From IMG/VR virus record IMGVR_UViG_3300017989_000027: a DNA stretch of 49,973 nt; one strand, 5' to 3'. This document shows positions 1-49,973 of the stretch, one piece after another. Source of the stretch: a virus. A program made the translations under genes and the position numbers. Positions within the stretch are counted from its first letter, which is position 1. Each line of letters opens with the position of its first letter. Below the pieces are notes generated by a model that was not told the DNA's origin, searched no databases, and was given only the letters and a program-made list of their open reading frames with translations.

Positions 1-123
1 GTCAGGGTCTTCGGGTGGGCGGCGTTCCTGAAAGGATTGTGGTTCTGCCGAACGACACGGTTCCTTGTTGGTTGATTCTCCTGTAACGGGTGTTTGTGGG
101 CAGTTGGTTGGATCGGGGACACA
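1..123. repeat. Terminal direct repeat. Bases 1-123 are identical to 49851-49973, consistent with a circular-assembly overlap and a unit genome of 49,850 bp.
   Basis: Both ends read base by base. gtcagggtcttcgggtgggc...gatcggggacaca occurs at both termini. Confidence 0.95.
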
Positions 124-339
124 ACCAAACTGCTTAGACCGCTTTGCATGAATCTGTCGCTCTCGTGACTTTTCTATAGAAGATTGTATGGCGTCGAATA
201 CCTCCTTTCGATGGATGGGCATTTCCCGTGGGGCTTCAATTCCGAGACGTACCTTGTCGCCTCGGATTTCTACGATGGTGATGGTGACCGAATCGTTGAT
301 AACGATACTCTCGTTCTTTTTGCGGGATAGGATTAGCAT
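1..339 (-). CDS. csrA: CsrA/RsmA-family RNA-binding regulator, 115 aa, with a ~55-aa C-terminal extension. The ORF runs off the window start and closes at TAA 49842-49844 across the circular junction. It is absent from the ORF track.
   Basis: Hand translation from ATG 337-339 gives [113 protein letters not shown], then GD and stop. CsrA hallmarks are present: MLxLxRK..E.I.I, GD.VRLGI.AP, IHR.EV. An SD-like GAAGGGA lies upstream. Confidence 0.85.
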
Positions 340-378
340 GGTAATTCCCTTCGTGGATTGGGGTTGAGGGGGTTGGGT

Positions 379-456
379 AGAAAACAACGGGCCGGGTGGG
401 ATGCCCATCCGCACGGAAGGCTAACTCAGCAATTGTCCTCGCCTTCCTCCCGGCCC
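379..456 (-). terminator. Structured element with a U-run between orf124 and csrA. It could be an intrinsic terminator, an attenuator or the csrA leader.
   Basis: In mRNA sense, an outer stem GGGCCGGG/CCCGGCCC encloses hairpin GGAAGGC-19 nt-GCCUUCC (loop contains GAGGACAA) and GGAU-GGGC-AUCC. It is followed by GUUGUUUUCU. Confidence 0.4.
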
Positions 457-474
457 GTCGCTCTCAGATCGAGA

Positions 475-849
475 TTAGAATGCCATGTCCCAAAGGACTT
501 CGGCAACGGTAATCAGCATACGGCCGATCAGAGGCTCGATGATCTTGTCGGGTCCCGGGCAGTCGATTACTTTTGATACATCTTCCCAGGCAGCGGCTAC
601 CACGTCGAGGAATAGCCGCTTGCGTTCAACCAGGTCTTCCGGGATCAGTTCTGATAGGGTTTTGGAGACTTTGATGATGGTCCCGACGATTGGCTTCAGG
701 TCGTCCAAACCAAAGCCGTCCTGGAATCGGATCTCCAGGGTGGATCGAAGCAGGCGGTACTGTTGTTTGATCTGGTCCCAGGCTTCGCTGGAACTCCAAT
801 TCGTGACTAGACGGTCTGGAAATGGTAACGCTGACAGTGACGTGTTCAT
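475..849 (-). CDS. Hypothetical protein, 124 aa.
   Basis: Intact ORF with ATG 849 preceded by SD CAGGAG. First gene downstream of the sigma70-like promoter. No recognisable motif, and not FliW-like. Confidence 0.6.
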   Translation of the reverse strand: MNTSLSALPFPDRLVTNWSSSEAWDQIKQQYRLLRSTLEIRFQDGFGLDDLKPIVGTIIKVSKTLSELIPEDLVERKRLFLDVVAAAWEDVSKVIDCPGPDKIIEPLIGRMLITVAEVLWDMAF

Positions 850-925
850 GGGTAGACTCCTGTAGGACTTGGGTTTGACGTGTAATGGGTACTGGAAGAA
901 TCCTTCCCCACCCTAACCACCCTCC

Positions 926-953
926 ATTTTAGCGATGTTTTGGGACTTGTCAA
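926..953 (-). promoter_or_regulatory. Sigma70-like promoter for the orf124-csrA unit.
   Basis: The minus strand reads TTGACA (953-948), a 16-nt spacer, then TAAAAT (931-926). The -35 overlaps one of three GGGACTTG repeats. Confidence 0.45.
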
Positions 954-1000
954 CGGGAAGGTAAAATTGACCTAGCCCAAAGTGGGACTTGGGGTTACGG

Positions 1001-2983
1001 TTATTCTCCAATCTTCGCACGTTGCCATAGATGATGCACTTGATCGTTGACCTTGTAGGTGTTGGAGGGACGACCTTGAAGGCCGGTTGTCAGGGAACCA
1101 CGTAGGATGATCCCAAGTTCTAGGAGGTTTTCCAAGCGTTTGCGTAGGGTCGTCATGGGGATACGTAGTTCGGTTGCAAGCTCCGTTGTACTGGCGTATT
1201 CAGGATGACAGTTGATGAGGTAGGTGATGATTTCCCGGTGCCATCCAATGATCGTGTCCAGGGCTACTTGTTCCCCGATCTCATAGATGCCCTTGTCGAT
1301 AGGACGATGGTAGATGACTGCAAGGCAACGCAATAGCTTTGCGACTTGCTTGGCAATCCGGGTCCCAATCTCTGGCCGAGAACGAAAGGCAAGGCCGCTG
1401 TCACGGGTGCGATGGACCGTGGTTCGGAGGATACCGACCAGTTGGGCAAGGGCCAGAAGACGGGCTTTGACCCAGGATGGGAGTTTGGGTGCCTTGATGC
1501 GTTCTTTCAGATCGAAGCCGTCCAGGTAGTACGAGACGAGACCATAGACTTCCCGTTCCAGGGACACTTCGGAATCCAGACTGTTCAAGGCTGCCTTGAC
1601 GTGGAGTTCCGGGTTGTGGGAAGGATCAATGAAGTTCATCTTCAGGAATCGCTCCCCAAGGGTTGCACGTTCATCCCCATGAATAATGTCGGTTACACCT
1701 GCTATTAAAGAGAAGTAGCAGTTGTCATAGTTTCGGGTGACTTGGTTGCCGAATGGGGTGCGAATGCTCCCATCGTATGCCTGGCGTAGTGTGCCGTACA
1801 GTTCTTCCTGGACACCAGCAGGCATGGAGATGATTTCGGTGTAGTCCCGTAGGACAAGACACCGGCCACGTAGCTTTGGGAGAAGGGATGGATCGGAACC
1901 GTCCGTTGTCTTGTAGCCTGAGATGAGACTGTGTGCCGTCATGCGTGACTCGAATTGGCAGCATGTGGCGTCACGGGTGGACTTGAGAAGGGCGGTTTTA
2001 CCCGAGCCCGGTGGACCTACCAGGAAGACCCATAGGGGATCGCCCGGCAGTTGAATGGAGATTGCCGTTGCAAAGATGACCGCTAGTGACCTTTCCATGT
2101 TGTCGTCAATGTGGAGGTACTTGCGATAGGCTTTGATGATCTTGGGGAAGGTGATCTTGCCCTTGGGCTTGAAGGTCTTTTGCTCGGAACCAAGCATGCC
2201 ATGGATCTTTTTCCATGCAGCAGTTGCCGTGGAAGACTTGATGATGTCGGAGATGTCCATCCCGTCTGGGGCAGAAGCAGGCCACCGGAGACGATGGACG
2301 GCACGGCAAGGGCTGGATAGCATCAGCTTGGTACGTTCCATCCCGGAGTCCCCGGCAGGGTCGTTGTCGAAAAGAAGATTGACCACCCGGCCAGAGAAGA
2401 ATTGCCCTGCCCAGTCCTGCTTGAAGGTGTTGGCACCTGGGGTTCCCAGGACAGAAACCTCATCCTCTTTCTTCAAGCGTTTGACCAGTTGACGCATGGC
2501 GTAGGTGTCCCAGAAACCCTCGCACAGATAGATGGGCCCTTTGTCCAACAGGTTGGATAGACCGATCAAGTGGACGCTTAGGCCGGGTGAGGAGATGATT
2601 TTCTGCTTGTCCCCCTGAAACAGAACGTGTAGGTTGACCATCCGGCCTTCCTGATTGCAGACAGGGAAGAGCCAGTTGCCTTCGTCCTTTGCAAGTCCTT
2701 GGTCTTGGAAGGTACGGGCGGATAGCTTTCTCCACCTGGCCAGTTCGTTGTAGTCGGCCATGGTGGTATTACGTAGACAGGATTCGTGGAGTTGGGAGAT
2801 GAACGTGTAAGCATTGCCGGAACCACCATGTGACTTACAGTCCCACTGCCCGGTTTGCTCGTTGACGTAGAAGTGGTTTTCCTTTCCGCAAAAAGGGCAG
2901 GTACCGACTGCTTGGCCGGTACCTTCGTGACTTTCGAGATGAATCCCGAAGAATGAAAAGAGACGCAACTTTTTACTGGCCAT
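1001..2983 (-). CDS. Bifunctional DNA primase-helicase: zinc finger, TOPRIM domain, P-loop helicase and a C-terminal wHTH.
   Basis: Motifs seen: CPFCGKENHFYVNEQTGQWDCKSHG zinc finger, TOPRIM LCEGFWD and LFDNDPAGDSG, Walker A VGPPGSGKTALL. I chose start M29 (MASKK, ATG 2983), which overlaps the polymerase stop by 11 nt. The track ORF extends to 3067. Confidence 0.85.
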   Translation of the reverse strand: MASKKLRLFSFFGIHLESHEGTGQAVGTCPFCGKENHFYVNEQTGQWDCKSHGGSGNAYTFISQLHESCLRNTTMADYNELARWRKLSARTFQDQGLAKDEGNWLFPVCNQEGRMVNLHVLFQGDKQKIISSPGLSVHLIGLSNLLDKGPIYLCEGFWDTYAMRQLVKRLKKEDEVSVLGTPGANTFKQDWAGQFFSGRVVNLLFDNDPAGDSGMERTKLMLSSPCRAVHRLRWPASAPDGMDISDIIKSSTATAAWKKIHGMLGSEQKTFKPKGKITFPKIIKAYRKYLHIDDNMERSLAVIFATAISIQLPGDPLWVFLVGPPGSGKTALLKSTRDATCCQFESRMTAHSLISGYKTTDGSDPSLLPKLRGRCLVLRDYTEIISMPAGVQEELYGTLRQAYDGSIRTPFGNQVTRNYDNCYFSLIAGVTDIIHGDERATLGERFLKMNFIDPSHNPELHVKAALNSLDSEVSLEREVYGLVSYYLDGFDLKERIKAPKLPSWVKARLLALAQLVGILRTTVHRTRDSGLAFRSRPEIGTRIAKQVAKLLRCLAVIYHRPIDKGIYEIGEQVALDTIIGWHREIITYLINCHPEYASTTELATELRIPMTTLRKRLENLLELGIILRGSLTTGLQGRPSNTYKVNDQVHHLWQRAKIGE

Positions 2984-4877
2984 CTGGAACCTCCTTTGCG
3001 TCCATCCAGTTGGTTGTGACGATCTTGAACGAGACGGGAGTTTTGATCCCCATCCTGGCACCTTCAAATTCCATTCGCTCCTTGATGAATTTGATTAGCC
3101 CCTTCGACTTGCGGTAGCGGTTGGGAACCTCGAAGATCAACTCATCATGGATGTTGTTGATGATTTCCACACCGGGGAAGCGTCTGGTGCCCAGCCCATC
3201 ATAGAAGAGGGCGAGCATGGCCTTCTTCACGATTTGACCGGCAGTCCCTTGGATTACGTAGTCAACCGCTTTATACGTTCGATCCCCTCCGACTGCAAGG
3301 GGATAGCCATCAGCCGTGTAGACAACCCCATCCGCTTCAGCTTGGTTGATAGTCCTCCGGACAAACCTGGCAATGTCCGTGTAGGCTTGGCGGAATAGAT
3401 CACCAATGTTTTCTACACCTGTCATGGCTTGGAGTTTTGCTTTCCCAGCACCATAGACGATAGCAAAGTTGGCATTCTTGGCGGCCTTCCGAGTAATCCC
3501 GCAAAGGTCTGCCGTCCATTGATGAATGTCAGCCCCAGCCTCAAAGGCTTCCAACATGTTGGGCTCGTCTGCCATGACGGACAGGATTCTGAGTTCCAAC
3601 TGGCTGTAGTCAACACAGTACCAAAAGGTTCCCTGAATGGGACGGAACGCCTTACGTAGAGGTAACTCCGCACGGACCCCAACATTCTGTGGATTGGGGT
3701 TGGACCCGGAGAACCGTGTGGTTTTCGTTCCCGTCTGATTTAGGGATGGGTGAAGACGGCAGGCTTGGTCTTCATGGGCCCTGGCTGAGTCCATGTAGCC
3801 TTGCAGATACTTCATCCCCGTTTCCGCCTTGCGACTTGCATAGAGGGCATCGAGCAGATTCTTTTGTTTGCGGGTTAGGTCATGTTCCCGAAGCAATTCC
3901 AAGGTCTCTGCATCTGTTGAAAGTTGCCCCTTGGGTGTGCGTTTGACGGACGGAAAACCATACTTCTCATACATTAAGATCCGAAGTTGATAGGATGATT
4001 GTGGATTGAATTCCGGAAGACCATGTTCCTTCGCCCTTTTCTGGAGGAAAGTATGGTACTGTCTTTTCCTACCATTCAAGTCAATACAGAGTCGGGCTGT
4101 CCCATCCATGTCCAGTGGTAATCCAATGGCTTCCATGCGAAGCAAAAGGGGTTGGAGTAGGAGATGGTTTCGGTAGTGCTCGAAGTCCCGATCAAAGCTG
4201 CCAGCCTTAGACCAGCTATTGAGATGTTTCCACAGATGTTTCCAGAGTCTAATTGTCCGGACCACATCTGCAATCCCGTACCGCAGTGTCTTGTCCTCCA
4301 AGGGTTTCAAGTGTGGGTTCAGTGCCTTTGGCATCCATGAGTCCCATTGGGTGACCTCACCTAAAGGCCAAGGTGGGTGTTGTTTGCTTGCCTGCCGTCT
4401 TGCCCTCCGGATTTCGTCCATCATGTCTTCCTGATCCGTTGGAAGCATCCCGAGGTACTTGATGGCAAGGTCTTTCAGCCCTATGGCATCTGACGAATTG
4501 AGGACATGGGCGAGACAAATGGTGTCTTCGACGTGGTGCCCGAAGGGAAGGAACTGGCCCTGCTCTATGGCGTCCTTAGACCATTGCTTGACTTGCTTCA
4601 ACCATTTGGTGTATGGGATGAAGGTGAGGAACAGGGCCAAAAGATCGAATTTGGCATTGTGGAATATCCAAGGGTCGTATTTGTTGAGGGTGACAAGCAT
4701 TCGTTTGACTTCCCCACTTGAATACTCTACTTGCCTTGTCAGTGGATTGACGGGCCACTGCCAGGAATAGACTTTCTCGTCTTCATCGCAGGCAGTGACC
4801 ATGAAGGCCCGGTGACCGGAATGGAGAAGGGTCCCGGTAGTCTCCGTATCAATCGCTATGGATTTAGGGTTTCGCAT
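2973..4877 (-). CDS. Family-A DNA polymerase with 3'-5' exonuclease domain, 634 aa.
   Basis: Exo I IAIDTETTG, motif A DYSQLELRIL, motif B RKAAKNANFAIVYG, motif C NIHDELIFEV. Confidence 0.9.
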   Translation of the reverse strand: MRNPKSIAIDTETTGTLLHSGHRAFMVTACDEDEKVYSWQWPVNPLTRQVEYSSGEVKRMLVTLNKYDPWIFHNAKFDLLALFLTFIPYTKWLKQVKQWSKDAIEQGQFLPFGHHVEDTICLAHVLNSSDAIGLKDLAIKYLGMLPTDQEDMMDEIRRARRQASKQHPPWPLGEVTQWDSWMPKALNPHLKPLEDKTLRYGIADVVRTIRLWKHLWKHLNSWSKAGSFDRDFEHYRNHLLLQPLLLRMEAIGLPLDMDGTARLCIDLNGRKRQYHTFLQKRAKEHGLPEFNPQSSYQLRILMYEKYGFPSVKRTPKGQLSTDAETLELLREHDLTRKQKNLLDALYASRKAETGMKYLQGYMDSARAHEDQACRLHPSLNQTGTKTTRFSGSNPNPQNVGVRAELPLRKAFRPIQGTFWYCVDYSQLELRILSVMADEPNMLEAFEAGADIHQWTADLCGITRKAAKNANFAIVYGAGKAKLQAMTGVENIGDLFRQAYTDIARFVRRTINQAEADGVVYTADGYPLAVGGDRTYKAVDYVIQGTAGQIVKKAMLALFYDGLGTRRFPGVEIINNIHDELIFEVPNRYRKSKGLIKFIKERMEFEGARMGIKTPVSFKIVTTNWMDAKEVPDGQ

Positions 4878-5101
4878 GTGAACACCTCATTTCTCAGGGC
4901 TTCGATAAGCCAACGTACAGTAGGCACAGGAAGCTCAACACGGACAATACCATCTGATGATTGTATCTCCTCGTTCGTCGGAAGACCTACAACAAATGCT
5001 GATTGATTGAGTGGGAGATTGATAACAATCTTTGGTGGAAGGATCGTGTTCACAGGAACACTATGCCCAACCGAGATGTACTTTCGCTTTTCGTCTGACA
5101 T
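4856..5101 (-). CDS. Hypothetical protein, 81 aa (MSDEKRKY...).
   Basis: I chose the internal ATG 5101 with SD AAAGGA. The longer track ORF (to 5254) runs into the pentamer array. Overlaps the polymerase start by 22 nt. Confidence 0.55.
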   Translation of the reverse strand: MSDEKRKYISVGHSVPVNTILPPKIVINLPLNQSAFVVGLPTNEEIQSSDGIVRVELPVPTVRWLIEALRNEVFTCETLNP

Positions 5102-5122
5102 GGTAAGATCCTTTCTGTTGGA

Positions 5123-5621
5123 GTGTGAAAACCGTTCCTTTCCACTCCGTTCCATTCCCCTCCCGTCCAATCCCGTCCCCTCCTTTCCATTCCAATCCAG
5201 TCTTCTCCGCTCCAGTACGCTCCTTTCCATTGAATGGATGATAAGGACAACCATTCCAGTCCAATCCTCTCCCCTCCTCTCCTGTCCTTTTCAGTCCAAT
5301 CCAGTCCTTTCCGGTCCCATCCATTCCGTTGTGGATGATGAGGACGCCATTGCGTTCCGAATCCTTTCCGCTCCAGTCCTCTCCCGTCCGGTCCTCTCCT
5401 GTCCAATCCTCTCCCATCCCCTCCATTCCGTTCCGATCCATTGAATGGATGATGAGGACAACCGTTCCAGTCCACTCCTCTTCAATCCCTTCCCGTCCAG
5501 TCCAATCCCCTCCTATCCCTTCCCGTCCATTGAATGGATGATGAGGACGCCATTGCGTTCCTTTCCGGTCCTTTCCTATCCTCTCCCGTCCCGTCCTTGC
5601 CTTTCCGCTCCTTTCCGGTCC
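5123..5621 (-). repeat. GGANN pentamer satellite locus R1. Five blocks of 19, 14, 16, 12 and 12 units separated by four 29-33-nt anchors.
   Basis: The + strand parses as (NNTCC)n with exact 5-nt phase. Anchors lie at 5229-5257, 5328-5358, 5440-5468 and 5529-5561 (ATTGAATGGATGATGAGGAC..GTTCC). Confidence 0.9.
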
Positions 5622-5633
5622 TTTGTTTACGTC

Positions 5634-6194
5634 TTACTCTCCTATCGGAGCAAGCAGGCGATAGTTGGTGTAGACCCTGCCGTCATTGGAGGGCGTCTTG
5701 ACGGCCATGAACCTGATTTCATCGCCACTGGACCCCAGTTCCCTCGCGATTTCAGGAAGCTGTTCCAGTTCGATTTCCATCGGGTTGTACCCAAGGGTCG
5801 TGAGTGCCTGCCCAAGGATTCGGAAATCCACTTCGGTCGACAGCCGGAAGGGAATCTCAAAGTCCCTGCCCTTGAAGTCATCGGTTCCGTCCACGATGGT
5901 TTCCACGCCGTCCTCATCGACGGTCAACGCTGCGGAGGTCAGCTTGCAGGAAATGCAAAAGGCGTTCTGCCCGAACCTTTTCTTGATCCCGCCACTTGAC
6001 AGACGACCAGTGTACTCGCCGGCAGGCAGATCATTGCCCATCCGGTTCATCTTCCACTGCTCGGCCAGTTGGGCATCCGGTACCCAGTCGTTGGAAGAAC
6101 CCATCGAGCCTGTCTGGCTTCGATGCACTCCACCCTTCTTCGACTTGGTACTTTTCTTGGTGCTCTTCTTACTGGACTTCTTACGGGTTGCCAT
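5634..6194 (-). CDS. Hypothetical basic protein, 186 aa. It may be a DUF669-like ssDNA-binding protein, but that inference is positional only.
   Basis: Lys/Ser-rich N-terminus KKSSKKSTKKSTKSKK. It sits next to the Sak4-like ATPase in the replication module. Confidence 0.6.
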   Translation of the reverse strand: MATRKKSSKKSTKKSTKSKKGGVHRSQTGSMGSSNDWVPDAQLAEQWKMNRMGNDLPAGEYTGRLSSGGIKKRFGQNAFCISCKLTSAALTVDEDGVETIVDGTDDFKGRDFEIPFRLSTEVDFRILGQALTTLGYNPMEIELEQLPEIARELGSSGDEIRFMAVKTPSNDGRVYTNYRLLAPIGE

Positions 6195-6260
6195 GGCAAC
6201 TTCTCCCTAGATTGAGAAACATTGTGTTACAACGACGTTACGCGAGTAGCTACTCTGCCT

Positions 6261-7178
6261 CTACTCTTCCTCTTCGTCTTCCTCTTCGTCTTCCTCGGGT
6301 TCTTCCTCCTCTATAAAGCCGTACATCTTGTTGTTGTACCCGGCCAGGAGATCCTGATAAGCGTGCTTTGGTGTTTGGGATGACACCATGAACTCGATTA
6401 ACGGATTTCCATCGGGGTCCAGAAAATGGTCAACGGGACCTGGCGATGCGTAGAGCAAGTTGGTTCCACGCACCGTGATTGACCTTTCCCCCTTCCGATA
6501 GTAATAGAAGAGGACAAGATCGCAGATGTCTTTCATCAGATCCCAGGCAGCCCCACACCCAGGTTCCCACTCGTCAAAGGCGTCCCCATCCCGTGGTGTG
6601 ATGGTAACCTTTTTGTAGTGAGAAGTAAAGATCATTGGGCAGCCGGACGTGAGAAGGGCTTCGTAGGTTGTGGCAAGCTCTTCTTTGGCTTCCGCCCAAA
6701 AAGCCATTCGCTGGTTGCCAGGGAGATCGTTGACCTTTTTGATCCCCCACTGCCTACGCATCCATTCCACACAACTCTTCCAGGCCCGGTCGATGGTGTC
6801 CGTTGCAATAGGCCGTGGGTTGTCCAGAAGAATCTCCACGTATTGCAACCACCGTTCCCAGTTCAATGGGGGTTCGCCAGGTCTTGGAGTTTGCTTTGCC
6901 CGGACGTTACGCCGTCTGGGTTCCCATTGGAAGATCGTGTAGCTCTGCCCATCCGCAGTACGCCATTGGGCACACATGCTTGTCTTCCCCACACCTTTCT
7001 TCCCGTAGAGGAAGACAGTGTAATCGTCAATGTTTGGCGGTGGGTCCGCCTCTTTCTGGGGAAGAACAATACGATCATCCGTCTTGGGTGCCGCTGCCTT
7101 CTTTCGAGTTCCCTTACGGGCAGGGGCCTTGCGTTTTGGTGCCGCCCTGCCAACCTTACGTGTCGGTGTTTTGGCCAT
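6261..7178 (-). CDS. RecA-fold AAA ATPase (Sak4-like) with an acidic C-terminal tail.
   Basis: Walker A YGKKGVGKTS, C-terminal EEEEPEEDEEEDEEEE, SD GAGGAGG upstream of ATG 7178. Confidence 0.75.
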   Translation of the reverse strand: MAKTPTRKVGRAAPKRKAPARKGTRKKAAAPKTDDRIVLPQKEADPPPNIDDYTVFLYGKKGVGKTSMCAQWRTADGQSYTIFQWEPRRRNVRAKQTPRPGEPPLNWERWLQYVEILLDNPRPIATDTIDRAWKSCVEWMRRQWGIKKVNDLPGNQRMAFWAEAKEELATTYEALLTSGCPMIFTSHYKKVTITPRDGDAFDEWEPGCGAAWDLMKDICDLVLFYYYRKGERSITVRGTNLLYASPGPVDHFLDPDGNPLIEFMVSSQTPKHAYQDLLAGYNNKMYGFIEEEEPEEDEEEDEEEE

Positions 7179-7196
7179 AACAGCCTCCTCGGGTTA

Positions 7197-7400
7197 GTGA
7201 TGAAAAACCATTGCTTTCCGATCCCGTCCGATCCGCTCCCCTCCTTTCCGCTCCCCTCCCCTCCGTTGTGTACAGAACCTTGAGAAAACCATTCCATTCC
7301 ATTCCGGTTCGATCCACTCCGGTCCAATCCGGTCAGCTCCCGTCCCTTCCTTTCCAGTTCGGTTCGTTCCTATCCAATCCTCTCCCCTCCGCTCCTTTCC
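7197..7400 (-). repeat. GGANN pentamer satellite locus R2. Blocks of 10 and 21 units with one anchor at 7265-7295.
   Basis: (NNTCC)n on the + strand. Starts 1 nt after stop codon 7402-7404 and ends 19 nt from ATG 7178. Confidence 0.9.
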
Positions 7401-7401
7401 T

Positions 7402-7701
7402 TTAGTGTTCACCCTTGCTGATGATCCCAGCAGCCTCTTGGAATGTTCTGATCCGGAAGATTGGCTTGCCGTCTTCCGTACAACCGAAGGCTGTTTCGAG
7501 TGCTATCGCAACCCGATTGACCAGTTGGGTGTATGCCCCAGGTAACAGATTCCGGAGGGCACCCGGAAGTGGATCGCTGACTTCGTACAACTTGGTCCGT
7601 TCGTTGATCTGAACTCGCTTTGCAGTCACATGGCGTTGCTCAAGCAACATGCGACCCATGATGGACTCCGGTGATAGACCACGCTTGATAACCTTGGGCA
7701 T
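7402..7701 (-). CDS. Hypothetical protein, 99 aa (MPKVIKRGL...).
   Basis: I chose the internal ATG 7701 with SD AAGGGGA. The N-terminal extension in the track ORF (to 8016) is translated pentamer array. Confidence 0.6.
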   Translation of the reverse strand: MPKVIKRGLSPESIMGRMLLEQRHVTAKRVQINERTKLYEVSDPLPGALRNLLPGAYTQLVNRVAIALETAFGCTEDGKPIFRIRTFQEAAGIISKGEH

Positions 7702-7713
7702 GATAGTCCCCTT

Positions 7714-8003
7714 GTGTGAAAGTGTGAAAACCATTCCGTTCCGATCCTTTCCCCTCCGCTCCACGCCACTCCCTTCCAGTCCATTCCACTCCTCTCCATT
7801 GTGTATCGGACCTTGGAAAACCATTCCGTTCCGCTCCGCTCCGCTCCCTTCCCTTTCTGTCCTTTCCCATCCAGTCCCATCCACTCCCTTCCAATCCGCT
7901 CCAATCCATTGTGTGTGGAACCTTGGGAGAACCATTCCAGTCCTCTCCATTCCTCTCCTCTCCCATCCAGTCCAATCCGATCCAGTCCAATCCGTTCCAC
8001 TCC
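7714..8003 (-). repeat. GGANN pentamer satellite locus R3. Blocks of 12, 16 and 13 units with anchors at 7798-7827 and 7908-7938.
   Basis: (NNTCC)n on the + strand with exact multiples of 5 between anchors. Starts 2 nt after stop 8006-8008. Confidence 0.9.
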
Positions 8004-8005
8004 TT

Positions 8006-9133
8006 TTAATCATCAAGCTCGGGATGTGGGGTTGATCTGCGATAGAGACCGTAGTAACTGCCGCGGGTAAGCAGATGAAAGAACTGTGACAGGGTTCCCA
8101 TCTTGCGGGTCAGGGCCTCGGGATTCATGTAGTGCAATGATGATCCCCAGCGGAGATACGCATCATCACTAGGGTCCCATTTTAATGAATCCTGGTCTAT
8201 ACCCAACTCGCATGTCCCTAATAAGGCTTCATGCCAGTTATAGAATTGTTCGAGGACACCCATAAGTGTTTTGTAGTACCAGGTCATGACCGACTTCTCC
8301 GTCAACTTGGTCTCCCACCGCATGAAGTAGAAGGTTGGCCGTTTGGAAACATCGGCCGACACCCGGTCAAGGAACTCATTTCGTTCTTCTGTCTTGCCAC
8401 GTCGAAGTTGAGGGCGTCGAATGACATCGCGAAGTGTCAAGGCCGGGACCTGCCCATGCTCAAGCAGAAAAGCATAGGCATAGAACATGGATTGGAAGTC
8501 GAGATGTAGCGATGCCTGTAGTGTGGCTTCGTCAACACGCCCTGCCGTTTTGATCTCCTGTTGGCAGATGGGTGGATTCTTTGCCCTGGTTTTCTTGAAG
8601 TAGAGCCCATCCCATTTACCACGAAGTGGGATTTCACATGCCTTGGAGACCATAACATTCAATGGTGAGATTTCTTTAGTGGCAACCCTGAATGACTTTT
8701 CCCTCGCGATCCAGACACGACCGCTGTTGAACTTCTCCCAGTGCTTGTAGTAGCCGAGAAGGACGACGTAAGCAAGATCGAGGGAATCCAAGTACCGTTG
8801 CCTTGTGGTCGCGTTGAATCCCCGGTGTTCCATGATCGACTCACCCATGGATTCGTAGACCGTTGACAAGGTATCCGGATTGTCCCCTGTCTTGTCGATC
8901 ATATCATGGACTTGGGTTCCGAAGAGAAGTGGGCCGGAGATTTCTGTTGCCGTCCACCCTTCGATGTAGGACAGATAGAAGTGCTCGGGGCAGTTCAGGT
9001 ATTCCTTCAAGGCCGATTGAGTCATCCCATGCTTTGTAAGATCCCATTCGTATTTTCGCTTCGGGAGTCCCTTCTTTGCCACAGTGGTCTTCTTCTTTGC
9101 CACAGGGGCCTTCTTCTTTTTCTTGGTGGGCAT
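8006..9133 (-). CDS. PD-(D/E)XK (RecB/Cas4-like) exonuclease.
   Basis: Motifs CPEHFYLSYIEGW, GTQVHD, RGKWDGLY and QQEIKTAG. I chose start MPTKKKK (ATG 9133) with SD GGAGAA. Confidence 0.7.
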   Translation of the reverse strand: MPTKKKKKAPVAKKKTTVAKKGLPKRKYEWDLTKHGMTQSALKEYLNCPEHFYLSYIEGWTATEISGPLLFGTQVHDMIDKTGDNPDTLSTVYESMGESIMEHRGFNATTRQRYLDSLDLAYVVLLGYYKHWEKFNSGRVWIAREKSFRVATKEISPLNVMVSKACEIPLRGKWDGLYFKKTRAKNPPICQQEIKTAGRVDEATLQASLHLDFQSMFYAYAFLLEHGQVPALTLRDVIRRPQLRRGKTEERNEFLDRVSADVSKRPTFYFMRWETKLTEKSVMTWYYKTLMGVLEQFYNWHEALLGTCELGIDQDSLKWDPSDDAYLRWGSSLHYMNPEALTRKMGTLSQFFHLLTRGSYYGLYRRSTPHPELDD

Positions 9134-9134
9134 G

Positions 9135-9737
9135 TCAATTCTCCAGTACGGCTTCAACTGCCGCGGTTAAGACCAGAACGAACCGCTCGAATTCGGCGGA
9201 GTTAATGCCACCCCTTCGACAGATAAAGGCAGGGTGGCGGGCGGAAAACATCAAGATACCTTGCTCCTCCCCATCATCATCCGTGATGGATTCCATGATA
9301 GAGGTTGAGGTCTGTTTGGCCGTATTGCCCATGAACACAATAGACCTTGGAAGGGCAATCGTCAGGAAGTCTGTGAGTCTATTACTACAGGCATTGACTT
9401 CCCTTTTGGTTGGCGTTCGCATCTCTGGAGGAAAACAAAGGCAGGCGTTTGCGATCGCGTAGGTGAAGTTGAATTCGTCTTCCACACGACGGATCGCCTC
9501 TTGGAGGACAACCCCAGCCCTGCCGACAAAAGGCCAGCCGCTTTTGTGTTCTTCAGGGCCAGGGGCTTCACCGATCAGGAGAACTTCGCAGGGCAGGGTC
9601 CCGCGTGAAAAGATTTTGATCTTCCTCGATAAGCCACACCCCTTGCATCGTGTCCATCGCCGGCAATGGGCGTCGAACATCATACGGGTATGGTCATCCT
9701 CGAAGATCAAGCTGGCAAGGGCATTGTCGATTCGCAC
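9135..9737 (-). CDS. Family-4 uracil-DNA glycosylase-like protein, 200 aa.
   Basis: LLIGEAPGPEE, PFVGRAG, and a C-terminal ARHPA motif. GTG start at 9737. Confidence 0.8.
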   Translation of the reverse strand: MRIDNALASLIFEDDHTRMMFDAHCRRWTRCKGCGLSRKIKIFSRGTLPCEVLLIGEAPGPEEHKSGWPFVGRAGVVLQEAIRRVEDEFNFTYAIANACLCFPPEMRTPTKREVNACSNRLTDFLTIALPRSIVFMGNTAKQTSTSIMESITDDDGEEQGILMFSARHPAFICRRGGINSAEFERFVLVLTAAVEAVLEN

Positions 9738-9741
9738 AGGT

Positions 9742-9771
9742 ATATACCCCCCTAATCACGGATTTTATTAT
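9742..9771 (-). promoter_or_regulatory. Conserved 30-nt element, copy A (minus sense ATAATAAAATCCGTGATTAGGGGGGTATAT).
   Basis: One of 5 near-identical copies. It ends 4 nt upstream of the UDG GTG start. The G6 run could double as an SD. Confidence 0.5.
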
Positions 9772-9773
9772 TG

Positions 9774-10027
9774 GGTGAAGGAGCCATTGCTTTCCGATCC
9801 CGTCCCTTCCTCTCCCGTCCTGTCCAATCCCCTCCGATCCCATCCCTTCCAATCCATTGTGAATGGATGAGGACAGCCATTGCGTTCCGAATCCAATCCT
9901 CTCCCTTCCACTCCTTTCCTTTCCCATCCGCTCCCTTCCGCTCCCATCCGATCCGCTGTGAATGGATGAGGACAACCGTTCCTATCCTATCCTATCCAAT
10001 CCAATCCCGTCCTTTCCTCTCCCCTCC
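9774..10027 (-). repeat. GGANN pentamer satellite locus R4. Blocks of 12, 13 and 9 units with anchors at 9856-9888 and 9955-9982.
   Basis: (NNTCC)n on the + strand. The anchors carry the palindrome TCCATT-GTG-AATGGA. Confidence 0.9.
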
Positions 10028-10038
10028 GTTGGACCCAC

Positions 10039-10608
10039 CTACTTCCTCGGCTTGTCCACGATGCCGCGTTTCTTGAGGTAGACATCCGACGACCGGACTT
10101 GCTTTGGCTTCCAGCCTTGGCTCAGGGCTTCGCGGGATTCACTGATGCCCTTTTCGAGTCCTGCAACAATCCAGGTATCGGCAACTAACCTGGCGTAGTG
10201 TTGCTTTCGCTCCCACGAATTGAGCTTGGTCTGGTCAACGGACATCAGGGCCTTCAAGCCCTTCCTCACTTTGGTAATGCCTGACTCGATCAGCCGCTTG
10301 TCGGCATAGACCGACTGTTGGGCATGGGTTGGAATGATGAATCGTGTCTCCTGCTTAAAGACAACGATCCGATCCATCTTCTTTCGGAACGCCGAGATGA
10401 CGAGGTTTCCAAAGGCCAGTTCCCATTGCCAGAAAACGGGATCATCTGCTGGCATCCCAAGGATCTCCTCCATTTCCGCAACACTGAAAGACATGCCGCG
10501 GTGCACGGAGTTCCAGTCAAACTTGTAGCTTGCTGGGTTTGACTTGGATCGCTCATCGGGTTTGGGGTCCTGTGCAGCTTCAGTTACAGTTGCCATGATG
10601 GTCTCCAA
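10039..10608 (-). CDS. Hypothetical protein, 189 aa.
   Basis: Intact ORF co-oriented with the replication module. No motif recognised. Confidence 0.6.
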   Translation of the reverse strand: METIMATVTEAAQDPKPDERSKSNPASYKFDWNSVHRGMSFSVAEMEEILGMPADDPVFWQWELAFGNLVISAFRKKMDRIVVFKQETRFIIPTHAQQSVYADKRLIESGITKVRKGLKALMSVDQTKLNSWERKQHYARLVADTWIVAGLEKGISESREALSQGWKPKQVRSSDVYLKKRGIVDKPRK

Positions 10609-10654
10609 TGTGTAGGTGGTAAAAAGAGTACAACCGTTCCGTTGGGGGCTGGCG

Positions 10655-11272
10655 TTAGACGCCGGTGCCGAGAGGTTGCTCCTCGAACTTGGTAACCTTG
10701 AACTTTCCGTACTGCGGCCGGAAGTCGGACAGACCTACCAGCACGGAGGCAGAACGCAACCAGGACATGATCCGGTCAGGATCAACTTGGTCCGGCATGA
10801 ACTGGACGGTGAACTCAACCGCCCAATTCTTGAAGATCGGACGACAGCGGAGGGTCGGTGCCCCGGACACGCGAACCATTCGCACGTCCCGGCAACCCTC
10901 GGCCTTGAACATCTTTTGCTTTTCCTTGGGACCGTCGTACTCCAGTGGGCCAGTCTGCCCAATCTGTACTGCCGACTTGGCGAAGGGTCCATCCTTGTGC
11001 TTCTTCGCTCCTGCGATCAACATTGCATGGACGTTTTCCGTCGGCCAGTAGGGTTGCCCCTGTTCGTTGAGGTATAGGGAACCCTCAAAGTCCGCAAGAA
11101 ACATCTCCTCTTGAGCTTCCTCGCTCAGGGCCTTCCCACGCTTTCGCGAAGCGTTGATCTTGGAGATCCACTTCGCATACTTGTTTGTCGGATCGGCCTT
11201 CTGCCCATTATTCATCAACGCCGGGCCGATTCCCTCGATACGAACCTTCAGCTCTGAATACAGTTCAGACAT
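10655..11272 (-). CDS. Hypothetical protein, 205 aa (MSELYSELKV...).
   Basis: I chose the internal ATG 11272. The track ORF extension to 11713 is translated array. Confidence 0.6.
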   Translation of the reverse strand: MSELYSELKVRIEGIGPALMNNGQKADPTNKYAKWISKINASRKRGKALSEEAQEEMFLADFEGSLYLNEQGQPYWPTENVHAMLIAGAKKHKDGPFAKSAVQIGQTGPLEYDGPKEKQKMFKAEGCRDVRMVRVSGAPTLRCRPIFKNWAVEFTVQFMPDQVDPDRIMSWLRSASVLVGLSDFRPQYGKFKVTKFEEQPLGTGV

Positions 11273-11313
11273 CGTAACGCTCCTCTCGAAAAGTAGGTGG
11301 GTAAAAGTAAATA

Positions 11314-11493
11314 CAACCGTTCCGCTCCTCTTCGCTCCAGTCCTCTCCCTTCCTCTCCAATCCTCTCCGCTCCGTTCCAGTCCCCTCCCATCCACTCCTT
11401 TGTGTATAGGACCTTGGAGAACCGTTGCGTTTCGTTCCACTCCCTTCCCATCCAATCCGCTCCGATCCCGTCCGGTCCTTTCCTGTCCCTTCC
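11314..11493 (-). repeat. GGANN pentamer satellite locus R5. Blocks of 15 and 11 units with an extended anchor at 11399-11438.
   Basis: (NNTCC)n on the + strand, ending in the half-anchor TTTGTGT. Confidence 0.9.
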
Positions 11494-11585
11494 TTTGTGT
11501 TTTATCGGGGCACCGTGAGACAGTATTCTGCATAGCGTCATTGCTACGAAGACCTCCCCCACGGGCCCCGACCCCAAGGTATGGC

Positions 11586-12389
11586 TCAGGATGAAAGCTG
11601 TGCCAATGCACCGGCATTGCGACACCACCCAATGCACCGGCGGTGGAGTTCCATGGTTCGTCTTCCGACTTCAGCAGCTTCGACAGTCCCAGGAAGATAC
11701 TCGGTGATTGCATTGAAAATGTCCCAGATAGGAACCTCGACGTTGGCCTGCTCGGGAAGATCCGTTAGATGGGCTTCCTTCGGCAGGTGGAGTGCATGAC
11801 GGAACAACATGGGCACCTTGCCCGCCGGGATGATCCCCCTGTCCTGAAGTTGTAACAAGAGATAGGGGACCCGTTGCGAGTTGACGTGCAGCTTTTGGAA
11901 GGCAGCATACTCGTCTGCTTGCTGCTCGAAACAGCCGGAGAGACTTCCAATGGCGTTGTCAACGAGAGTCGGCAACTCCCAGCGAATTCGGGAGTAGTGT
12001 TTTTGGGCCAAGATGATTTCGCCGCTGAACGCGAGATTCGAGCAGACGAAAACTTCGGCACCATAGAGGAGACAAGCCGCAATGGACTTGTCAATGCTGT
12101 GACGCAAACCCAAGGCAAGCTCGCAACCATTGGGCGTTGCCCAGTCCAGGTTTTTCGAGTGGCTATCGGGTTTCACGTACATGACGCCAAAGTAGCGTCG
12201 GCCGTCGCTCGCCAAAACGTGTTGTTCACGGGACACCTTGATCTTGGCGTCTTTGAGTGAACGACGAACTTCTTCATAGAAAGTCGCGTGAGAAATTGGA
12301 AACCATCTGTTCGTGGCTTCCGGAGCAAATGTTGGTAGCCGGTCGGGTTCAACGAAACGGTCGCCGGGTCTGTCGGAAAGCAATCCCAT
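11586..12389 (-). CDS. DUF932/DUF945-like phage/plasmid protein, 267 aa.
   Basis: The core GLRHSIDKSIAACLLYGAEVFVCSNLAFSG resembles the DUF932 signature (N.HD.S.A ... VFVC.N). This is from memory and was not searched. Confidence 0.5.
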   Translation of the reverse strand: MGLLSDRPGDRFVEPDRLPTFAPEATNRWFPISHATFYEEVRRSLKDAKIKVSREQHVLASDGRRYFGVMYVKPDSHSKNLDWATPNGCELALGLRHSIDKSIAACLLYGAEVFVCSNLAFSGEIILAQKHYSRIRWELPTLVDNAIGSLSGCFEQQADEYAAFQKLHVNSQRVPYLLLQLQDRGIIPAGKVPMLFRHALHLPKEAHLTDLPEQANVEVPIWDIFNAITEYLPGTVEAAEVGRRTMELHRRCIGWCRNAGALAQLSS

Positions 12390-12422
12390 AACTTTCTCCC
12401 TTGTGCTTGGGAACGTGAATTG

Positions 12423-12447
12423 ATACTGAACTCAATAGGATGGGGTC
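12423..12447. repeat. Left arm of a 25-bp inverted repeat bracketing the H1-like gene.
   Basis: atactgaactcaataggatggggtc is the reverse complement of 13291-13315 with 24/25 matches. Confidence 0.85.
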
Positions 12448-12497
12448 TACCTTGGGTCTTGAAATACGCAATGAAACAAACTCAGAACGTGTGAATG

Positions 12498-13271
12498 CTA
12501 CTTCTTGGCCGTCCGCTTCCTTCTGGAGGAAACTGGGGCCGGCTTGGACTTCGTTCCCGTGCCGTTTGCCTTGCGGGTCGGCTTGACAGCAGGAGTCCGT
12601 TTGCGGGACTTCGCGGGGGCTTTCTCAGAAGGCTCCTCAGCCGTTTCCGTCGACTTGGTGGAAACGATGGAACGGATCTGGGAAATCTCAGGCCATTTGA
12701 TCTGTCGACCAATGGACACGATTTCCTCGCCATGAACCACATGGATGTGGGCACCACCCGACGCCATAGCCTCCGGGGTTGCTTTTCCGGGGTGTTGGGT
12801 GAGAACGTCAACTTCGTACCGGACTTCCTCACCCATCTTCAGGTATCGTTTGCCCTTCGAGCAGACGATCCCGAGTTCCTTTTCCCCTGCCGTTCCATTG
12901 GCCATTTTGCGTGCTCGGATGAACACACAGAAACGGCCCGATTCGGCGGCTTCCCACAGTGACTCGATGACTTCCGGCGAATAGCCGGTTTTCATCGCGG
13001 CGGCTGCCTCCAACTTGGCCTTCTTTTCGGCTTCCTTTGCCGCTTTGGCCTCGGCCTTTTTGGCTTCGGCTTCCTTGTACCTGCGAAGGATCTCCTTTTC
13101 TTCTGCCGTCATCGGCTTGGCGGCCGGCTTGTCTGCCGGCTTGCCGGTTGACTTGGCAGGAGACTTCTTCGCAGAGGCCTTTTTCGCCGCGGAGTTTGTC
13201 GGCTTGGCGGCCGACTTGGCGGGCGTAGCCTTGCGGGAGGTTTTCTTGGCTGTGGTAGCTTTGCGTGCCAT
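12498..13271 (-). CDS. Histone H1-like / AKP-rich basic protein with basic tails at both ends, 257 aa.
   Basis: N-terminus MARKATTAKKTSRKATPAKSAAKPTNSAAKKASAKKSPAKSTGKPADKPAAKP. C-terminus KSRKRTPAVKPTRKANGTGTKSKPAPVSSRRKRTAKK. SD AAAGGAG precedes ATG 13271. Confidence 0.7.
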   Translation of the reverse strand: MARKATTAKKTSRKATPAKSAAKPTNSAAKKASAKKSPAKSTGKPADKPAAKPMTAEEKEILRRYKEAEAKKAEAKAAKEAEKKAKLEAAAAMKTGYSPEVIESLWEAAESGRFCVFIRARKMANGTAGEKELGIVCSKGKRYLKMGEEVRYEVDVLTQHPGKATPEAMASGGAHIHVVHGEEIVSIGRQIKWPEISQIRSIVSTKSTETAEEPSEKAPAKSRKRTPAVKPTRKANGTGTKSKPAPVSSRRKRTAKK

Positions 13272-13290
13272 GATATGGCTCCTTTCGTTT

Positions 13291-13315
13291 GACCCCATCC
13301 TATTGAATTCAGTAT
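13291..13315. repeat. Right arm of the 25-bp inverted repeat bracketing the H1-like gene.
   Basis: gaccccatcctattgaattcagtat pairs with 12423-12447. Confidence 0.85.
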
Positions 13316-13368
13316 TGGGGGCTGGACTGGGTTGCCGTAGAAAACTCAGAAACGGAAACTACGCTGGA

Positions 13369-13755
13369 TTACGTGTGGAGTGACCAGCCGTGGGTCTTTT
13401 CCAGACAGACGGAAAACGTGGGGGCTCCCCCATCACCACCATTATCATGGTGGCCATGGAAGATTAGTCCTCCGAACAACCCTGCCGCGTGAAACGTGAA
13501 CGACAGGGGGGCAAAGTCCTGGTGAAGCTCACATCGCGACTTCGGATTGTGCTTCCGAAGATTGCCCAACATCTCGAAGCAATGCACTAGTGATTGCTTC
13601 AGACGACGGGAATCCGCATTGTCCGGTAGCTTGGAAAGGTATGTTAGGCACTCATCATACCTTTGAGCTGCCGGATCTGTAATGTGGAATCCTTCGGGCA
13701 GACGAACATCGGAGACATCCAGTGGAATCGTTTTGCCAAGAATTGTACCGCTCAT
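13369..13755 (-). CDS. Hypothetical protein, 128 aa (MSGTILGK...).
   Basis: I chose the internal ATG 13755 with SD GGGAG. The longer track ORF overlaps 30-nt element copy B. Confidence 0.55.
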   Translation of the reverse strand: MSGTILGKTIPLDVSDVRLPEGFHITDPAAQRYDECLTYLSKLPDNADSRRLKQSLVHCFEMLGNLRKHNPKSRCELHQDFAPLSFTFHAAGLFGGLIFHGHHDNGGDGGAPTFSVCLEKTHGWSLHT

Positions 13756-13770
13756 TTTCAACTCCCGTTG

Positions 13771-13797
13771 AATAAAAACCGTGATTAGGGGGGTAAT
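13771..13797 (+). promoter_or_regulatory. Conserved 30-nt element, copy B. Plus orientation, 5' end shortened.
   Basis: AATAAAAACCGTGATTAGGGGGGTAAT, lying between two minus-strand genes. Confidence 0.45.
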
Positions 13798-13805
13798 GGT
13801 ATCGG

Positions 13806-14042
13806 TCACTTGACCGAAACCACAATTCCGTTCTCGACAGTTGCACTGGCGTACCACGTATGTGGTTTCGGGTAGTGCGGGCCTTCGAGTGAAACCCTAC
13901 CATTTTGCGGGCAGGGGAACGGGCCGGGTGAAAACACTCGGACTTCCTTCCCTTGCTTCACGGCTTCCTTGAGGGCTTTCTTGGTCTTGAAATTTGGGTC
14001 GCAGTACATTGTTCTATCCTTTACCTTGGGAATGTACGGCAA
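13806..14042 (-). CDS. Hypothetical protein, 78 aa.
   Basis: Intact ORF co-oriented with its neighbours. Confidence 0.5.
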   Translation of the reverse strand: MPYIPKVKDRTMYCDPNFKTKKALKEAVKQGKEVRVFSPGPFPCPQNGRVSLEGPHYPKPHTWYASATVENGIVVSVK

Positions 14043-14104
14043 CCCAATCCAGCCCCGAATAAGAAAGGGGGCCCCAATGGTTGGCCTATGCGGGTCAACG
14101 TGAC

Positions 14105-14398
14105 TTATGAGATGGGTTCGATGCTGTTGCGAAGTATACGGGTAATGTATCCATCATGTACTTCGCACGCTATAGACTGATTGCCAGCACGAATACGGAA
14201 TCTGCCCTGTCTTGCGTAGGGCAAGTGACCTAGGCTATCGCATCCATTGGCCAATAGAACGCGGATGCGATCATAGTTGATGTGGGCATTCCACAGTGCG
14301 TCAACCGATGGGAATGCGGGCTCCGTTTGAAAATACCGTCGTTTCATAACAATTCCGGCCGGATTTGGCATAGCTTCACCTATAGCTTTCCAGGCCAA
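14105..14398 (-). CDS. Hypothetical protein, 97 aa.
   Basis: Intact ORF. It is the first minus-strand gene leftward of the divergent control region. Confidence 0.5.
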   Translation of the reverse strand: MAWKAIGEAMPNPAGIVMKRRYFQTEPAFPSVDALWNAHINYDRIRVLLANGCDSLGHLPYARQGRFRIRAGNQSIACEVHDGYITRILRNSIEPIS

Positions 14399-15206
14399 CC
14401 ATTGGGGCCCCCTTAGATTTTGGGGCCATTGTCCCGATGAGACCTACCGCAGCAGGCGTCACTATTCCCGGAACATCTTCCGGTATCCCATCGCGTATCG
14501 AATTGACCCGGTGGCGAACTAGACTTCGCCATGGGGCCAATCGACGCACCGGGTTGGAAAGGATCTACTTCGGGTAAAGGATCGCGTTTGCACCACCCGC
14601 AGGTATTCCCGGGATTGCCAACCCGGTTTCCCCTGCCCCACCTATCACGATGGGGGCGGTCCCTAGGGTTCCCCACGAACCCCGTTCAGTTGTCAATCGG
14701 CTGCATAGGGTAACCGATCAACCCGTATTCTAGCAGATATTAGGATAAGATCAAGGCTGAAATGGGCCATTTTAGGATTTTGTGTCAATACCCCCTATGG
14801 GGCATTAAGTGTGGGGGATTGTGGTAGTTTGTGGGGACTTGTGGGGGATAGTGGCCCATGGGGCTGGATTGGGGCCGGATTGGCCCATGGGGGTCGTCAG
14901 AATAGGGGCAAATCATCGCGTACGCTTCGCAGGGGGCCATGGAAGCTAGGCTATAGGGTCCAGGGGTTGAACTAGCTTCGGGGCCCATACAGGCGAACCA
15001 GGGCCTATATACCCCATGGGTGGGGATTAGAATAGGGGGGTGTTAAGATGGGCTGTTATGGGCTGTGCTACTATTTAAGTGCGAAGTAGGTTCGGAAAAC
15101 CACTATGGGGGGTGTGGTTGGATTATTGTCAGTTCTGTCAGTCTAAATTATCAAAACCCGTTTGACGATTATTGTCAGTTATTTCAGGAATTATTGCGAA
15201 AACCAC
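14399..15206. promoter_or_regulatory. Large non-coding divergent control region. Candidate for early promoters, operators or an origin.
   Basis: About 830 nt with no credible ORF at the strand switch. It holds about 7 copies of (Y)ATGGGG, phased TGTGGGG repeats at 14811-14850, and hairpins CCGGAA-CATC-TTCCGG (14468-14483) and GGCGAA-CTAGAC-TTCGCC (14513-14530). Confidence 0.5.
15121..15180 (+). repeat. Two 14-bp direct repeats GATTATTGTCAGTT (15121-15134 and 15167-15180). Candidate operators.
   Basis: The two copies are exact. A third partial copy TTATTG sits at 15191. All lie just upstream of the rightward promoter. Confidence 0.6.
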
Positions 15207-15234
15207 TTGATCCTAATTTGGGCTAGGATAGAAT
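15207..15234 (+). promoter_or_regulatory. Sigma70-like promoter for the plus-strand operon.
   Basis: TTGATC (15207-15212), a 16-nt spacer, then TAGAAT (15229-15234). Confidence 0.4.
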
Positions 15235-15274
15235 GAGGGAAACCACTGCTAGCTTTTGCACAAGGGTATCACTC

Positions 15275-15802
15275 ATGGCAAAGAAAGTTTCAACCAAGGA
15301 ACGGACTAAGGGACGAGCTAAGGGTCGGACTAAGGGACGTTCCACACCAAAAGATAATGGGCAGACACGGAAGGATTACACCCTCACGGTAAGCCGGTCA
15401 GATGACGTGGATGTCATGACCGTTCACAAGAGCCGTGGGATTAAGAGTGGACTGGGAGTCTGTAGCTTTGCAGCCGACTTGCTGCGGGTGAACGAGGATC
15501 TTCCCAAGCACCGCCGCATGACGGACGAAGAGATGCGACGGATTATGATCGAGGAATTTTCTCACAGACTGACGCTTGCCCGCTCCAGCATACGGCGGCT
15601 GTACGAGCGGAGGATTACCATGGGGTACTACCGTACCCTTTACAACATGGGCCATTTGATAAAGAAGAAACCAAGGAAGCTCTCACATCAGTTCGATACG
15701 AAAGGCGAGATCATACCGGAGGCAAGGGGTAAAGGACGACCTAGCCGTACCGTTCGCGATCTTCTGGAGGAGAAACGATGGGCAAAGAAAGCCAAAACAT
15801 GA
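15275..15802 (+). CDS. Hypothetical basic protein, 175 aa (MAKKVSTKERTKGRAKGRTKGR...).
   Basis: I chose ATG 15275 because the track start 15233 lies inside the predicted -10. Confidence 0.55.
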   Translation: MAKKVSTKERTKGRAKGRTKGRSTPKDNGQTRKDYTLTVSRSDDVDVMTVHKSRGIKSGLGVCSFAADLLRVNEDLPKHRRMTDEEMRRIMIEEFSHRLTLARSSIRRLYERRITMGYYRTLYNMGHLIKKKPRKLSHQFDTKGEIIPEARGKGRPSRTVRDLLEEKRWAKKAKT

Positions 15803-16047
15803 ATGGGAGAGAACCGGGTCGGGTGCCTTGTCCGCTTTGTCTGCGGTTTCGGTTGGCGAGGAAGTACGATGGACTGGATCTTGGGAACTTCGATTTCTGC
15901 CCGCTGTGCGGAAGGGAGATGAAGGCCAATGGCAAAGTTTCTCTCCGTTCGGAAAACGCTGGAAGTCTGCCGCAGCTTGGGATGGTTGATCGGCAAGGTG
16001 GAGCAACCTGCCAACTATCGACGGTCGGGCTTGCAGGGTGCATCTGA
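15799..16047 (+). CDS. Possible zinc-ribbon ORF (CPLC-x19-CPLC). Its 3' part overlaps the next gene in another frame.
   Basis: ATGA start/stop overlap at 15799-15802. Only the first ~45 codons look protein-like. Confidence 0.3.
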   Translation: MNGREPGRVPCPLCLRFRLARKYDGLDLGNFDFCPLCGREMKANGKVSLRSENAGSLPQLGMVDRQGGATCQLSTVGLAGCI

Positions 16048-16387
16048 CCTCTTCGGGTTTGCCGACCTTGTGGCGATTGTTCCGGGTAAGCCTGGAACCT
16101 TGTACCTCCAGGTAACGGCCGGTGGGAACGGTTCGGTTCGCGTCGATAAGATGCTGGACTTTGAGGACGGTGTGGCTGATGCTGTTCAGACGGTTCTGAA
16201 TGCAGGCAACTACGTTGAGGTATGGGATTGGGTAGTGCGAAGCCCGCGGGGAACCAAACGGAAGTTTCGGGATGCGATCCGTTGGCAACTCTCTACGCAG
16301 TTTGATGAGCTTGTTGCGGAACGGGTTCAGGACTTCTCGGAATTTGCGGTGGATTGGTCCAAATCATTCCGGGAGATTGTGGGATGA
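15929..16387 (+). CDS. Hypothetical protein, 152 aa. Weak resemblance to PD-(D/E)XK resolvase-type nucleases.
   Basis: SDLFGFADLVAIVPGKPGTLYLQVT resembles a D...D-x(n)-(E/Q)xK core. The assignment is tentative. Confidence 0.5.
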   Translation: MAKFLSVRKTLEVCRSLGWLIGKVEQPANYRRSGLQGASDLFGFADLVAIVPGKPGTLYLQVTAGGNGSVRVDKMLDFEDGVADAVQTVLNAGNYVEVWDWVVRSPRGTKRKFRDAIRWQLSTQFDELVAERVQDFSEFAVDWSKSFREIVG

Positions 16388-16860
16388 ACGTCTTGCTTCA
16401 GACCGCTGGGTATTTGGGGCTCTCGGGACCTGTTGGGATCTTGCTCGGACTAGGTGGGATCTTCATCCTCACGGGACTGTTGTTGTGGTGGTTGAACCGG
16501 CGACCAGGGTATTGCTATGAGTGCTGGGAGAAGGGGAAGTTTACACTGCGTCCGACGGCAGGGGTCCGGTGCTATTGCCAGCATCCGATTGGGCCGTGGA
16601 CCCCGAGCCACTTCTTTCACGGTGGGTTCTTCTACGCGGTAGCGAGGTGTGCGTTTGCAAAGGACTGGGATACCTGGATGGTGATTCTGGCCGTGCTGGC
16701 GTTCGAGGCGTTGTGGGAGATCGTGGAGAATACCAAGTTGGTGATTATGGCTTTTCACAAGGCCAATCATCATAGCTACTGGGGTGACTCGGTGGCGAAT
16801 TCGATTGGGGACATGTTGGCTTGTTTACTTGGGGCTTGTGCCTTAGCACTTTTCATTTAG
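16384..16860 (+). CDS. DUF2585/UPF0314-family integral membrane protein.
   Basis: WTPSHFFHGGFFY and EALWEIVENTKLVI..YWGDSVANSIGDMLACLLG match my recollection of the UPF0314 signature. ATGA overlap with the upstream stop. Confidence 0.6.
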   Translation: MNVLLQTAGYLGLSGPVGILLGLGGIFILTGLLLWWLNRRPGYCYECWEKGKFTLRPTAGVRCYCQHPIGPWTPSHFFHGGFFYAVARCAFAKDWDTWMVILAVLAFEALWEIVENTKLVIMAFHKANHHSYWGDSVANSIGDMLACLLGACALALFI

Positions 16861-16869
16861 GAGCGAATC

Positions 16870-17175
16870 ATGGAAAACAACTTGCGTTTCCGAATTGCGT
16901 TGCGACTTGCGGCCGGCAGAAAAATGGATACTAAAGATTTCAAGAGTTTCAAGGCTGCGATGAGAGACCAAGACGTTCAAGAGGAGATCTTAACGGCCGT
17001 ATCGGTTGGGATGTTTGAGATCATCGGGTCTTCAGAGACCTTTGTGCCGATTTATGACTCAGAAGGTATCCTGACGGGACTAGATGGTAGCCTGGTTGAA
17101 GTCTTCCGGGCACTTCTTCAATTCATGCTTGAGCATTGGGATGAAATTCTGAAGATCATCCTGCTGCTTATCTGA
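16870..17175 (+). CDS. Hypothetical protein, 101 aa.
   Basis: Intact ORF in the plus-strand operon. Confidence 0.5.
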   Translation: MENNLRFRIALRLAAGRKMDTKDFKSFKAAMRDQDVQEEILTAVSVGMFEIIGSSETFVPIYDSEGILTGLDGSLVEVFRALLQFMLEHWDEILKIILLLI

Positions 17176-17197
17176 GCGGCGTACCGGGGAATTTACC

Positions 17198-17653
17198 ATG
17201 GACCCTATTGAATTTGCGGAGGCTATGATAGCAATGACCGACCCGATGACCGACCCAACTCCCAAGACGGCAGAGGATCACTACCAAGAGTTGTTCAATG
17301 AGATCCGTGCGTTGCACGGGAAGAAAGGGCAGGACTACGGGACACAGAACGATGCGTTTGCGAATCTGAGGGCGGCTGAGCGGTTTGGGTTTCCCGCGTG
17401 GGTGGGCGTGCTGTTGAGAATGGAAGATAAGATGAGCCGGTTGACCGCCTTCGTTAAGAACGGGGACTTGGCCAACGAGTCGGCAGAAGACTCGTTTCTG
17501 GATTTGGCCAACTACGCCATGCTTGGACTGGCGTTGCTTCGGGAAGAAACCTATTTAGGCAAGCGTTCGCTCAATTCCGTAGATGGTGACTGTAACAGAG
17601 GCACCAGCACCGGCCATTATGATGGTGAGGGTGCCCGTAGGGTCCCCCATTAG
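17198..17653 (+). CDS. DUF1599-like (nucleotide-modification-associated domain 1) protein.
   Basis: GKKGQDYG ... GVLLRMEDKMSRL pattern. The last 33 codons overlap the convergent gene 17555-17920. Confidence 0.5.
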   Translation: MDPIEFAEAMIAMTDPMTDPTPKTAEDHYQELFNEIRALHGKKGQDYGTQNDAFANLRAAERFGFPAWVGVLLRMEDKMSRLTAFVKNGDLANESAEDSFLDLANYAMLGLALLREETYLGKRSLNSVDGDCNRGTSTGHYDGEGARRVPH

Positions 17654-17920
17654 GATTTGTTCGGTAAGTGCTATGCGGGTCCCGCCGGCTAAGGCTACTC
17701 CGGCTGCTGCCGTACCATAAAGTTGTTCTGCCGCTGTTGCTGCTGCCCCATTCTCATCATGGAAGATTTTGTACGTCGCTGCCGCCCCAGCCGTCTCGCA
17801 AAGGACAATGAGGGTGACTCGTGTTGTAGTGTTGGCTGGGGGGCTGTAGGTTAGTGTTGTACCAGCCGGAGTAAGCTGGGCCTGTGCCAACTGCTTGATG
17901 GCCATCGTTTCAGTTGCCAT
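17555..17920 (-). CDS. Hypothetical Ala/Thr/Gly-rich protein, 121 aa. Last gene of the late operon.
   Basis: Strong SD GGGAGGAG upstream of ATG 17920. Confidence 0.6.
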   Translation of the reverse strand: MATETMAIKQLAQAQLTPAGTTLTYSPPANTTTRVTLIVLCETAGAAATYKIFHDENGAAATAAEQLYGTAAAGVALAGGTRIALTEQILMGDPTGTLTIIMAGAGASVTVTIYGIERTLA

Positions 17921-17971
17921 GATCTCCTCCCGCAGTGCTTGTCGGGGTTGGGTCTATTCGGGTTGGGTTCG

Positions 17972-20599
17972 TTACTCGAAAAACCAGGGGTTCACCTGGG
18001 ATGGTCCGAGGACCTGGATTCCCACTTCCCCGGTTGCGGCTGACGTGAAGTACATGTCAAGTTGGTACTGGGTGACGTACCCGAGTTCTTCGTCGTTCAA
18101 CCAGATTTTGCCGATGGGGAATCGGTCTCCAGTACCGCTGAGTCTGACGTTATCCGACTGGACGGCACATGGGTAGATCAGGTCTACAACGAACCAGAGA
18201 TTTTCTTGCCGATCATAGCATAGGATCACCTTCTGGTTCGTTTCAATCTTCTCGTAGTACCAGTTATATGCTTCGACGTTGTTTGCACTATCAGAAGTTG
18301 TAACTGGATCGGAGCCCAAATCCTTCCAATAGATCCCGAATTGACCACGGCCACCGGGGGCGAGGTCTGCAACATCCTCATAGACGGCTAAGGCCAACAG
18401 CTTGAAGTTGGCATCAACGTATTCCCAACGGCGGCGGACCTCCTGCCATCGAGCATAACCGACAGAGCCGTGTTGACCACCGCCCCCAACGCGACCCACG
18501 CCAACGTAGTAGGCACTGGCAGTTGACGTGTCGAGTTCACCCGGACGGTAAACCTCAACGGCTGGGGTACCTGGTTCGTCGTTGAATTGGGCAGCAAACG
18601 AGATGGGCCAGGACTCGTTTGCATTCTGTACAAAGTCTTCTGTACACTCAAATTGTCGAAGGTGGGTGCGTTCGTCGATGACGAATAGTGGGCGGATGTC
18701 GGAGGATACGTCAAGGCTTCCATTGAGTCGGGCATGGAAGATGGTGTAGCCCGGCAGGATGTTTACCTTGTCCTCGGCAATGGTACTGGTTGGGACGGTG
18801 ACGGTAGCAGGTGGTGCTCCGGCGGCGTCCATGTCAACTGTTGCACCACTGCCTGCCCCGGTGATGCGACGGGTTGCCCCTGCCCCAGTCTCGAAGGCAG
18901 CGGAGCCATAGCCGGTGTGAATGTCCAGTTGGGTTCCCGTATCCTGGAATAAGTAGCCCCAGGCCCCGGAGCCTGCTTGGTCGACCCGTTCGTTGTTGGT
19001 GAACACGCCAACCTTGCCCTGATAAACACATTCTGAAATGGACTCGACGGTCTGGCGGCAGTCGAGAATCCAACAGTCTGGGCCTTGGGTCCAGGTTCCC
19101 TCGCGTTGGTCGCCCCCTTGCTCGGGGTCGAACCGCATGACCTTTCCCTCGAACACGCCGGATGCGTTGGCAGAGGAATAGCGTTTGCCACTGTTGGGAA
19201 TGGCTTGGACGTATTGGAAGACCCGTGGATAGACTGGGAAACCTTGACGCATTATGTCTGTAGGAGCAAGGCTTTCCCGTCCCGGGGTGATCGCTTCTCT
19301 GGAGGAAAATGGGGGACTGCCGAGTTGAAGTTGGTTGGGACCGGATGGTGCCGTGGGGAATGGTTGGAAAAGGGCGTCGGCAGGAACGGAGGGCCCAACC
19401 AGTTCGGTGGCCATTCCGATTTCAGGGTGGCCTTTGTCCGACCAGGACATACGACCGATCTTGGAGCCGAGAAGGACGGTGGATTGCAGGCCGCGTAGGA
19501 GATAGCGGGCCCATCCTGTGACGTTGTTCAGACGGTCTTTGTAGTCGCCGGCTACCTCAGTTGCACGGGCGTCGCAAGCGGCTTGGTTCAGGTGGGTGCC
19601 GTCGAAGGCGTAGACGGCCGGCATGTCGTCCCAGAGCGGAAGAACGGTACCGGCTACTGCGTCTGCAAGTGAGGTAGTGATGTCTTTTGTGTAGGGTCCG
19701 GCGTCAATGAAGTTGCCGGAGGCTTGTTTGATTTCGCGTTCGGTTCCATGATGTTCCTCCCGGCGATGGAAGAACACGCGGATGGTTTCGGGGTGATTGG
19801 TGGATGGGCCTTGGACCGGAGCGTATGAAGAAAGTAGCTCGACGTTCGTGATGGACGTTAGGTCTTGATCTTCACTGAGGTCGACGAAGCTGAAGATGGC
19901 GGACGTGACGGAATAGGCTAGACCGCAATGGAGTTTGTCCAGGATGCACTGGATAGCATCCATGGTGGGAACTCCAACGAACCGGAAGTTGCGAGGATAG
20001 TCGTCCGGGGCAAAGGGAAGGGTTGGGCAGTCACCGGGACCTTGACCGGGTAGCTCATCCCACAGATCGTCAAGCATGTCTTGCCAAGACCAGAGATTCC
20101 CTCCGGTTAGGCTATCTGCATAGTAGAGACTTGTTTGGGAGGAGAAATCGGCTGATGCGTCAGCATCTTCTGGAGGAGAAGGACATAGGCAGTTGTAGGC
20201 ATGGTTGTTCAGGACGGACATACGGAACCATGCCCGCTTGTCCTGAAGGCAGAGGAGGTAGGGTGTCTGGTTGCCCGGGTCGTGGGAGTCGGTGTAGAGG
20301 GCGTGGGCGTAGGCAAAGCGTAGCCCGGATAGATTGACGGACGCACTGCCGTAGTGGAAGACCAGGGAGAAGTCTGCTGCCTTGTCCAGGTTGTCCAGGT
20401 CTTTTTTGGAAATGAGGAGAAAGGCGTTGCCTGGTTCGGTGCCTAGCTGGGTGTAGTAGCCGTTTGGTTTGCCTTCCCAATGACTCGTGCGATGACCAAG
20501 ACGGTGGGCTTCAGATGCCAGGAGCCATGGGTCGAGTGGATGGATCGGGTCGTGGTCTCCCTCCTGGGTAATGATGATGTCCGTCTTGATGTAGGACAT
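17972..20599 (-). CDS. Large virion protein, 875 aa. Probably a tail or host-interaction protein.
   Basis: Long uninterrupted ORF at the end of the structural region. No polymerase or enzyme motif recognised. Confidence 0.7.
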   Translation of the reverse strand: MSYIKTDIIITQEGDHDPIHPLDPWLLASEAHRLGHRTSHWEGKPNGYYTQLGTEPGNAFLLISKKDLDNLDKAADFSLVFHYGSASVNLSGLRFAYAHALYTDSHDPGNQTPYLLCLQDKRAWFRMSVLNNHAYNCLCPSPPEDADASADFSSQTSLYYADSLTGGNLWSWQDMLDDLWDELPGQGPGDCPTLPFAPDDYPRNFRFVGVPTMDAIQCILDKLHCGLAYSVTSAIFSFVDLSEDQDLTSITNVELLSSYAPVQGPSTNHPETIRVFFHRREEHHGTEREIKQASGNFIDAGPYTKDITTSLADAVAGTVLPLWDDMPAVYAFDGTHLNQAACDARATEVAGDYKDRLNNVTGWARYLLRGLQSTVLLGSKIGRMSWSDKGHPEIGMATELVGPSVPADALFQPFPTAPSGPNQLQLGSPPFSSREAITPGRESLAPTDIMRQGFPVYPRVFQYVQAIPNSGKRYSSANASGVFEGKVMRFDPEQGGDQREGTWTQGPDCWILDCRQTVESISECVYQGKVGVFTNNERVDQAGSGAWGYLFQDTGTQLDIHTGYGSAAFETGAGATRRITGAGSGATVDMDAAGAPPATVTVPTSTIAEDKVNILPGYTIFHARLNGSLDVSSDIRPLFVIDERTHLRQFECTEDFVQNANESWPISFAAQFNDEPGTPAVEVYRPGELDTSTASAYYVGVGRVGGGGQHGSVGYARWQEVRRRWEYVDANFKLLALAVYEDVADLAPGGRGQFGIYWKDLGSDPVTTSDSANNVEAYNWYYEKIETNQKVILCYDRQENLWFVVDLIYPCAVQSDNVRLSGTGDRFPIGKIWLNDEELGYVTQYQLDMYFTSAATGEVGIQVLGPSQVNPWFFE

Positions 20600-20626
20600 G
20601 GAAAACCTCCTGAACTAACATCCACT

Positions 20627-20656
20627 ATAATAAAATCCGTGATTAGGGGGGTATAT
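20627..20656 (+). promoter_or_regulatory. Conserved 30-nt element, copy C (plus orientation).
   Basis: ATAATAAAATCCGTGATTAGGGGGGTATAT. It is inverted relative to copy D, which lies 315 bp away. Confidence 0.5.
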
Positions 20657-20700
20657 GTAGGGCGGGGTGGGTTTTGAAAGGGATTTGTTTCTAAAGGGTT

Positions 20701-20770
20701 ATACTATACATATATATATAAGTATATATAAGTATATAGTAGTAGTAAGTAGTAGTAAGTAGTGAGTTCG
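20701..20770. repeat. AT-rich tract with a (TA)n run and five phased 10-nt units that each start with AGT.
   Basis: catatatatata, then agtatatata, agtatatagt, agtagtaagt, agtagtaagt, agtgagttcg. It is by eye the most AT-rich stretch of the genome. Confidence 0.8.
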
Positions 20771-20781
20771 ATGTGATGGGT

Positions 20782-20970
20782 TTAGTTGGTGTTGGTATCC
20801 TGGTAGTAGTACTCTTTGATGAATGAAAGACATTCTTCGAGACCCATGTGGTCACAGTCACCTGTCAGACAGCCAATGTCCATCTGTGCAAGGTGACTCA
20901 GAAGCCAGGTCAGGAAATGGTCGAGGTCTAAGTTGGTGGTCCGGTTGTCTGATTCGTTGGTCTGTACCAT
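20782..20970 (-). CDS. Hypothetical acidic protein, 62 aa.
   Basis: ATG 20970 abuts copy D of the 30-nt element (GGGGGGTATAT-ATG). Confidence 0.45.
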   Translation of the reverse strand: MVQTNESDNRTTNLDLDHFLTWLLSHLAQMDIGCLTGDCDHMGLEECLSFIKEYYYQDTNTN

Positions 20971-21000
20971 ATATACCCCCCTAATCGCGGTTTTTATTAT
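20971..21000 (-). promoter_or_regulatory. Conserved 30-nt element, copy D.
   Basis: Minus sense ATAATAAAAACCGCGATTAGGGGGGTATAT, preceded by the palindrome TGAACAGTCGTTCA (21002-21015). Confidence 0.5.
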
Positions 21001-21012
21001 ATGAACGACTGT

Positions 21013-21267
21013 TCACCTAGTTTTCTTTGCAATGAAGTTGAGCTTGGAAGTCTTGCCGGTCAGACGAAGGTTGGATGATGGTCGGACTCCATGACGTGTT
21101 CCGTACATGCGGACTTTGCCATGACCTCCAAACATGTGCATTCGACGCCAGGCAGTTAGGTGTTTGAGACGGTTGGGGAGCTTTCTGTAGGCTGCACCTG
21201 GGACCCGCCTAACATGGCGGATCTCGTGCAGGTGTCCCCATCGTACCTGGCCGGTCGGTCTGCCCAT
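21013..21267 (-). CDS. Very basic small protein, 84 aa.
   Basis: SD GAAGGAA upstream of ATG 21267. Rich in Arg, His and Lys. Confidence 0.5.
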   Translation of the reverse strand: MGRPTGQVRWGHLHEIRHVRRVPGAAYRKLPNRLKHLTAWRRMHMFGGHGKVRMYGTRHGVRPSSNLRLTGKTSKLNFIAKKTR

Positions 21268-21389
21268 CAGACGATTCCTTCAGTAGCTTGGACTTGTTGA
21301 GCTTCTTTCTACGCCGTTTCTTCCTTGGCTTTCGGTAGGTGTAACGGCTTCGGTGGTATCTCATTGGGCATTGGAATCAACCTGGGTTA

Positions 21390-21626
21390 TTAGCCGTACT
21401 TTCTTTTCCGACGGGCGTACTCGCCTAACCCTTTCATTGCACGCACACGTTGGTTGACTCCAATACGTAAGGCATGACGGCCAACTGCATCTTTCCTTGT
21501 AGCTTTGAGGCTTCTTGCCTTTTCTGTCCTGGCCCTTGCTGTTGTTCTGTGTTTTTCCATTCGCAAGGTTCCTGTGGTTGTCTTAACCGCAGAAACAATT
21601 CTCTTAGCCCGTGTAGTTCTAGGCAT
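21390..21626 (-). CDS. Very basic small protein, 78 aa (MPRTTRAKRIV...RRKRKYG).
   Basis: I chose the internal ATG 21626, 5 nt after the portal-like stop. Confidence 0.45.
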   Translation of the reverse strand: MPRTTRAKRIVSAVKTTTGTLRMEKHRTTARARTEKARSLKATRKDAVGRHALRIGVNQRVRAMKGLGEYARRKRKYG

Positions 21627-21630
21627 GATA

Positions 21631-22890
21631 CTATCCTGCGTAGCGGACCCGATAGCCGTTGGGAGGTTCCTGGGATACCGGGTTCTGGTTGGTGGATGCC
21701 CCGGGTGGTTCAACAACGGGCATCTTCTGATCGTCGGATTGCTCTTGCTCAGCTTGCTGTTGTCCAGGGCGTAGCAGACCGAACGGGACGATTTCGTATT
21801 GGATGCCCGTTCCGAAGTTGGCTTGGACTAAGGGCTCGAAGATTTGTTCATTTGCGTCGTTGATGTTCCAGTTGACTTCTTCCTGGAGGATGGCATAGAA
21901 AGCGTCTTCTGGTACGCGACGGCCGGCATAGGCCCCGGTCCCTTCTGCCCTTGCGATTTCAGGCGGGATGCCTATTGCCTCCAGAATTTCGTCATTCAGG
22001 TCACGCCCATGTTCCATGATGTGAGAGGGCGGTGGCGTGACGGTGGGCGGAAGGTATTCCCACTGTTTGTTGCCCGTGGTTGGGTTCGTGACGTTGGGTA
22101 GAGCGAGGGTGCCACCCGTTCGCTTTTTGTCCAAGACCTCCTGGGCTTCATGCTTGTAGTTTTTTCGGGTTGCGACGTTGCCTGTGCCCTGCATGATCTC
22201 ATCGGAACCGACGGGATAGTACAGGGTGCCACCCTCGAAGGCGTACTTGTGCATGAAAAGGGATCGGCTGTCCCGGAAACCACCTTCGTCCCATTTCTCG
22301 ATCCAGGGAAGGTAGGCTGCATAGAGACGGCTTCGGCCGTACCATCGGTGATAGTTGCGGCTGTGGACCGTCCAAAGGACACGGGGCTTGTAAAGGTAGA
22401 TGCTCTCTAGGGTGGCGTTGTCTTCACTGGACTTCATTTTGATGCGGGCGTACACAAGGGCCCCGCGGTGTGCCCCCGCCCGACAGGAAAGTGGTTGTAG
22501 GGACTTGAGCTTGTCGAAGTGGATACGACCTTCCCGGACGTAGTACAGGACTTCTGAGCACGAGAAGCCCCATTCTAGTGATTGGAAGGCTTGGATTGCT
22601 GCGGTTCTCCAGTAGCGGGTGATGTTGTCGGCAAGGAAGTCTTTGACCTCCGGGTTGTCACAGTCAATGAAGAACCGGGCACGGGACAGCAAGGGACCTT
22701 TGAGGAGCCAAAGCCCGAATTGGACACGGGCGTCCGTCATCATCTCTTCGACGATGCCAAGATGGAAACTGGGTTGCCTACGGCGTAAGGCAAGCCATGC
22801 CGTCCAGGCCGCGGGCTCATAATTGCCCGTGATAGGTGGGCCGAGAAAACTGTTCTTGCCGGGCATTTTGGGCTTCCTCTTGTTGAGCAA
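21631..22890 (-). CDS. Portal-like protein, 419 aa.
   Basis: The segments EWGFSCSEVLYYVREG, AAYLPWIEKWDEGGFRDSRSLFMHKYAFEGGTLYYP and DLNDEILEAIGIPPEI resemble Mu gp29/DUF935-type portal motifs, judged by eye. Confidence 0.55.
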   Translation of the reverse strand: MLNKRKPKMPGKNSFLGPPITGNYEPAAWTAWLALRRRQPSFHLGIVEEMMTDARVQFGLWLLKGPLLSRARFFIDCDNPEVKDFLADNITRYWRTAAIQAFQSLEWGFSCSEVLYYVREGRIHFDKLKSLQPLSCRAGAHRGALVYARIKMKSSEDNATLESIYLYKPRVLWTVHSRNYHRWYGRSRLYAAYLPWIEKWDEGGFRDSRSLFMHKYAFEGGTLYYPVGSDEIMQGTGNVATRKNYKHEAQEVLDKKRTGGTLALPNVTNPTTGNKQWEYLPPTVTPPPSHIMEHGRDLNDEILEAIGIPPEIARAEGTGAYAGRRVPEDAFYAILQEEVNWNINDANEQIFEPLVQANFGTGIQYEIVPFGLLRPGQQQAEQEQSDDQKMPVVEPPGASTNQNPVSQEPPNGYRVRYAG

Positions 22891-23103
22891 AGTTCAAGAC
22901 GGCTTCGGCTGCAATGTCGGGATCGCCGGTGGCTTCCATGAATAGCCGGTAAACTCCGTCCTGTGTTATGGTGCCTTGGGCTTTGCGGTAGAAGATTTCC
23001 TGCTCCGCCTTGATCGCGGAAAGGTTCTCAAGCAGGATTCTCCTCCAGAAAGGATGTAGGGTAGCCGGGTTCAGATGGTACCAAAAGGCTATGCGACAAT
23101 CGC

Positions 23104-23487
23104 CTAGTCTTTTTTTTTACACGACTCCCAGACTTCGTGGACGGTTCGGATGAACAACTGGATCTGGCTGAAGCTGAGTTCCACATCGTATCGTTTTTGC
23201 AGCAGGTCGATACAAGCCTTTGACCAAGTGTAGACTTCCTCACTACTTAACTTTGCCTTTGGACTTGCCTGTTGCTGGTCTTCTGGAGGAAGAACGAACC
23301 CCGCTTGTTCCCATGCGGATTCCAGTAGTTGCTTGGCTTCCCATAGGTCGAGACGGAGGGTTTTGGGTTCGGGTTTTGCCGGGACATTGAAGATCAGATA
23401 GATCGGGTCTTCCAGGTTGTACTGGGGGTTGAGGTCAAGGGTTTCGGTGACGTTGGGGGTGGTTTCAGGGGTATCGGCGGTGGACAT
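23104..23487 (-). CDS. Hypothetical protein, 127 aa, ending in a slippery A9 run. Possibly chaperone-like.
   Basis: The ORF ends ..CKKKD with AAAAAAAAA at 23110-23118. The -1 frame then stays open for 97 codons. Confidence 0.55.
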   Translation of the reverse strand: MSTADTPETTPNVTETLDLNPQYNLEDPIYLIFNVPAKPEPKTLRLDLWEAKQLLESAWEQAGFVLPPEDQQQASPKAKLSSEEVYTWSKACIDLLQKRYDVELSFSQIQLFIRTVHEVWESCKKKD

Positions 23488-23497
23488 GGAAAACCTC

Positions 23498-25264
23498 CTA
23501 CTTCTTTTTGGCCTTGTTGGGCAGGGCTTTGGACGTGTACGGATACTTCTTGAATTTTAGTGTTGCTTTCGGAGATGGCAAGGCGTAGGTGTAGTGCCAC
23601 CGGATTACATAGACGGGATGGATTGCACCTTGCAGCTTGGACTTCTCCGGGCCGTCAATAAGGGCTTCCCCGATTTGCTTTGCTGGTTTATCGTCGATGG
23701 TGGAGATGATGGCCAGGTCTGCGGACTTGATTGGGTGGCCGTAGCGTTTGGCTGTGCCGTGGAGTTCTACCGTCCACTTGGAAACACCACGATCTTGAAC
23801 GGCTATCTCGTCTTCGTCAACCGTTGCGGTTCCGGGTGCAACTTCTAAGGTCTTTTTGTTTGCGTCGATAGAGATTTCATGTTCAGCGTCTGACTCCCCT
23901 ACACGGCGACTGTAAATGACTGCGTTGTCTTTCTTGAAGACGAGACGAATAGCGTACTGCATCCAACTGTTATCTTCTGGAGGAAGAGCAAACACTGAGG
24001 TGTCATGGGTGCCTGTTGGGCTGCGTTGTTGCGGAGGGGTGAGTGTCATTTTGGGTTTTGGCAGACTGACACAGAAGTTGTAGATACGATCTGCTGAGTT
24101 TGGGAACACGATGTTGGATACGCCGCGTTCATAGTGTGGGCCACGGTAGGCCCTCATCGAGGACTGCCACGCAGCCCACGAACCCTTGACTGGAAGCCAT
24201 AGCCCGGACGCCTTGAAGATTGTAGCGAGGGAAGTTACCCCTGTGAAGGACAGGGAAAACGTCATACCACGTCCACCGATGATCTCTTCGGTGATGGAAA
24301 GGCGTCGTGGTACAAGATGGATGTCACCTGAGTTTTCAGGGTCGTCCGGTCGGGCGTTGGCCTTCCATGCTTCAATTCGGGATTTGACGGCATGAACAAA
24401 GGCAGCCCATGCAATTTGTCGAGGTTGGCCGGGTGCTACCAGGATTCGTCCATTGAAGCTGACTTCCCACTCCGCCCATAGGCCGCTGATGGTTTGACTA
24501 ATGTTGGTACGGCAGCAATGCGGGTAGAGCGGGTTTTCAGAGGGATCTTCACTGTCACTGATGGTAAATTCCAGGAAGCGACGATCCGGGGTCAGGACGA
24601 AGTGTTGAGTTCGGTGGAAGTTGTTTGGAACTGGAAAGGCAAGGGACACGAAAGCACGGAAGGCGTCGGCTGTCCGGTCGACAACTCTGCCGGTTCGGAT
24701 GGGGCTTACTTCCAACCGGCCCGAGATTGTCCGTTCCGTTAGACCTTCGTTGTTGATGGCAAAGTTGACGGCGTAGGTGAACTCCCCGACGTTTGCAGAA
24801 GAGTAGATGCCGGGGTCTAAGTCTTCACACTCGATAGCCGTGACTTCGCATTCCCATACAATGCGACAGGCTTGGCGGTCACCAATGGGTTCCCATGCGA
24901 GGATTCTTGGCTTGGGACCGTAGCCTACGGTGTTGGTGTTGCTGAAGGTGAGGTCTTGACCAAGCCCTTTCTGTTTGATAATAAGTGTGCCGCCTGGGGC
25001 TGTCAGGAGGCGTCGAAGGATTTTCATGGCGTCCGAGCCGGACTTATCTAATGGTTCTCCGGCTACTACGGATGGAATTCCACCAGCCCCGGGGAAGTCG
25101 CTTCCAGTCAGAATGGTTTCGACGGAGATGTAGTAGGTTCGGTACTTAATGATACGGTCGGCAGAATCATAGACGGGTTGGATGCGTACCTTCAGACCAA
25201 CGGGAGATGGAAAGTCATATCCGTTATAGTGTACGTCTTGGGTAACATCCAGAAGACGGGCCAT
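23498..25264 (-). CDS. Virion structural protein, 588 aa. Position suggests a tail tip or distal tail role.
   Basis: Long ORF immediately after the tape-measure-like gene. Confidence 0.6.
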   Translation of the reverse strand: MARLLDVTQDVHYNGYDFPSPVGLKVRIQPVYDSADRIIKYRTYYISVETILTGSDFPGAGGIPSVVAGEPLDKSGSDAMKILRRLLTAPGGTLIIKQKGLGQDLTFSNTNTVGYGPKPRILAWEPIGDRQACRIVWECEVTAIECEDLDPGIYSSANVGEFTYAVNFAINNEGLTERTISGRLEVSPIRTGRVVDRTADAFRAFVSLAFPVPNNFHRTQHFVLTPDRRFLEFTISDSEDPSENPLYPHCCRTNISQTISGLWAEWEVSFNGRILVAPGQPRQIAWAAFVHAVKSRIEAWKANARPDDPENSGDIHLVPRRLSITEEIIGGRGMTFSLSFTGVTSLATIFKASGLWLPVKGSWAAWQSSMRAYRGPHYERGVSNIVFPNSADRIYNFCVSLPKPKMTLTPPQQRSPTGTHDTSVFALPPEDNSWMQYAIRLVFKKDNAVIYSRRVGESDAEHEISIDANKKTLEVAPGTATVDEDEIAVQDRGVSKWTVELHGTAKRYGHPIKSADLAIISTIDDKPAKQIGEALIDGPEKSKLQGAIHPVYVIRWHYTYALPSPKATLKFKKYPYTSKALPNKAKKK

Positions 25265-26352
25265 TAGAAAGCTCCCAGTTGCGGCATGGGCATTGGGATG
25301 ATCGGGCCGTTGGCCCAGTCCCGATGTCTATCGTCTGCTCCGGCCCCTTGGCGTGCAGGTTGATCTTCGGTAAAGAACTCCATGAACTTTTGATAAGACG
25401 CAAGGTCTTCGTGCTTCTTTTCCTCCAGAAGACGCTTGATGTCTTCACCTTCATCGAAGATGTAGCCGAGGTAGGTCAAAATGTTTGCCCCAGCAGCAAT
25501 CAACTTTATCCGGTCTGCAAAGGTACCCTCTTGCCATTTGAGCAGTATCCCATGGAGTACGACGATATTGGCGTTGAGCAACTTGAAGGATTCGCTTATC
25601 AAGGGGATAAGCTCCTGCATGATGGTAGCCTTCAGGTCTTCCACACTACGGGTTAGCTGTCCACGTTCCCGAATGAATCCAGCAAGCTCCGGGCCTAGCT
25701 GTCCTGCTAACCGGACCCGTTGCATAATGCCTGCTGCCTCTTGACTTGACTGGGCCATCATAACGTCGGGCGAGTAACGTCCTACATCCCGGATCAAGCC
25801 TTCGGTGATGTTGGTCAGCTTTTGGAAGACCTCAATCACGCCGGTTGTGACCATGGTGATCCCGGCTAGTCCAGCAGCGGCTGCCATGCCAACAGGACCA
25901 AGGGCGGCGAGACCTTGTGTTACGGCACCTGCCCCCATACCCCCAAGACCGCCAATGGTTGCACTGCCGGTGACTTGCCCGAGGATTGCCCCGGAGAACG
26001 CGGGGAAGGCGGCTGATCCTGCAAGCCTTCCCATCATAGCTTGCATACGGGAAGGGCGTGGAGGAATGACAGGCGGTGGTGCCGGCGGTGGACCGACTGC
26101 TTGGGCAGTAGGGACGTTCTGCCTTTTCAGTTCGTTGAGGATTTCTCGAAGAACGCCATGACTTGATGTGCCGGTACTGCTGGCAGAAGGTAGCTCCGGC
26201 ATTCGAGACGTGGGAGGCGGAGGGGGAGGAGGGATTTCCCCACGGAACATCACCCGTTCATAGTCGGTACGTTCACCAGGGTTCCAAGGTCGACCACCTG
26301 GACCAGAGGAAAGGTCTTTGAAATTGACGTTGATTTCTTCGGCCATGGTCAA
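25264..26352 (-). CDS. Pro-rich and Gly/Ala-hydrophobic protein, 362 aa. Possibly a short tape-measure or ejection protein.
   Basis: PPPPPPPTS and GPPPAPPPVIPPRPS, followed by GGLGGMGAGAVTQGLAALGPVGMAAAAGLAGITMV. Confidence 0.5.
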   Translation of the reverse strand: MTMAEEINVNFKDLSSGPGGRPWNPGERTDYERVMFRGEIPPPPPPPTSRMPELPSASSTGTSSHGVLREILNELKRQNVPTAQAVGPPPAPPPVIPPRPSRMQAMMGRLAGSAAFPAFSGAILGQVTGSATIGGLGGMGAGAVTQGLAALGPVGMAAAAGLAGITMVTTGVIEVFQKLTNITEGLIRDVGRYSPDVMMAQSSQEAAGIMQRVRLAGQLGPELAGFIRERGQLTRSVEDLKATIMQELIPLISESFKLLNANIVVLHGILLKWQEGTFADRIKLIAAGANILTYLGYIFDEGEDIKRLLEEKKHEDLASYQKFMEFFTEDQPARQGAGADDRHRDWANGPIIPMPMPQLGAF

Positions 26353-26355
26353 ACC

Positions 26356-27402
26356 TTATGATGGGACAAACCACTCTTCCGATCCGATAGCTCCCTGGGG
26401 CACACAGTTGAAACGGAGTGGGACGGTTCGCAAGGCGTGCTCATATAGCAGTTGGATCGGGGTCCCGGGTGAGAGGATTGCCTTGTCAATGGTGAAGGTA
26501 TGGCCGGCTGACGCAGCGGGCGTATTGGCAACCGGGGTGAGGACAAGTGGCTTGGCAAGCCCACTTAGTAAGCGGCCGATGGGACTGGCGGCATTGGACA
26601 TAATCCCAACGTCGGTCTCCGCTGCCCCGGTTGTGTAGTAGGGCCAGAATGCTTTGCGGCCCGCTGCTGCTGTGTACTCATTGAGGACCATGGATACCCA
26701 AACGTCACCACCGCGGTATACGAAGTCCTGGATGGAATCACCATAGGCATCGCCGGTAATGGGCTGGGCGTGCATCCTCCAACCAAGACGGATACCATTG
26801 GTTTGACCGACGGAGACCCCATCATAGGTCACGGTGTACGGGCCGGCAATGAAGCCACCAACAGCAGCCGGGTCGGTTGTTGAGCCAGAGGTTGCTGAAG
26901 TGAACCATCGGATAGTGCCGGTATCATCCCACGGCAAAAGGGTTAGCTCGATTGGAATGACGCGAAGGCTGGGCGTTAGATCGAATTCAGCAACGTGACC
27001 AGGTGTGAGGATCGCATAGTTGGCTGTGATGATTCGTGGCCAACCAATTGCACCACCGCCAATGTCTGTAGACTCGGCCGGTGTTCCATCGGCTGCTTCC
27101 AAGGTGATTTGTTTTGCAAGACTGGAAGCGAGGACCCCAAGGGTTCCGACCTTTCCAAAGGTTGCATTGAATGGCCAGAAGACCTTGGCGAGGTTTGGGG
27201 CACTGTACTTAGTCAGTGTGAATCGAAGCTGGCAATTGCCTCCGCGATAGACGCCATCTTGCCAGGTGTCACCATAGCTATCACCCCGGATGTCGGCTGC
27301 GGAGAAACTGTAGTTCAGGTGCAGACCGTCTAGTTGGCCGATGTAGAACGGAGTTCCACCTACGTCATATTTCACATTGTATCGGCCGGCGATGAAAGCC
27401 AT
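26356..27402 (-). CDS. Tail-tube-like protein with an internal tandem duplication, 348 aa.
   Basis: The halves FIAGRYNVKYD..GDSYGDTWQDGVYRGGNCQLRFTL..VFWPF and FIAGPYTVTYD..GDAYGDSIQDFVYRGGDVWVSMVL..AFWPY align. Confidence 0.55.
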   Translation of the reverse strand: MAFIAGRYNVKYDVGGTPFYIGQLDGLHLNYSFSAADIRGDSYGDTWQDGVYRGGNCQLRFTLTKYSAPNLAKVFWPFNATFGKVGTLGVLASSLAKQITLEAADGTPAESTDIGGGAIGWPRIITANYAILTPGHVAEFDLTPSLRVIPIELTLLPWDDTGTIRWFTSATSGSTTDPAAVGGFIAGPYTVTYDGVSVGQTNGIRLGWRMHAQPITGDAYGDSIQDFVYRGGDVWVSMVLNEYTAAAGRKAFWPYYTTGAAETDVGIMSNAASPIGRLLSGLAKPLVLTPVANTPAASAGHTFTIDKAILSPGTPIQLLYEHALRTVPLRFNCVPQGAIGSEEWFVPS

Positions 27403-27404
27403 GA

Positions 27405-27932
27405 TTAGGTTCTCCCTGAAATGGTCTGATGACGTTCAGCACGGCCGAAGTGGACGCCTAACACCAGGAAGGCACAAGTCTCCGGTGCTGCGAAGATCCA
27501 GGTACCATCTTGTTCTGCGGGTGTGCCATCCGTTCCCTCCCAGAAAAGTGGAACCTGGAATTTGTCGGTGCCGGAAGTGATGAGGGCATTGGCGGCTGCC
27601 ATGACAGTATAGCTTCGGTCAATTTGAAGCACGATGTCCCGGGCTAGCTTTTCCATGCCGGTTAAGGCTTTGAGGAAAAGCTCACCACCGATTCTGTCTT
27701 GTGGGAATTGGGCCGCTGCAAAGGTAAGGGTGCAGTCAAGCCCAATGATCTCGTGAAGCCCATCATCAAAGTTGCCGGCAGGTCTCCAATAAGTTGGGTG
27801 AACGGATACAAAGCGTTTGCCAATGAACGGTGGTGGTTGGGCAGACTGTTCAACATCGCACTCCCCGTTGTCTAGTGACAATTGGGTGCGAAGATGATTC
27901 CGCACGGCTTCACACAGGGCTGCAACGCTCAC
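27405..27932 (-). CDS. Putative neck or tail-terminator protein, 175 aa.
   Basis: Call rests on its position between the morphogenesis protein and the tube-like protein. Confidence 0.45.
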   Translation of the reverse strand: MSVAALCEAVRNHLRTQLSLDNGECDVEQSAQPPPFIGKRFVSVHPTYWRPAGNFDDGLHEIIGLDCTLTFAAAQFPQDRIGGELFLKALTGMEKLARDIVLQIDRSYTVMAAANALITSGTDKFQVPLFWEGTDGTPAEQDGTWIFAAPETCAFLVLGVHFGRAERHQTISGRT

Positions 27933-28097
27933 TTACTTTCCCTTGGCCGCAAGTTCCTGGAACCGTTTCTTTCCGTACTTCTGCCTCCCGATCTTCGCTG
28001 CAAGGGCATCGGGGTTGCGGATTCCCTTCCGTTTGAGTTTTGAGGAAAGTTGCTTGAACCTTTTTCCCGAACCTAGTCGTGGCTTACAAGACATAGG

Positions 28098-28811
28098 CTA
28101 TTCCTCCAGAAGGGAAGTGATGCCCTTTCGGATTCCGTCACGAACCCATGGGAGCATCTGCTTAGCTGTAGGCCATAGTCTTCGGTGTTTATGTTGCCTT
28201 GAAGCGTACTCGACTTCTGTTCCTATTGTAATCCGGTCCTTCTGGAGGGAAAAGACCTGGTTGGGCGATGGGTCGTAGTGTTCCCGGGAGACATGACCCG
28301 GTTTTAGGCTTCTTTCCAGGTCATGGCTGACAATCAGGATGGGCACTTTTCGACCACCGAGGACTTCCAGCTTGGTTTTTGCCCCCCGGGATTTGAGGAT
28401 TGCCCAGGCCAGTTTGGCTGCGATTTGCTTGGCTTGGGCTTCCCCCACACGGGAGGATAGGCGTTTGAAGTTCGATGCGAAGATTGCCTTCCATTGTCGA
28501 TTTTGGGCAGCAGTGAGAAGCCCCCGGCCTCCGCGTCCTAGCCCTTGAATCCCGAGAGCCTTACGCTCACCAGGTCGTATGGGCCTCTGTGCAATGGTTG
28601 ACCGGGCCAGGGGCTTCCACTGGTTCCCAAACTCATCCCGTCCACCTTTCGATTTGACCAGAAAGGCTTTGTGGATTTGAGTGAATAGGTAGTGAACAAG
28701 GTAGACGGCAACAAGCCTTGTGTACTGCTCTTCTCTGGCGGAGAAGGCAGCACCAAGCCGGCGTTTCAACTGGGCCCGGGTGTGGGCCCTGATGTTGATT
28801 GTTGTTGCCAT
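28098..28811 (-). CDS. Phage virion-morphogenesis / tail-completion family protein.
   Basis: NQWKPLARSTIAQR ... ILIVSHDLERSL ... ITIGTEVEYASRQHK pattern. TAATG stop/start overlap at 28811. Confidence 0.55.
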   Translation of the reverse strand: MATTINIRAHTRAQLKRRLGAAFSAREEQYTRLVAVYLVHYLFTQIHKAFLVKSKGGRDEFGNQWKPLARSTIAQRPIRPGERKALGIQGLGRGGRGLLTAAQNRQWKAIFASNFKRLSSRVGEAQAKQIAAKLAWAILKSRGAKTKLEVLGGRKVPILIVSHDLERSLKPGHVSREHYDPSPNQVFSLQKDRITIGTEVEYASRQHKHRRLWPTAKQMLPWVRDGIRKGITSLLEE

Positions 28812-29332
28812 TACCACCACTCATAGACGTAATCCGGTTCGACGTGTTCACCGGAGTAAACACCGCCTGTGGAGATTTGTTGGACCGTGCGAATCTTGGG
28901 TACTCGGAAGCGATGATCCACGCGGTAGTTTCTCATGGACGGGGTAAAGTCGTCCCGCATGGGCAAGCGGGGAATGCGGAACGTGCCAGACCCAACCTGT
29001 TCAAGTTGGGCCATGACACGTTCATATTGAGACTCGAACTGTGGTGGGTTGCCACGTCGAGTGGAAAGGAGGTACGCCCCGATGATGGAAGCAACACGGC
29101 GTACCCATTTGTTGTTTGTTGCGTACTCCTCATCATACCAGCGTAGAATGTAGAGGTTTACAACGTCCGTCGCTTCGTCTACGATGTCATCCCATACGTT
29201 GGTCTCGGCGGCACCATCGCTGTCGTCATCTGCACGATACAAGGCACCTGTTACCGACCAGAGACGTTCGATCTCGGTTTGGGACGTGTAGGTGTAGGTT
29301 AAGGTTTCGACTGCCATAGTGCTACCTTCCAA
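28811..29332 (-). CDS. DUF1320 (Mu gp36)-like head-tail connector protein, 173 aa.
   Basis: YTSQTEIERLW...DDDSDG...VWDDIVDEATDVVNLYI...IGAYLLSTRRG pattern. Confidence 0.5.
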   Translation of the reverse strand: MEGSTMAVETLTYTYTSQTEIERLWSVTGALYRADDDSDGAAETNVWDDIVDEATDVVNLYILRWYDEEYATNNKWVRRVASIIGAYLLSTRRGNPPQFESQYERVMAQLEQVGSGTFRIPRLPMRDDFTPSMRNYRVDHRFRVPKIRTVQQISTGGVYSGEHVEPDYVYEWW

Positions 29333-30472
29333 TCAAGAGCCAGGGGTAATGGGCTCTGCCCGATCGACTACGTAGACTGCTCGCATGTGTTCATCGGTGC
29401 CGGGAATGCCAATCATGGCAATGCGACAGGTGCAACGGTACCCCTCTTGGGCAGAGAGGGAGGTAATAACATCGCCACTACTATCAATGATGTTATTGCA
29501 GAGGTCATAGACGTAGGCTTCTTCATGACCATCAATGGCCTTGAGAGAACCACCTGCCATGATCTTGGGCGTAGCTGCCCAACGATGCAGACAATTGGCA
29601 CCGGAGCCCGAAGCATGGTCAGATCGGTATCGGGCTGCATTGTAGTCGCCGATCTCCATGACCACTTCGTTGGTAAGGGCTTGGGTAAGCCATGTGTCCT
29701 TGATTCGAGCAAGACCTTGCTTGATTAGGGCTTGTTCAATTTCGTATTGTTTGACCCTGAGAGGCGGGTCCCGCCTGTCGTATTTGATCTTCCAGATCAA
29801 GTCTGCGTTTGGGTAGTGCTCTTTGTCGTACCAGTAGATATGTGTCCAGAGGATACGACACTTCCGAAGCCAGAAGAGTGCCTTTTCTTCCCAGAGAACC
29901 GGAGAACCGATTGTTGGGAAGCCTAACCAGAATTGGCCTTGGAAGGTGGAACCGGCAGTCAATGATTCGTCGTAGGAGGCAAGATCCTTGATCCAGTAAA
30001 TTTCCGCAAATACTGGATCGGCGTACGCTTTGGCCAAGCTCGTGAAACGTAGCATGACCGGAATGGCGGGCTTGAAACTTGTTCCAGTCACAAACCGTCG
30101 GAAGAGGATTGGTCGCTTGAATTCCACGATTGTCCATTCCCGCCACTGCGTTAATTCCTTGTCGCAGATGATCTCCGGGTGTGGTCGTAGAAGAAAATCC
30201 AAGTCAACGTATTCCTTGGTAACGAAGTCTCCCATCAGGAACGGATTATCCCTTGGAATGTAATCTGGCGGCGTCACTAACCCATTTGCATACTTGTCCG
30301 GCTTGAATGGACCGAAGATCTCTGCTTCATCTCCCCACGGCTCCAGGAGATTGGACGGCAACACCGCTTCCGGTTCCGGCATTACCTCCACTGGCATTTG
30401 TTCGGGTTCAACGGGAATTGTATCACTGGGAATGACAACCCCCAGGGCCGCAGCGGAATCGAGTAAAGGCAT
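29333..30472 (-). CDS. Virion-associated hypothetical protein, 379 aa.
   Basis: Long ORF in the structural operon. Confidence 0.6.
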   Translation of the reverse strand: MPLLDSAAALGVVIPSDTIPVEPEQMPVEVMPEPEAVLPSNLLEPWGDEAEIFGPFKPDKYANGLVTPPDYIPRDNPFLMGDFVTKEYVDLDFLLRPHPEIICDKELTQWREWTIVEFKRPILFRRFVTGTSFKPAIPVMLRFTSLAKAYADPVFAEIYWIKDLASYDESLTAGSTFQGQFWLGFPTIGSPVLWEEKALFWLRKCRILWTHIYWYDKEHYPNADLIWKIKYDRRDPPLRVKQYEIEQALIKQGLARIKDTWLTQALTNEVVMEIGDYNAARYRSDHASGSGANCLHRWAATPKIMAGGSLKAIDGHEEAYVYDLCNNIIDSSGDVITSLSAQEGYRCTCRIAMIGIPGTDEHMRAVYVVDRAEPITPGS

Positions 30473-30517
30473 TTGGTCTATCCTTGTTTACGTTGGTTGT
30501 GCGGATGTGATTAGAGG

Positions 30518-31714
30518 CTATTGCGAGATAGCCCGGTCATAAGCACCAACAATGCTCACCTCGTCTCCAGTATCCCCACCACTTTCCCCAGTGACGGAGA
30601 TTCCTTGAACCAGGGAGTTGATCTTGCCCGAGGTTGTCCAGGAGTTGCGGAGAACATCCAGGGCAATGACGTAAGCAGCCACATCACATGTACCAGCAGG
30701 ACCACCGGAGGTGTCGGCGTCTACCGTGATAGATGTGTCACCCACTGCTGTGATTGTATTGACTCCGCTGAAGTCGGTACCTGTCTTACAATCACTGATG
30801 AACACCTTATCGCCCGCAGACAAGCCATGCCCCGAGGGCATGGTAATCACTGCTTGGCTGGCGGAAGTGTATGCCGTATCATTTTGGGCTGCGGTTCTAC
30901 TCTTGATCCGCACAATCTCGTTGGTGGTTCCTTCCTCCAGAAGGAGCAGGTTATCATAGGTGGCGGATTCAAGAATACAAGCATACGGTATCGAGTCCCC
31001 CTCAGAAGCCCCCCCTGAAGGCAGTGGGATTGCATACTGACCACTGGCCACAGCACATGGGAAAGCCCAACGATGGGGGTAGAGGTATTGGGAAGTGGTA
31101 CTGCCGTTTGGCACCACGAAGGTCAGGCTTGCGATAGAGCTATCTGCCAGGGTAGCAGTGTAGGTAAGAGTCCAATCAGCCCCAATGGTGTTCTCGGGTT
31201 TGACGTAGAATTTGCCTTGGGTTACCTTGTCGGTATCAAGGCTTGTCGTTTCACTGGTTGGAGTGGAATCACCTTTCTCAAAGACGTTGAAGATGATTCG
31301 GTCACTATCCCCACTTGGGTATCTTGTAAACACAAGCTCGGGGTCCGGATAGACCGGCAAGAGTTCTGCAATCTCTTGCGGACACCGCCACATGTACGAG
31401 TTAAGAAGATCGTCGAAACCCAACACGTCGGCAGACGTTCCACCATAGGTGTACGTGAAGCCTTGCTCAATGGCATAGTTCACCTTGTCGTATGACCATG
31501 CCCAGACTAGCGAGCGGAGGGCAGTTTCCGGATCGTCCAGTACGTCGTCAATGGAAGACACCAGGCGGTTTTTGCAGGCACACTCATAGTCTTCATCCGC
31601 CGCACCATCGACGATGGAGAAGAGAGAGGGTGAGTGGGTGAAGGCATTGCGGACCTCAAAGATGCACCTCGCAAGATGGTCCATTTCATCACGAATCGTG
31701 GATTCAACTGACAT
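30518..31714 (-). CDS. Virion-associated hypothetical protein, 398 aa.
   Basis: Long ORF in the structural operon. Confidence 0.6.
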   Translation of the reverse strand: MSVESTIRDEMDHLARCIFEVRNAFTHSPSLFSIVDGAADEDYECACKNRLVSSIDDVLDDPETALRSLVWAWSYDKVNYAIEQGFTYTYGGTSADVLGFDDLLNSYMWRCPQEIAELLPVYPDPELVFTRYPSGDSDRIIFNVFEKGDSTPTSETTSLDTDKVTQGKFYVKPENTIGADWTLTYTATLADSSIASLTFVVPNGSTTSQYLYPHRWAFPCAVASGQYAIPLPSGGASEGDSIPYACILESATYDNLLLLEEGTTNEIVRIKSRTAAQNDTAYTSASQAVITMPSGHGLSAGDKVFISDCKTGTDFSGVNTITAVGDTSITVDADTSGGPAGTCDVAAYVIALDVLRNSWTTSGKINSLVQGISVTGESGGDTGDEVSIVGAYDRAISQ

Positions 31715-32691
31715 TAGCTAGGTTCCTTAGAGAGAAGGGTAAATACTTCCGAGATCAGTTTATCAATGGGTGGCGTCCCTTCCATCAAGAGCAGGCTTCG
31801 TAGTGCCTGCCACCAGTCTGCATTTTCCTCCCAGGTTGGGTAGTCTTCGCACCCGTAGTCTTTTTGATGCCAGAGGGCTACGCCATCTCCGAGGTAGTAG
31901 GCTAGGTGAAGGAATGGAATGAAACGGTGGTAAGGGACTCGTTGATCCTTGCCGGGGGTCTTCCAATGATCGTACCACCATACGGAGAGGAACGGGTACA
32001 CGGGTTTGTTGTATCGTCTGGCTTCCCGGATAAGACAGGCTAGGTACTGGTGTTGTTGGTCTTGCTCCCACCAAGGGATGTAGTTTCCGTTCCAAATGGT
32101 ACCGCCAAACATGTAGTGGTGTGGAAAGATGAGATGGGGTTGTTCCGCCATTATGGCAAGTTGATCGTTGATCGAAGTCCACTCATCACGGAATTGCCAC
32201 CACCACCCACTATGACAGCACGGCAACATACTCCACCAGCCCCATTGTACATCGGGGCGTTCCGCCTTGATGATGTCCCCTATGCGAATCCGTTTCTCGG
32301 CAATGTTCTGGCGGAAAACAGGCTGCTTGAGTTCATCATCATACCAGTAGGGTTGATAGCCGTGTTCCGGGTCTTCAGGTTGTTCCTTGTCCTCTAGGTC
32401 ACAGATCAGTATGCGGTTTTCAGGGACGTTTGCAAGCCGGGCCTTGAGGGAGTCTTCGTCGATCCAGACGGGATCGTAGTTGCCCACACCGAAGAAATGG
32501 TTGCCGAATACCCAATAAGGGATCTCCATTCCCCATTGTTCTGCATGGGCGTGCTCGAAGTCCCATGGGTTAGGGTAGTCGGGATGGTTGAATGAGAAAT
32601 GGGTGAACACCCTCTTTCCATGCTCCCGAAAGGAAACAGCATTGCGGGGCATGTCTAATTTGGATGCTAGATAGTCCGTGAGGGTGCTCAT
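31714..32691 (-). CDS. Trp-rich hypothetical protein, 325 aa. A glycoside-hydrolase-like function is speculative.
   Basis: Long ORF directly downstream of the beta-helix gene. No firm motif. Confidence 0.55.
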   Translation of the reverse strand: MSTLTDYLASKLDMPRNAVSFREHGKRVFTHFSFNHPDYPNPWDFEHAHAEQWGMEIPYWVFGNHFFGVGNYDPVWIDEDSLKARLANVPENRILICDLEDKEQPEDPEHGYQPYWYDDELKQPVFRQNIAEKRIRIGDIIKAERPDVQWGWWSMLPCCHSGWWWQFRDEWTSINDQLAIMAEQPHLIFPHHYMFGGTIWNGNYIPWWEQDQQHQYLACLIREARRYNKPVYPFLSVWWYDHWKTPGKDQRVPYHRFIPFLHLAYYLGDGVALWHQKDYGCEDYPTWEENADWWQALRSLLLMEGTPPIDKLISEVFTLLSKEPS

Positions 32692-32699
32692 TGCTTTCC

Positions 32700-34901
32700 T
32701 TATGCAGCGTCAGGGGTAATGGCCCCTTGATCGGCCCCGGCATTGGTGAAGCCACGAAGAATCCATTCCGTGGCGGAGATGCACTCGACAATGTAGTGGG
32801 AGTCAGCAGGTAGGGCGGCTTCGTTGGTTCCATCACTATTAACGTTGTTGATCTTTACGTTGGAGCTTGCTACTGTGCGAAGTTCGCATCCGGTAGCATC
32901 TGTGATGAGGGTGATCTTCTGACCTACGGTCGGCGGTGGTAGGGTCACGATGTGGTTGGCATTGCCGGAAGTGATCTCTGCGGTGATGTTTCGACAGGTG
33001 GTGATCTTTCCAGTTGTGAGACCGTCGGCAGTAGCGGTAAGGGCTAGGGTTCCTGTTTTGAAGTAGCGGGCAGACTCGGGAAGGATGTAGATGTCCGGGG
33101 TCGTTGCTACGCTGTCAGTAGTGTAAGCAGACTCAGCAATGGCGACTACGTAGTCACCGGCTTCTGCTAGCTCGAAGGCACCGTCACCACCGAATTCGCC
33201 GTCAATTTCAAGCTCATCCCCGATAGCGATGTTGTCGTTGCCGTCTACTGCTGCATTTGCGGTAAAGCCCTCTGTCTGCAACCAGCCATAGTCACTATCC
33301 GGAATGGTAGCATCCTTTACTACAATGCCAAGAAATCTCTCAGCACTCTCTGAAGTACAAATTTCAACTTCTTCGGCAGTATCCCCAAGCCCCACTCTAC
33401 GTTGCATGGCGTAGTAGCGGGTCAAGGCTCCGCCGGTGTTGTTCAAGACGTAGCGAATATCCGTTTGTTCATGTGGTAAGGTACCGGAGTTGTCCTTGAT
33501 TACGTTGCAGCCCGCATAGTAGTGGGTGAGGTCAATTGTGGTTTGCCCGGTTCCATCCATGCGGAACGAATTCCCCGTGATGGAATTCAAGTAGTGCTCC
33601 ATGTCGATAGCTTTGGCATTGTTGCCGAGTATGGTAAAGCAGTTGCCCACAATGGAATTGAAATACCCGGTGTTTACGTGCAGGGCGGTTTGTACATCGT
33701 TGGCGATAAGCTCGAACGAGTTGCCCACGATGGTATTCCCATAGCCCACACCAGTCAGGTACATCAAGCCAGGAGGATCGGTGTCATTGTCATAGAACCG
33801 ATTGCCTACAATGGTATTCCTATGGGCCCCGAACATTTTTACTGCATAGGCATTCTCACTTAGGTTTGCCCAGCAGCCATTAAGAGTTACCCTGGTACTG
33901 CGGTGCATGACAACCGCATGGCCATGATTATTCGTTATCATAGCGTTGTTGATGCAAGCCTCATCACCTGGGGCAAGTACGATACCATTGCCATAGCAGC
34001 CTTCCTGCCAACAGTCTCCATTCATGCGAACCCCATGCCCGTGATTGATGGTGACCCCATCCCCTCCCGTATACCAGACACTTACATTCCTAATATCAAT
34101 CTCAGCCGTCCAACGGGAAATAACAAGACCATTTTCTCTCGCATCGTAGGCTACTGCTGTGGTCTGCGGCACAATGTCAAAGTTATGCAGCCTCACACCC
34201 CACACCAAGTGAGAAGCATCATAGCCGTCTTCCAAATGGATTGCAGAGCAATGGGCCCCGGTTGCCATACGTAGGGTGGTAGCCCCTGTGTCTGCACCTT
34301 CCAGGCTAACCTGGGAGGGCACCTCCAAAGCCGAGACAACACGGGTAAAGGTAAGGGTGTCTGGATTCCAGTTGGTTGTTAGACGACCGTTGAGCTCAAT
34401 AGTGTCCGGGGTTCCAGAGGTTTTTGCGGTAACCGTGAAAATTACATCGTCTTCACTATCTGCCGGGTCAACTCCAGCACCATCATGGGAAAGGCGAAGC
34501 AATTCACCTACGTTCACATCGGCAATTGTCCCCGTGGTCCAAGCAGAAACCGCAAGGGTTGTCGGGCTTCCGGAAGTAGTACAAGTACCTTTCCAGATAG
34601 TCTTGCCGGTAGGGTCAGCATAGAAGTATTCTCCAGGGGTGAGCTTCACCACTCCACCCCCATCGGTGCCTGCCTGAGTCAAAGCCTCTTGGATCTGGAT
34701 GTTATCTGCGGTGCCATCACATTGCCGCCAAGCAACGAGTTTCCACAACCAGCCTGCATCGGCAGATGCAACAACGTATTGTCCGGTAAAAGAGCGGTAG
34801 GCTGTCCTGGATAAACCAGGGCCGGCGACGGTAAAGCCAGAGGCAATCAGGATGATGATTACAATTGGTCGCAAGAGGAAGGTTTTGATACGGTTGAACA
34901 T
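32700..34901 (-). CDS. Right-handed parallel beta-helix (pectate-lyase-fold) protein with an N-terminal signal or anchor, 733 aa.
   Basis: PbH1-like repeats NTIVGNRFYDN, NTIVGNSFELI, NSIVGNCFTIL and NSITGNSFRMD. Hydrophobic N-terminus LLRPIVIIILIASGFTVAG. Confidence 0.75.
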   Translation of the reverse strand: MFNRIKTFLLRPIVIIILIASGFTVAGPGLSRTAYRSFTGQYVVASADAGWLWKLVAWRQCDGTADNIQIQEALTQAGTDGGGVVKLTPGEYFYADPTGKTIWKGTCTTSGSPTTLAVSAWTTGTIADVNVGELLRLSHDGAGVDPADSEDDVIFTVTAKTSGTPDTIELNGRLTTNWNPDTLTFTRVVSALEVPSQVSLEGADTGATTLRMATGAHCSAIHLEDGYDASHLVWGVRLHNFDIVPQTTAVAYDARENGLVISRWTAEIDIRNVSVWYTGGDGVTINHGHGVRMNGDCWQEGCYGNGIVLAPGDEACINNAMITNNHGHAVVMHRSTRVTLNGCWANLSENAYAVKMFGAHRNTIVGNRFYDNDTDPPGLMYLTGVGYGNTIVGNSFELIANDVQTALHVNTGYFNSIVGNCFTILGNNAKAIDMEHYLNSITGNSFRMDGTGQTTIDLTHYYAGCNVIKDNSGTLPHEQTDIRYVLNNTGGALTRYYAMQRRVGLGDTAEEVEICTSESAERFLGIVVKDATIPDSDYGWLQTEGFTANAAVDGNDNIAIGDELEIDGEFGGDGAFELAEAGDYVVAIAESAYTTDSVATTPDIYILPESARYFKTGTLALTATADGLTTGKITTCRNITAEITSGNANHIVTLPPPTVGQKITLITDATGCELRTVASSNVKINNVNSDGTNEAALPADSHYIVECISATEWILRGFTNAGADQGAITPDAA

Positions 34902-34948
34902 GGAATCAACTCCGATTGATCTCTGAAGTCAGTTGGGTTGCCGGGGAT

Positions 34949-35419
34949 CTACTTGCCGTAGAACAAGACGTTCAAGTGAACGGTTCCAGCCTCGGCGTCA
35001 ACGACCAGGGATTCAAGATCGCCCTGATACCATCGCTCTCCGCCGATAGAAAGCAGCATTCCGGTAGGCGTTGCACCCACGGGTGTACCGCCGTCGTCTT
35101 GATAGCGGATGTTGCCGTCCTCTGCCTGGATGTAGGCGAGGTATGCCCCTGTTGGAATGGATGGGGTTCCGGTTGCAGCCGTACCATCCAGAAAGACAGG
35201 AGTGCCGGAGACTACGGCAAGCCGGGAATACGATCCGGTAATAGGACGGTACTCGCTCTGAATAACCGCTGTTTTTGCCAGACCGATACCCGTTCGGGCT
35301 TCGACTTTCTGGAGGAGAAAATCCTGCAAGGCCGTTCCGACTGCAATCCCAACGATGATGCAGGCGATGAGGCCGATTGCTAGACGGAACTTGTTGGTGT
35401 GGATAGGGTCGTTGTTCAT
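34949..35419 (-). CDS. N-terminally membrane-anchored protein, 156 aa.
   Basis: TM segment LAIGLIACIIVGIAVGTAL. First gene after the capsid terminator. Confidence 0.6.
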   Translation of the reverse strand: MNNDPIHTNKFRLAIGLIACIIVGIAVGTALQDFLLQKVEARTGIGLAKTAVIQSEYRPITGSYSRLAVVSGTPVFLDGTAATGTPSIPTGAYLAYIQAEDGNIRYQDDGGTPVGATPTGMLLSIGGERWYQGDLESLVVDAEAGTVHLNVLFYGK

Positions 35420-35430
35420 TTTGATTCTCC

Positions 35431-35468
35431 AAATAAAGAACCCTGCGGGGGGCAGACCCGCAGGGTTC
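35431..35468 (-). terminator. Rho-independent terminator downstream of the major capsid gene.
   Basis: In mRNA sense, GAACCCUGCGGG-loop-CCCGCAGGGUUC (12-bp stem) followed by UUUAUUU. Confidence 0.7.
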
Positions 35469-35500
35469 GTGGGCCCCGCTGTTTCGGTTAGAGGGAACTG

Positions 35501-36721
35501 CTACGGGAAGTTGATTGTGCCGTCAACAACTGCCCGGGGGATGTAAAGGGCGGGCAGGCAGTTGTCGACTTCAATCAGATCAAAACCAGAGGGCTGCGTC
35601 GTCGGTTCAGCCCATCCAGCGAGGCCAAAGCGTTCTGTCGATTGGGCAACCACGTTTTCCCGAACCAGTTCGGAACCTTCGTGCAACTCGAACCAAACAG
35701 GGCTCGGGTCGGGGCAGAAGTAAGCGTGGTCGTCTGGCACAAACTTGGCGAAGGCGTAGGCCGAGGTACCATCCCACACCTTAAGGCCACCATCGTAGAC
35801 GTGCCAGGTGAGCCAAGGCATGGGCCGAAGAACGATGTCGAATGAGGTATTGCCGTTAATCCTGTCGGGATCTCCCGGATCTCCCCATCCGGGGCTGACC
35901 CGATAGTCGGTCCACACCGCATTGGCCGATCCGCACGCATTGCGAATCTCCGTGTTGTTGATGACCCAAACCCAGGTGGATGAGTTGATCCAGACGTGGC
36001 GGAGCGGCATACCGTGCTGGACCTCGAATGCAGCGTTCAGCAGGTGCATCTGAGTCAAGATCGGTGCGTTGGTAGTGTCCGACCATTTCAGGGTTGCCGT
36101 GCCGTTATCGAAAAGCTGTTGAGCCGCATTGTAGCTCGTTGGGATGAGCTTGTTCGCATCCAAGTCCGTCATCTCGCATTCGCCGAGGTTGCCGGCAGGA
36201 ACGCGGTAGTTGATTTCGGGACTGGTCGGTGTTGCGGCATCCCGGAGCAGGATGTTATCGCCTTGCAAGTCCAGATCGAAACCGCCACGGAACATGCGGG
36301 AGATCATGAACTCCCGGGCGTTGTAGAACCGCTGGGCCAGCGTTTCCTCCTGCCTGGTCACGTAGCGTTGTCCGCGGTTGTCGATTTCTCCCCAGGGACG
36401 ACCAAGCGGGCGGGTACGATAGAGGCGGGATTCCTCCAAGTGCTTCTTTTCGTGCCCACGCCACATGGTTGCCGAGACGTGCCCGATTTTCTGCAAGGCA
36501 ACAGTCGCCGGGCCGGAATCCAAATCGCGGCCGGTGGCAATGTCTCGCACGTTGTCCATGATGTCCCAGCCGGTAGCATTGCCACCAACCGGATTGATAT
36601 TGGGACCTCCCGGGAGGCACCCAAGGAATCGTTGGAACACCTGTTGCGGTGTTCTGATCCTGGAGATGACCCGAGTTACAACCGGGGCCTTCAGGACTTG
36701 GGGAAGTGTGATGTTGGCCAT
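35501..36721 (-). CDS. Major capsid protein, lambda gpE-like, 406 aa.
   Basis: It follows the protease/scaffold and D-like decoration genes in lambda-like order. The layout resembles gpE, and a strong terminator follows it. Confidence 0.7.
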   Translation of the reverse strand: MANITLPQVLKAPVVTRVISRIRTPQQVFQRFLGCLPGGPNINPVGGNATGWDIMDNVRDIATGRDLDSGPATVALQKIGHVSATMWRGHEKKHLEESRLYRTRPLGRPWGEIDNRGQRYVTRQEETLAQRFYNAREFMISRMFRGGFDLDLQGDNILLRDAATPTSPEINYRVPAGNLGECEMTDLDANKLIPTSYNAAQQLFDNGTATLKWSDTTNAPILTQMHLLNAAFEVQHGMPLRHVWINSSTWVWVINNTEIRNACGSANAVWTDYRVSPGWGDPGDPDRINGNTSFDIVLRPMPWLTWHVYDGGLKVWDGTSAYAFAKFVPDDHAYFCPDPSPVWFELHEGSELVRENVVAQSTERFGLAGWAEPTTQPSGFDLIEVDNCLPALYIPRAVVDGTINFP

Positions 36722-36818
36722 GGAAGGTCTCCAAAGTTGGTGTTAGAAGGAAGGGGCTGATCTGCGGGCCTAGAGTTGGTTCAGCCCCTTCCTGTTCATC
36801 CGAATTTGTCAAGCTGCG

Positions 36819-38366
36819 TTAGGCAGCGTTACGCTCGATTGCCTGTCCACGAACGGTAATGGAACGTGCGGCTCCGGCCAGATCCTCAACGGCGATGTAC
36901 GGGATCAAGTCCGTGGTATCATCCAAGGCAGCCGAAGTCTCAACGTGAACGCCGTTGATGTAGAACCGGGCTTTCCGGTCATTACCGATAGCGATCTTGA
37001 GATGGTAGTCGGTGTTGGCAAGAACATCTACGTTCGTGTCATGCTCATCATCAGCACCGATTGCAGCCCCGGACGAAACCGCGAGCCATTGGGTGGTAAC
37101 AGTCGCATGGTCAGTTCGGTACCAGAAGCAGGCTTGGTCTGCGTCAGTACCGATAGCAGAGGGTGAAGCTACTGCCAGTTTAAGGCCGGCAATGATTGCC
37201 ATGTTGGTGACAGCAGCACCCGTCCGAATACGGCACTCCCAGATAGTTTCCTGGTCAGTGCCCCAGGTGATGTTGGCCCACGGAGTCAGGTTTGTGTCCT
37301 GATGTGGGCCGAGAATTACCTGGTCATTACCACCACCGTCCGTCTCTAGGGTAATGCCACCTTCGGCATCGTAGGTCACGTCATCGTCAGATGCACCGGT
37401 ACCACTGATCTCGAAGTGTGGATCACAGACCAGCATGGCTGCAATCTCTGCCGCCGTTGCACCATCGTTTCCATCGTCGGCGGAGGAAGGTGCAATGGAG
37501 GCGTTGAGTTGCGGCAGACCGAATTCCCCGGCAGTCCATTCCAGCCGATAACGGTTGCCGGAGAACTTATCCACGTCACCTTGACTGTGAATGGCGATGT
37601 ACTTGGTTGTCGAAATGCCGATGATCTCGACAAACTCGCCAATATGGGGCTGCATGGCAACGGCTTCACAGGTCGCATCCCCATCGGCGATGATGGGTGC
37701 CCCGGAGGCTGCCATGATGATAACTTCATTCGGGTTTGCAACGTAGAACCCGAAGCGATAGCCCTCTTTAGGCCCTGTGGCCGGCAAGGTGAACGTGACG
37801 CTACCGGTTGCCCCGTTGTTGGTGAAGAGGACGTTGTTGTCCGCTTCGACAAGCGTGGCGTCTGCGGTAATGTCGCGGGTGTCACGCCATCCACCGAAGA
37901 CGTTCATCTGCGGCTCATCGTCGAACACGGCACGGTTCTGGAATTGCTGGCGAACCTGTTGCTCCCAGTTCTGGCCGTTGATGCCACGGGTGGTGGTGCC
38001 CGAAACAATGAAGCCGGAGGGCTTCATGGGACCGGCAACCATGATGTGACCTCGGAGTCGATCCAGGTTGGCACCGGCGGCTTGCATCTTCTGCTCGTGC
38101 ATGAGCACACCGAAGATGTACTGGGTGCCGTCTGTTGCGGTGGAATCCCACTGCTTGAGCTTGCCGGTGGATGCTACCTTGCCCATCAAAAGACCGGCAG
38201 GGAGCGTGTCCAGGTCGGTTCCACCGTCGTTGTAGCGTGAGGCACCGTCGATAAGGCAGGGAAGGGTAATGACGTTATCACGCCGTCCCCACCAAATGAT
38301 GTCCTCAGTGTTGAAAAGGGCTTCCCGGATTCCGGGGATCGCGGAATGATACTCGAAATTCAACAT
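36819..38366 (-). CDS. Head decoration (gpD-like) N-terminal domain fused to extra C-terminal domains, 515 aa.
   Basis: LPAGLLMGKVASTGKLKQW...YIFGVLMHEQ fits the D-family pattern. It lies immediately upstream of the capsid gene. Confidence 0.55.
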   Translation of the reverse strand: MLNFEYHSAIPGIREALFNTEDIIWWGRRDNVITLPCLIDGASRYNDGGTDLDTLPAGLLMGKVASTGKLKQWDSTATDGTQYIFGVLMHEQKMQAAGANLDRLRGHIMVAGPMKPSGFIVSGTTTRGINGQNWEQQVRQQFQNRAVFDDEPQMNVFGGWRDTRDITADATLVEADNNVLFTNNGATGSVTFTLPATGPKEGYRFGFYVANPNEVIIMAASGAPIIADGDATCEAVAMQPHIGEFVEIIGISTTKYIAIHSQGDVDKFSGNRYRLEWTAGEFGLPQLNASIAPSSADDGNDGATAAEIAAMLVCDPHFEISGTGASDDDVTYDAEGGITLETDGGGNDQVILGPHQDTNLTPWANITWGTDQETIWECRIRTGAAVTNMAIIAGLKLAVASPSAIGTDADQACFWYRTDHATVTTQWLAVSSGAAIGADDEHDTNVDVLANTDYHLKIAIGNDRKARFYINGVHVETSAALDDTTDLIPYIAVEDLAGAARSITVRGQAIERNAA

Positions 38367-38426
38367 TGGACTCTCCTAAGACTGCTGCTGTTCTCTCCCT
38401 TTATTGGGCAACGACAAGTTGCCCGT

Positions 38427-39743
38427 TCACTCTTTTCTGGAGGGAGAAGCAAGGCCAGCGTTTTGAAGTTGTGCGTCTGCCGCTTTGTCCGCATCTTCCT
38501 CGGAAATGGCATTCATGCCGCTTTCCAACATGGACTCGGGGATCTCTTGCTCGAAGGCAAAGCGAAGCCCTTCGGGTTTCTTGGGCGATCCGTTTTCGTC
38601 GGACAGGATGCTCGCAAGGGAACCGAACCCCGTGGAATTGGAAGGCAGGTCTTCCAGGATTCCAAGCACGTTGTCCAACTCCGTGGTGGCTTGCTTGCCG
38701 TCTGCACCAAGGCTGAACTCGAAGGCTTCGATCATCGGCTTCAGCTTATTGGTTGCAACGGCCGGGGTGATGCGACCTTGCTCCACGAGTCGTTCGACCC
38801 GGGACACGTAGGTCTTTTTGGCAGAGTCGGTGGCGAAGGCCAAGGCGTGCTTGACGGTATCGTCCTTTGCCTCGGCTTTGCCGACGATTTCCTGGAATTG
38901 CTTGCACTCGTCTTCGGAGGCAAACTCCAGGGACTTGCCGTCCTGTGATACCTTGACTTTCATCAGGTTCTCTCCCATAGCGATTGGAAGTGGTTTCTCA
39001 GTGGGTTTGCCGGCTTGGTCTTGATTTTGACCGGCCGGGGTACCCTCCGATGTCTGACTGCCCTTGATGGCTTGAACTGCGGTGACGATGCGTTCCACCA
39101 CATTCTCTGCGTTCGTGTCGCTTGGAAGAACGACGCCAACTTGAGCAAGGGCAGCAACAGCATCCGAAACGGATGCGTTGTTCGCTTCGATGGACCCGGC
39201 TTGATTCTCCGGTTCCTTTGGTTCCTGAACGGTGTCGGCGAAGAGGAGTTGAGAAAGTGCAAGGGCCATGGCGGGTTCGCCCTTGTGCTTCGTCTTCACT
39301 TTCTCGAAGTTGGTCTGCCCGGGGGTAACGGGGTGGGTGACCAAGGCAACGTGCATCATGCTCTCGCCCCACTCACGCCCCATGCCGTCTTTCCAGTTGG
39401 GCAGGACGTAGGGCGAAACCTCTTGGACGGTGGTGCCGACTTTGGAAGCGTCTTCGTCTCGGGGAACGTCAAGCTGGCCGTACAAGGAACCATCCTTGGC
39501 TTGCCATATCTTCTCCCAGAAACCAGCGTTGTTGTCGGCAGCCCGTTCTTCCTTGGAGAGGGGTTTGGATGCGTCGTGCTTCCAAGGGGCGGGGATTCGC
39601 AGCGGGTTCTCGGCGGAGGTCATTTGATCAAAGGCCGTTGCCCACTGCTTCAGTCGATCATGGCTCAGATGAACACGTTCGGGTCCGGTGGGGGTTGAAG
39701 CCTCATACGTGCCCGGTCGGGCAATGAGCTTGGTGAACTTCAT
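38427..39743 (-). CDS. Putative prohead protease/scaffold fusion, 438 aa.
   Basis: I chose ATG 39743 with SD GGAGGA. Globular N-terminal half and Ala/Glu/Lys-rich C-terminal half. Position is upstream of the decoration and capsid genes. Confidence 0.5.
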   Translation of the reverse strand: MKFTKLIARPGTYEASTPTGPERVHLSHDRLKQWATAFDQMTSAENPLRIPAPWKHDASKPLSKEERAADNNAGFWEKIWQAKDGSLYGQLDVPRDEDASKVGTTVQEVSPYVLPNWKDGMGREWGESMMHVALVTHPVTPGQTNFEKVKTKHKGEPAMALALSQLLFADTVQEPKEPENQAGSIEANNASVSDAVAALAQVGVVLPSDTNAENVVERIVTAVQAIKGSQTSEGTPAGQNQDQAGKPTEKPLPIAMGENLMKVKVSQDGKSLEFASEDECKQFQEIVGKAEAKDDTVKHALAFATDSAKKTYVSRVERLVEQGRITPAVATNKLKPMIEAFEFSLGADGKQATTELDNVLGILEDLPSNSTGFGSLASILSDENGSPKKPEGLRFAFEQEIPESMLESGMNAISEEDADKAADAQLQNAGLASPSRKE

Positions 39744-39921
39744 TGTTTCCTCCGACAATATAGATGTCTGCGGATCGGACCCTGTTCTGTTCCTCATTCT
39801 ATTTGTGCAATTTCAGGTTGGTCAATAGGAACTGGGTGGTAAAATGGTCTCAGACGGAAGAATTTTCCCCCAGAAGGATCAAATCAGAGCTAATATAGTC
39901 CTAAGACAAAGGAATTAGCCC

Positions 39922-41358
39922 ATGGCACTCTCTTATGACCATCTGTTCCGTGACATCGGCGAAGTAATTGAGGCCATTGATGACCTGCTGGATTTCGCCG
40001 ATGGAACCGCTGCAATCGACCTGGTGAACATGGAAGATGAGATCAGCGACCAGTTCATCGACGAAACGGATCTGGGGGATGGGGCTCTGGCTGCCAGGTA
40101 TGACGTGCTAAGTGGTACGTCTGAGATGTTCATCGGATTCAAGGATGCTGTGATTGGCTGGATTACCAGCCTCGGCTCTCTGGCGGAAGAAAGGCTACGG
40201 GATTATGACACCGTGCTGGATGAGATGAACCTGACGAAGGACGTGACCACGGAAGACCTGCTGGAGGAACTGTATCGGAAGATGGTGGACGATGGAGAAG
40301 ACGTGGACCAGAGTACGGTGACGGTTGGTGCTGCCACGGTGATTGATGGGAACGGGGATGGGGTGGTACTCAACACGAAACTGTTGGATGGATCAAGTGC
40401 CCCAAGTAGCGGCTGGCCTGTCATTCCTGATTATGCCCAGGACTTGAGCAATGCGGCCGGGGCAGGAAGAATGCCTGGCGAGAACGCAGCCTATACGGGA
40501 ACGGATTCGGAATTGGGTGTGGTCAGTGAGACCATGACCTTGACGTGCATTCAGGATTCGGAAACGGATGGGGTGGATGAAGGATCGGAAGTGTTCTCCT
40601 GGTCAGGAGAAGAAGGGGATGAGAATTACAGTTGGGAGGCAGAAGGAAGTGGGCTAGGCCCTAGCGTGACCGTAGCGAATGGGGCGGGGATCATTACGGA
40701 TGGGGAGTTCGAGTATTTCACAAGTGACGACCCGGACTATTGGACAATCGACAATGGGACGGCTTCAACCCACATCTTGGAGAACACTGCAAGTGAGCAT
40801 CGTGGTAGTGCTTGCTTGGAGTATGCTGGCGATGGGGCACAAGCTACCATTGAAATCCATCAGGATGTGTCGGACTTGACGCCATTGCGGAGGTATTTCG
40901 TTGGTTGTTGGGTGAAGGGGACGGCTGGAATTGTGGCAGGTGATTTGACGATTGAGATGGAAGGGACGGGATACACGGCGGGGACAACGGAAAAGATCAG
41001 CATGAACTCAGCAGCCCTGGCTGCTCAAGTAGCATGGGATGAGGAGTATTTCTTCTTCACGGCACCGGCTGAAATCCCAAGCGACTTCAAGCTGGTTGTG
41101 AAGGTGGAGAACACCCTGACGAATGCAAAGAGTGTTTACGTGGATGGGTTGGCGTTGGCACCCGTCGAGTACCACGGTGGCGTTGGGGTTGCGATCCTTG
41201 CGGGCAACGCGAAGTTTATCCGAGGGGATCGGTCCACATTCACCGTGGCAAACGACGCTGCTGGCACGTTCCAGGAGTTCTTCCGAAAGAACTTCAGGGT
41301 CCAGTTGCCAAGTGACGGGGCTGCCGGGGAAAGCATTTCCGATGCTTGGGCAGAGTAA
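39922..41358 (+). CDS. Acidic 478-aa protein with a CBM/jelly-roll-like C-terminal half. It is the only plus-strand gene inside the late region.
   Basis: Uninterrupted 478-codon ORF with SD AAAGGAA. The segment ITDGEFEYF..DYWTIDNG..ACLEYAGDG..VGCWVKG resembles a carbohydrate-binding-module signature. Confidence 0.7.
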   Translation: MALSYDHLFRDIGEVIEAIDDLLDFADGTAAIDLVNMEDEISDQFIDETDLGDGALAARYDVLSGTSEMFIGFKDAVIGWITSLGSLAEERLRDYDTVLDEMNLTKDVTTEDLLEELYRKMVDDGEDVDQSTVTVGAATVIDGNGDGVVLNTKLLDGSSAPSSGWPVIPDYAQDLSNAAGAGRMPGENAAYTGTDSELGVVSETMTLTCIQDSETDGVDEGSEVFSWSGEEGDENYSWEAEGSGLGPSVTVANGAGIITDGEFEYFTSDDPDYWTIDNGTASTHILENTASEHRGSACLEYAGDGAQATIEIHQDVSDLTPLRRYFVGCWVKGTAGIVAGDLTIEMEGTGYTAGTTEKISMNSAALAAQVAWDEEYFFFTAPAEIPSDFKLVVKVENTLTNAKSVYVDGLALAPVEYHGGVGVAILAGNAKFIRGDRSTFTVANDAAGTFQEFFRKNFRVQLPSDGAAGESISDAWAE

Positions 41359-41372
41359 CCTGGTTGGGCCGG

Positions 41373-41726
41373 TTAGCCTTGCTTCTTCCCAGTAGTTGCT
41401 GCCTTTGCCTTTTGCTTGGGCTCAGCAGGTTGGGAAGGTTCCTTGGGCTGGGCAGGTGCCTGGGTTTCTGGCTTCGGGTCTTCGCTCTTGCGTAAGGTAG
41501 GCAAGGCCGGATTAGGTTCCAGGATTTCATCGACGTTGCATGGTTCGGGGAACTCTGCTGTGACCATGTAGTCGCCGGTTGCCAAGGGAACTAGGGTCAC
41601 GGATGATGCACCTTGCTCCGAAAGCTGATTCATCACGTTCTGAAGTCCGGTCTTTACCGGATGCCTCGTATGTCCGTGCAGTGCAGACAGAACGGGAATG
41701 GGGTAGTGGCAGACTTTGTAAGGCAT
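41373..41726 (-). CDS. Hypothetical protein, 117 aa, with a Pro/Lys/Glu-rich tail.
   Basis: Intact ORF downstream of terL. Confidence 0.5.
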   Translation of the reverse strand: MPYKVCHYPIPVLSALHGHTRHPVKTGLQNVMNQLSEQGASSVTLVPLATGDYMVTAEFPEPCNVDEILEPNPALPTLRKSEDPKPETQAPAQPKEPSQPAEPKQKAKAATTGKKQG

Positions 41727-41746
41727 TAGGACTCTCCGTGCTGAAG

Positions 41747-43267
41747 TTAGGATACGACCATCGGTGTATGATCGCTTTGATCGTTTGGTACCTCGAACAA
41801 GCTGGCACCACAGGACGTTACTAATTCGAGGAAGCAGATACCGGCATAGGCCAGTGTGTCTACTTGGTCGGCAGTTTCCTTTGGATCACCTGTCCAGGTG
41901 AATATCTCTTGTTCCCATTTGCGAAGCCATGGGGCGTACTTTTCTCTGGGGAAGAAAACCTTCCCACGTTCCATCTGATTGGCCGCGGTGGTGGCACGCA
42001 CGAGCTTGTCCTGTGATGCGGGGCGAAGGTCCTTGACCGGGAAGCCTTCTGCCGCTAGGAGTTGGAACAAGCCGATGCCCAAGCCGTTGGCTTCAACACC
42101 GACGAAGAGTAGCCGGCCGGAACCCATGACCTTCGGTAAGTTGGAGCCCGGTTGGTTGGTCGCGTGCTTCCGGCAGTTCATGCGGATGCGTTGTAGGACC
42201 TCGGGGGTTTCTGCTTGGAAGCGGTCTACATCCCATAGGAGCAGATCCCATTGGGGCGTGATGCACCAAGTAGAGATGACGGTCCAGGAGGGTTCACGCT
42301 GCCATAGCAGTGCATCCGCCGGACCTTCCCGAACAGAGGCAGCAGGGTCAATGGTTTGGAAGAACACGCAATCATGGACGTAGTGGGTGCGTCCGTCCTC
42401 AAGGACGATGACCAGGTGGTCGTCCGTGAAGCCATAGTATTTAGCCCAGGACCTCCGGAAACGACTGTCGGGACTGACGCCCCAGTCACCGTTTAGAAGT
42501 TGTTCGCGGGTAATGGGGTCAAGCTCTTGAAGGGATTCGATGTATTCCCCTTGATCGAGGAATGGGTTGTCTGAAATGAAGGCTGGGATGTGGGGACGTT
42601 GGGGGTGGGTTCCCCGGTAGATAGGCCCAACACGTTCGATCTGGAAACGCTCTTGAACCCAACCATGACCTACACCACCGGGGTTGGAGGCTGAACGAAC
42701 ACGCAAGGGGATCTTGGACTGTTGGGCAAACTCACGACAGGTAGGGCAGTTGGGATTGGGCTGTTGTTGGTGTTCGGGACAATGGCCCCTACGAAGACGG
42801 GAGAACAGGTAGGTGTAGTCCCATTCCCAGTGCTGTGTGAGTTCATCGAAGCCGATGAATTGGAAGGCCGATGACTGATAGCGGTACCGATCCATCGGGC
42901 CATTGAGGTAGCCGAACTGTAGCACGGCACCTGACGGGAACGTCCATTTGTTGAGTGAACCATTCCAATGGGCGTCCGATTGAGAAAGCCACTGGTGAGA
43001 GCGTGGGATCAGGGCTTCCTCAAGTTGTAAGTCGGTGAGGGTCTTGCGGAACAGTAGGGCAGAATAGCGTGGTACGTCCACGTATTGGAGGGCTGCCATT
43101 AACAGGGCGTCCGACTTGCCACCACCTGCCGCACCCCCATAGAACGCTTCCCGATGAGGTAGCATGAGAAAGCATAGTTGCCTGGCTGTTGGCCGGTGTG
43201 GGATGTACTCCGACCAGTGCAGACATCGCCAGAACTTTCGTTGTGCCTCAATCGGGATAGCAGTCAC
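41747..43267 (-). CDS. terL: Terminase large subunit, 506 aa.
   Basis: Walker A FYGGAAGGGKSD and Walker B FIGFDELTQ, with a C-terminal nuclease-like half. GTG start overlaps the upstream TAG. Confidence 0.85.
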   Translation of the reverse strand: MTAIPIEAQRKFWRCLHWSEYIPHRPTARQLCFLMLPHREAFYGGAAGGGKSDALLMAALQYVDVPRYSALLFRKTLTDLQLEEALIPRSHQWLSQSDAHWNGSLNKWTFPSGAVLQFGYLNGPMDRYRYQSSAFQFIGFDELTQHWEWDYTYLFSRLRRGHCPEHQQQPNPNCPTCREFAQQSKIPLRVRSASNPGGVGHGWVQERFQIERVGPIYRGTHPQRPHIPAFISDNPFLDQGEYIESLQELDPITREQLLNGDWGVSPDSRFRRSWAKYYGFTDDHLVIVLEDGRTHYVHDCVFFQTIDPAASVREGPADALLWQREPSWTVISTWCITPQWDLLLWDVDRFQAETPEVLQRIRMNCRKHATNQPGSNLPKVMGSGRLLFVGVEANGLGIGLFQLLAAEGFPVKDLRPASQDKLVRATTAANQMERGKVFFPREKYAPWLRKWEQEIFTWTGDPKETADQVDTLAYAGICFLELVTSCGASLFEVPNDQSDHTPMVVS

Positions 43268-43542
43268 TAGACTTCGCCAGGGTTCAATGGGTGTTCAAAG
43301 CCTTCCTCGCTTTCGAGGATGGCAAGGGTCACCGGGCAACCAAGGTGATGATACCAGCCATAGGCTGCGATTCTGAGTTTGAAATATCTGCCCGCACGTT
43401 CCAAGTCGTTAATATCCTGGGCCTCTTGGGACAGGAAGCGAAGTTTTTCTACTTCCTTCAGAAACCGCTTGAGCTTCCTCCGTTTAGCTGATTTGGTCTT
43501 CGGGCTGCCCCATTCCAGGGTAAGGGTTCGCTGAACGGACAT
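43267..43542 (-). CDS. Hypothetical protein, 91 aa.
   Basis: I chose the internal ATG 43542 with SD AAGGAGG. Confidence 0.5.
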   Translation of the reverse strand: MSVQRTLTLEWGSPKTKSAKRRKLKRFLKEVEKLRFLSQEAQDINDLERAGRYFKLRIAAYGWYHHLGCPVTLAILESEEGFEHPLNPGEV

Positions 43543-43552
43543 TGGAACCTCC

Positions 43553-43804
43553 TTATTCATTGCAATGACAATGTTCCATGGGCTTGTTGCAGCGAATGCA
43601 CAGCAATCCAGTTCCTCGGCAGCGAAGGCAAGTGTCACGTAGGTTCGCGGTTTGGAAACTGGTTGCAATCTCTGCTGCATTGGGTTGACGAAAGACAAAG
43701 CCGAACCCAGAGCAGATTGGGCAGTATCGAAAGCCTGGCAAGATGCTGGCTTTCTTGTTAATGCTTTGCTTGATTACCTCTTGGTTTGGTGTCTGGTTCG
43801 GCAT
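43553..43804 (-). CDS. Cys-rich zinc-finger protein, 83 aa.
   Basis: CPICSG, CLRCRG, CIRCN and HCHC motifs. Confidence 0.55.
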   Translation of the reverse strand: MPNQTPNQEVIKQSINKKASILPGFRYCPICSGFGFVFRQPNAAEIATSFQTANLRDTCLRCRGTGLLCIRCNKPMEHCHCNE

Positions 43805-43805
43805 G

Positions 43806-43922
43806 TCAGAACCCTATTTCGATTCCCAAGAGGACCAGGCCCAACAGAAACACAGTCGACAGCAGAACGAGGGTCAATGCGAACACGGTAGTACCAATCA
43901 GGTTGGAAATGAAATTGAACAT
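43806..43922 (-). CDS. Small hydrophobic peptide, 38 aa (MFNFISNLIGTTVFALTLVLLSTVFLLGLVLLGIEIGF). Below the track's size cut-off.
   Basis: Hand translation. SD GGGAGA upstream of ATG 43922. Its stop lies 1 nt from the next ATG. Confidence 0.35.
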   Translation of the reverse strand: MFNFISNLIGTTVFALTLVLLSTVFLLGLVLLGIEIGF

Positions 43923-43956
43923 GTCAATCTCCCGTGGGGGTTAGGGTGACTTGACC

Positions 43957-44193
43957 TTAACCTAGTTTCTTGACGTGCGTTCCTTCTGGGAGAGAAGGGG
44001 GATTCAGCTTGTGAAACAAGACGCGGCAACCTGCCCTTGCCGGATAGAGTCCGACGAAGGTGTAGCCGGTCAGATCGCCACCTTCCGCTTCGATGGCTTT
44101 GATGAGGATTTGTGCCATTTCTTCATGGCTGAAAACGTAACCGCGGGCTTCAGAACATTGCATGGTAGACCTCTTGATTAAAACGTCTTGCAT
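43957..44193 (-). CDS. Hypothetical protein, 78 aa.
   Basis: Two in-frame SD-ATG copies at 44193 and 44163. It lies directly downstream of array R6. Confidence 0.5.
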   Translation of the reverse strand: MQDVLIKRSTMQCSEARGYVFSHEEMAQILIKAIEAEGGDLTGYTFVGLYPARAGCRVLFHKLNPPSLPEGTHVKKLG

Positions 44194-44218
44194 GATAGAC
44201 CTCCTGACTGAAGGGGTT

Positions 44219-44474
44219 GGTGAAAACCATTCCGATCCCTTCCATTCCTATCCGCTTCACTTCGTTACTATCCGTTCCGCTACTTTCCACTTCCATCCGC
44301 TCCTTTCCGTTCCGATCCTCTACTTTCCATTCCCATCCGATCCAATCCGTTCCGCTCCGCTGGATGGATAAGGGCAACCATTGCTTTCCATTCCCGTCCC
44401 CTCCCCTCCTCTCCCGTCCCATCCACTACCTTCCATTCCCGTCCTGTCCATGCCCATCCAATCCAGTCCTATCC
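44219..44474 (-). repeat. GGANN pentamer satellite locus R6. Blocks of 25 and 17 units with an anchor at 44359-44389.
   Basis: (NNTCC)n on the + strand, starting 1 nt after the terS stop. It is more degenerate than the others (TAC and TTC variants). Confidence 0.85.
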
Positions 44475-44475
44475 A

Positions 44476-45240
44476 CTACACCGCTTCTCCGTTTCCGTCT
44501 GTTTCTGCGTCAACGTCTACCACGTCTTCACCGTTCTGTTGTTCGAGGGCGTTGAAGACACGTTGACCTTCTTCTGTTGCTTCGATCAGTCCGAGTTCCT
44601 GGAACAAGTACAATGCACCGGCAAGGGTTTCTTCATCTGCTGGGAACTGTTCTTTCTGAGTGACTTCAACATCGTGTTGTAGCGTTCCACCGATCTGAAT
44701 GTTGGGCGACCAGTCCTGTTTTGCAGAGCCATGCGTCAACCACCATTTCGGATCTTCTTTCGCAACAGCAACCTCTGCCAAAAGCCTGGCCTTACCTTTC
44801 GCTTCCTCAACATCTTCGAGAAATCCCAGGTAGATGAATCCATTGGGCGGTTCGATCAAGTCATTTGGATCAGGTTGTAAGTCTTCCTCTTCGCATTGTT
44901 CTAGCCTGGACAATCGTTCACGCTCTTTCCTTCCCTTGTTCAACCAGGCATAGAACGTCTTGGCGTTTACACCAAGGGAGGCTGCTGCTACATGGTCGTA
45001 GGCCCCTGCTTCTATGTAGCGAAGGAACCTGTTGTAACTCTCTGCACTTAGGGTTTCAAGGCGAAGACGCTTCCTTGGCTTCCCTTTCTGGCGGAGAATA
45101 GTAGCAGCCGTTAGTAATGGATTATGGGTGTCATCAGGGTTGCCGTTTCCATTGCCGTTTGAGTGACCATTGCCGGTGGTGTGTCTTAGCCCATCTTGGT
45201 CTTTGTCTTGGTCTTCCGGGCCCATTGGGTGTTTGGCCAT
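44476..45240 (-). CDS. terS: Terminase small subunit (HTH), 254 aa.
   Basis: HTH AAASLGVNAKTFYAWLNKG and an acidic C-terminus. I chose ATG 45240 because the track extension covers a terminator. Confidence 0.6.
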   Translation of the reverse strand: MAKHPMGPEDQDKDQDGLRHTTGNGHSNGNGNGNPDDTHNPLLTAATILRQKGKPRKRLRLETLSAESYNRFLRYIEAGAYDHVAAASLGVNAKTFYAWLNKGRKERERLSRLEQCEEEDLQPDPNDLIEPPNGFIYLGFLEDVEEAKGKARLLAEVAVAKEDPKWWLTHGSAKQDWSPNIQIGGTLQHDVEVTQKEQFPADEETLAGALYLFQELGLIEATEEGQRVFNALEQQNGEDVVDVDAETDGNGEAV

Positions 45241-45326
45241 GGCTCGATTCCTGTTGTCACATTTGCCAAAGTGTCCAGTCCGAAGAAACCAAACTTCTGC
45301 TAAGATAGTGTAGAGGTATGGGCATG

Positions 45327-45359
45327 AAAAAACCACCCCCCACTTCAGGTGAAGGGTGG
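45327..45359 (-). terminator. Rho-independent terminator upstream of terS.
   Basis: In mRNA sense, CCACCC...GGGUGG hairpin followed by UUUUUU. Confidence 0.55.
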
Positions 45360-45414
45360 TCAGTCTCAAGCCTGGTCATTTGACCGGCTTACCCAACCCC
45401 CACGATTGGCTCAA

Positions 45415-45573
45415 TTAAAAGTTGCCTTCCCTCAGCAAACGCCGTGCTCGGTTGCGGACACGATCAGGGGCACCTTCATCGGCGGCGATCTGACGAAGCC
45501 TCCGCTCTGCACCGGCGACAGTACGTGGACGCAATCGGCGACGGCCAACGTCCGAAGCAGCACCTTTACTCAT
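45415..45573 (-). CDS. Small Arg-rich protein, 52 aa.
   Basis: I chose the internal ATG 45573 with SD AAAGGAA. Confidence 0.4.
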   Translation of the reverse strand: MSKGAASDVGRRRLRPRTVAGAERRLRQIAADEGAPDRVRNRARRLLREGNF

Positions 45574-45586
45574 AGCATCGTTCCTT

Positions 45587-46330
45587 TCAGGCTGTCGGGG
45601 CAAGCCTACCTTGCCTCTGTTTCCGGGCTTTGACCACTTGATCCTGCATGTAGCTTCGGGTGGGAACCCAGGTGCAGGGGCCTACTTTGGTTGCCCACTC
45701 TTTTGCTACTTTATCGGTCCTAGCCCACAGCCAAATTGGGGTTTTGGGCCAGCGACTCACAAGCCACCTGGCCCCTTTCCAAAACTGGGTACGTCCCCAT
45801 TCTATACCCTTTTGGTGGTGAGCGTCAATAAGAATTGGGCCGGGGAAGCTATCCGGCCACCATCCCGACCATATCTCCAGCCACCCATCCAGGGCCAAAA
45901 TGCCGACGTTGGGAATCAGGGAAAATCCCGCCTTGATGAAATCGGAGGAGACTACGGCTGATCGGTAGACCTGATATAGCTGGTAGATGAGGGGTTGGAA
46001 CTTCCAGGCTGAGAAGTCTGGGCTGACAACCTTGGAGATGCCACGCTCCTGCAACCAGGCTACCTTTTTCAGGAATAGATGACCTTTCCAGAGTGGTTCG
46101 ATCAGGTTGTCTTCGCACAGGAAATGGACGATGCACTTTTTCGGATCACCACCTGCCTCGAAATACCGCTTCACGTCCCATCCATCACAACGAACTAGAT
46201 AGTTGAGGTTGTAGTCCGTTCTGATCCCTGGCATCCATCCAATGGCATCCATTGCAGGAAGATGGCCCAATGAGATGCAACCTTCCCCACTGATTTGTGG
46301 GAAGCCAAGACTGGTTGGGCTGAGGTTCAT
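45587..46330 (-). CDS. DUF4417-like protein, 247 aa.
   Basis: IVHFLCEDNLIEPLW ... VVSPDFS ... GFSLIPNV pattern. I chose ATG 46330. Confidence 0.5.
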   Translation of the reverse strand: MNLSPTSLGFPQISGEGCISLGHLPAMDAIGWMPGIRTDYNLNYLVRCDGWDVKRYFEAGGDPKKCIVHFLCEDNLIEPLWKGHLFLKKVAWLQERGISKVVSPDFSAWKFQPLIYQLYQVYRSAVVSSDFIKAGFSLIPNVGILALDGWLEIWSGWWPDSFPGPILIDAHHQKGIEWGRTQFWKGARWLVSRWPKTPIWLWARTDKVAKEWATKVGPCTWVPTRSYMQDQVVKARKQRQGRLAPTA

Positions 46331-46334
46331 TGCG

Positions 46335-46580
46335 TTATTCCTCCGCGTGGTCCCTTGGTGCCTTTGGAAAATCAGCACCTAAGTCAAGGGCCTCATCTGA
46401 TAGATGGGATGGGGGTTCACCTTCCCGAAGCCAATCAACAACACCCTGGAGATCAAGATCGGTTTGCAACAGGAAGTCCGCTACTTTGTTTTGCTCCCGA
46501 TTAGTTCGGAACCATAGATACAGGTTCACGAGGTTAAGTGTGATTGCCACCACACAAAGGACGATGGAAAGAATTGTCAT
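46335..46580 (-). CDS. Small membrane protein, 81 aa.
   Basis: N-terminal TM segment ILSIVLCVVAITLNLVNLYLWF. Confidence 0.5.
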   Translation of the reverse strand: MTILSIVLCVVAITLNLVNLYLWFRTNREQNKVADFLLQTDLDLQGVVDWLREGEPPSHLSDEALDLGADFPKAPRDHAEE

Positions 46581-46583
46581 GGT

Positions 46584-47324
46584 TCATTCCTCTTCTACTT
46601 GGTTGGCAAGATTGTCAATACGTTTCCTGGCGGCTTCGTTCCGGAGAATCTGATCGCAGAATGGGCAACGCGGCATGGCATTGTCTACCTGCCGTTGTAC
46701 CTCAGTATTGTCGATAAGGTTGCTATCCCCGTTTCCCATACCATCTGCATCATCTTCCTCTGTTGCCATATCATCAAAGGCACTATGGTAATTGGGGTTT
46801 CCCCCGCCGGCTGCCATTGCTGTTGTGCTGAGATCGTCGATCAGCTTTGCCGCACCTGCAAGGGCTTCTTCGGTTTCTTCCTCGACTTCGGCAAGCCGGT
46901 CTTTGACCAGTGCCGTTAGTTCTTGGAGGGTTTCCGCGTTCTCTTCTGCCATGGCTGCAATGGGGTCCAGGGTCAGAAGGATTTCTTCCTCCTCTTCCTT
47001 GCTGAGTTGAACATAGGTGACCGGGACCGTGGATTCACGGGCCTTCAGGGCTTCCTCGATTCGGAGGTGCCCGTCAATCATCTTGCCCGTGACTTTGTTG
47101 ATGATGACCGTGTGAACCCAACCGATCTTCCTCATCACGGCAAGTAGGGCCTGGCGTTGACGGGGTGGATGGGTACGCCAGTTCTTATCGTGGGCGATGA
47201 TCTCCTGGGGGTCCAGTTCACCATGCCCAACAATCCGGTTCTTCCAGGTTCGGAGTTGAGAAGCAGGTTTGGCCTTTTTAGCAGCCTTTGGTGTTTTGGG
47301 GGCGGGCGTCTTTTTCTTGCCCAT
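46584..47324 (-). CDS. ParB-like nuclease-domain protein, 246 aa.
   Basis: HDKNWRTHPPRQRQALLAVMRKIGWVHTVIINKVTGKMIDGHLRIEEA, plus a C-terminal CPFC. I chose ATG 47324 with SD GGAGG. Confidence 0.7.
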   Translation of the reverse strand: MGKKKTPAPKTPKAAKKAKPASQLRTWKNRIVGHGELDPQEIIAHDKNWRTHPPRQRQALLAVMRKIGWVHTVIINKVTGKMIDGHLRIEEALKARESTVPVTYVQLSKEEEEEILLTLDPIAAMAEENAETLQELTALVKDRLAEVEEETEEALAGAAKLIDDLSTTAMAAGGGNPNYHSAFDDMATEEDDADGMGNGDSNLIDNTEVQRQVDNAMPRCPFCDQILRNEAARKRIDNLANQVEEE

Positions 47325-47325
47325 G

Positions 47326-47691
47326 TCAACCTCCGTTGTGAATGCGGGCTGGTAGGTCTTCCAGCTTGGTTGAGATTTCCGAGACTTCCTCTTGGAGATC
47401 CTCGATTGACTTGGTAACCGCATTTAGCGTAGCTGTGTTGTCGGCACAGGGAAGGTTAGCTAGCTTATCCTCCAGCCAGTCGTTTCGTTCCCTGACAAGG
47501 GCAACCCGTCCACCCATGGATTTGAGTCTGTCAGAAACATTGTCCATCTTGTCCCCGATGGTTGCAAAGTGGTTGCTTCTGTCCTTGAGGAGTGACTTCA
47601 CGATCCAGAAAAGAAAGCCCAGCAGGATGGCACAGAAGCCAGCAAAGAGGTACTGGACAACCGGGGTGAGAATGTCGAGGACTGCTAGCAT
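47326..47691 (-). CDS. Membrane-anchored coiled-coil protein, 121 aa. Candidate holin or spanin-like lysis factor.
   Basis: TM segment YLFAGFCAILLGFLFWIV followed by a helical region. It lies downstream of the peptidase gene. Confidence 0.55.
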   Translation of the reverse strand: MLAVLDILTPVVQYLFAGFCAILLGFLFWIVKSLLKDRSNHFATIGDKMDNVSDRLKSMGGRVALVRERNDWLEDKLANLPCADNTATLNAVTKSIEDLQEEVSEISTKLEDLPARIHNGG

Positions 47692-47783
47692 GATAACTCC
47701 GGTGGTCTGGGGAACATATCTAGCCCGCTTCTGAAAGAAAGAGTATCAATAAAGGGGCCCGGGATCAAGGGGGTACGCACTAT

Positions 47784-47813
47784 ATATACCCCCCTAATCC
47801 CGGATTTTATTAT
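47784..47813 (-). promoter_or_regulatory. Conserved 30-nt element, copy E.
   Basis: Minus sense ATAATAAAATCCGGGATTAGGGGGGTATAT, preceded by the palindrome TGAACGACTGTTCA (47815-47828). The G-run can pair with TACCCCC (stem 47769-47775 / 47787-47793). Confidence 0.5.
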
Positions 47814-47825
47814 CTGAACAGTCGT

Positions 47826-48992
47826 TCACCTCCCCATCGGATGTTCTGGAGAAAACACGATGTTCCAGTCCGTCACGTCACGCGGGTGGAACCCTTCGGA
47901 GTCCGTGTAGACGTATGCCGTCTGCCGGACCTTTTTCATCGTGTCCTCTGCTGTGAGGACGAAGGCACCTTCAGGTCTTGGGCCCCAGAGATGGTCAGGC
48001 CAGTTGGTGACCTTGTTCCAGTTGCCCCAGGTCTGGTTCCAAATGCCGACCCAGGAGGTCAACTTCTTTCCGGTTCGTTGCTCGTAGAACTCACGGAATT
48101 CGTCCGTGTCATCGTAGCCCATCAGGTATTCCGCATGGTTGGCGGACTGAAGGCGGTAGGTTACCGGGTCCCCTGAGTTCATGGCCGTGCGGGTAGAACC
48201 TACGTGGATCGCACCGAAGTTGAAGAGGGCGTCCAGGACGGCACCTTCTTCAGAAATGGAATGGACTTTGGAGAACCGGCGTTGACCCGACTTCAGGTGA
48301 TCGACCAAGGCTTTCGGTGGCCCAGAGCGACCCCAAGCGTTTCCGTAGGATTCATCTTTGTCTTCGTCCCGGAAGTCCCATTTCTGCGATCCGAGTTCGT
48401 AGACTATGCGTAGCTGGGTCCCGATGGTGGTGTGAACCCATGCGGCGGTTTCCAGGGAGGAACCCTGCCCGCTGTGTCCACGGAATCCGTAGGGTACGGC
48501 GGTTCCGACCTTTGCGAGATAGGCAAGCGGTTTGCCTTCGCCCAGTTGGTCACTGCTGATGACGCTCCCACAGAGTTCTGCACAGGAAGCCATTGTGCAG
48601 TTGCCGTAATTCTGCATGAAGATCAGGGCGTTTGAGGGGTCCAGCCGGCGGTAATGGTTGAAGTTGACCGCACGCTTTCCCTTGCCGGTTAAGGCGAGTT
48701 TCTGGTTGACCAGTTGGGTTTCAGCAGCACCAGCCCAGACTGGAGTGTCCCGAAGTCGAGCGGCCTCTTGACCGGCAATGTCTTGTGCCCAGGACGGGGC
48801 TTCACTGTCATTGACAAAGCAGCCAATGAACCCGTTGTTGTAGTTGGCTTGTAGCGAGGCTGGGCCAAAGTGTCTGTTCCTGGCGGAAACGACTTGGAGC
48901 CCAACCGGCCGACAGCCAGGCAACAAGACGTTGGACGTTGGCACTTTGTCTTCAAGTCGGTCGGGACGGAAAGGATCGTTAAGGTCTGACAT
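47826..48992 (-). CDS. Papain-like (C1-type) cysteine peptidase, 388 aa.
   Basis: QNYGNCTMAS (Gln-Cys), SANHAEYLMGYDD (His) and IWNQTWGNWNK (Asn-x-W-G), in the papain order. Confidence 0.65.
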   Translation of the reverse strand: MSDLNDPFRPDRLEDKVPTSNVLLPGCRPVGLQVVSARNRHFGPASLQANYNNGFIGCFVNDSEAPSWAQDIAGQEAARLRDTPVWAGAAETQLVNQKLALTGKGKRAVNFNHYRRLDPSNALIFMQNYGNCTMASCAELCGSVISSDQLGEGKPLAYLAKVGTAVPYGFRGHSGQGSSLETAAWVHTTIGTQLRIVYELGSQKWDFRDEDKDESYGNAWGRSGPPKALVDHLKSGQRRFSKVHSISEEGAVLDALFNFGAIHVGSTRTAMNSGDPVTYRLQSANHAEYLMGYDDTDEFREFYEQRTGKKLTSWVGIWNQTWGNWNKVTNWPDHLWGPRPEGAFVLTAEDTMKKVRQTAYVYTDSEGFHPRDVTDWNIVFSPEHPMGR

Positions 48993-49029
48993 GGTTGTCT
49001 CCTAATAATACGTGGGTGGTAAGGGTAAC

Positions 49030-49800
49030 TTAGCGGACGCACTCCAAGCCTTCTCGGACCTCGCGAAGGGCGGCTGCGAAGTCGAAGACGGTTCGGAGTT
49101 TGCCGGCATTCTCCCTGGCTTCCAATGCTTCGGATAGCTTGTTTTGCCATTTGCCCCATGCCAGCTTTCTGGAGGAAAGTGAGGCTATGTTAAGTTGCTG
49201 AAGGCGGGTGCGGGCCGCGGAGATGGTCGGGTAACATGGGCGGTTGGTGACCGGCTTGCGACACTCCATGATCCCCGTGACGACGGTAGTGATGTTGGCA
49301 GCGATAGCACCTGCTTCGCCCTTGACGTTCTTTCCCTCAACCAGGGTTTCTGCCCATTGCTTGACGGACTTGCCCAGTTCAGTTGACGGCTGAGGGCCGG
49401 GGTTCGGGTTAGGATTGGGGTTCGGATTAGGTTGTGTACCAACCTGGAGACATTGTAGGGCTAGCTTCAGTTTGCCGTCGGTGTCAGTCATGCCGGCGAC
49501 GAAGATAACCGTGTAGGGTTTGGAGTACCCGCAGATCGCAGCCGGGATGTCGGAACCATCTTCGCCTTCGAGCTTGAGGCGGAAGAACAACGGTCGTGCT
49601 TCGTCCGGTTGCACGTCCCAGACGTAGGCCGTGTAGACAGAACCTTCTGATGAAATGATGGACGCGGTGCCCAGGTCGATTCGGGTGAGAATGGCTTTGG
49701 GTGCCGTGGTTGGGGTTGCTGAAGCAAAGATGGTGTGGGGGCAGTTGGCAAGTAGACACAAGAGGGCAGCGAACAGGACGTGGTTGATTTTGGATGGCAT
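49030..49800 (-). CDS. Secreted or lipoprotein-like two-domain protein with a (PN)5 linker, 256 aa.
   Basis: Signal peptide MPSKINHVLFAALLCLLANCP. PNPNPNPNPNPGPQP linker. SD AGGAG. Confidence 0.65.
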   Translation of the reverse strand: MPSKINHVLFAALLCLLANCPHTIFASATPTTAPKAILTRIDLGTASIISSEGSVYTAYVWDVQPDEARPLFFRLKLEGEDGSDIPAAICGYSKPYTVIFVAGMTDTDGKLKLALQCLQVGTQPNPNPNPNPNPGPQPSTELGKSVKQWAETLVEGKNVKGEAGAIAANITTVVTGIMECRKPVTNRPCYPTISAARTRLQQLNIASLSSRKLAWGKWQNKLSEALEARENAGKLRTVFDFAAALREVREGLECVR

Positions 49801-49841
49801 GGTAAATCTCCTACAAAGGTTGAAGTTGGACGGGAACCTAC

Positions 49842-49973
49842 TTAGTCCCCGTCAGGGTCTTCGGGTGGGCGGCGTTCCTGAAAGGATTGTGGTTCTGCCG
49901 AACGACACGGTTCCTTGTTGGTTGATTCTCCTGTAACGGGTGTTTGTGGGCAGTTGGTTGGATCGGGGACACA
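49842..49973 (-). CDS. csrA: 3' end of csrA. It duplicates 1-123 and adds the last two codons and the TAA stop.
   Basis: The frame from ATG 339 continues ...GAC GGG GAC TAA across the junction. Confidence 0.8.
   Translation of the reverse strand, partial: CVPDPTNCPQTPVTGESTNKEPCRSAEPQSFQERRPPEDPDGD
49851..49973. repeat. Second copy of the terminal 123-bp overlap.
   Basis: Identical to 1-123. Confidence 0.95.

Follow-up and report, generated by a model that had tools for sequence, protein, structure and literature searches.

The 49,973-nucleotide stretch of viral DNA analysed here (the window) carries an intact, expressed-looking phage copy of CsrA, an RNA-binding regulator of bacteria. With a probability that we put at roughly 0.6, this CsrA would be a host-derived translational regulator that dimerises and acts at GGA sites in mRNAs of the host or the phage. 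Phage-borne CsrA as such is already known, and the window provides a Planctomycetota-type example with an unusual disordered tail.

An intact csrA frame across the ends of the contig

On translation, the csrA frame starts at an ATG at 339-337 on the minus strand and stays open to base 1, a run of 113 codons. Past the join it continues from base 49850 with GGG GAC TAA, the stop lying at 49844-49842, which gives a protein of 115 amino acids. Bases 1-123 are exactly those of 49851-49973, and 123 bp is the longest exact overlap between the two ends. The gene is missing from the mechanical ORF list because that list omits ORFs running off an end, and it looked hidden because this is the point where the copy of the circular contig was linearised. 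A first reading made from the letters of the window (the sequence-only reading) had described the gene as unannotated and hidden, which turned out to be an artefact of the cut site. Indeed, in the JGI contig Ga0180431_10000638 (sample 3300017987) csrA is interior, with the gene at 36392-36739 of 49973, and the JGI gene call already gives a 115-aa product with PF02599 assigned. The exact 115-aa CsrA is also already on record as P0001. The gene is likewise uninterrupted in ENA ERZ27256778 k141_2134930 (49991 bp, MEGAHIT), and it lies inside contiguous sequence of Logan SRR14699969 and of Logan SRR6963311.

The stretches from all four assemblies, 5.8-10.3 kb long, are exact substrings of the circularised window that span the 49850/1 join. 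Re-read across this junction, the four are identical and contain no frameshift or stop. Translation and assemblies thus confirm the earlier proposal that the ORF closes across the junction after 115 aa. Every other coordinate of that reading was correct as well, and our translation from ATG 339 matches its string letter for letter. As four assemblies carry csrA contiguously across the join, the junction can be accepted without PCR. The end overlap measures 123 bp in the window (49850+123) and 141 bp in the k141 assembly (49850+141), and this variation in size indicates that the apparent terminal repeat is an overlap which assemblers left when they linearised a circular graph of 49,850 bp. The end repeat of the window is therefore an assembler artefact and no proof of a physical genome end. 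The case of csrA illustrates that a cut through a circular contig can conceal a gene from an ORF scan.

The window encodes TerL, a family-A DNA polymerase and a primase, and the genome is a circularly assembled 49.85-kb tailed phage. No close relative was found among 50,697 deposited phage records (INPHARED), and a search of the window for tRNAs and Rfam families gave nothing relevant. The features discussed below are collected in Table 1.

Table 1. Positions in the window of csrA, its neighbours and the VIPR-related features
Feature	Position	Strand	Basis
csrA codons 1-113	1..339	-	translation, Pfam PF02599, NCBIfam, structure alignment
CsrA domain, residues 1-52	339-184	-	Pfam PF02599
Shine-Dalgarno-like GAAGGGA, containing GGA, 6 nt upstream of the csrA ATG	346..352	-	read from sequence; function inferred
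Stable predicted stem-loop followed by UUGUUUUCU, between orf124 and csrA	381..465	-	RNA fold
orf124, upstream neighbour of csrA, 124 aa	475..849	-	ORF list; called in 4/4 assemblies
Sigma-70-like promoter TTGACA-16 nt-TAAAAT, upstream of orf124 and csrA	926..953	-	11/12 consensus matches only
Five putative (GGANN)n vrRNA arrays, 12-17 units, with ~30-nt conserved tails	5136..5621	-	
Six putative (GGANN)n vrRNA arrays, clusters 7217-7400 and 7735-8003	7217..8003	-	
Three putative (GGANN)n vrRNA arrays of 13, 13 and 10 units, downstream of candidate vap	9793..10027	-	stops in all three frames
Candidate vap (vipr-accessory), 189 aa	10039..10608	-	position only
vipr, 205 aa, P0121, Cas7/Csm3-like RAMP protein	10655..11272	-	phrog_4652 E 4e-39, SUSP1 homology, fold match
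Two putative (GGANN)n vrRNA arrays, 15 and 12 units long, directly upstream of vipr	11321..11493	-	
Three putative (GGANN)n vrRNA arrays, across the genome from the others	44231..44474	-	stops in all three frames
csrA last two codons GGG GAC and TAA stop (49844-49842)	49842..49850	-	join in four assemblies
Duplicate of bases 1-123, repeating csrA codons 73-113	49851..49973	.	assembly overlap, circular 49,850-bp contig

The CsrA protein and its probable origin

That the protein is a CsrA/RsmA homologue, as the sequence-only reading had claimed, was borne out when the 115 residues were scored against the Pfam CsrA model. PF02599 scored 89.5 bits, well above its cut-off of 27 (E 1.4e-25), with residues 1-52 covering 52 of the 53 model positions. 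The protein also passed two NCBIfam equivalogs, NF002469 (82 vs 73) and TIGR00202 (78.3 vs 70.1), and no gap was needed to align it with 1Y00 (E. coli CsrA) or with 2JPP (RsmE of P. fluorescens). Alanine scanning and RsmE-RNA structures place the RNA contacts of CsrA, in E. coli numbering, at L2, L4, R6 and R/K7 and at V/I42, R44 and I/V47. The window protein keeps the beta-1/beta-5 contact positions L2, L4, R6, K7 (RsmE-like), I42, H43, R44, E46 and V47, and in the same alignment its position 40 is Met where Val would be expected.

The canonical CsrA fold is an intertwined homodimer with five strands and a C-terminal helix. An AlphaFold2 monomer model built from the single sequence (mean pLDDT 61.5) places strands at residues 11-35 and a helix at 44-70, and predicts no secondary structure beyond residue 70. 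The tail (about residues 61-115) contains three Cys and many Pro and Glu, in agreement with the earlier description of the last ~55 residues as rich in these amino acids and outside the canonical domain. It gave no Pfam match, and no homologue of it was found among 8000 scored CsrA relatives or in more than 400 fetched loci. As modelled, the protein consists of a complete CsrA domain (residues 1-52), a predicted helix to about residue 70 and a 45-residue, probably disordered Pro/Glu/Cys tail.

The nearest single-domain CsrA relatives, 66-83% identical, are labelled Pirellulales, Pirellulaceae or Pirellula, so the simplest assumption would be that the phage infects a Planctomycetota-like host and took the gene from it. 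The gene was most likely captured from a Pirellulales-like host, an assignment that rests on one gene. With the chromosomal CsrA of Pirellulales and other Planctomycetota (P0036, P0096, P0118) the window domain is 66-83% identical over its full length and has in common a signature ending HR.EV; cellular Planctomycete CsrAs (P0026, P0028) also end in variable low-complexity tails. The window copy differs from the chromosomal Pirellulales proteins in being carried on a phage genome beside ORFans, in having a 55-residue tail without detectable homologue, and in the substitutions I3, S17, T19 and M40.

A captured regulator might also be turned against its source. The tailed phage protein could act as a poison subunit, heterodimerising with the host CsrA or blocking its partners and so inactivating the host regulator instead of adding to its activity. 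A dimer-forming core that is ~75-80% identical to Pirellulales CsrA would suit this role, as would a tail that is unusual, long, apparently disordered and equipped with three Cys. However, the RNA-contact residues are intact, as expected of an active binder, and long variable tails are common on Planctomycete CsrAs (P0026, P0028) and found also on gp24 of Pseudomonas phage F116. We consider inactivation of the host regulator quite improbable.

The presence of CsrA in phages is already documented. By tblastn, CsrA was found in 81 INPHARED phage records (Pseudomonas F116-like, Vibrio, Providencia and others), and many of the CsrA-bearing records are annotated 'carbon storage regulator'; CsrA similar to that of the window was found in 59 IMG/VR loci. 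Sobrero and Valverde (2020) reported csrA in 30 of 2517 phage genomes, or 1.2% (PMC7366521). Campa et al. (2021) searched GenBank and IMG/VR v3 for phage CsrA and proposed that phage RsmA/CsrA may suppress host defences, for example CRISPR-Cas (PMC8450108). The phage proteins of the F116 gp24/'RsmM' group and those of Vibrio and Providencia phages share with the window a host-like domain and a tailed-phage carrier, but the window protein is only 41-52% identical to them, points to another host phylum and has an unrelated tail. As F116 gp24 is a 123-aa CsrA with a long C-terminal extension, such an extension on a phage CsrA is not new. Other mobile elements carry CsrA paralogues that are thought to reprogram host behaviour, namely RsmQ of the plasmid pQBR103 (PMC9928087) and CsrT of Legionella ICEs. 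Like window csrA, these are mobile-element copies of the global translational regulator of the host, the carrier in the window being a phage and not a conjugative element.

Surroundings of csrA

The long predicted stem-loop between orf124 and csrA, which has a U-tract, shows a folding energy of -49.1 kcal/mol (z = -4.35), and none of 200 shuffled sequences was equally stable. A simple terminator scan left it uncalled because of its long loop. In the csrA leader it could act as a terminator or attenuator, or serve in processing. As read from the sequence, the leader contains five GGA per 135 nt; since this is not clearly above the background GGA density of the genome, the count was not used as a sign of autoregulation.

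The 256-aa and 388-aa ORFs downstream of csrA look secreted. Together with orf124, they gave no Pfam or PADLOC match, none of them matched FliW, and no homologue of any of the three was found in more than 400 fetched loci. The earlier remark that orf124 is unlike FliW therefore holds. Neighbours of this kind, unique ORFans in a variable slot, would also fit a passenger gene that was captured recently and plays no part in infection. The high similarity of the gene to host-type CsrA points the same way, as does the different content found after the primase gene in a distant relative (L124). An idle passenger nevertheless seems to us very unlikely: the frame is intact, the key residues and a Shine-Dalgarno-like site are present, the sequence is identical in four datasets, and CsrA occurs in phages repeatedly and independently, which speaks for selection.

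GGA arrays and the Vipr protein

The window contains 236 GGA triplets with a strict 5-nt period, arranged in 19-20 arrays of 6-17 units each. These arrays form six intergenic clusters, all on the minus strand, which is also the csrA strand; the plus strand has no period-5 GGA array. The NN positions vary almost at random (3.8 of 4 bits) and show no preference for a given base or for A/U beside GGA; a conserved tail of ~30 nt, AAYGGYTNTCC...CATTCAAT, follows each array. A likely 98-aa gene separates the clusters at 7217-7400 and 7735-8003. The possibility that the arrays are coding repeats (G-x-D/E-W/R/G-x) was rejected, since GGA is kept in all three codon phases and two clusters have stops in every frame. 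Chance alone would leave frames open, since TAG is the sole stop that can arise within a perfect array. High-entropy GGA-core arrays are shared by at least 32 IMG/VR loci in a scan that required at least 10 units. An origin as a host feature was also rejected, because nearly everything that a GTDB genome scan detected was a simple repeat of low entropy; the exception was a 15-kb MAG contig (L215) with phage-like arrays and Vipr.

A system with such repeats, VIPR (Viral Interference Programmable Repeat), was described in 2026 (bioRxiv 10.64898/2026.04.26.720920,.720927). In this system the phage RAMP protein Vipr polymerises on vrRNAs, which consist of 9-16 GGY/NN repeats and an invariant tail; the Vipr protomers sequester each GGY triplet, and the NN positions serve as guide, the dinucleotides reading a DNA target with one skipped base (bioRxiv 10.64898/2026.04.26.720920,.720927). 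VIPR silences competing phages, and a vap gene is usually present (bioRxiv 10.64898/2026.04.26.720920,.720927).

When the ORFs of 34 array-bearing loci were clustered after array masking, the Vipr family (~200 aa) was present in 29 of them, and the window copy lies directly between arrays. It is 28% identical over 196 aa (E 3e-23) to ALH47069.1 of phiSUSP1, the gene of which is flanked by GGT arrays. The AlphaFold2 model of window Vipr (pLDDT 86) gave Foldseek matches to Csm3, Cmr4 and Csm5 (probability 1.0, E 3e-5, TM up to 0.56), the Cas7-type RAMP proteins that build the backbone of type III CRISPR complexes, and a G-loop-like GLSDFRPQYGKF motif is present. The matching family phrog_4652, to which no function is assigned there, occurs in 133 cultured phages (Felixounavirus/Suspvirus, Mycobacterium LittleE, Pseudomonas LESphi2). 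In cultured phages it too is flanked by period-5 arrays, with GGT cores in Felixounavirus Alf5 and GGC cores in LESphi2 and LittleE, and the cores of 80 further IMG/VR Vipr loci are mostly GGC. The candidate vap is weakly similar to the downstream gene of SUSP1 (E 0.06); it gave no Pfam or PADLOC match, and no homologue was found in the fetched loci.

Since window Vipr is homologous to a phiSUSP1 protein encoded between GGT arrays, the window arrays can be assigned to the VIPR vrRNAs. They are, on this homology, putative VIPR guide RNAs of a GGA-core variant with an unusually large and dispersed repertoire. The published system and the window have in common a RAMP homologue and, flanking it, tandem 5-nt repeats in which GGN is invariant and NN hypervariable, followed by a conserved 3' tail, all of it phage-encoded. 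They differ in that the published core is GGY whereas that of the window is GGA throughout; published VIPR is one compact locus whereas the window has ~20 vrRNAs over six intergenic clusters (replication module); and the published system does not include CsrA whereas the window genome carries both. In the preprint, GGY>GGA was among the substitutions tested, and perturbed GGY motifs abolished SUSP1 silencing, while some types are said to use 'a related consensus' (bioRxiv 10.64898/2026.04.26.720920,.720927). By the rule of one skipped nucleotide, no vrRNA self-target was found in the window or the fetched loci. With mismatches not tolerated, three guides had no exact target in IMG/VR and two guides had none in JGI metagenomes.

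GGA is also the core motif of CsrA, and the sequence-only reading had seen in the window a phage that pairs CsrA with hundreds of GGA motifs. All 236 GGA in 19 arrays lie on the csrA strand and the arrays are noncoding, which would be compatible with a CsrB/RsmZ-like sponge or with dedicated CsrA target sites. This interpretation did not hold: the flanking Vipr, the hypervariable NN and the conserved 3' tail identify the arrays as probable VIPR vrRNAs. In other phages the same kind of array has GGT or GGC cores beside the same neighbour protein, and the arrays track Vipr (29/34 loci), not CsrA. Csr sponge RNAs present GGA in hairpin loops, and the 5-nt spacing of the arrays is far tighter than theirs. 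Moreover, the near-random NN and the lack of A/U preference around GGA speak against CsrA sites, and no Rfam Csr/Rsm sRNA family matched the window at E <= 1. According to the published mechanism, it is Vipr protomers that take each GGY while NN forms the guide (bioRxiv 10.64898/2026.04.26.720920,.720927). The CsrB-like sponge was therefore dropped, given that the Vipr neighbour is conserved, that the core triplet varies and that the VIPR papers describe such arrays. As the main function of the arrays it is largely refuted, and we give sponge or target sites hardly any weight.

Co-occurrence of CsrA and VIPR

CsrA lies within 10 kb in 6 of 80 Vipr-centred viral loci, against none of 87 other viral loci (Fisher p = 0.011). 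Vipr in turn was found in 5 of 59 Planctomycete-type CsrA-centred loci, which spanned 6 kb on each side. As a separate observation, the 6/80 rate near Vipr can be set beside the published whole-genome rate of 1.2% for csrA (PMC7366521). The arrangement of the two genes is tight in some loci and has the look of an operon. In L051, csrA (9-170), a 38-nt gap, vipr (209-757) and four vrRNAs follow each other on one strand; in L322, also on one strand, the csrA stop is 6 nt ahead of the first GGA vrRNA, and vipr comes next. In L336 and L337, csrA is found ~150 nt past the vrRNAs that follow vipr, in the slot where VIPR loci carry vap, and L079 combines csrA with 19 GGA arrays. Diversity among the VIPR-linked CsrAs (27-77% identity) speaks against their inheritance as a single block.

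The enrichment suggests that CsrA and VIPR may not be independent, and an interaction of some kind is physically plausible in the window, where the vrRNA core is also that of CsrA sites. CsrA might be an accessory or regulator of VIPR that binds vrRNA precursors or tails, sets vipr/vap translation, or competes with Vipr or with host CsrA for GGA. The reciprocal enrichment, the same-strand arrangements of L051 and L322, the vap-like position in L336 and L337, the diversity of the linked CsrAs and the many arrays of L079 all count in favour of such a role. On the other hand, CsrA is missing from most VIPR loci and VIPR from most CsrA phages: in contrast to the window, none of the three cultured CsrA phages examined carries Vipr, nor does any of 80 E. 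coli-type CsrA loci, so that the link would be restricted to a clade or a habitat. An enrichment of GGA cores among CsrA-linked VIPR loci was looked for and not seen; the core of most is GGC or GGT, neither of them a CsrA motif. In the window itself, ~10 kb separate csrA from vipr, and csrA has a promoter-like site of its own. Both genes occupy the same early accessory slot beside cI in temperate phages, so that co-location is possible without a common function. CsrA is also absent from the main texts of the VIPR papers, where vap genes are described as DNA-interacting. We regard a role of window CsrA in VIPR as rather unlikely, although it deserves more weight than the sponge or the poison subunit.

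The earlier idea that CsrA and the arrays belong together thus keeps some probability: CsrA is enriched near VIPR, but independently of the GGA core, and the association is absent at E. coli-type loci. We read the co-occurrence as real yet clade-restricted, its cause being either function or a shared slot together with host range. More generally, and only as a tentative suggestion, CsrA-family proteins might recur in phages of Planctomycetota-like hosts as an RNA-binding accessory of VIPR that has so far gone undescribed, perhaps controlling vrRNA maturation or loading, or vipr translation.

Proposed role and significance

In the reading that we prefer, that of a host-derived translational regulator, csrA would have been captured from a Planctomycetota-like host, and the phage CsrA would form the usual intertwined dimer and possibly heterodimerise with the ~75-80% identical host CsrA. 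It would bind GGA sites at the ribosome-binding regions of host or phage mRNAs, and this binding would shift translation during infection. Its role would then be that of an auxiliary 'regulator homologue', as already proposed for the CsrA copies of phages, plasmids and ICEs. The period-5 GGA arrays would not be its dedicated targets, their GGN triplets being held by Vipr.

To conclude, the GGA-core VIPR context and the CsrA-VIPR association are the part of our results that deserves follow-up. If the link only reflects a shared accessory slot, the finding is ordinary. If it is functional, CsrA would be the first RNA-binding accessory factor for VIPR, a system proposed to predate CRISPR. In the GGA-core variant, phage CsrA, host CsrA and Vipr would then compete for triplets on ~20 guide RNAs, and RNA-guided inter-phage silencing would be coupled to the global translational regulator of the host.

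Results and discussion

Our analysis revealed that in viral contigs CsrA genes repeatedly adjoin VIPR loci, which combine the Cas7/Csm3-like RAMP Vipr with vrRNA guide arrays; some of these neighbours lie on the same strand, tens of bases apart. In addition to the pairs listed in the table, CsrA was located near VIPR in the fetched loci L079, L001, L032 and L036/L037. CsrA was near VIPR in 6 of the 80 Vipr loci and in 5 of the 59 loci carrying a Planctomycete-type CsrA, and VIPR beside an E. coli-type CsrA was found in 0 of 80 loci. This adjacency is absent from the main text of both VIPR preprints (bioRxiv 10.64898/2026.04.26.720920 and.720927).

The window itself appears to encode a complete VIPR system: besides vipr it has about 20 vrRNA arrays, which alternate with genes of the replication module (DNA polymerase, AAA_24 ATPase, a UDG-like ORF and a nuclease-like ORF). 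Its invariant vrRNA triplet is GGA, in contrast to GGY in published VIPR. Two non-coding elements were also observed. Between csrA and the upstream orf124 lies a highly stable stem-loop with a U-tract, whose inner hairpin bears several GGA motifs and which could be a terminator, an attenuator or an autoregulatory leader. An AT-rich tandem repeat, in a gap between long ORFs of a genome with 54% G+C elsewhere, may be an origin or promoter region.

Coordinates of CsrA, VIPR and non-coding features
Feature	Locus	Position	Strand	Details
CsrA-VIPR neighbours	L051	9-1249		
CsrA-VIPR neighbours	L322	4298-5773		
CsrA-VIPR neighbours	L336/L337	300-1770		
CsrA-VIPR neighbours	L321	10001-11564		
VIPR components	window	5136-5621, 7217-8003, 9793-10027, 10655-11493, 44231-44474	minus	
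vipr gene	window	10655-11272	minus	
Stem-loop	window	381-465	minus	85 nt; -49 kcal/mol, z = -4.35
AT-rich tandem repeat	window	20713-20767		TATATAAG/TAAGTAATAG units
VIPR-linked CsrA, Cys extension	L322	4298-4675		CGK...CRKC...C
VIPR-linked CsrA, Cys extension	L032	4782-5072		C-terminal end ...WPACAICKCPLHG...RVCAE
VIPR-linked CsrA, Cys extension	window	1-120		C73, C80, C95
F116 CsrA homologue (gene 24)	L390	8001-8372		123 aa

Three of the VIPR-linked CsrA proteins, including that of the window, have Cys-bearing C-terminal extensions, among which no sequence similarity was detected. A cultured phage, Pseudomonas phage F116, already has a long-tailed CsrA, whose C-terminal extension of ~70 residues is unrelated to the window tail. 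The top-scoring database relatives of the window CsrA (P0002-P0025) are single-chain 'pseudo-dimers' of 122-182 aa, in which a linker of 20-30 residues connects one complete CsrA domain to a second in tandem. Most are of metagenome origin, and a few have carbon storage regulator as their sole annotation.

The GGA core is common to at least 32 IMG/VR loci. The sole cellular-genome match with phage-like, high-entropy GGA arrays was L215 (GTDB contig PAKT01000050.1, 15 kb, from a Spongiibacteraceae MAG), which has 13 such arrays, also encodes a Vipr homologue and probably entered this MAG through binning as a contig of viral or proviral origin. In other phages (L079/L134, L112, L167 and L215), very short conserved punctuation (ACGGCTGTAAT, CGTAAC, GTGGCCGTAAA) separates the GGA-core vrRNAs, whereas those of the window have a 25-35-nt tail, suggesting that array architectures or processing differ among members of the GGA-core group.

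Follow-up and report, generated by a model that had tools for sequence, protein, structure and literature searches.

VIPR is a system of RNA-guided DNA silencing built on Vipr, an ancestral RAMP protein of about 200 residues (bioRxiv 10.64898/2026.04.26.720920). Its guides, the vrRNAs, comprise 9-16 pentamers in which a fixed GGY triplet alternates with a hypervariable NN pair, followed by an invariant 3' tail; there is one protomer per repeat, and the target DNA is read as NN-x-NN-x (bioRxiv 10.64898/2026.04.26.720920). Besides GGY, the VIPR preprints allow "a related consensus" and NNNGG-type repeats (bioRxiv 10.64898/2026.04.26.720920, 10.64898/2026.04.26.720927). Solo or orphan vrRNAs, found in SUSP1-family phages and F5 satellites, act in trans and are not tied to any one place on a mobile element (bioRxiv 10.64898/2026.10.15.759431). 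The main text of a further preprint describes non-canonical arrays, recognized by entropy periodicity, which lie beside Vipr-like folds and have a period of 5 nt and a non-GGY triplet, some of these triplets being degenerate at one position; the examples named in that main text are GAC, CAC, WGT and TGH, and do not include GGA or a G-N-A triplet with a tolerant middle base (bioRxiv 10.64898/2026.10.21.760802).

Here we analyse a pentamer array, R6, located in a viral DNA of 49,973 nt (IMG/VR record IMGVR_UViG_3300017989_000027) that is referred to below as the window. By the tests presented here, R6 appears to belong to the VIPR vrRNA class, for which both guides away from vipr and non-canonical triplets are already in print. 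The phage resembles carriers of VIPR type II, such as Escherichia phage SUSP1 and a Pseudomonas fulva prophage (bioRxiv 10.64898/2026.04.26.720920, 10.64898/2026.04.26.720927), in its small RAMP-like Vipr, homologous over the full length, in tandem 5-nt units of three fixed and two hypervariable bases with a conserved 3' tail, and in having several phage-borne guides in tandem on the vipr strand, with no self-target. It differs from them in its triplet (GGA with G-H-A variants instead of GGY), in the distribution of its guides (17 over six sites instead of one compact locus), in block length (up to 26 units instead of 9-16), and in its short tail without a supported pseudoknot or hairpin. The A at the third base excludes the canonical GGY type for R6, not the family. 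R6 lies away from vipr, as solo vrRNAs do; unlike their carriers, this phage keeps its own vipr, and R6 would be a remote array rather than a hijacking or decoy guide. With the non-canonical arrays, as described in that main text, it shares the period of 5 nt, the non-GGY triplet and the link to a Vipr-like fold.

The R6 tract and its surroundings

R6 consists of two blocks of in-phase pentamers, 18 and 26 units long (44 in all), on the minus strand, at 44229-44474. It begins 1 nt past the stop codon of terS and runs up to the Shine-Dalgarno sequence and start codon (ATG, 44193) of an ORF of 78 aa, the position given to it by an earlier, sequence-only reading of this DNA. The genes around it all lie on the minus strand. 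The features are as follows, in the order of that strand.

45331-45361, minus strand: terminator-like hairpin with 13 pairs and a T run, between a DUF4417 nuclease-like gene and terS
44476-45240, minus strand: terS, small terminase, 254-aa form (P0002), directly upstream of R6, stop codon at 44476-44478; phrog_4102, E=1.9e-11
44385-44474, minus strand: R6a repeat tract, 18 in-phase units (16 GGA, GGCAT and GTAGT)
44359-44384, minus strand: R6a 3' tail, the "anchor" of the sequence-only reading, 26 nt of non-repeat sequence; diverged type-1 tail of the R1/R4 family
44229-44358, minus strand: R6b repeat tract, 26 in-phase units, 20 of them GGA; 26/26 keep G1 and A3
Within 44229-44358, minus strand: off-consensus units of R6b, namely GTAGA, GAAGT, GTAGC, GTAAC, GAAGT and GAAGC
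44194-44228, minus strand: R6 terminal tail, GGTTTTCACC..., which enters the AGGAGG ribosome-binding site of the 78-aa ORF
43957-44193, minus strand: 78-aa ORF directly downstream of R6, with no Pfam, PHROG or PDB match

The two tracts had been recognized before, with 25 and 17 pentamers; the correct counts are 26 and 18, the boundary units having been assigned to the anchor, whose string had been quoted exactly for 44359-44389. Units lacking TCC, as read on the other strand, had also been listed, and there are eight of them instead of seven, since GAAGT occurs twice. The exact 5-nt phase is confirmed: the register runs unbroken across 245 nt without indels and is under constraint. Chance is excluded as the origin of this periodicity. 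The longest unbroken in-phase TCC run in the window is 16 units, while 50 shuffles never exceeded 3; a scan for G-N-A with a period of 5 nt returns exactly 17 blocks, which all lie on the minus strand, whereas 20 shuffles give none. The same scan revealed no further decayed or cryptic arrays elsewhere in the window. Positions 4 and 5 of the R6 units (NN) are near-uniform in composition, each base accounting for 11-36%. The layout is that of the arrays R1-R3 described below: a stop codon, followed after 1-12 nt by the array, then a tail of about 35 nt with a Shine-Dalgarno sequence, and an ATG. TRF reports a period-40 repeat in R6b, and no internal duplication is found there on the NN bases alone (p=0.52).

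Gene callers predict a 90-aa ORF over R6, at 44150-44422 on the minus strand (10819-11091 of L001, a copy of the region from another sample). This ORF is probably spurious, its frame staying open because GGANN repeats seldom form stop codons. Between R6 and terL, an 83-aa protein with four CxxC motifs is encoded (43553-43804, minus strand); a search of Pfam and PHROGs gave it a weak, sub-threshold match to a DnaJ-type zinc finger. A 143-aa ORF near R6 was compared with the same two collections, and no accessory gene was found near R6.

In a consensus scan, the hairpin upstream of terS is followed by no terminator-like site between terS and the 78-aa ORF. This suggests that terS, R6 and the genes down to terL may form a transcription unit of their own, with R6 transcribed together with the packaging genes.

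A vipr gene and five further arrays

The window encodes a Vipr protein and carries five additional arrays.

10655-11272, minus strand: vipr, encoding a 205-aa protein (P0001) that matches PDB 36pp_D, "SUSP1 Vipr protein" (E=1.5e-16, residues 8-196 against 4-190)
5134-5621, minus strand: array R1, 5 blocks, of the unit and tail family of R6
7215-7400, minus strand: array R2, 2 blocks
7733-8003, minus strand: array R3, 3 blocks
9791-10027, minus strand: array R4, 3 blocks
11319-11493, minus strand: array R5, 2 blocks, directly upstream of vipr

P0001 also matches phrog_4652 (E=4e-39). Its residues R144, D183 and R185 align with R138, D177 and R179 of SUSP1 Vipr, and the protein retains the G-loop D-(F/W)-R as well as the thumb Arg. 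In the alignment of Viprs from other loci presented below, these three residues are R in 87/87, D in 85/87 and R in 84/87 of the GGY-type proteins, and are kept in 6/6 of the GGA-type. The gene that follows vipr encodes 189 aa without a PDB match, and a vap1 homologue was not identified.

The 17 putative guides, 15 in R1-R5 and two in R6, occupy six intergenic sites among the replication genes and next to terS. R1-R5 are adjacent to vipr on the same strand, whereas R6 shares the strand at a distance of 33 kb. R6 is thus the only array outside the replication module, as had been noted, none other lying outside 5.1-11.5 kb.

In R1b (5464-5528), the NN bases repeat at a lag of six units, with 9/14 matches (p=0.0015 by shuffling). 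R1b alone among the 17 blocks (17 tests) shows such a 6-unit internal repeat, which may reflect a recent 30-nt duplication.

Tails of the repeat blocks

Every block in the window ends either in GGAAY followed by GGTT or in GGAAA followed by GCAATGG, including both R6 blocks. R6b ends in GGAAT followed by GGTTTTCAC, as do R1e and R3c, and the terminal tail of R6 opens like the terminal tails of these two blocks (GGTTTTCACAC). The tail of R6a is closest to those of R4 and is identical to the R4a tail at 19 of 21 positions. We built a tail model from the R1 and R4 tails, leaving R6 out. The only match outside the training tails was R6a, at 44353-44384, with 16.1 bits and E=7.5e-4; the next match had E=0.92, and the training tails scored 24.6-31.4 bits. 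With R6a as the sole additional match, R6 belongs to this tail family, as its most diverged member. The description of its anchor as a diverged type-1 anchor in the sequence-only reading is thereby borne out.

The GGTT start is also present in the tails of L011, one of the related loci described below, and the tails of another, L019, start with GGGTT. No conserved tail fold was found: RNAalifold gives three pairs without covariation, and individual tails fold no better than their shuffles do. A search of Rfam with R6 gave no match at E<=1.

Vipr loci elsewhere and the third scaffold base

A profile of P0001 and six homologues retrieved about 160 Vipr loci from IMG/VR and GTDB genomes. In most of them, period-5 GG-NNN arrays run on the same strand as vipr, as a rule no more than 1-2 kb from the gene, the exceptions being about 20 loci without a called array and a few with remote arrays. 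The association of Vipr with such arrays, GGA included, is thus reproduced independently of the published work. The arrays are mostly of the GGY type; six loci (L010, L011, L019, L025, L102 and L153) are of the GGA type, defined as at least 90% A at position 3.

When six GGA-type Viprs were aligned with 87 of the GGY type, W76 and S182 (numbered as in the window protein) were found in 5/6 of the former and 0/87 of the latter, which carry I/L/V and G at the two positions. The tree places the GGA-type rows in at least three separate positions. W76 and S182 align with M68 and G176 of SUSP1 Vipr, beside the published elements of its pyrimidine pocket (E71/M72) and its G-loop (bioRxiv 10.64898/2026.04.26.720920, 10.64898/2026.04.26.720927). 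The scaffold substitutions tried in SUSP1 included GGY>GGA and GGY>GAY, and silencing was lost when the GGY motifs were perturbed (bioRxiv 10.64898/2026.04.26.720920). GGA and GAA units would hence need a pocket of a different shape, which we infer only from the covariation of residues.

Other differences were observed among these proteins. P0001 has N where 86/87 GGY-type proteins have a His equivalent to SUSP1 H17. In the Vipr of L011, where 25% of the units are GTA, N replaces the aromatic residue that stacks on G2. N80, F184 and N21 of the window protein are listed beside W76 and S182.

Target searches and relatives of the phage

Across the window and 2.3 Mb of fetched loci, the best one-skip scores were 0.67 for R6a and 0.58 for R6b, which are equal to those of the 0-skip and 2-skip controls. 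At an NN match of at least 80%, neither guide has a target in the window or in the 2.3 Mb of related loci, and this one-skip scan gave no assignable target of the vipr, vrRNA or satellite type. Exact sub-patterns of 10-11 R6 units had no match in IMG/VR or in JGI metagenome contigs; with up to three mismatches, R6a had none in 401 Planctomycetota genomes and R6b none in 101 genomes of the family of G001, the Pirellulaceae MAG of L116. These searches, being exact or limited to three mismatches, are weak. No self-target of the R6 guides is present in the window, which agrees with the published absence of self-targeting. The one-skip scan of the window and the 2.3 Mb of loci returned no target for the 15 guides of R1-R5 either.

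One control guide, units 1-10 of R4b, had a single exact IMG/VR match, at 108-145 of L169 in a portal-like ORF. This candidate was rejected: the last three units match at 2/6 positions (22/26 overall), and the skipped base falls on codon position 1 instead of the wobble position. The match is also at chance level, with about 0.4-0.5 expected over five 20-base scans at a guessed collection size.

The terS protein has no homologue but itself in a set of 5.8 billion proteins, and single-protein scans of IMG/VR with terS and with Vipr found nothing. Four relatives (L004-L007, contigs of about 50 kb) were recognized by their terL, which is 53-57% identical; they share the synteny of terL, portal and capsid genes, and no period-5 array is present in the 10 kb that flank terL on each side. 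A terL homologue was assigned to a Thermoguttaceae MAG, consistent with a Planctomycetota host.

Off-consensus units

Eight of the 44 R6 units (18%) depart from GGA, compared with 12/216 (5.6%) in the other arrays of the window (Fisher p=0.009). At the level of whole loci the others range from 0 to 12.5%, and R6 is indeed the most degenerate, as had been stated; the block R2a, taken alone, reaches the same 18%. R6 is therefore an outlier in both location and sequence, in line with the first impression. The changes are not spread evenly over the triplet. Seven of the eight are at position 2 (four GTA and three GAA), one is at position 3 and none at position 1; across all arrays of the window, position 2 accounts for 15 of the 20 changes, and no unit has two. 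The R6 units keep G1 in 44/44 and A3 in 43/44 cases, and the third base is A in 99% of the units of the other arrays. If the three positions changed at equal rates, at least seven of eight R6 changes would fall on one named position with a chance of about 0.003 (our own calculation from unit counts).

The same kind of variation is found in other GGA-type phages. In their vipr-adjacent arrays, G-H-A units number 20/79 in L011 (GTA), 6/16 in L010, 6/30 in L153 (GCA) and 6/48 in L025, or 12-38%, compared with 7/44 in R6. Internal degeneracy is reported as "frequently observed" in VIPR repeats (bioRxiv 10.64898/2026.04.26.720920). The GTA and GAA units of R6 are thus most likely tolerated variation common to related phages, and not decay; most simply, the GGA-type subfamily would have G-N-A as its scaffold triplet, with G preferred in the middle. 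The sequence-only reading had described a phase that is retained while the GGA decays. The retained register stands and the middle of the triplet does vary, but "decay" is not the fitting word. It had also proposed, as an alternative to an older copy, a special constraint on R6, to be given up if R6 bound CsrA as well as R1 and relatives showed the same degeneracy at all loci. As G-H-A units occur beside vipr in relatives at equal or higher rates, R6 needs no such constraint, at least as far as these arrays go.

More tentatively, the middle base could be a genuinely tolerated or used second state, accommodated by a remodelled Vipr pocket, and R6 could hold working late guides against a competitor at the packaging stage, for example a capsid-hijacking satellite. 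We regard this as possible rather than probable. The remodelling may in that case consist of W76, S182 and the loss or weakening of the aromatic stacking on G2 that is present in SUSP1. The copies of R6 in three contigs from other samples (L001-L003) and in the window are 100% identical over the array, so that they give no population signal of selection. Samples that contain the phage are JGI 3300029258, SRR14699969 and ERZ27256796.

Could R6 instead be a non-functional relic of an R4- or R1-type array that landed in the packaging operon and is slowly degrading? Neutral decay should strike G1, G2 and A3 alike and produce indels, whereas here the changes concentrate on position 2 and the frame is unbroken over 245 nt with G1 and A3 kept almost throughout. 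Units of the kind that would count as decayed are equally or more common in the vipr-adjacent arrays of relatives, and both R6 tails keep the conserved junction with GGTT or GCAATGG. What speaks for a relic is the high share of off-consensus units, the most diverged tail of the family (16 against 25-31 bits), the distance from vipr, the absence of a target, which applies equally to the 15 guides of R1-R5, and the absence of an array in the terL relatives. On balance we consider a relic improbable, and the older, decaying copy proposed earlier finds no support as neutral decay. The more diverged tail leaves room for R6 to be an older or faster-evolving copy.

CsrA binding and packaging signals

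The GGANN arrays had originally been interpreted as CsrA sites. CsrB/RsmZ-type RNAs carry GGA in hairpin loops at irregular spacing, and described families of CsrA-sponge RNAs should be among the Rfam entries. Read in this way, R6 would be a sponge or leader that titrates or recruits phage or host CsrA. GGA is the core of the CsrA motif, many copies of it stand in a putative non-coding RNA, and the phage encodes a CsrA homologue (L001, 5052-5399; PF02599); CsrA-like genes are moreover enriched beside vipr, with 9/161 loci against 83/50,697 phage records. R6 differs from such RNAs in the strict 5-nt phase of its GGA and in lacking a supported structure or an Rfam match, the folding z-scores of its two segments (+0.3 and +1.5) being no better than shuffles. 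Most CsrA-associated vipr loci are of the GGY type, so the association does not run through GGA units, and a Vipr partner accounts for the period, the strand, the tails and the variable NN. The VIPR guide-RNA architecture, with a vipr gene in the same window, is the better frame for these arrays, and CsrA binding is in our view very unlikely to explain R6. TRAP sites of Bacillus trp leaders are also similar in having a fixed triplet, a period of about 5 nt and one protomer per repeat. These are (G/U)AG triplets separated by spacers of 2-3 nt, and TRAP, an 11-mer ring, takes up about 11 of them at variable spacing and has no guide function.

The CsrA-like ORFs on the vipr strand were found at nine of the 161 loci (L109, L130, L024, L025, L161, L042, L040, L039 and L035), the distance to vipr or the arrays being 0.1-1.4 kb at six or seven of them. 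One end of the window also carries this gene (corresponding to L001:5052-5399). The main texts of the VIPR-related preprints other than the structural one make no mention of CsrA, which may be an unlisted accessory or regulatory gene of VIPR.

In several pac-type phages, TerS forms an oligomeric ring and binds repeated DNA close to the gene that encodes it. A role of R6 as a DNA packaging signal, either a pac site or TerS-binding repeats, is scarcely plausible in spite of its place immediately downstream of terS, given the identical unit and tail architecture at five replication-module loci far from terS, the strict strand specificity of the arrays, a variable NN that argues against a single protein-binding site, and the terL relatives (about 55% identity) without such repeats 10 kb either side of terL.

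A probable remote guide array of a GGA-type VIPR system

Taken together, R6 is probably a remote array of two vrRNA genes that belongs to the phage's own GGA-type VIPR system. It would be transcribed with terS within the packaging operon, and Vipr protomers, encoded 33 kb away, would each bind one 5-nt unit, which would explain the strict phase. Each protomer would hold G1, position 2 and A3 and leave the two variable bases exposed. The 26-nt internal tail and the terminal tail beginning with GGTTTTCAC would mark the 3' ends of two RNAs, presumably processed to about 115 and 150 nt as judged from the lengths of tract and tail. If the GGA subfamily follows the published skip rule, the resulting filament would read double-stranded DNA as NN-x-NN-x, one base being skipped, and silence a competing mobile element. 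Several points weigh against its being a vrRNA array: R6b has 26 units against the published 9-16, the array lies 33 kb from vipr while most arrays at other loci are within 1-2 kb, the tail of R6a has plainly diverged further than the rest, the target searches above gave nothing for either guide, the terL relatives lack an array near terS or terL, the GGA and GAA units would call for a reshaped pocket, and the identical copies of the phage carry no population signal of selection.

For the annotation of this phage, the analysis is mainly a tidying: it removes the account in terms of CsrA and decay, and marks the 90-aa gene call over the tract as probably spurious. For the VIPR family, the use of GGA tracks two Vipr residues by the pyrimidine pocket, which offers a testable handle on how the third scaffold base is read. 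A VIPR-positive phage would be able to keep guide genes tens of kilobases from vipr, in a late operon. Finally, a GGA-type scaffold would act as G-N-A, and callers tuned to GGY or to perfect triplets would under-call such arrays.
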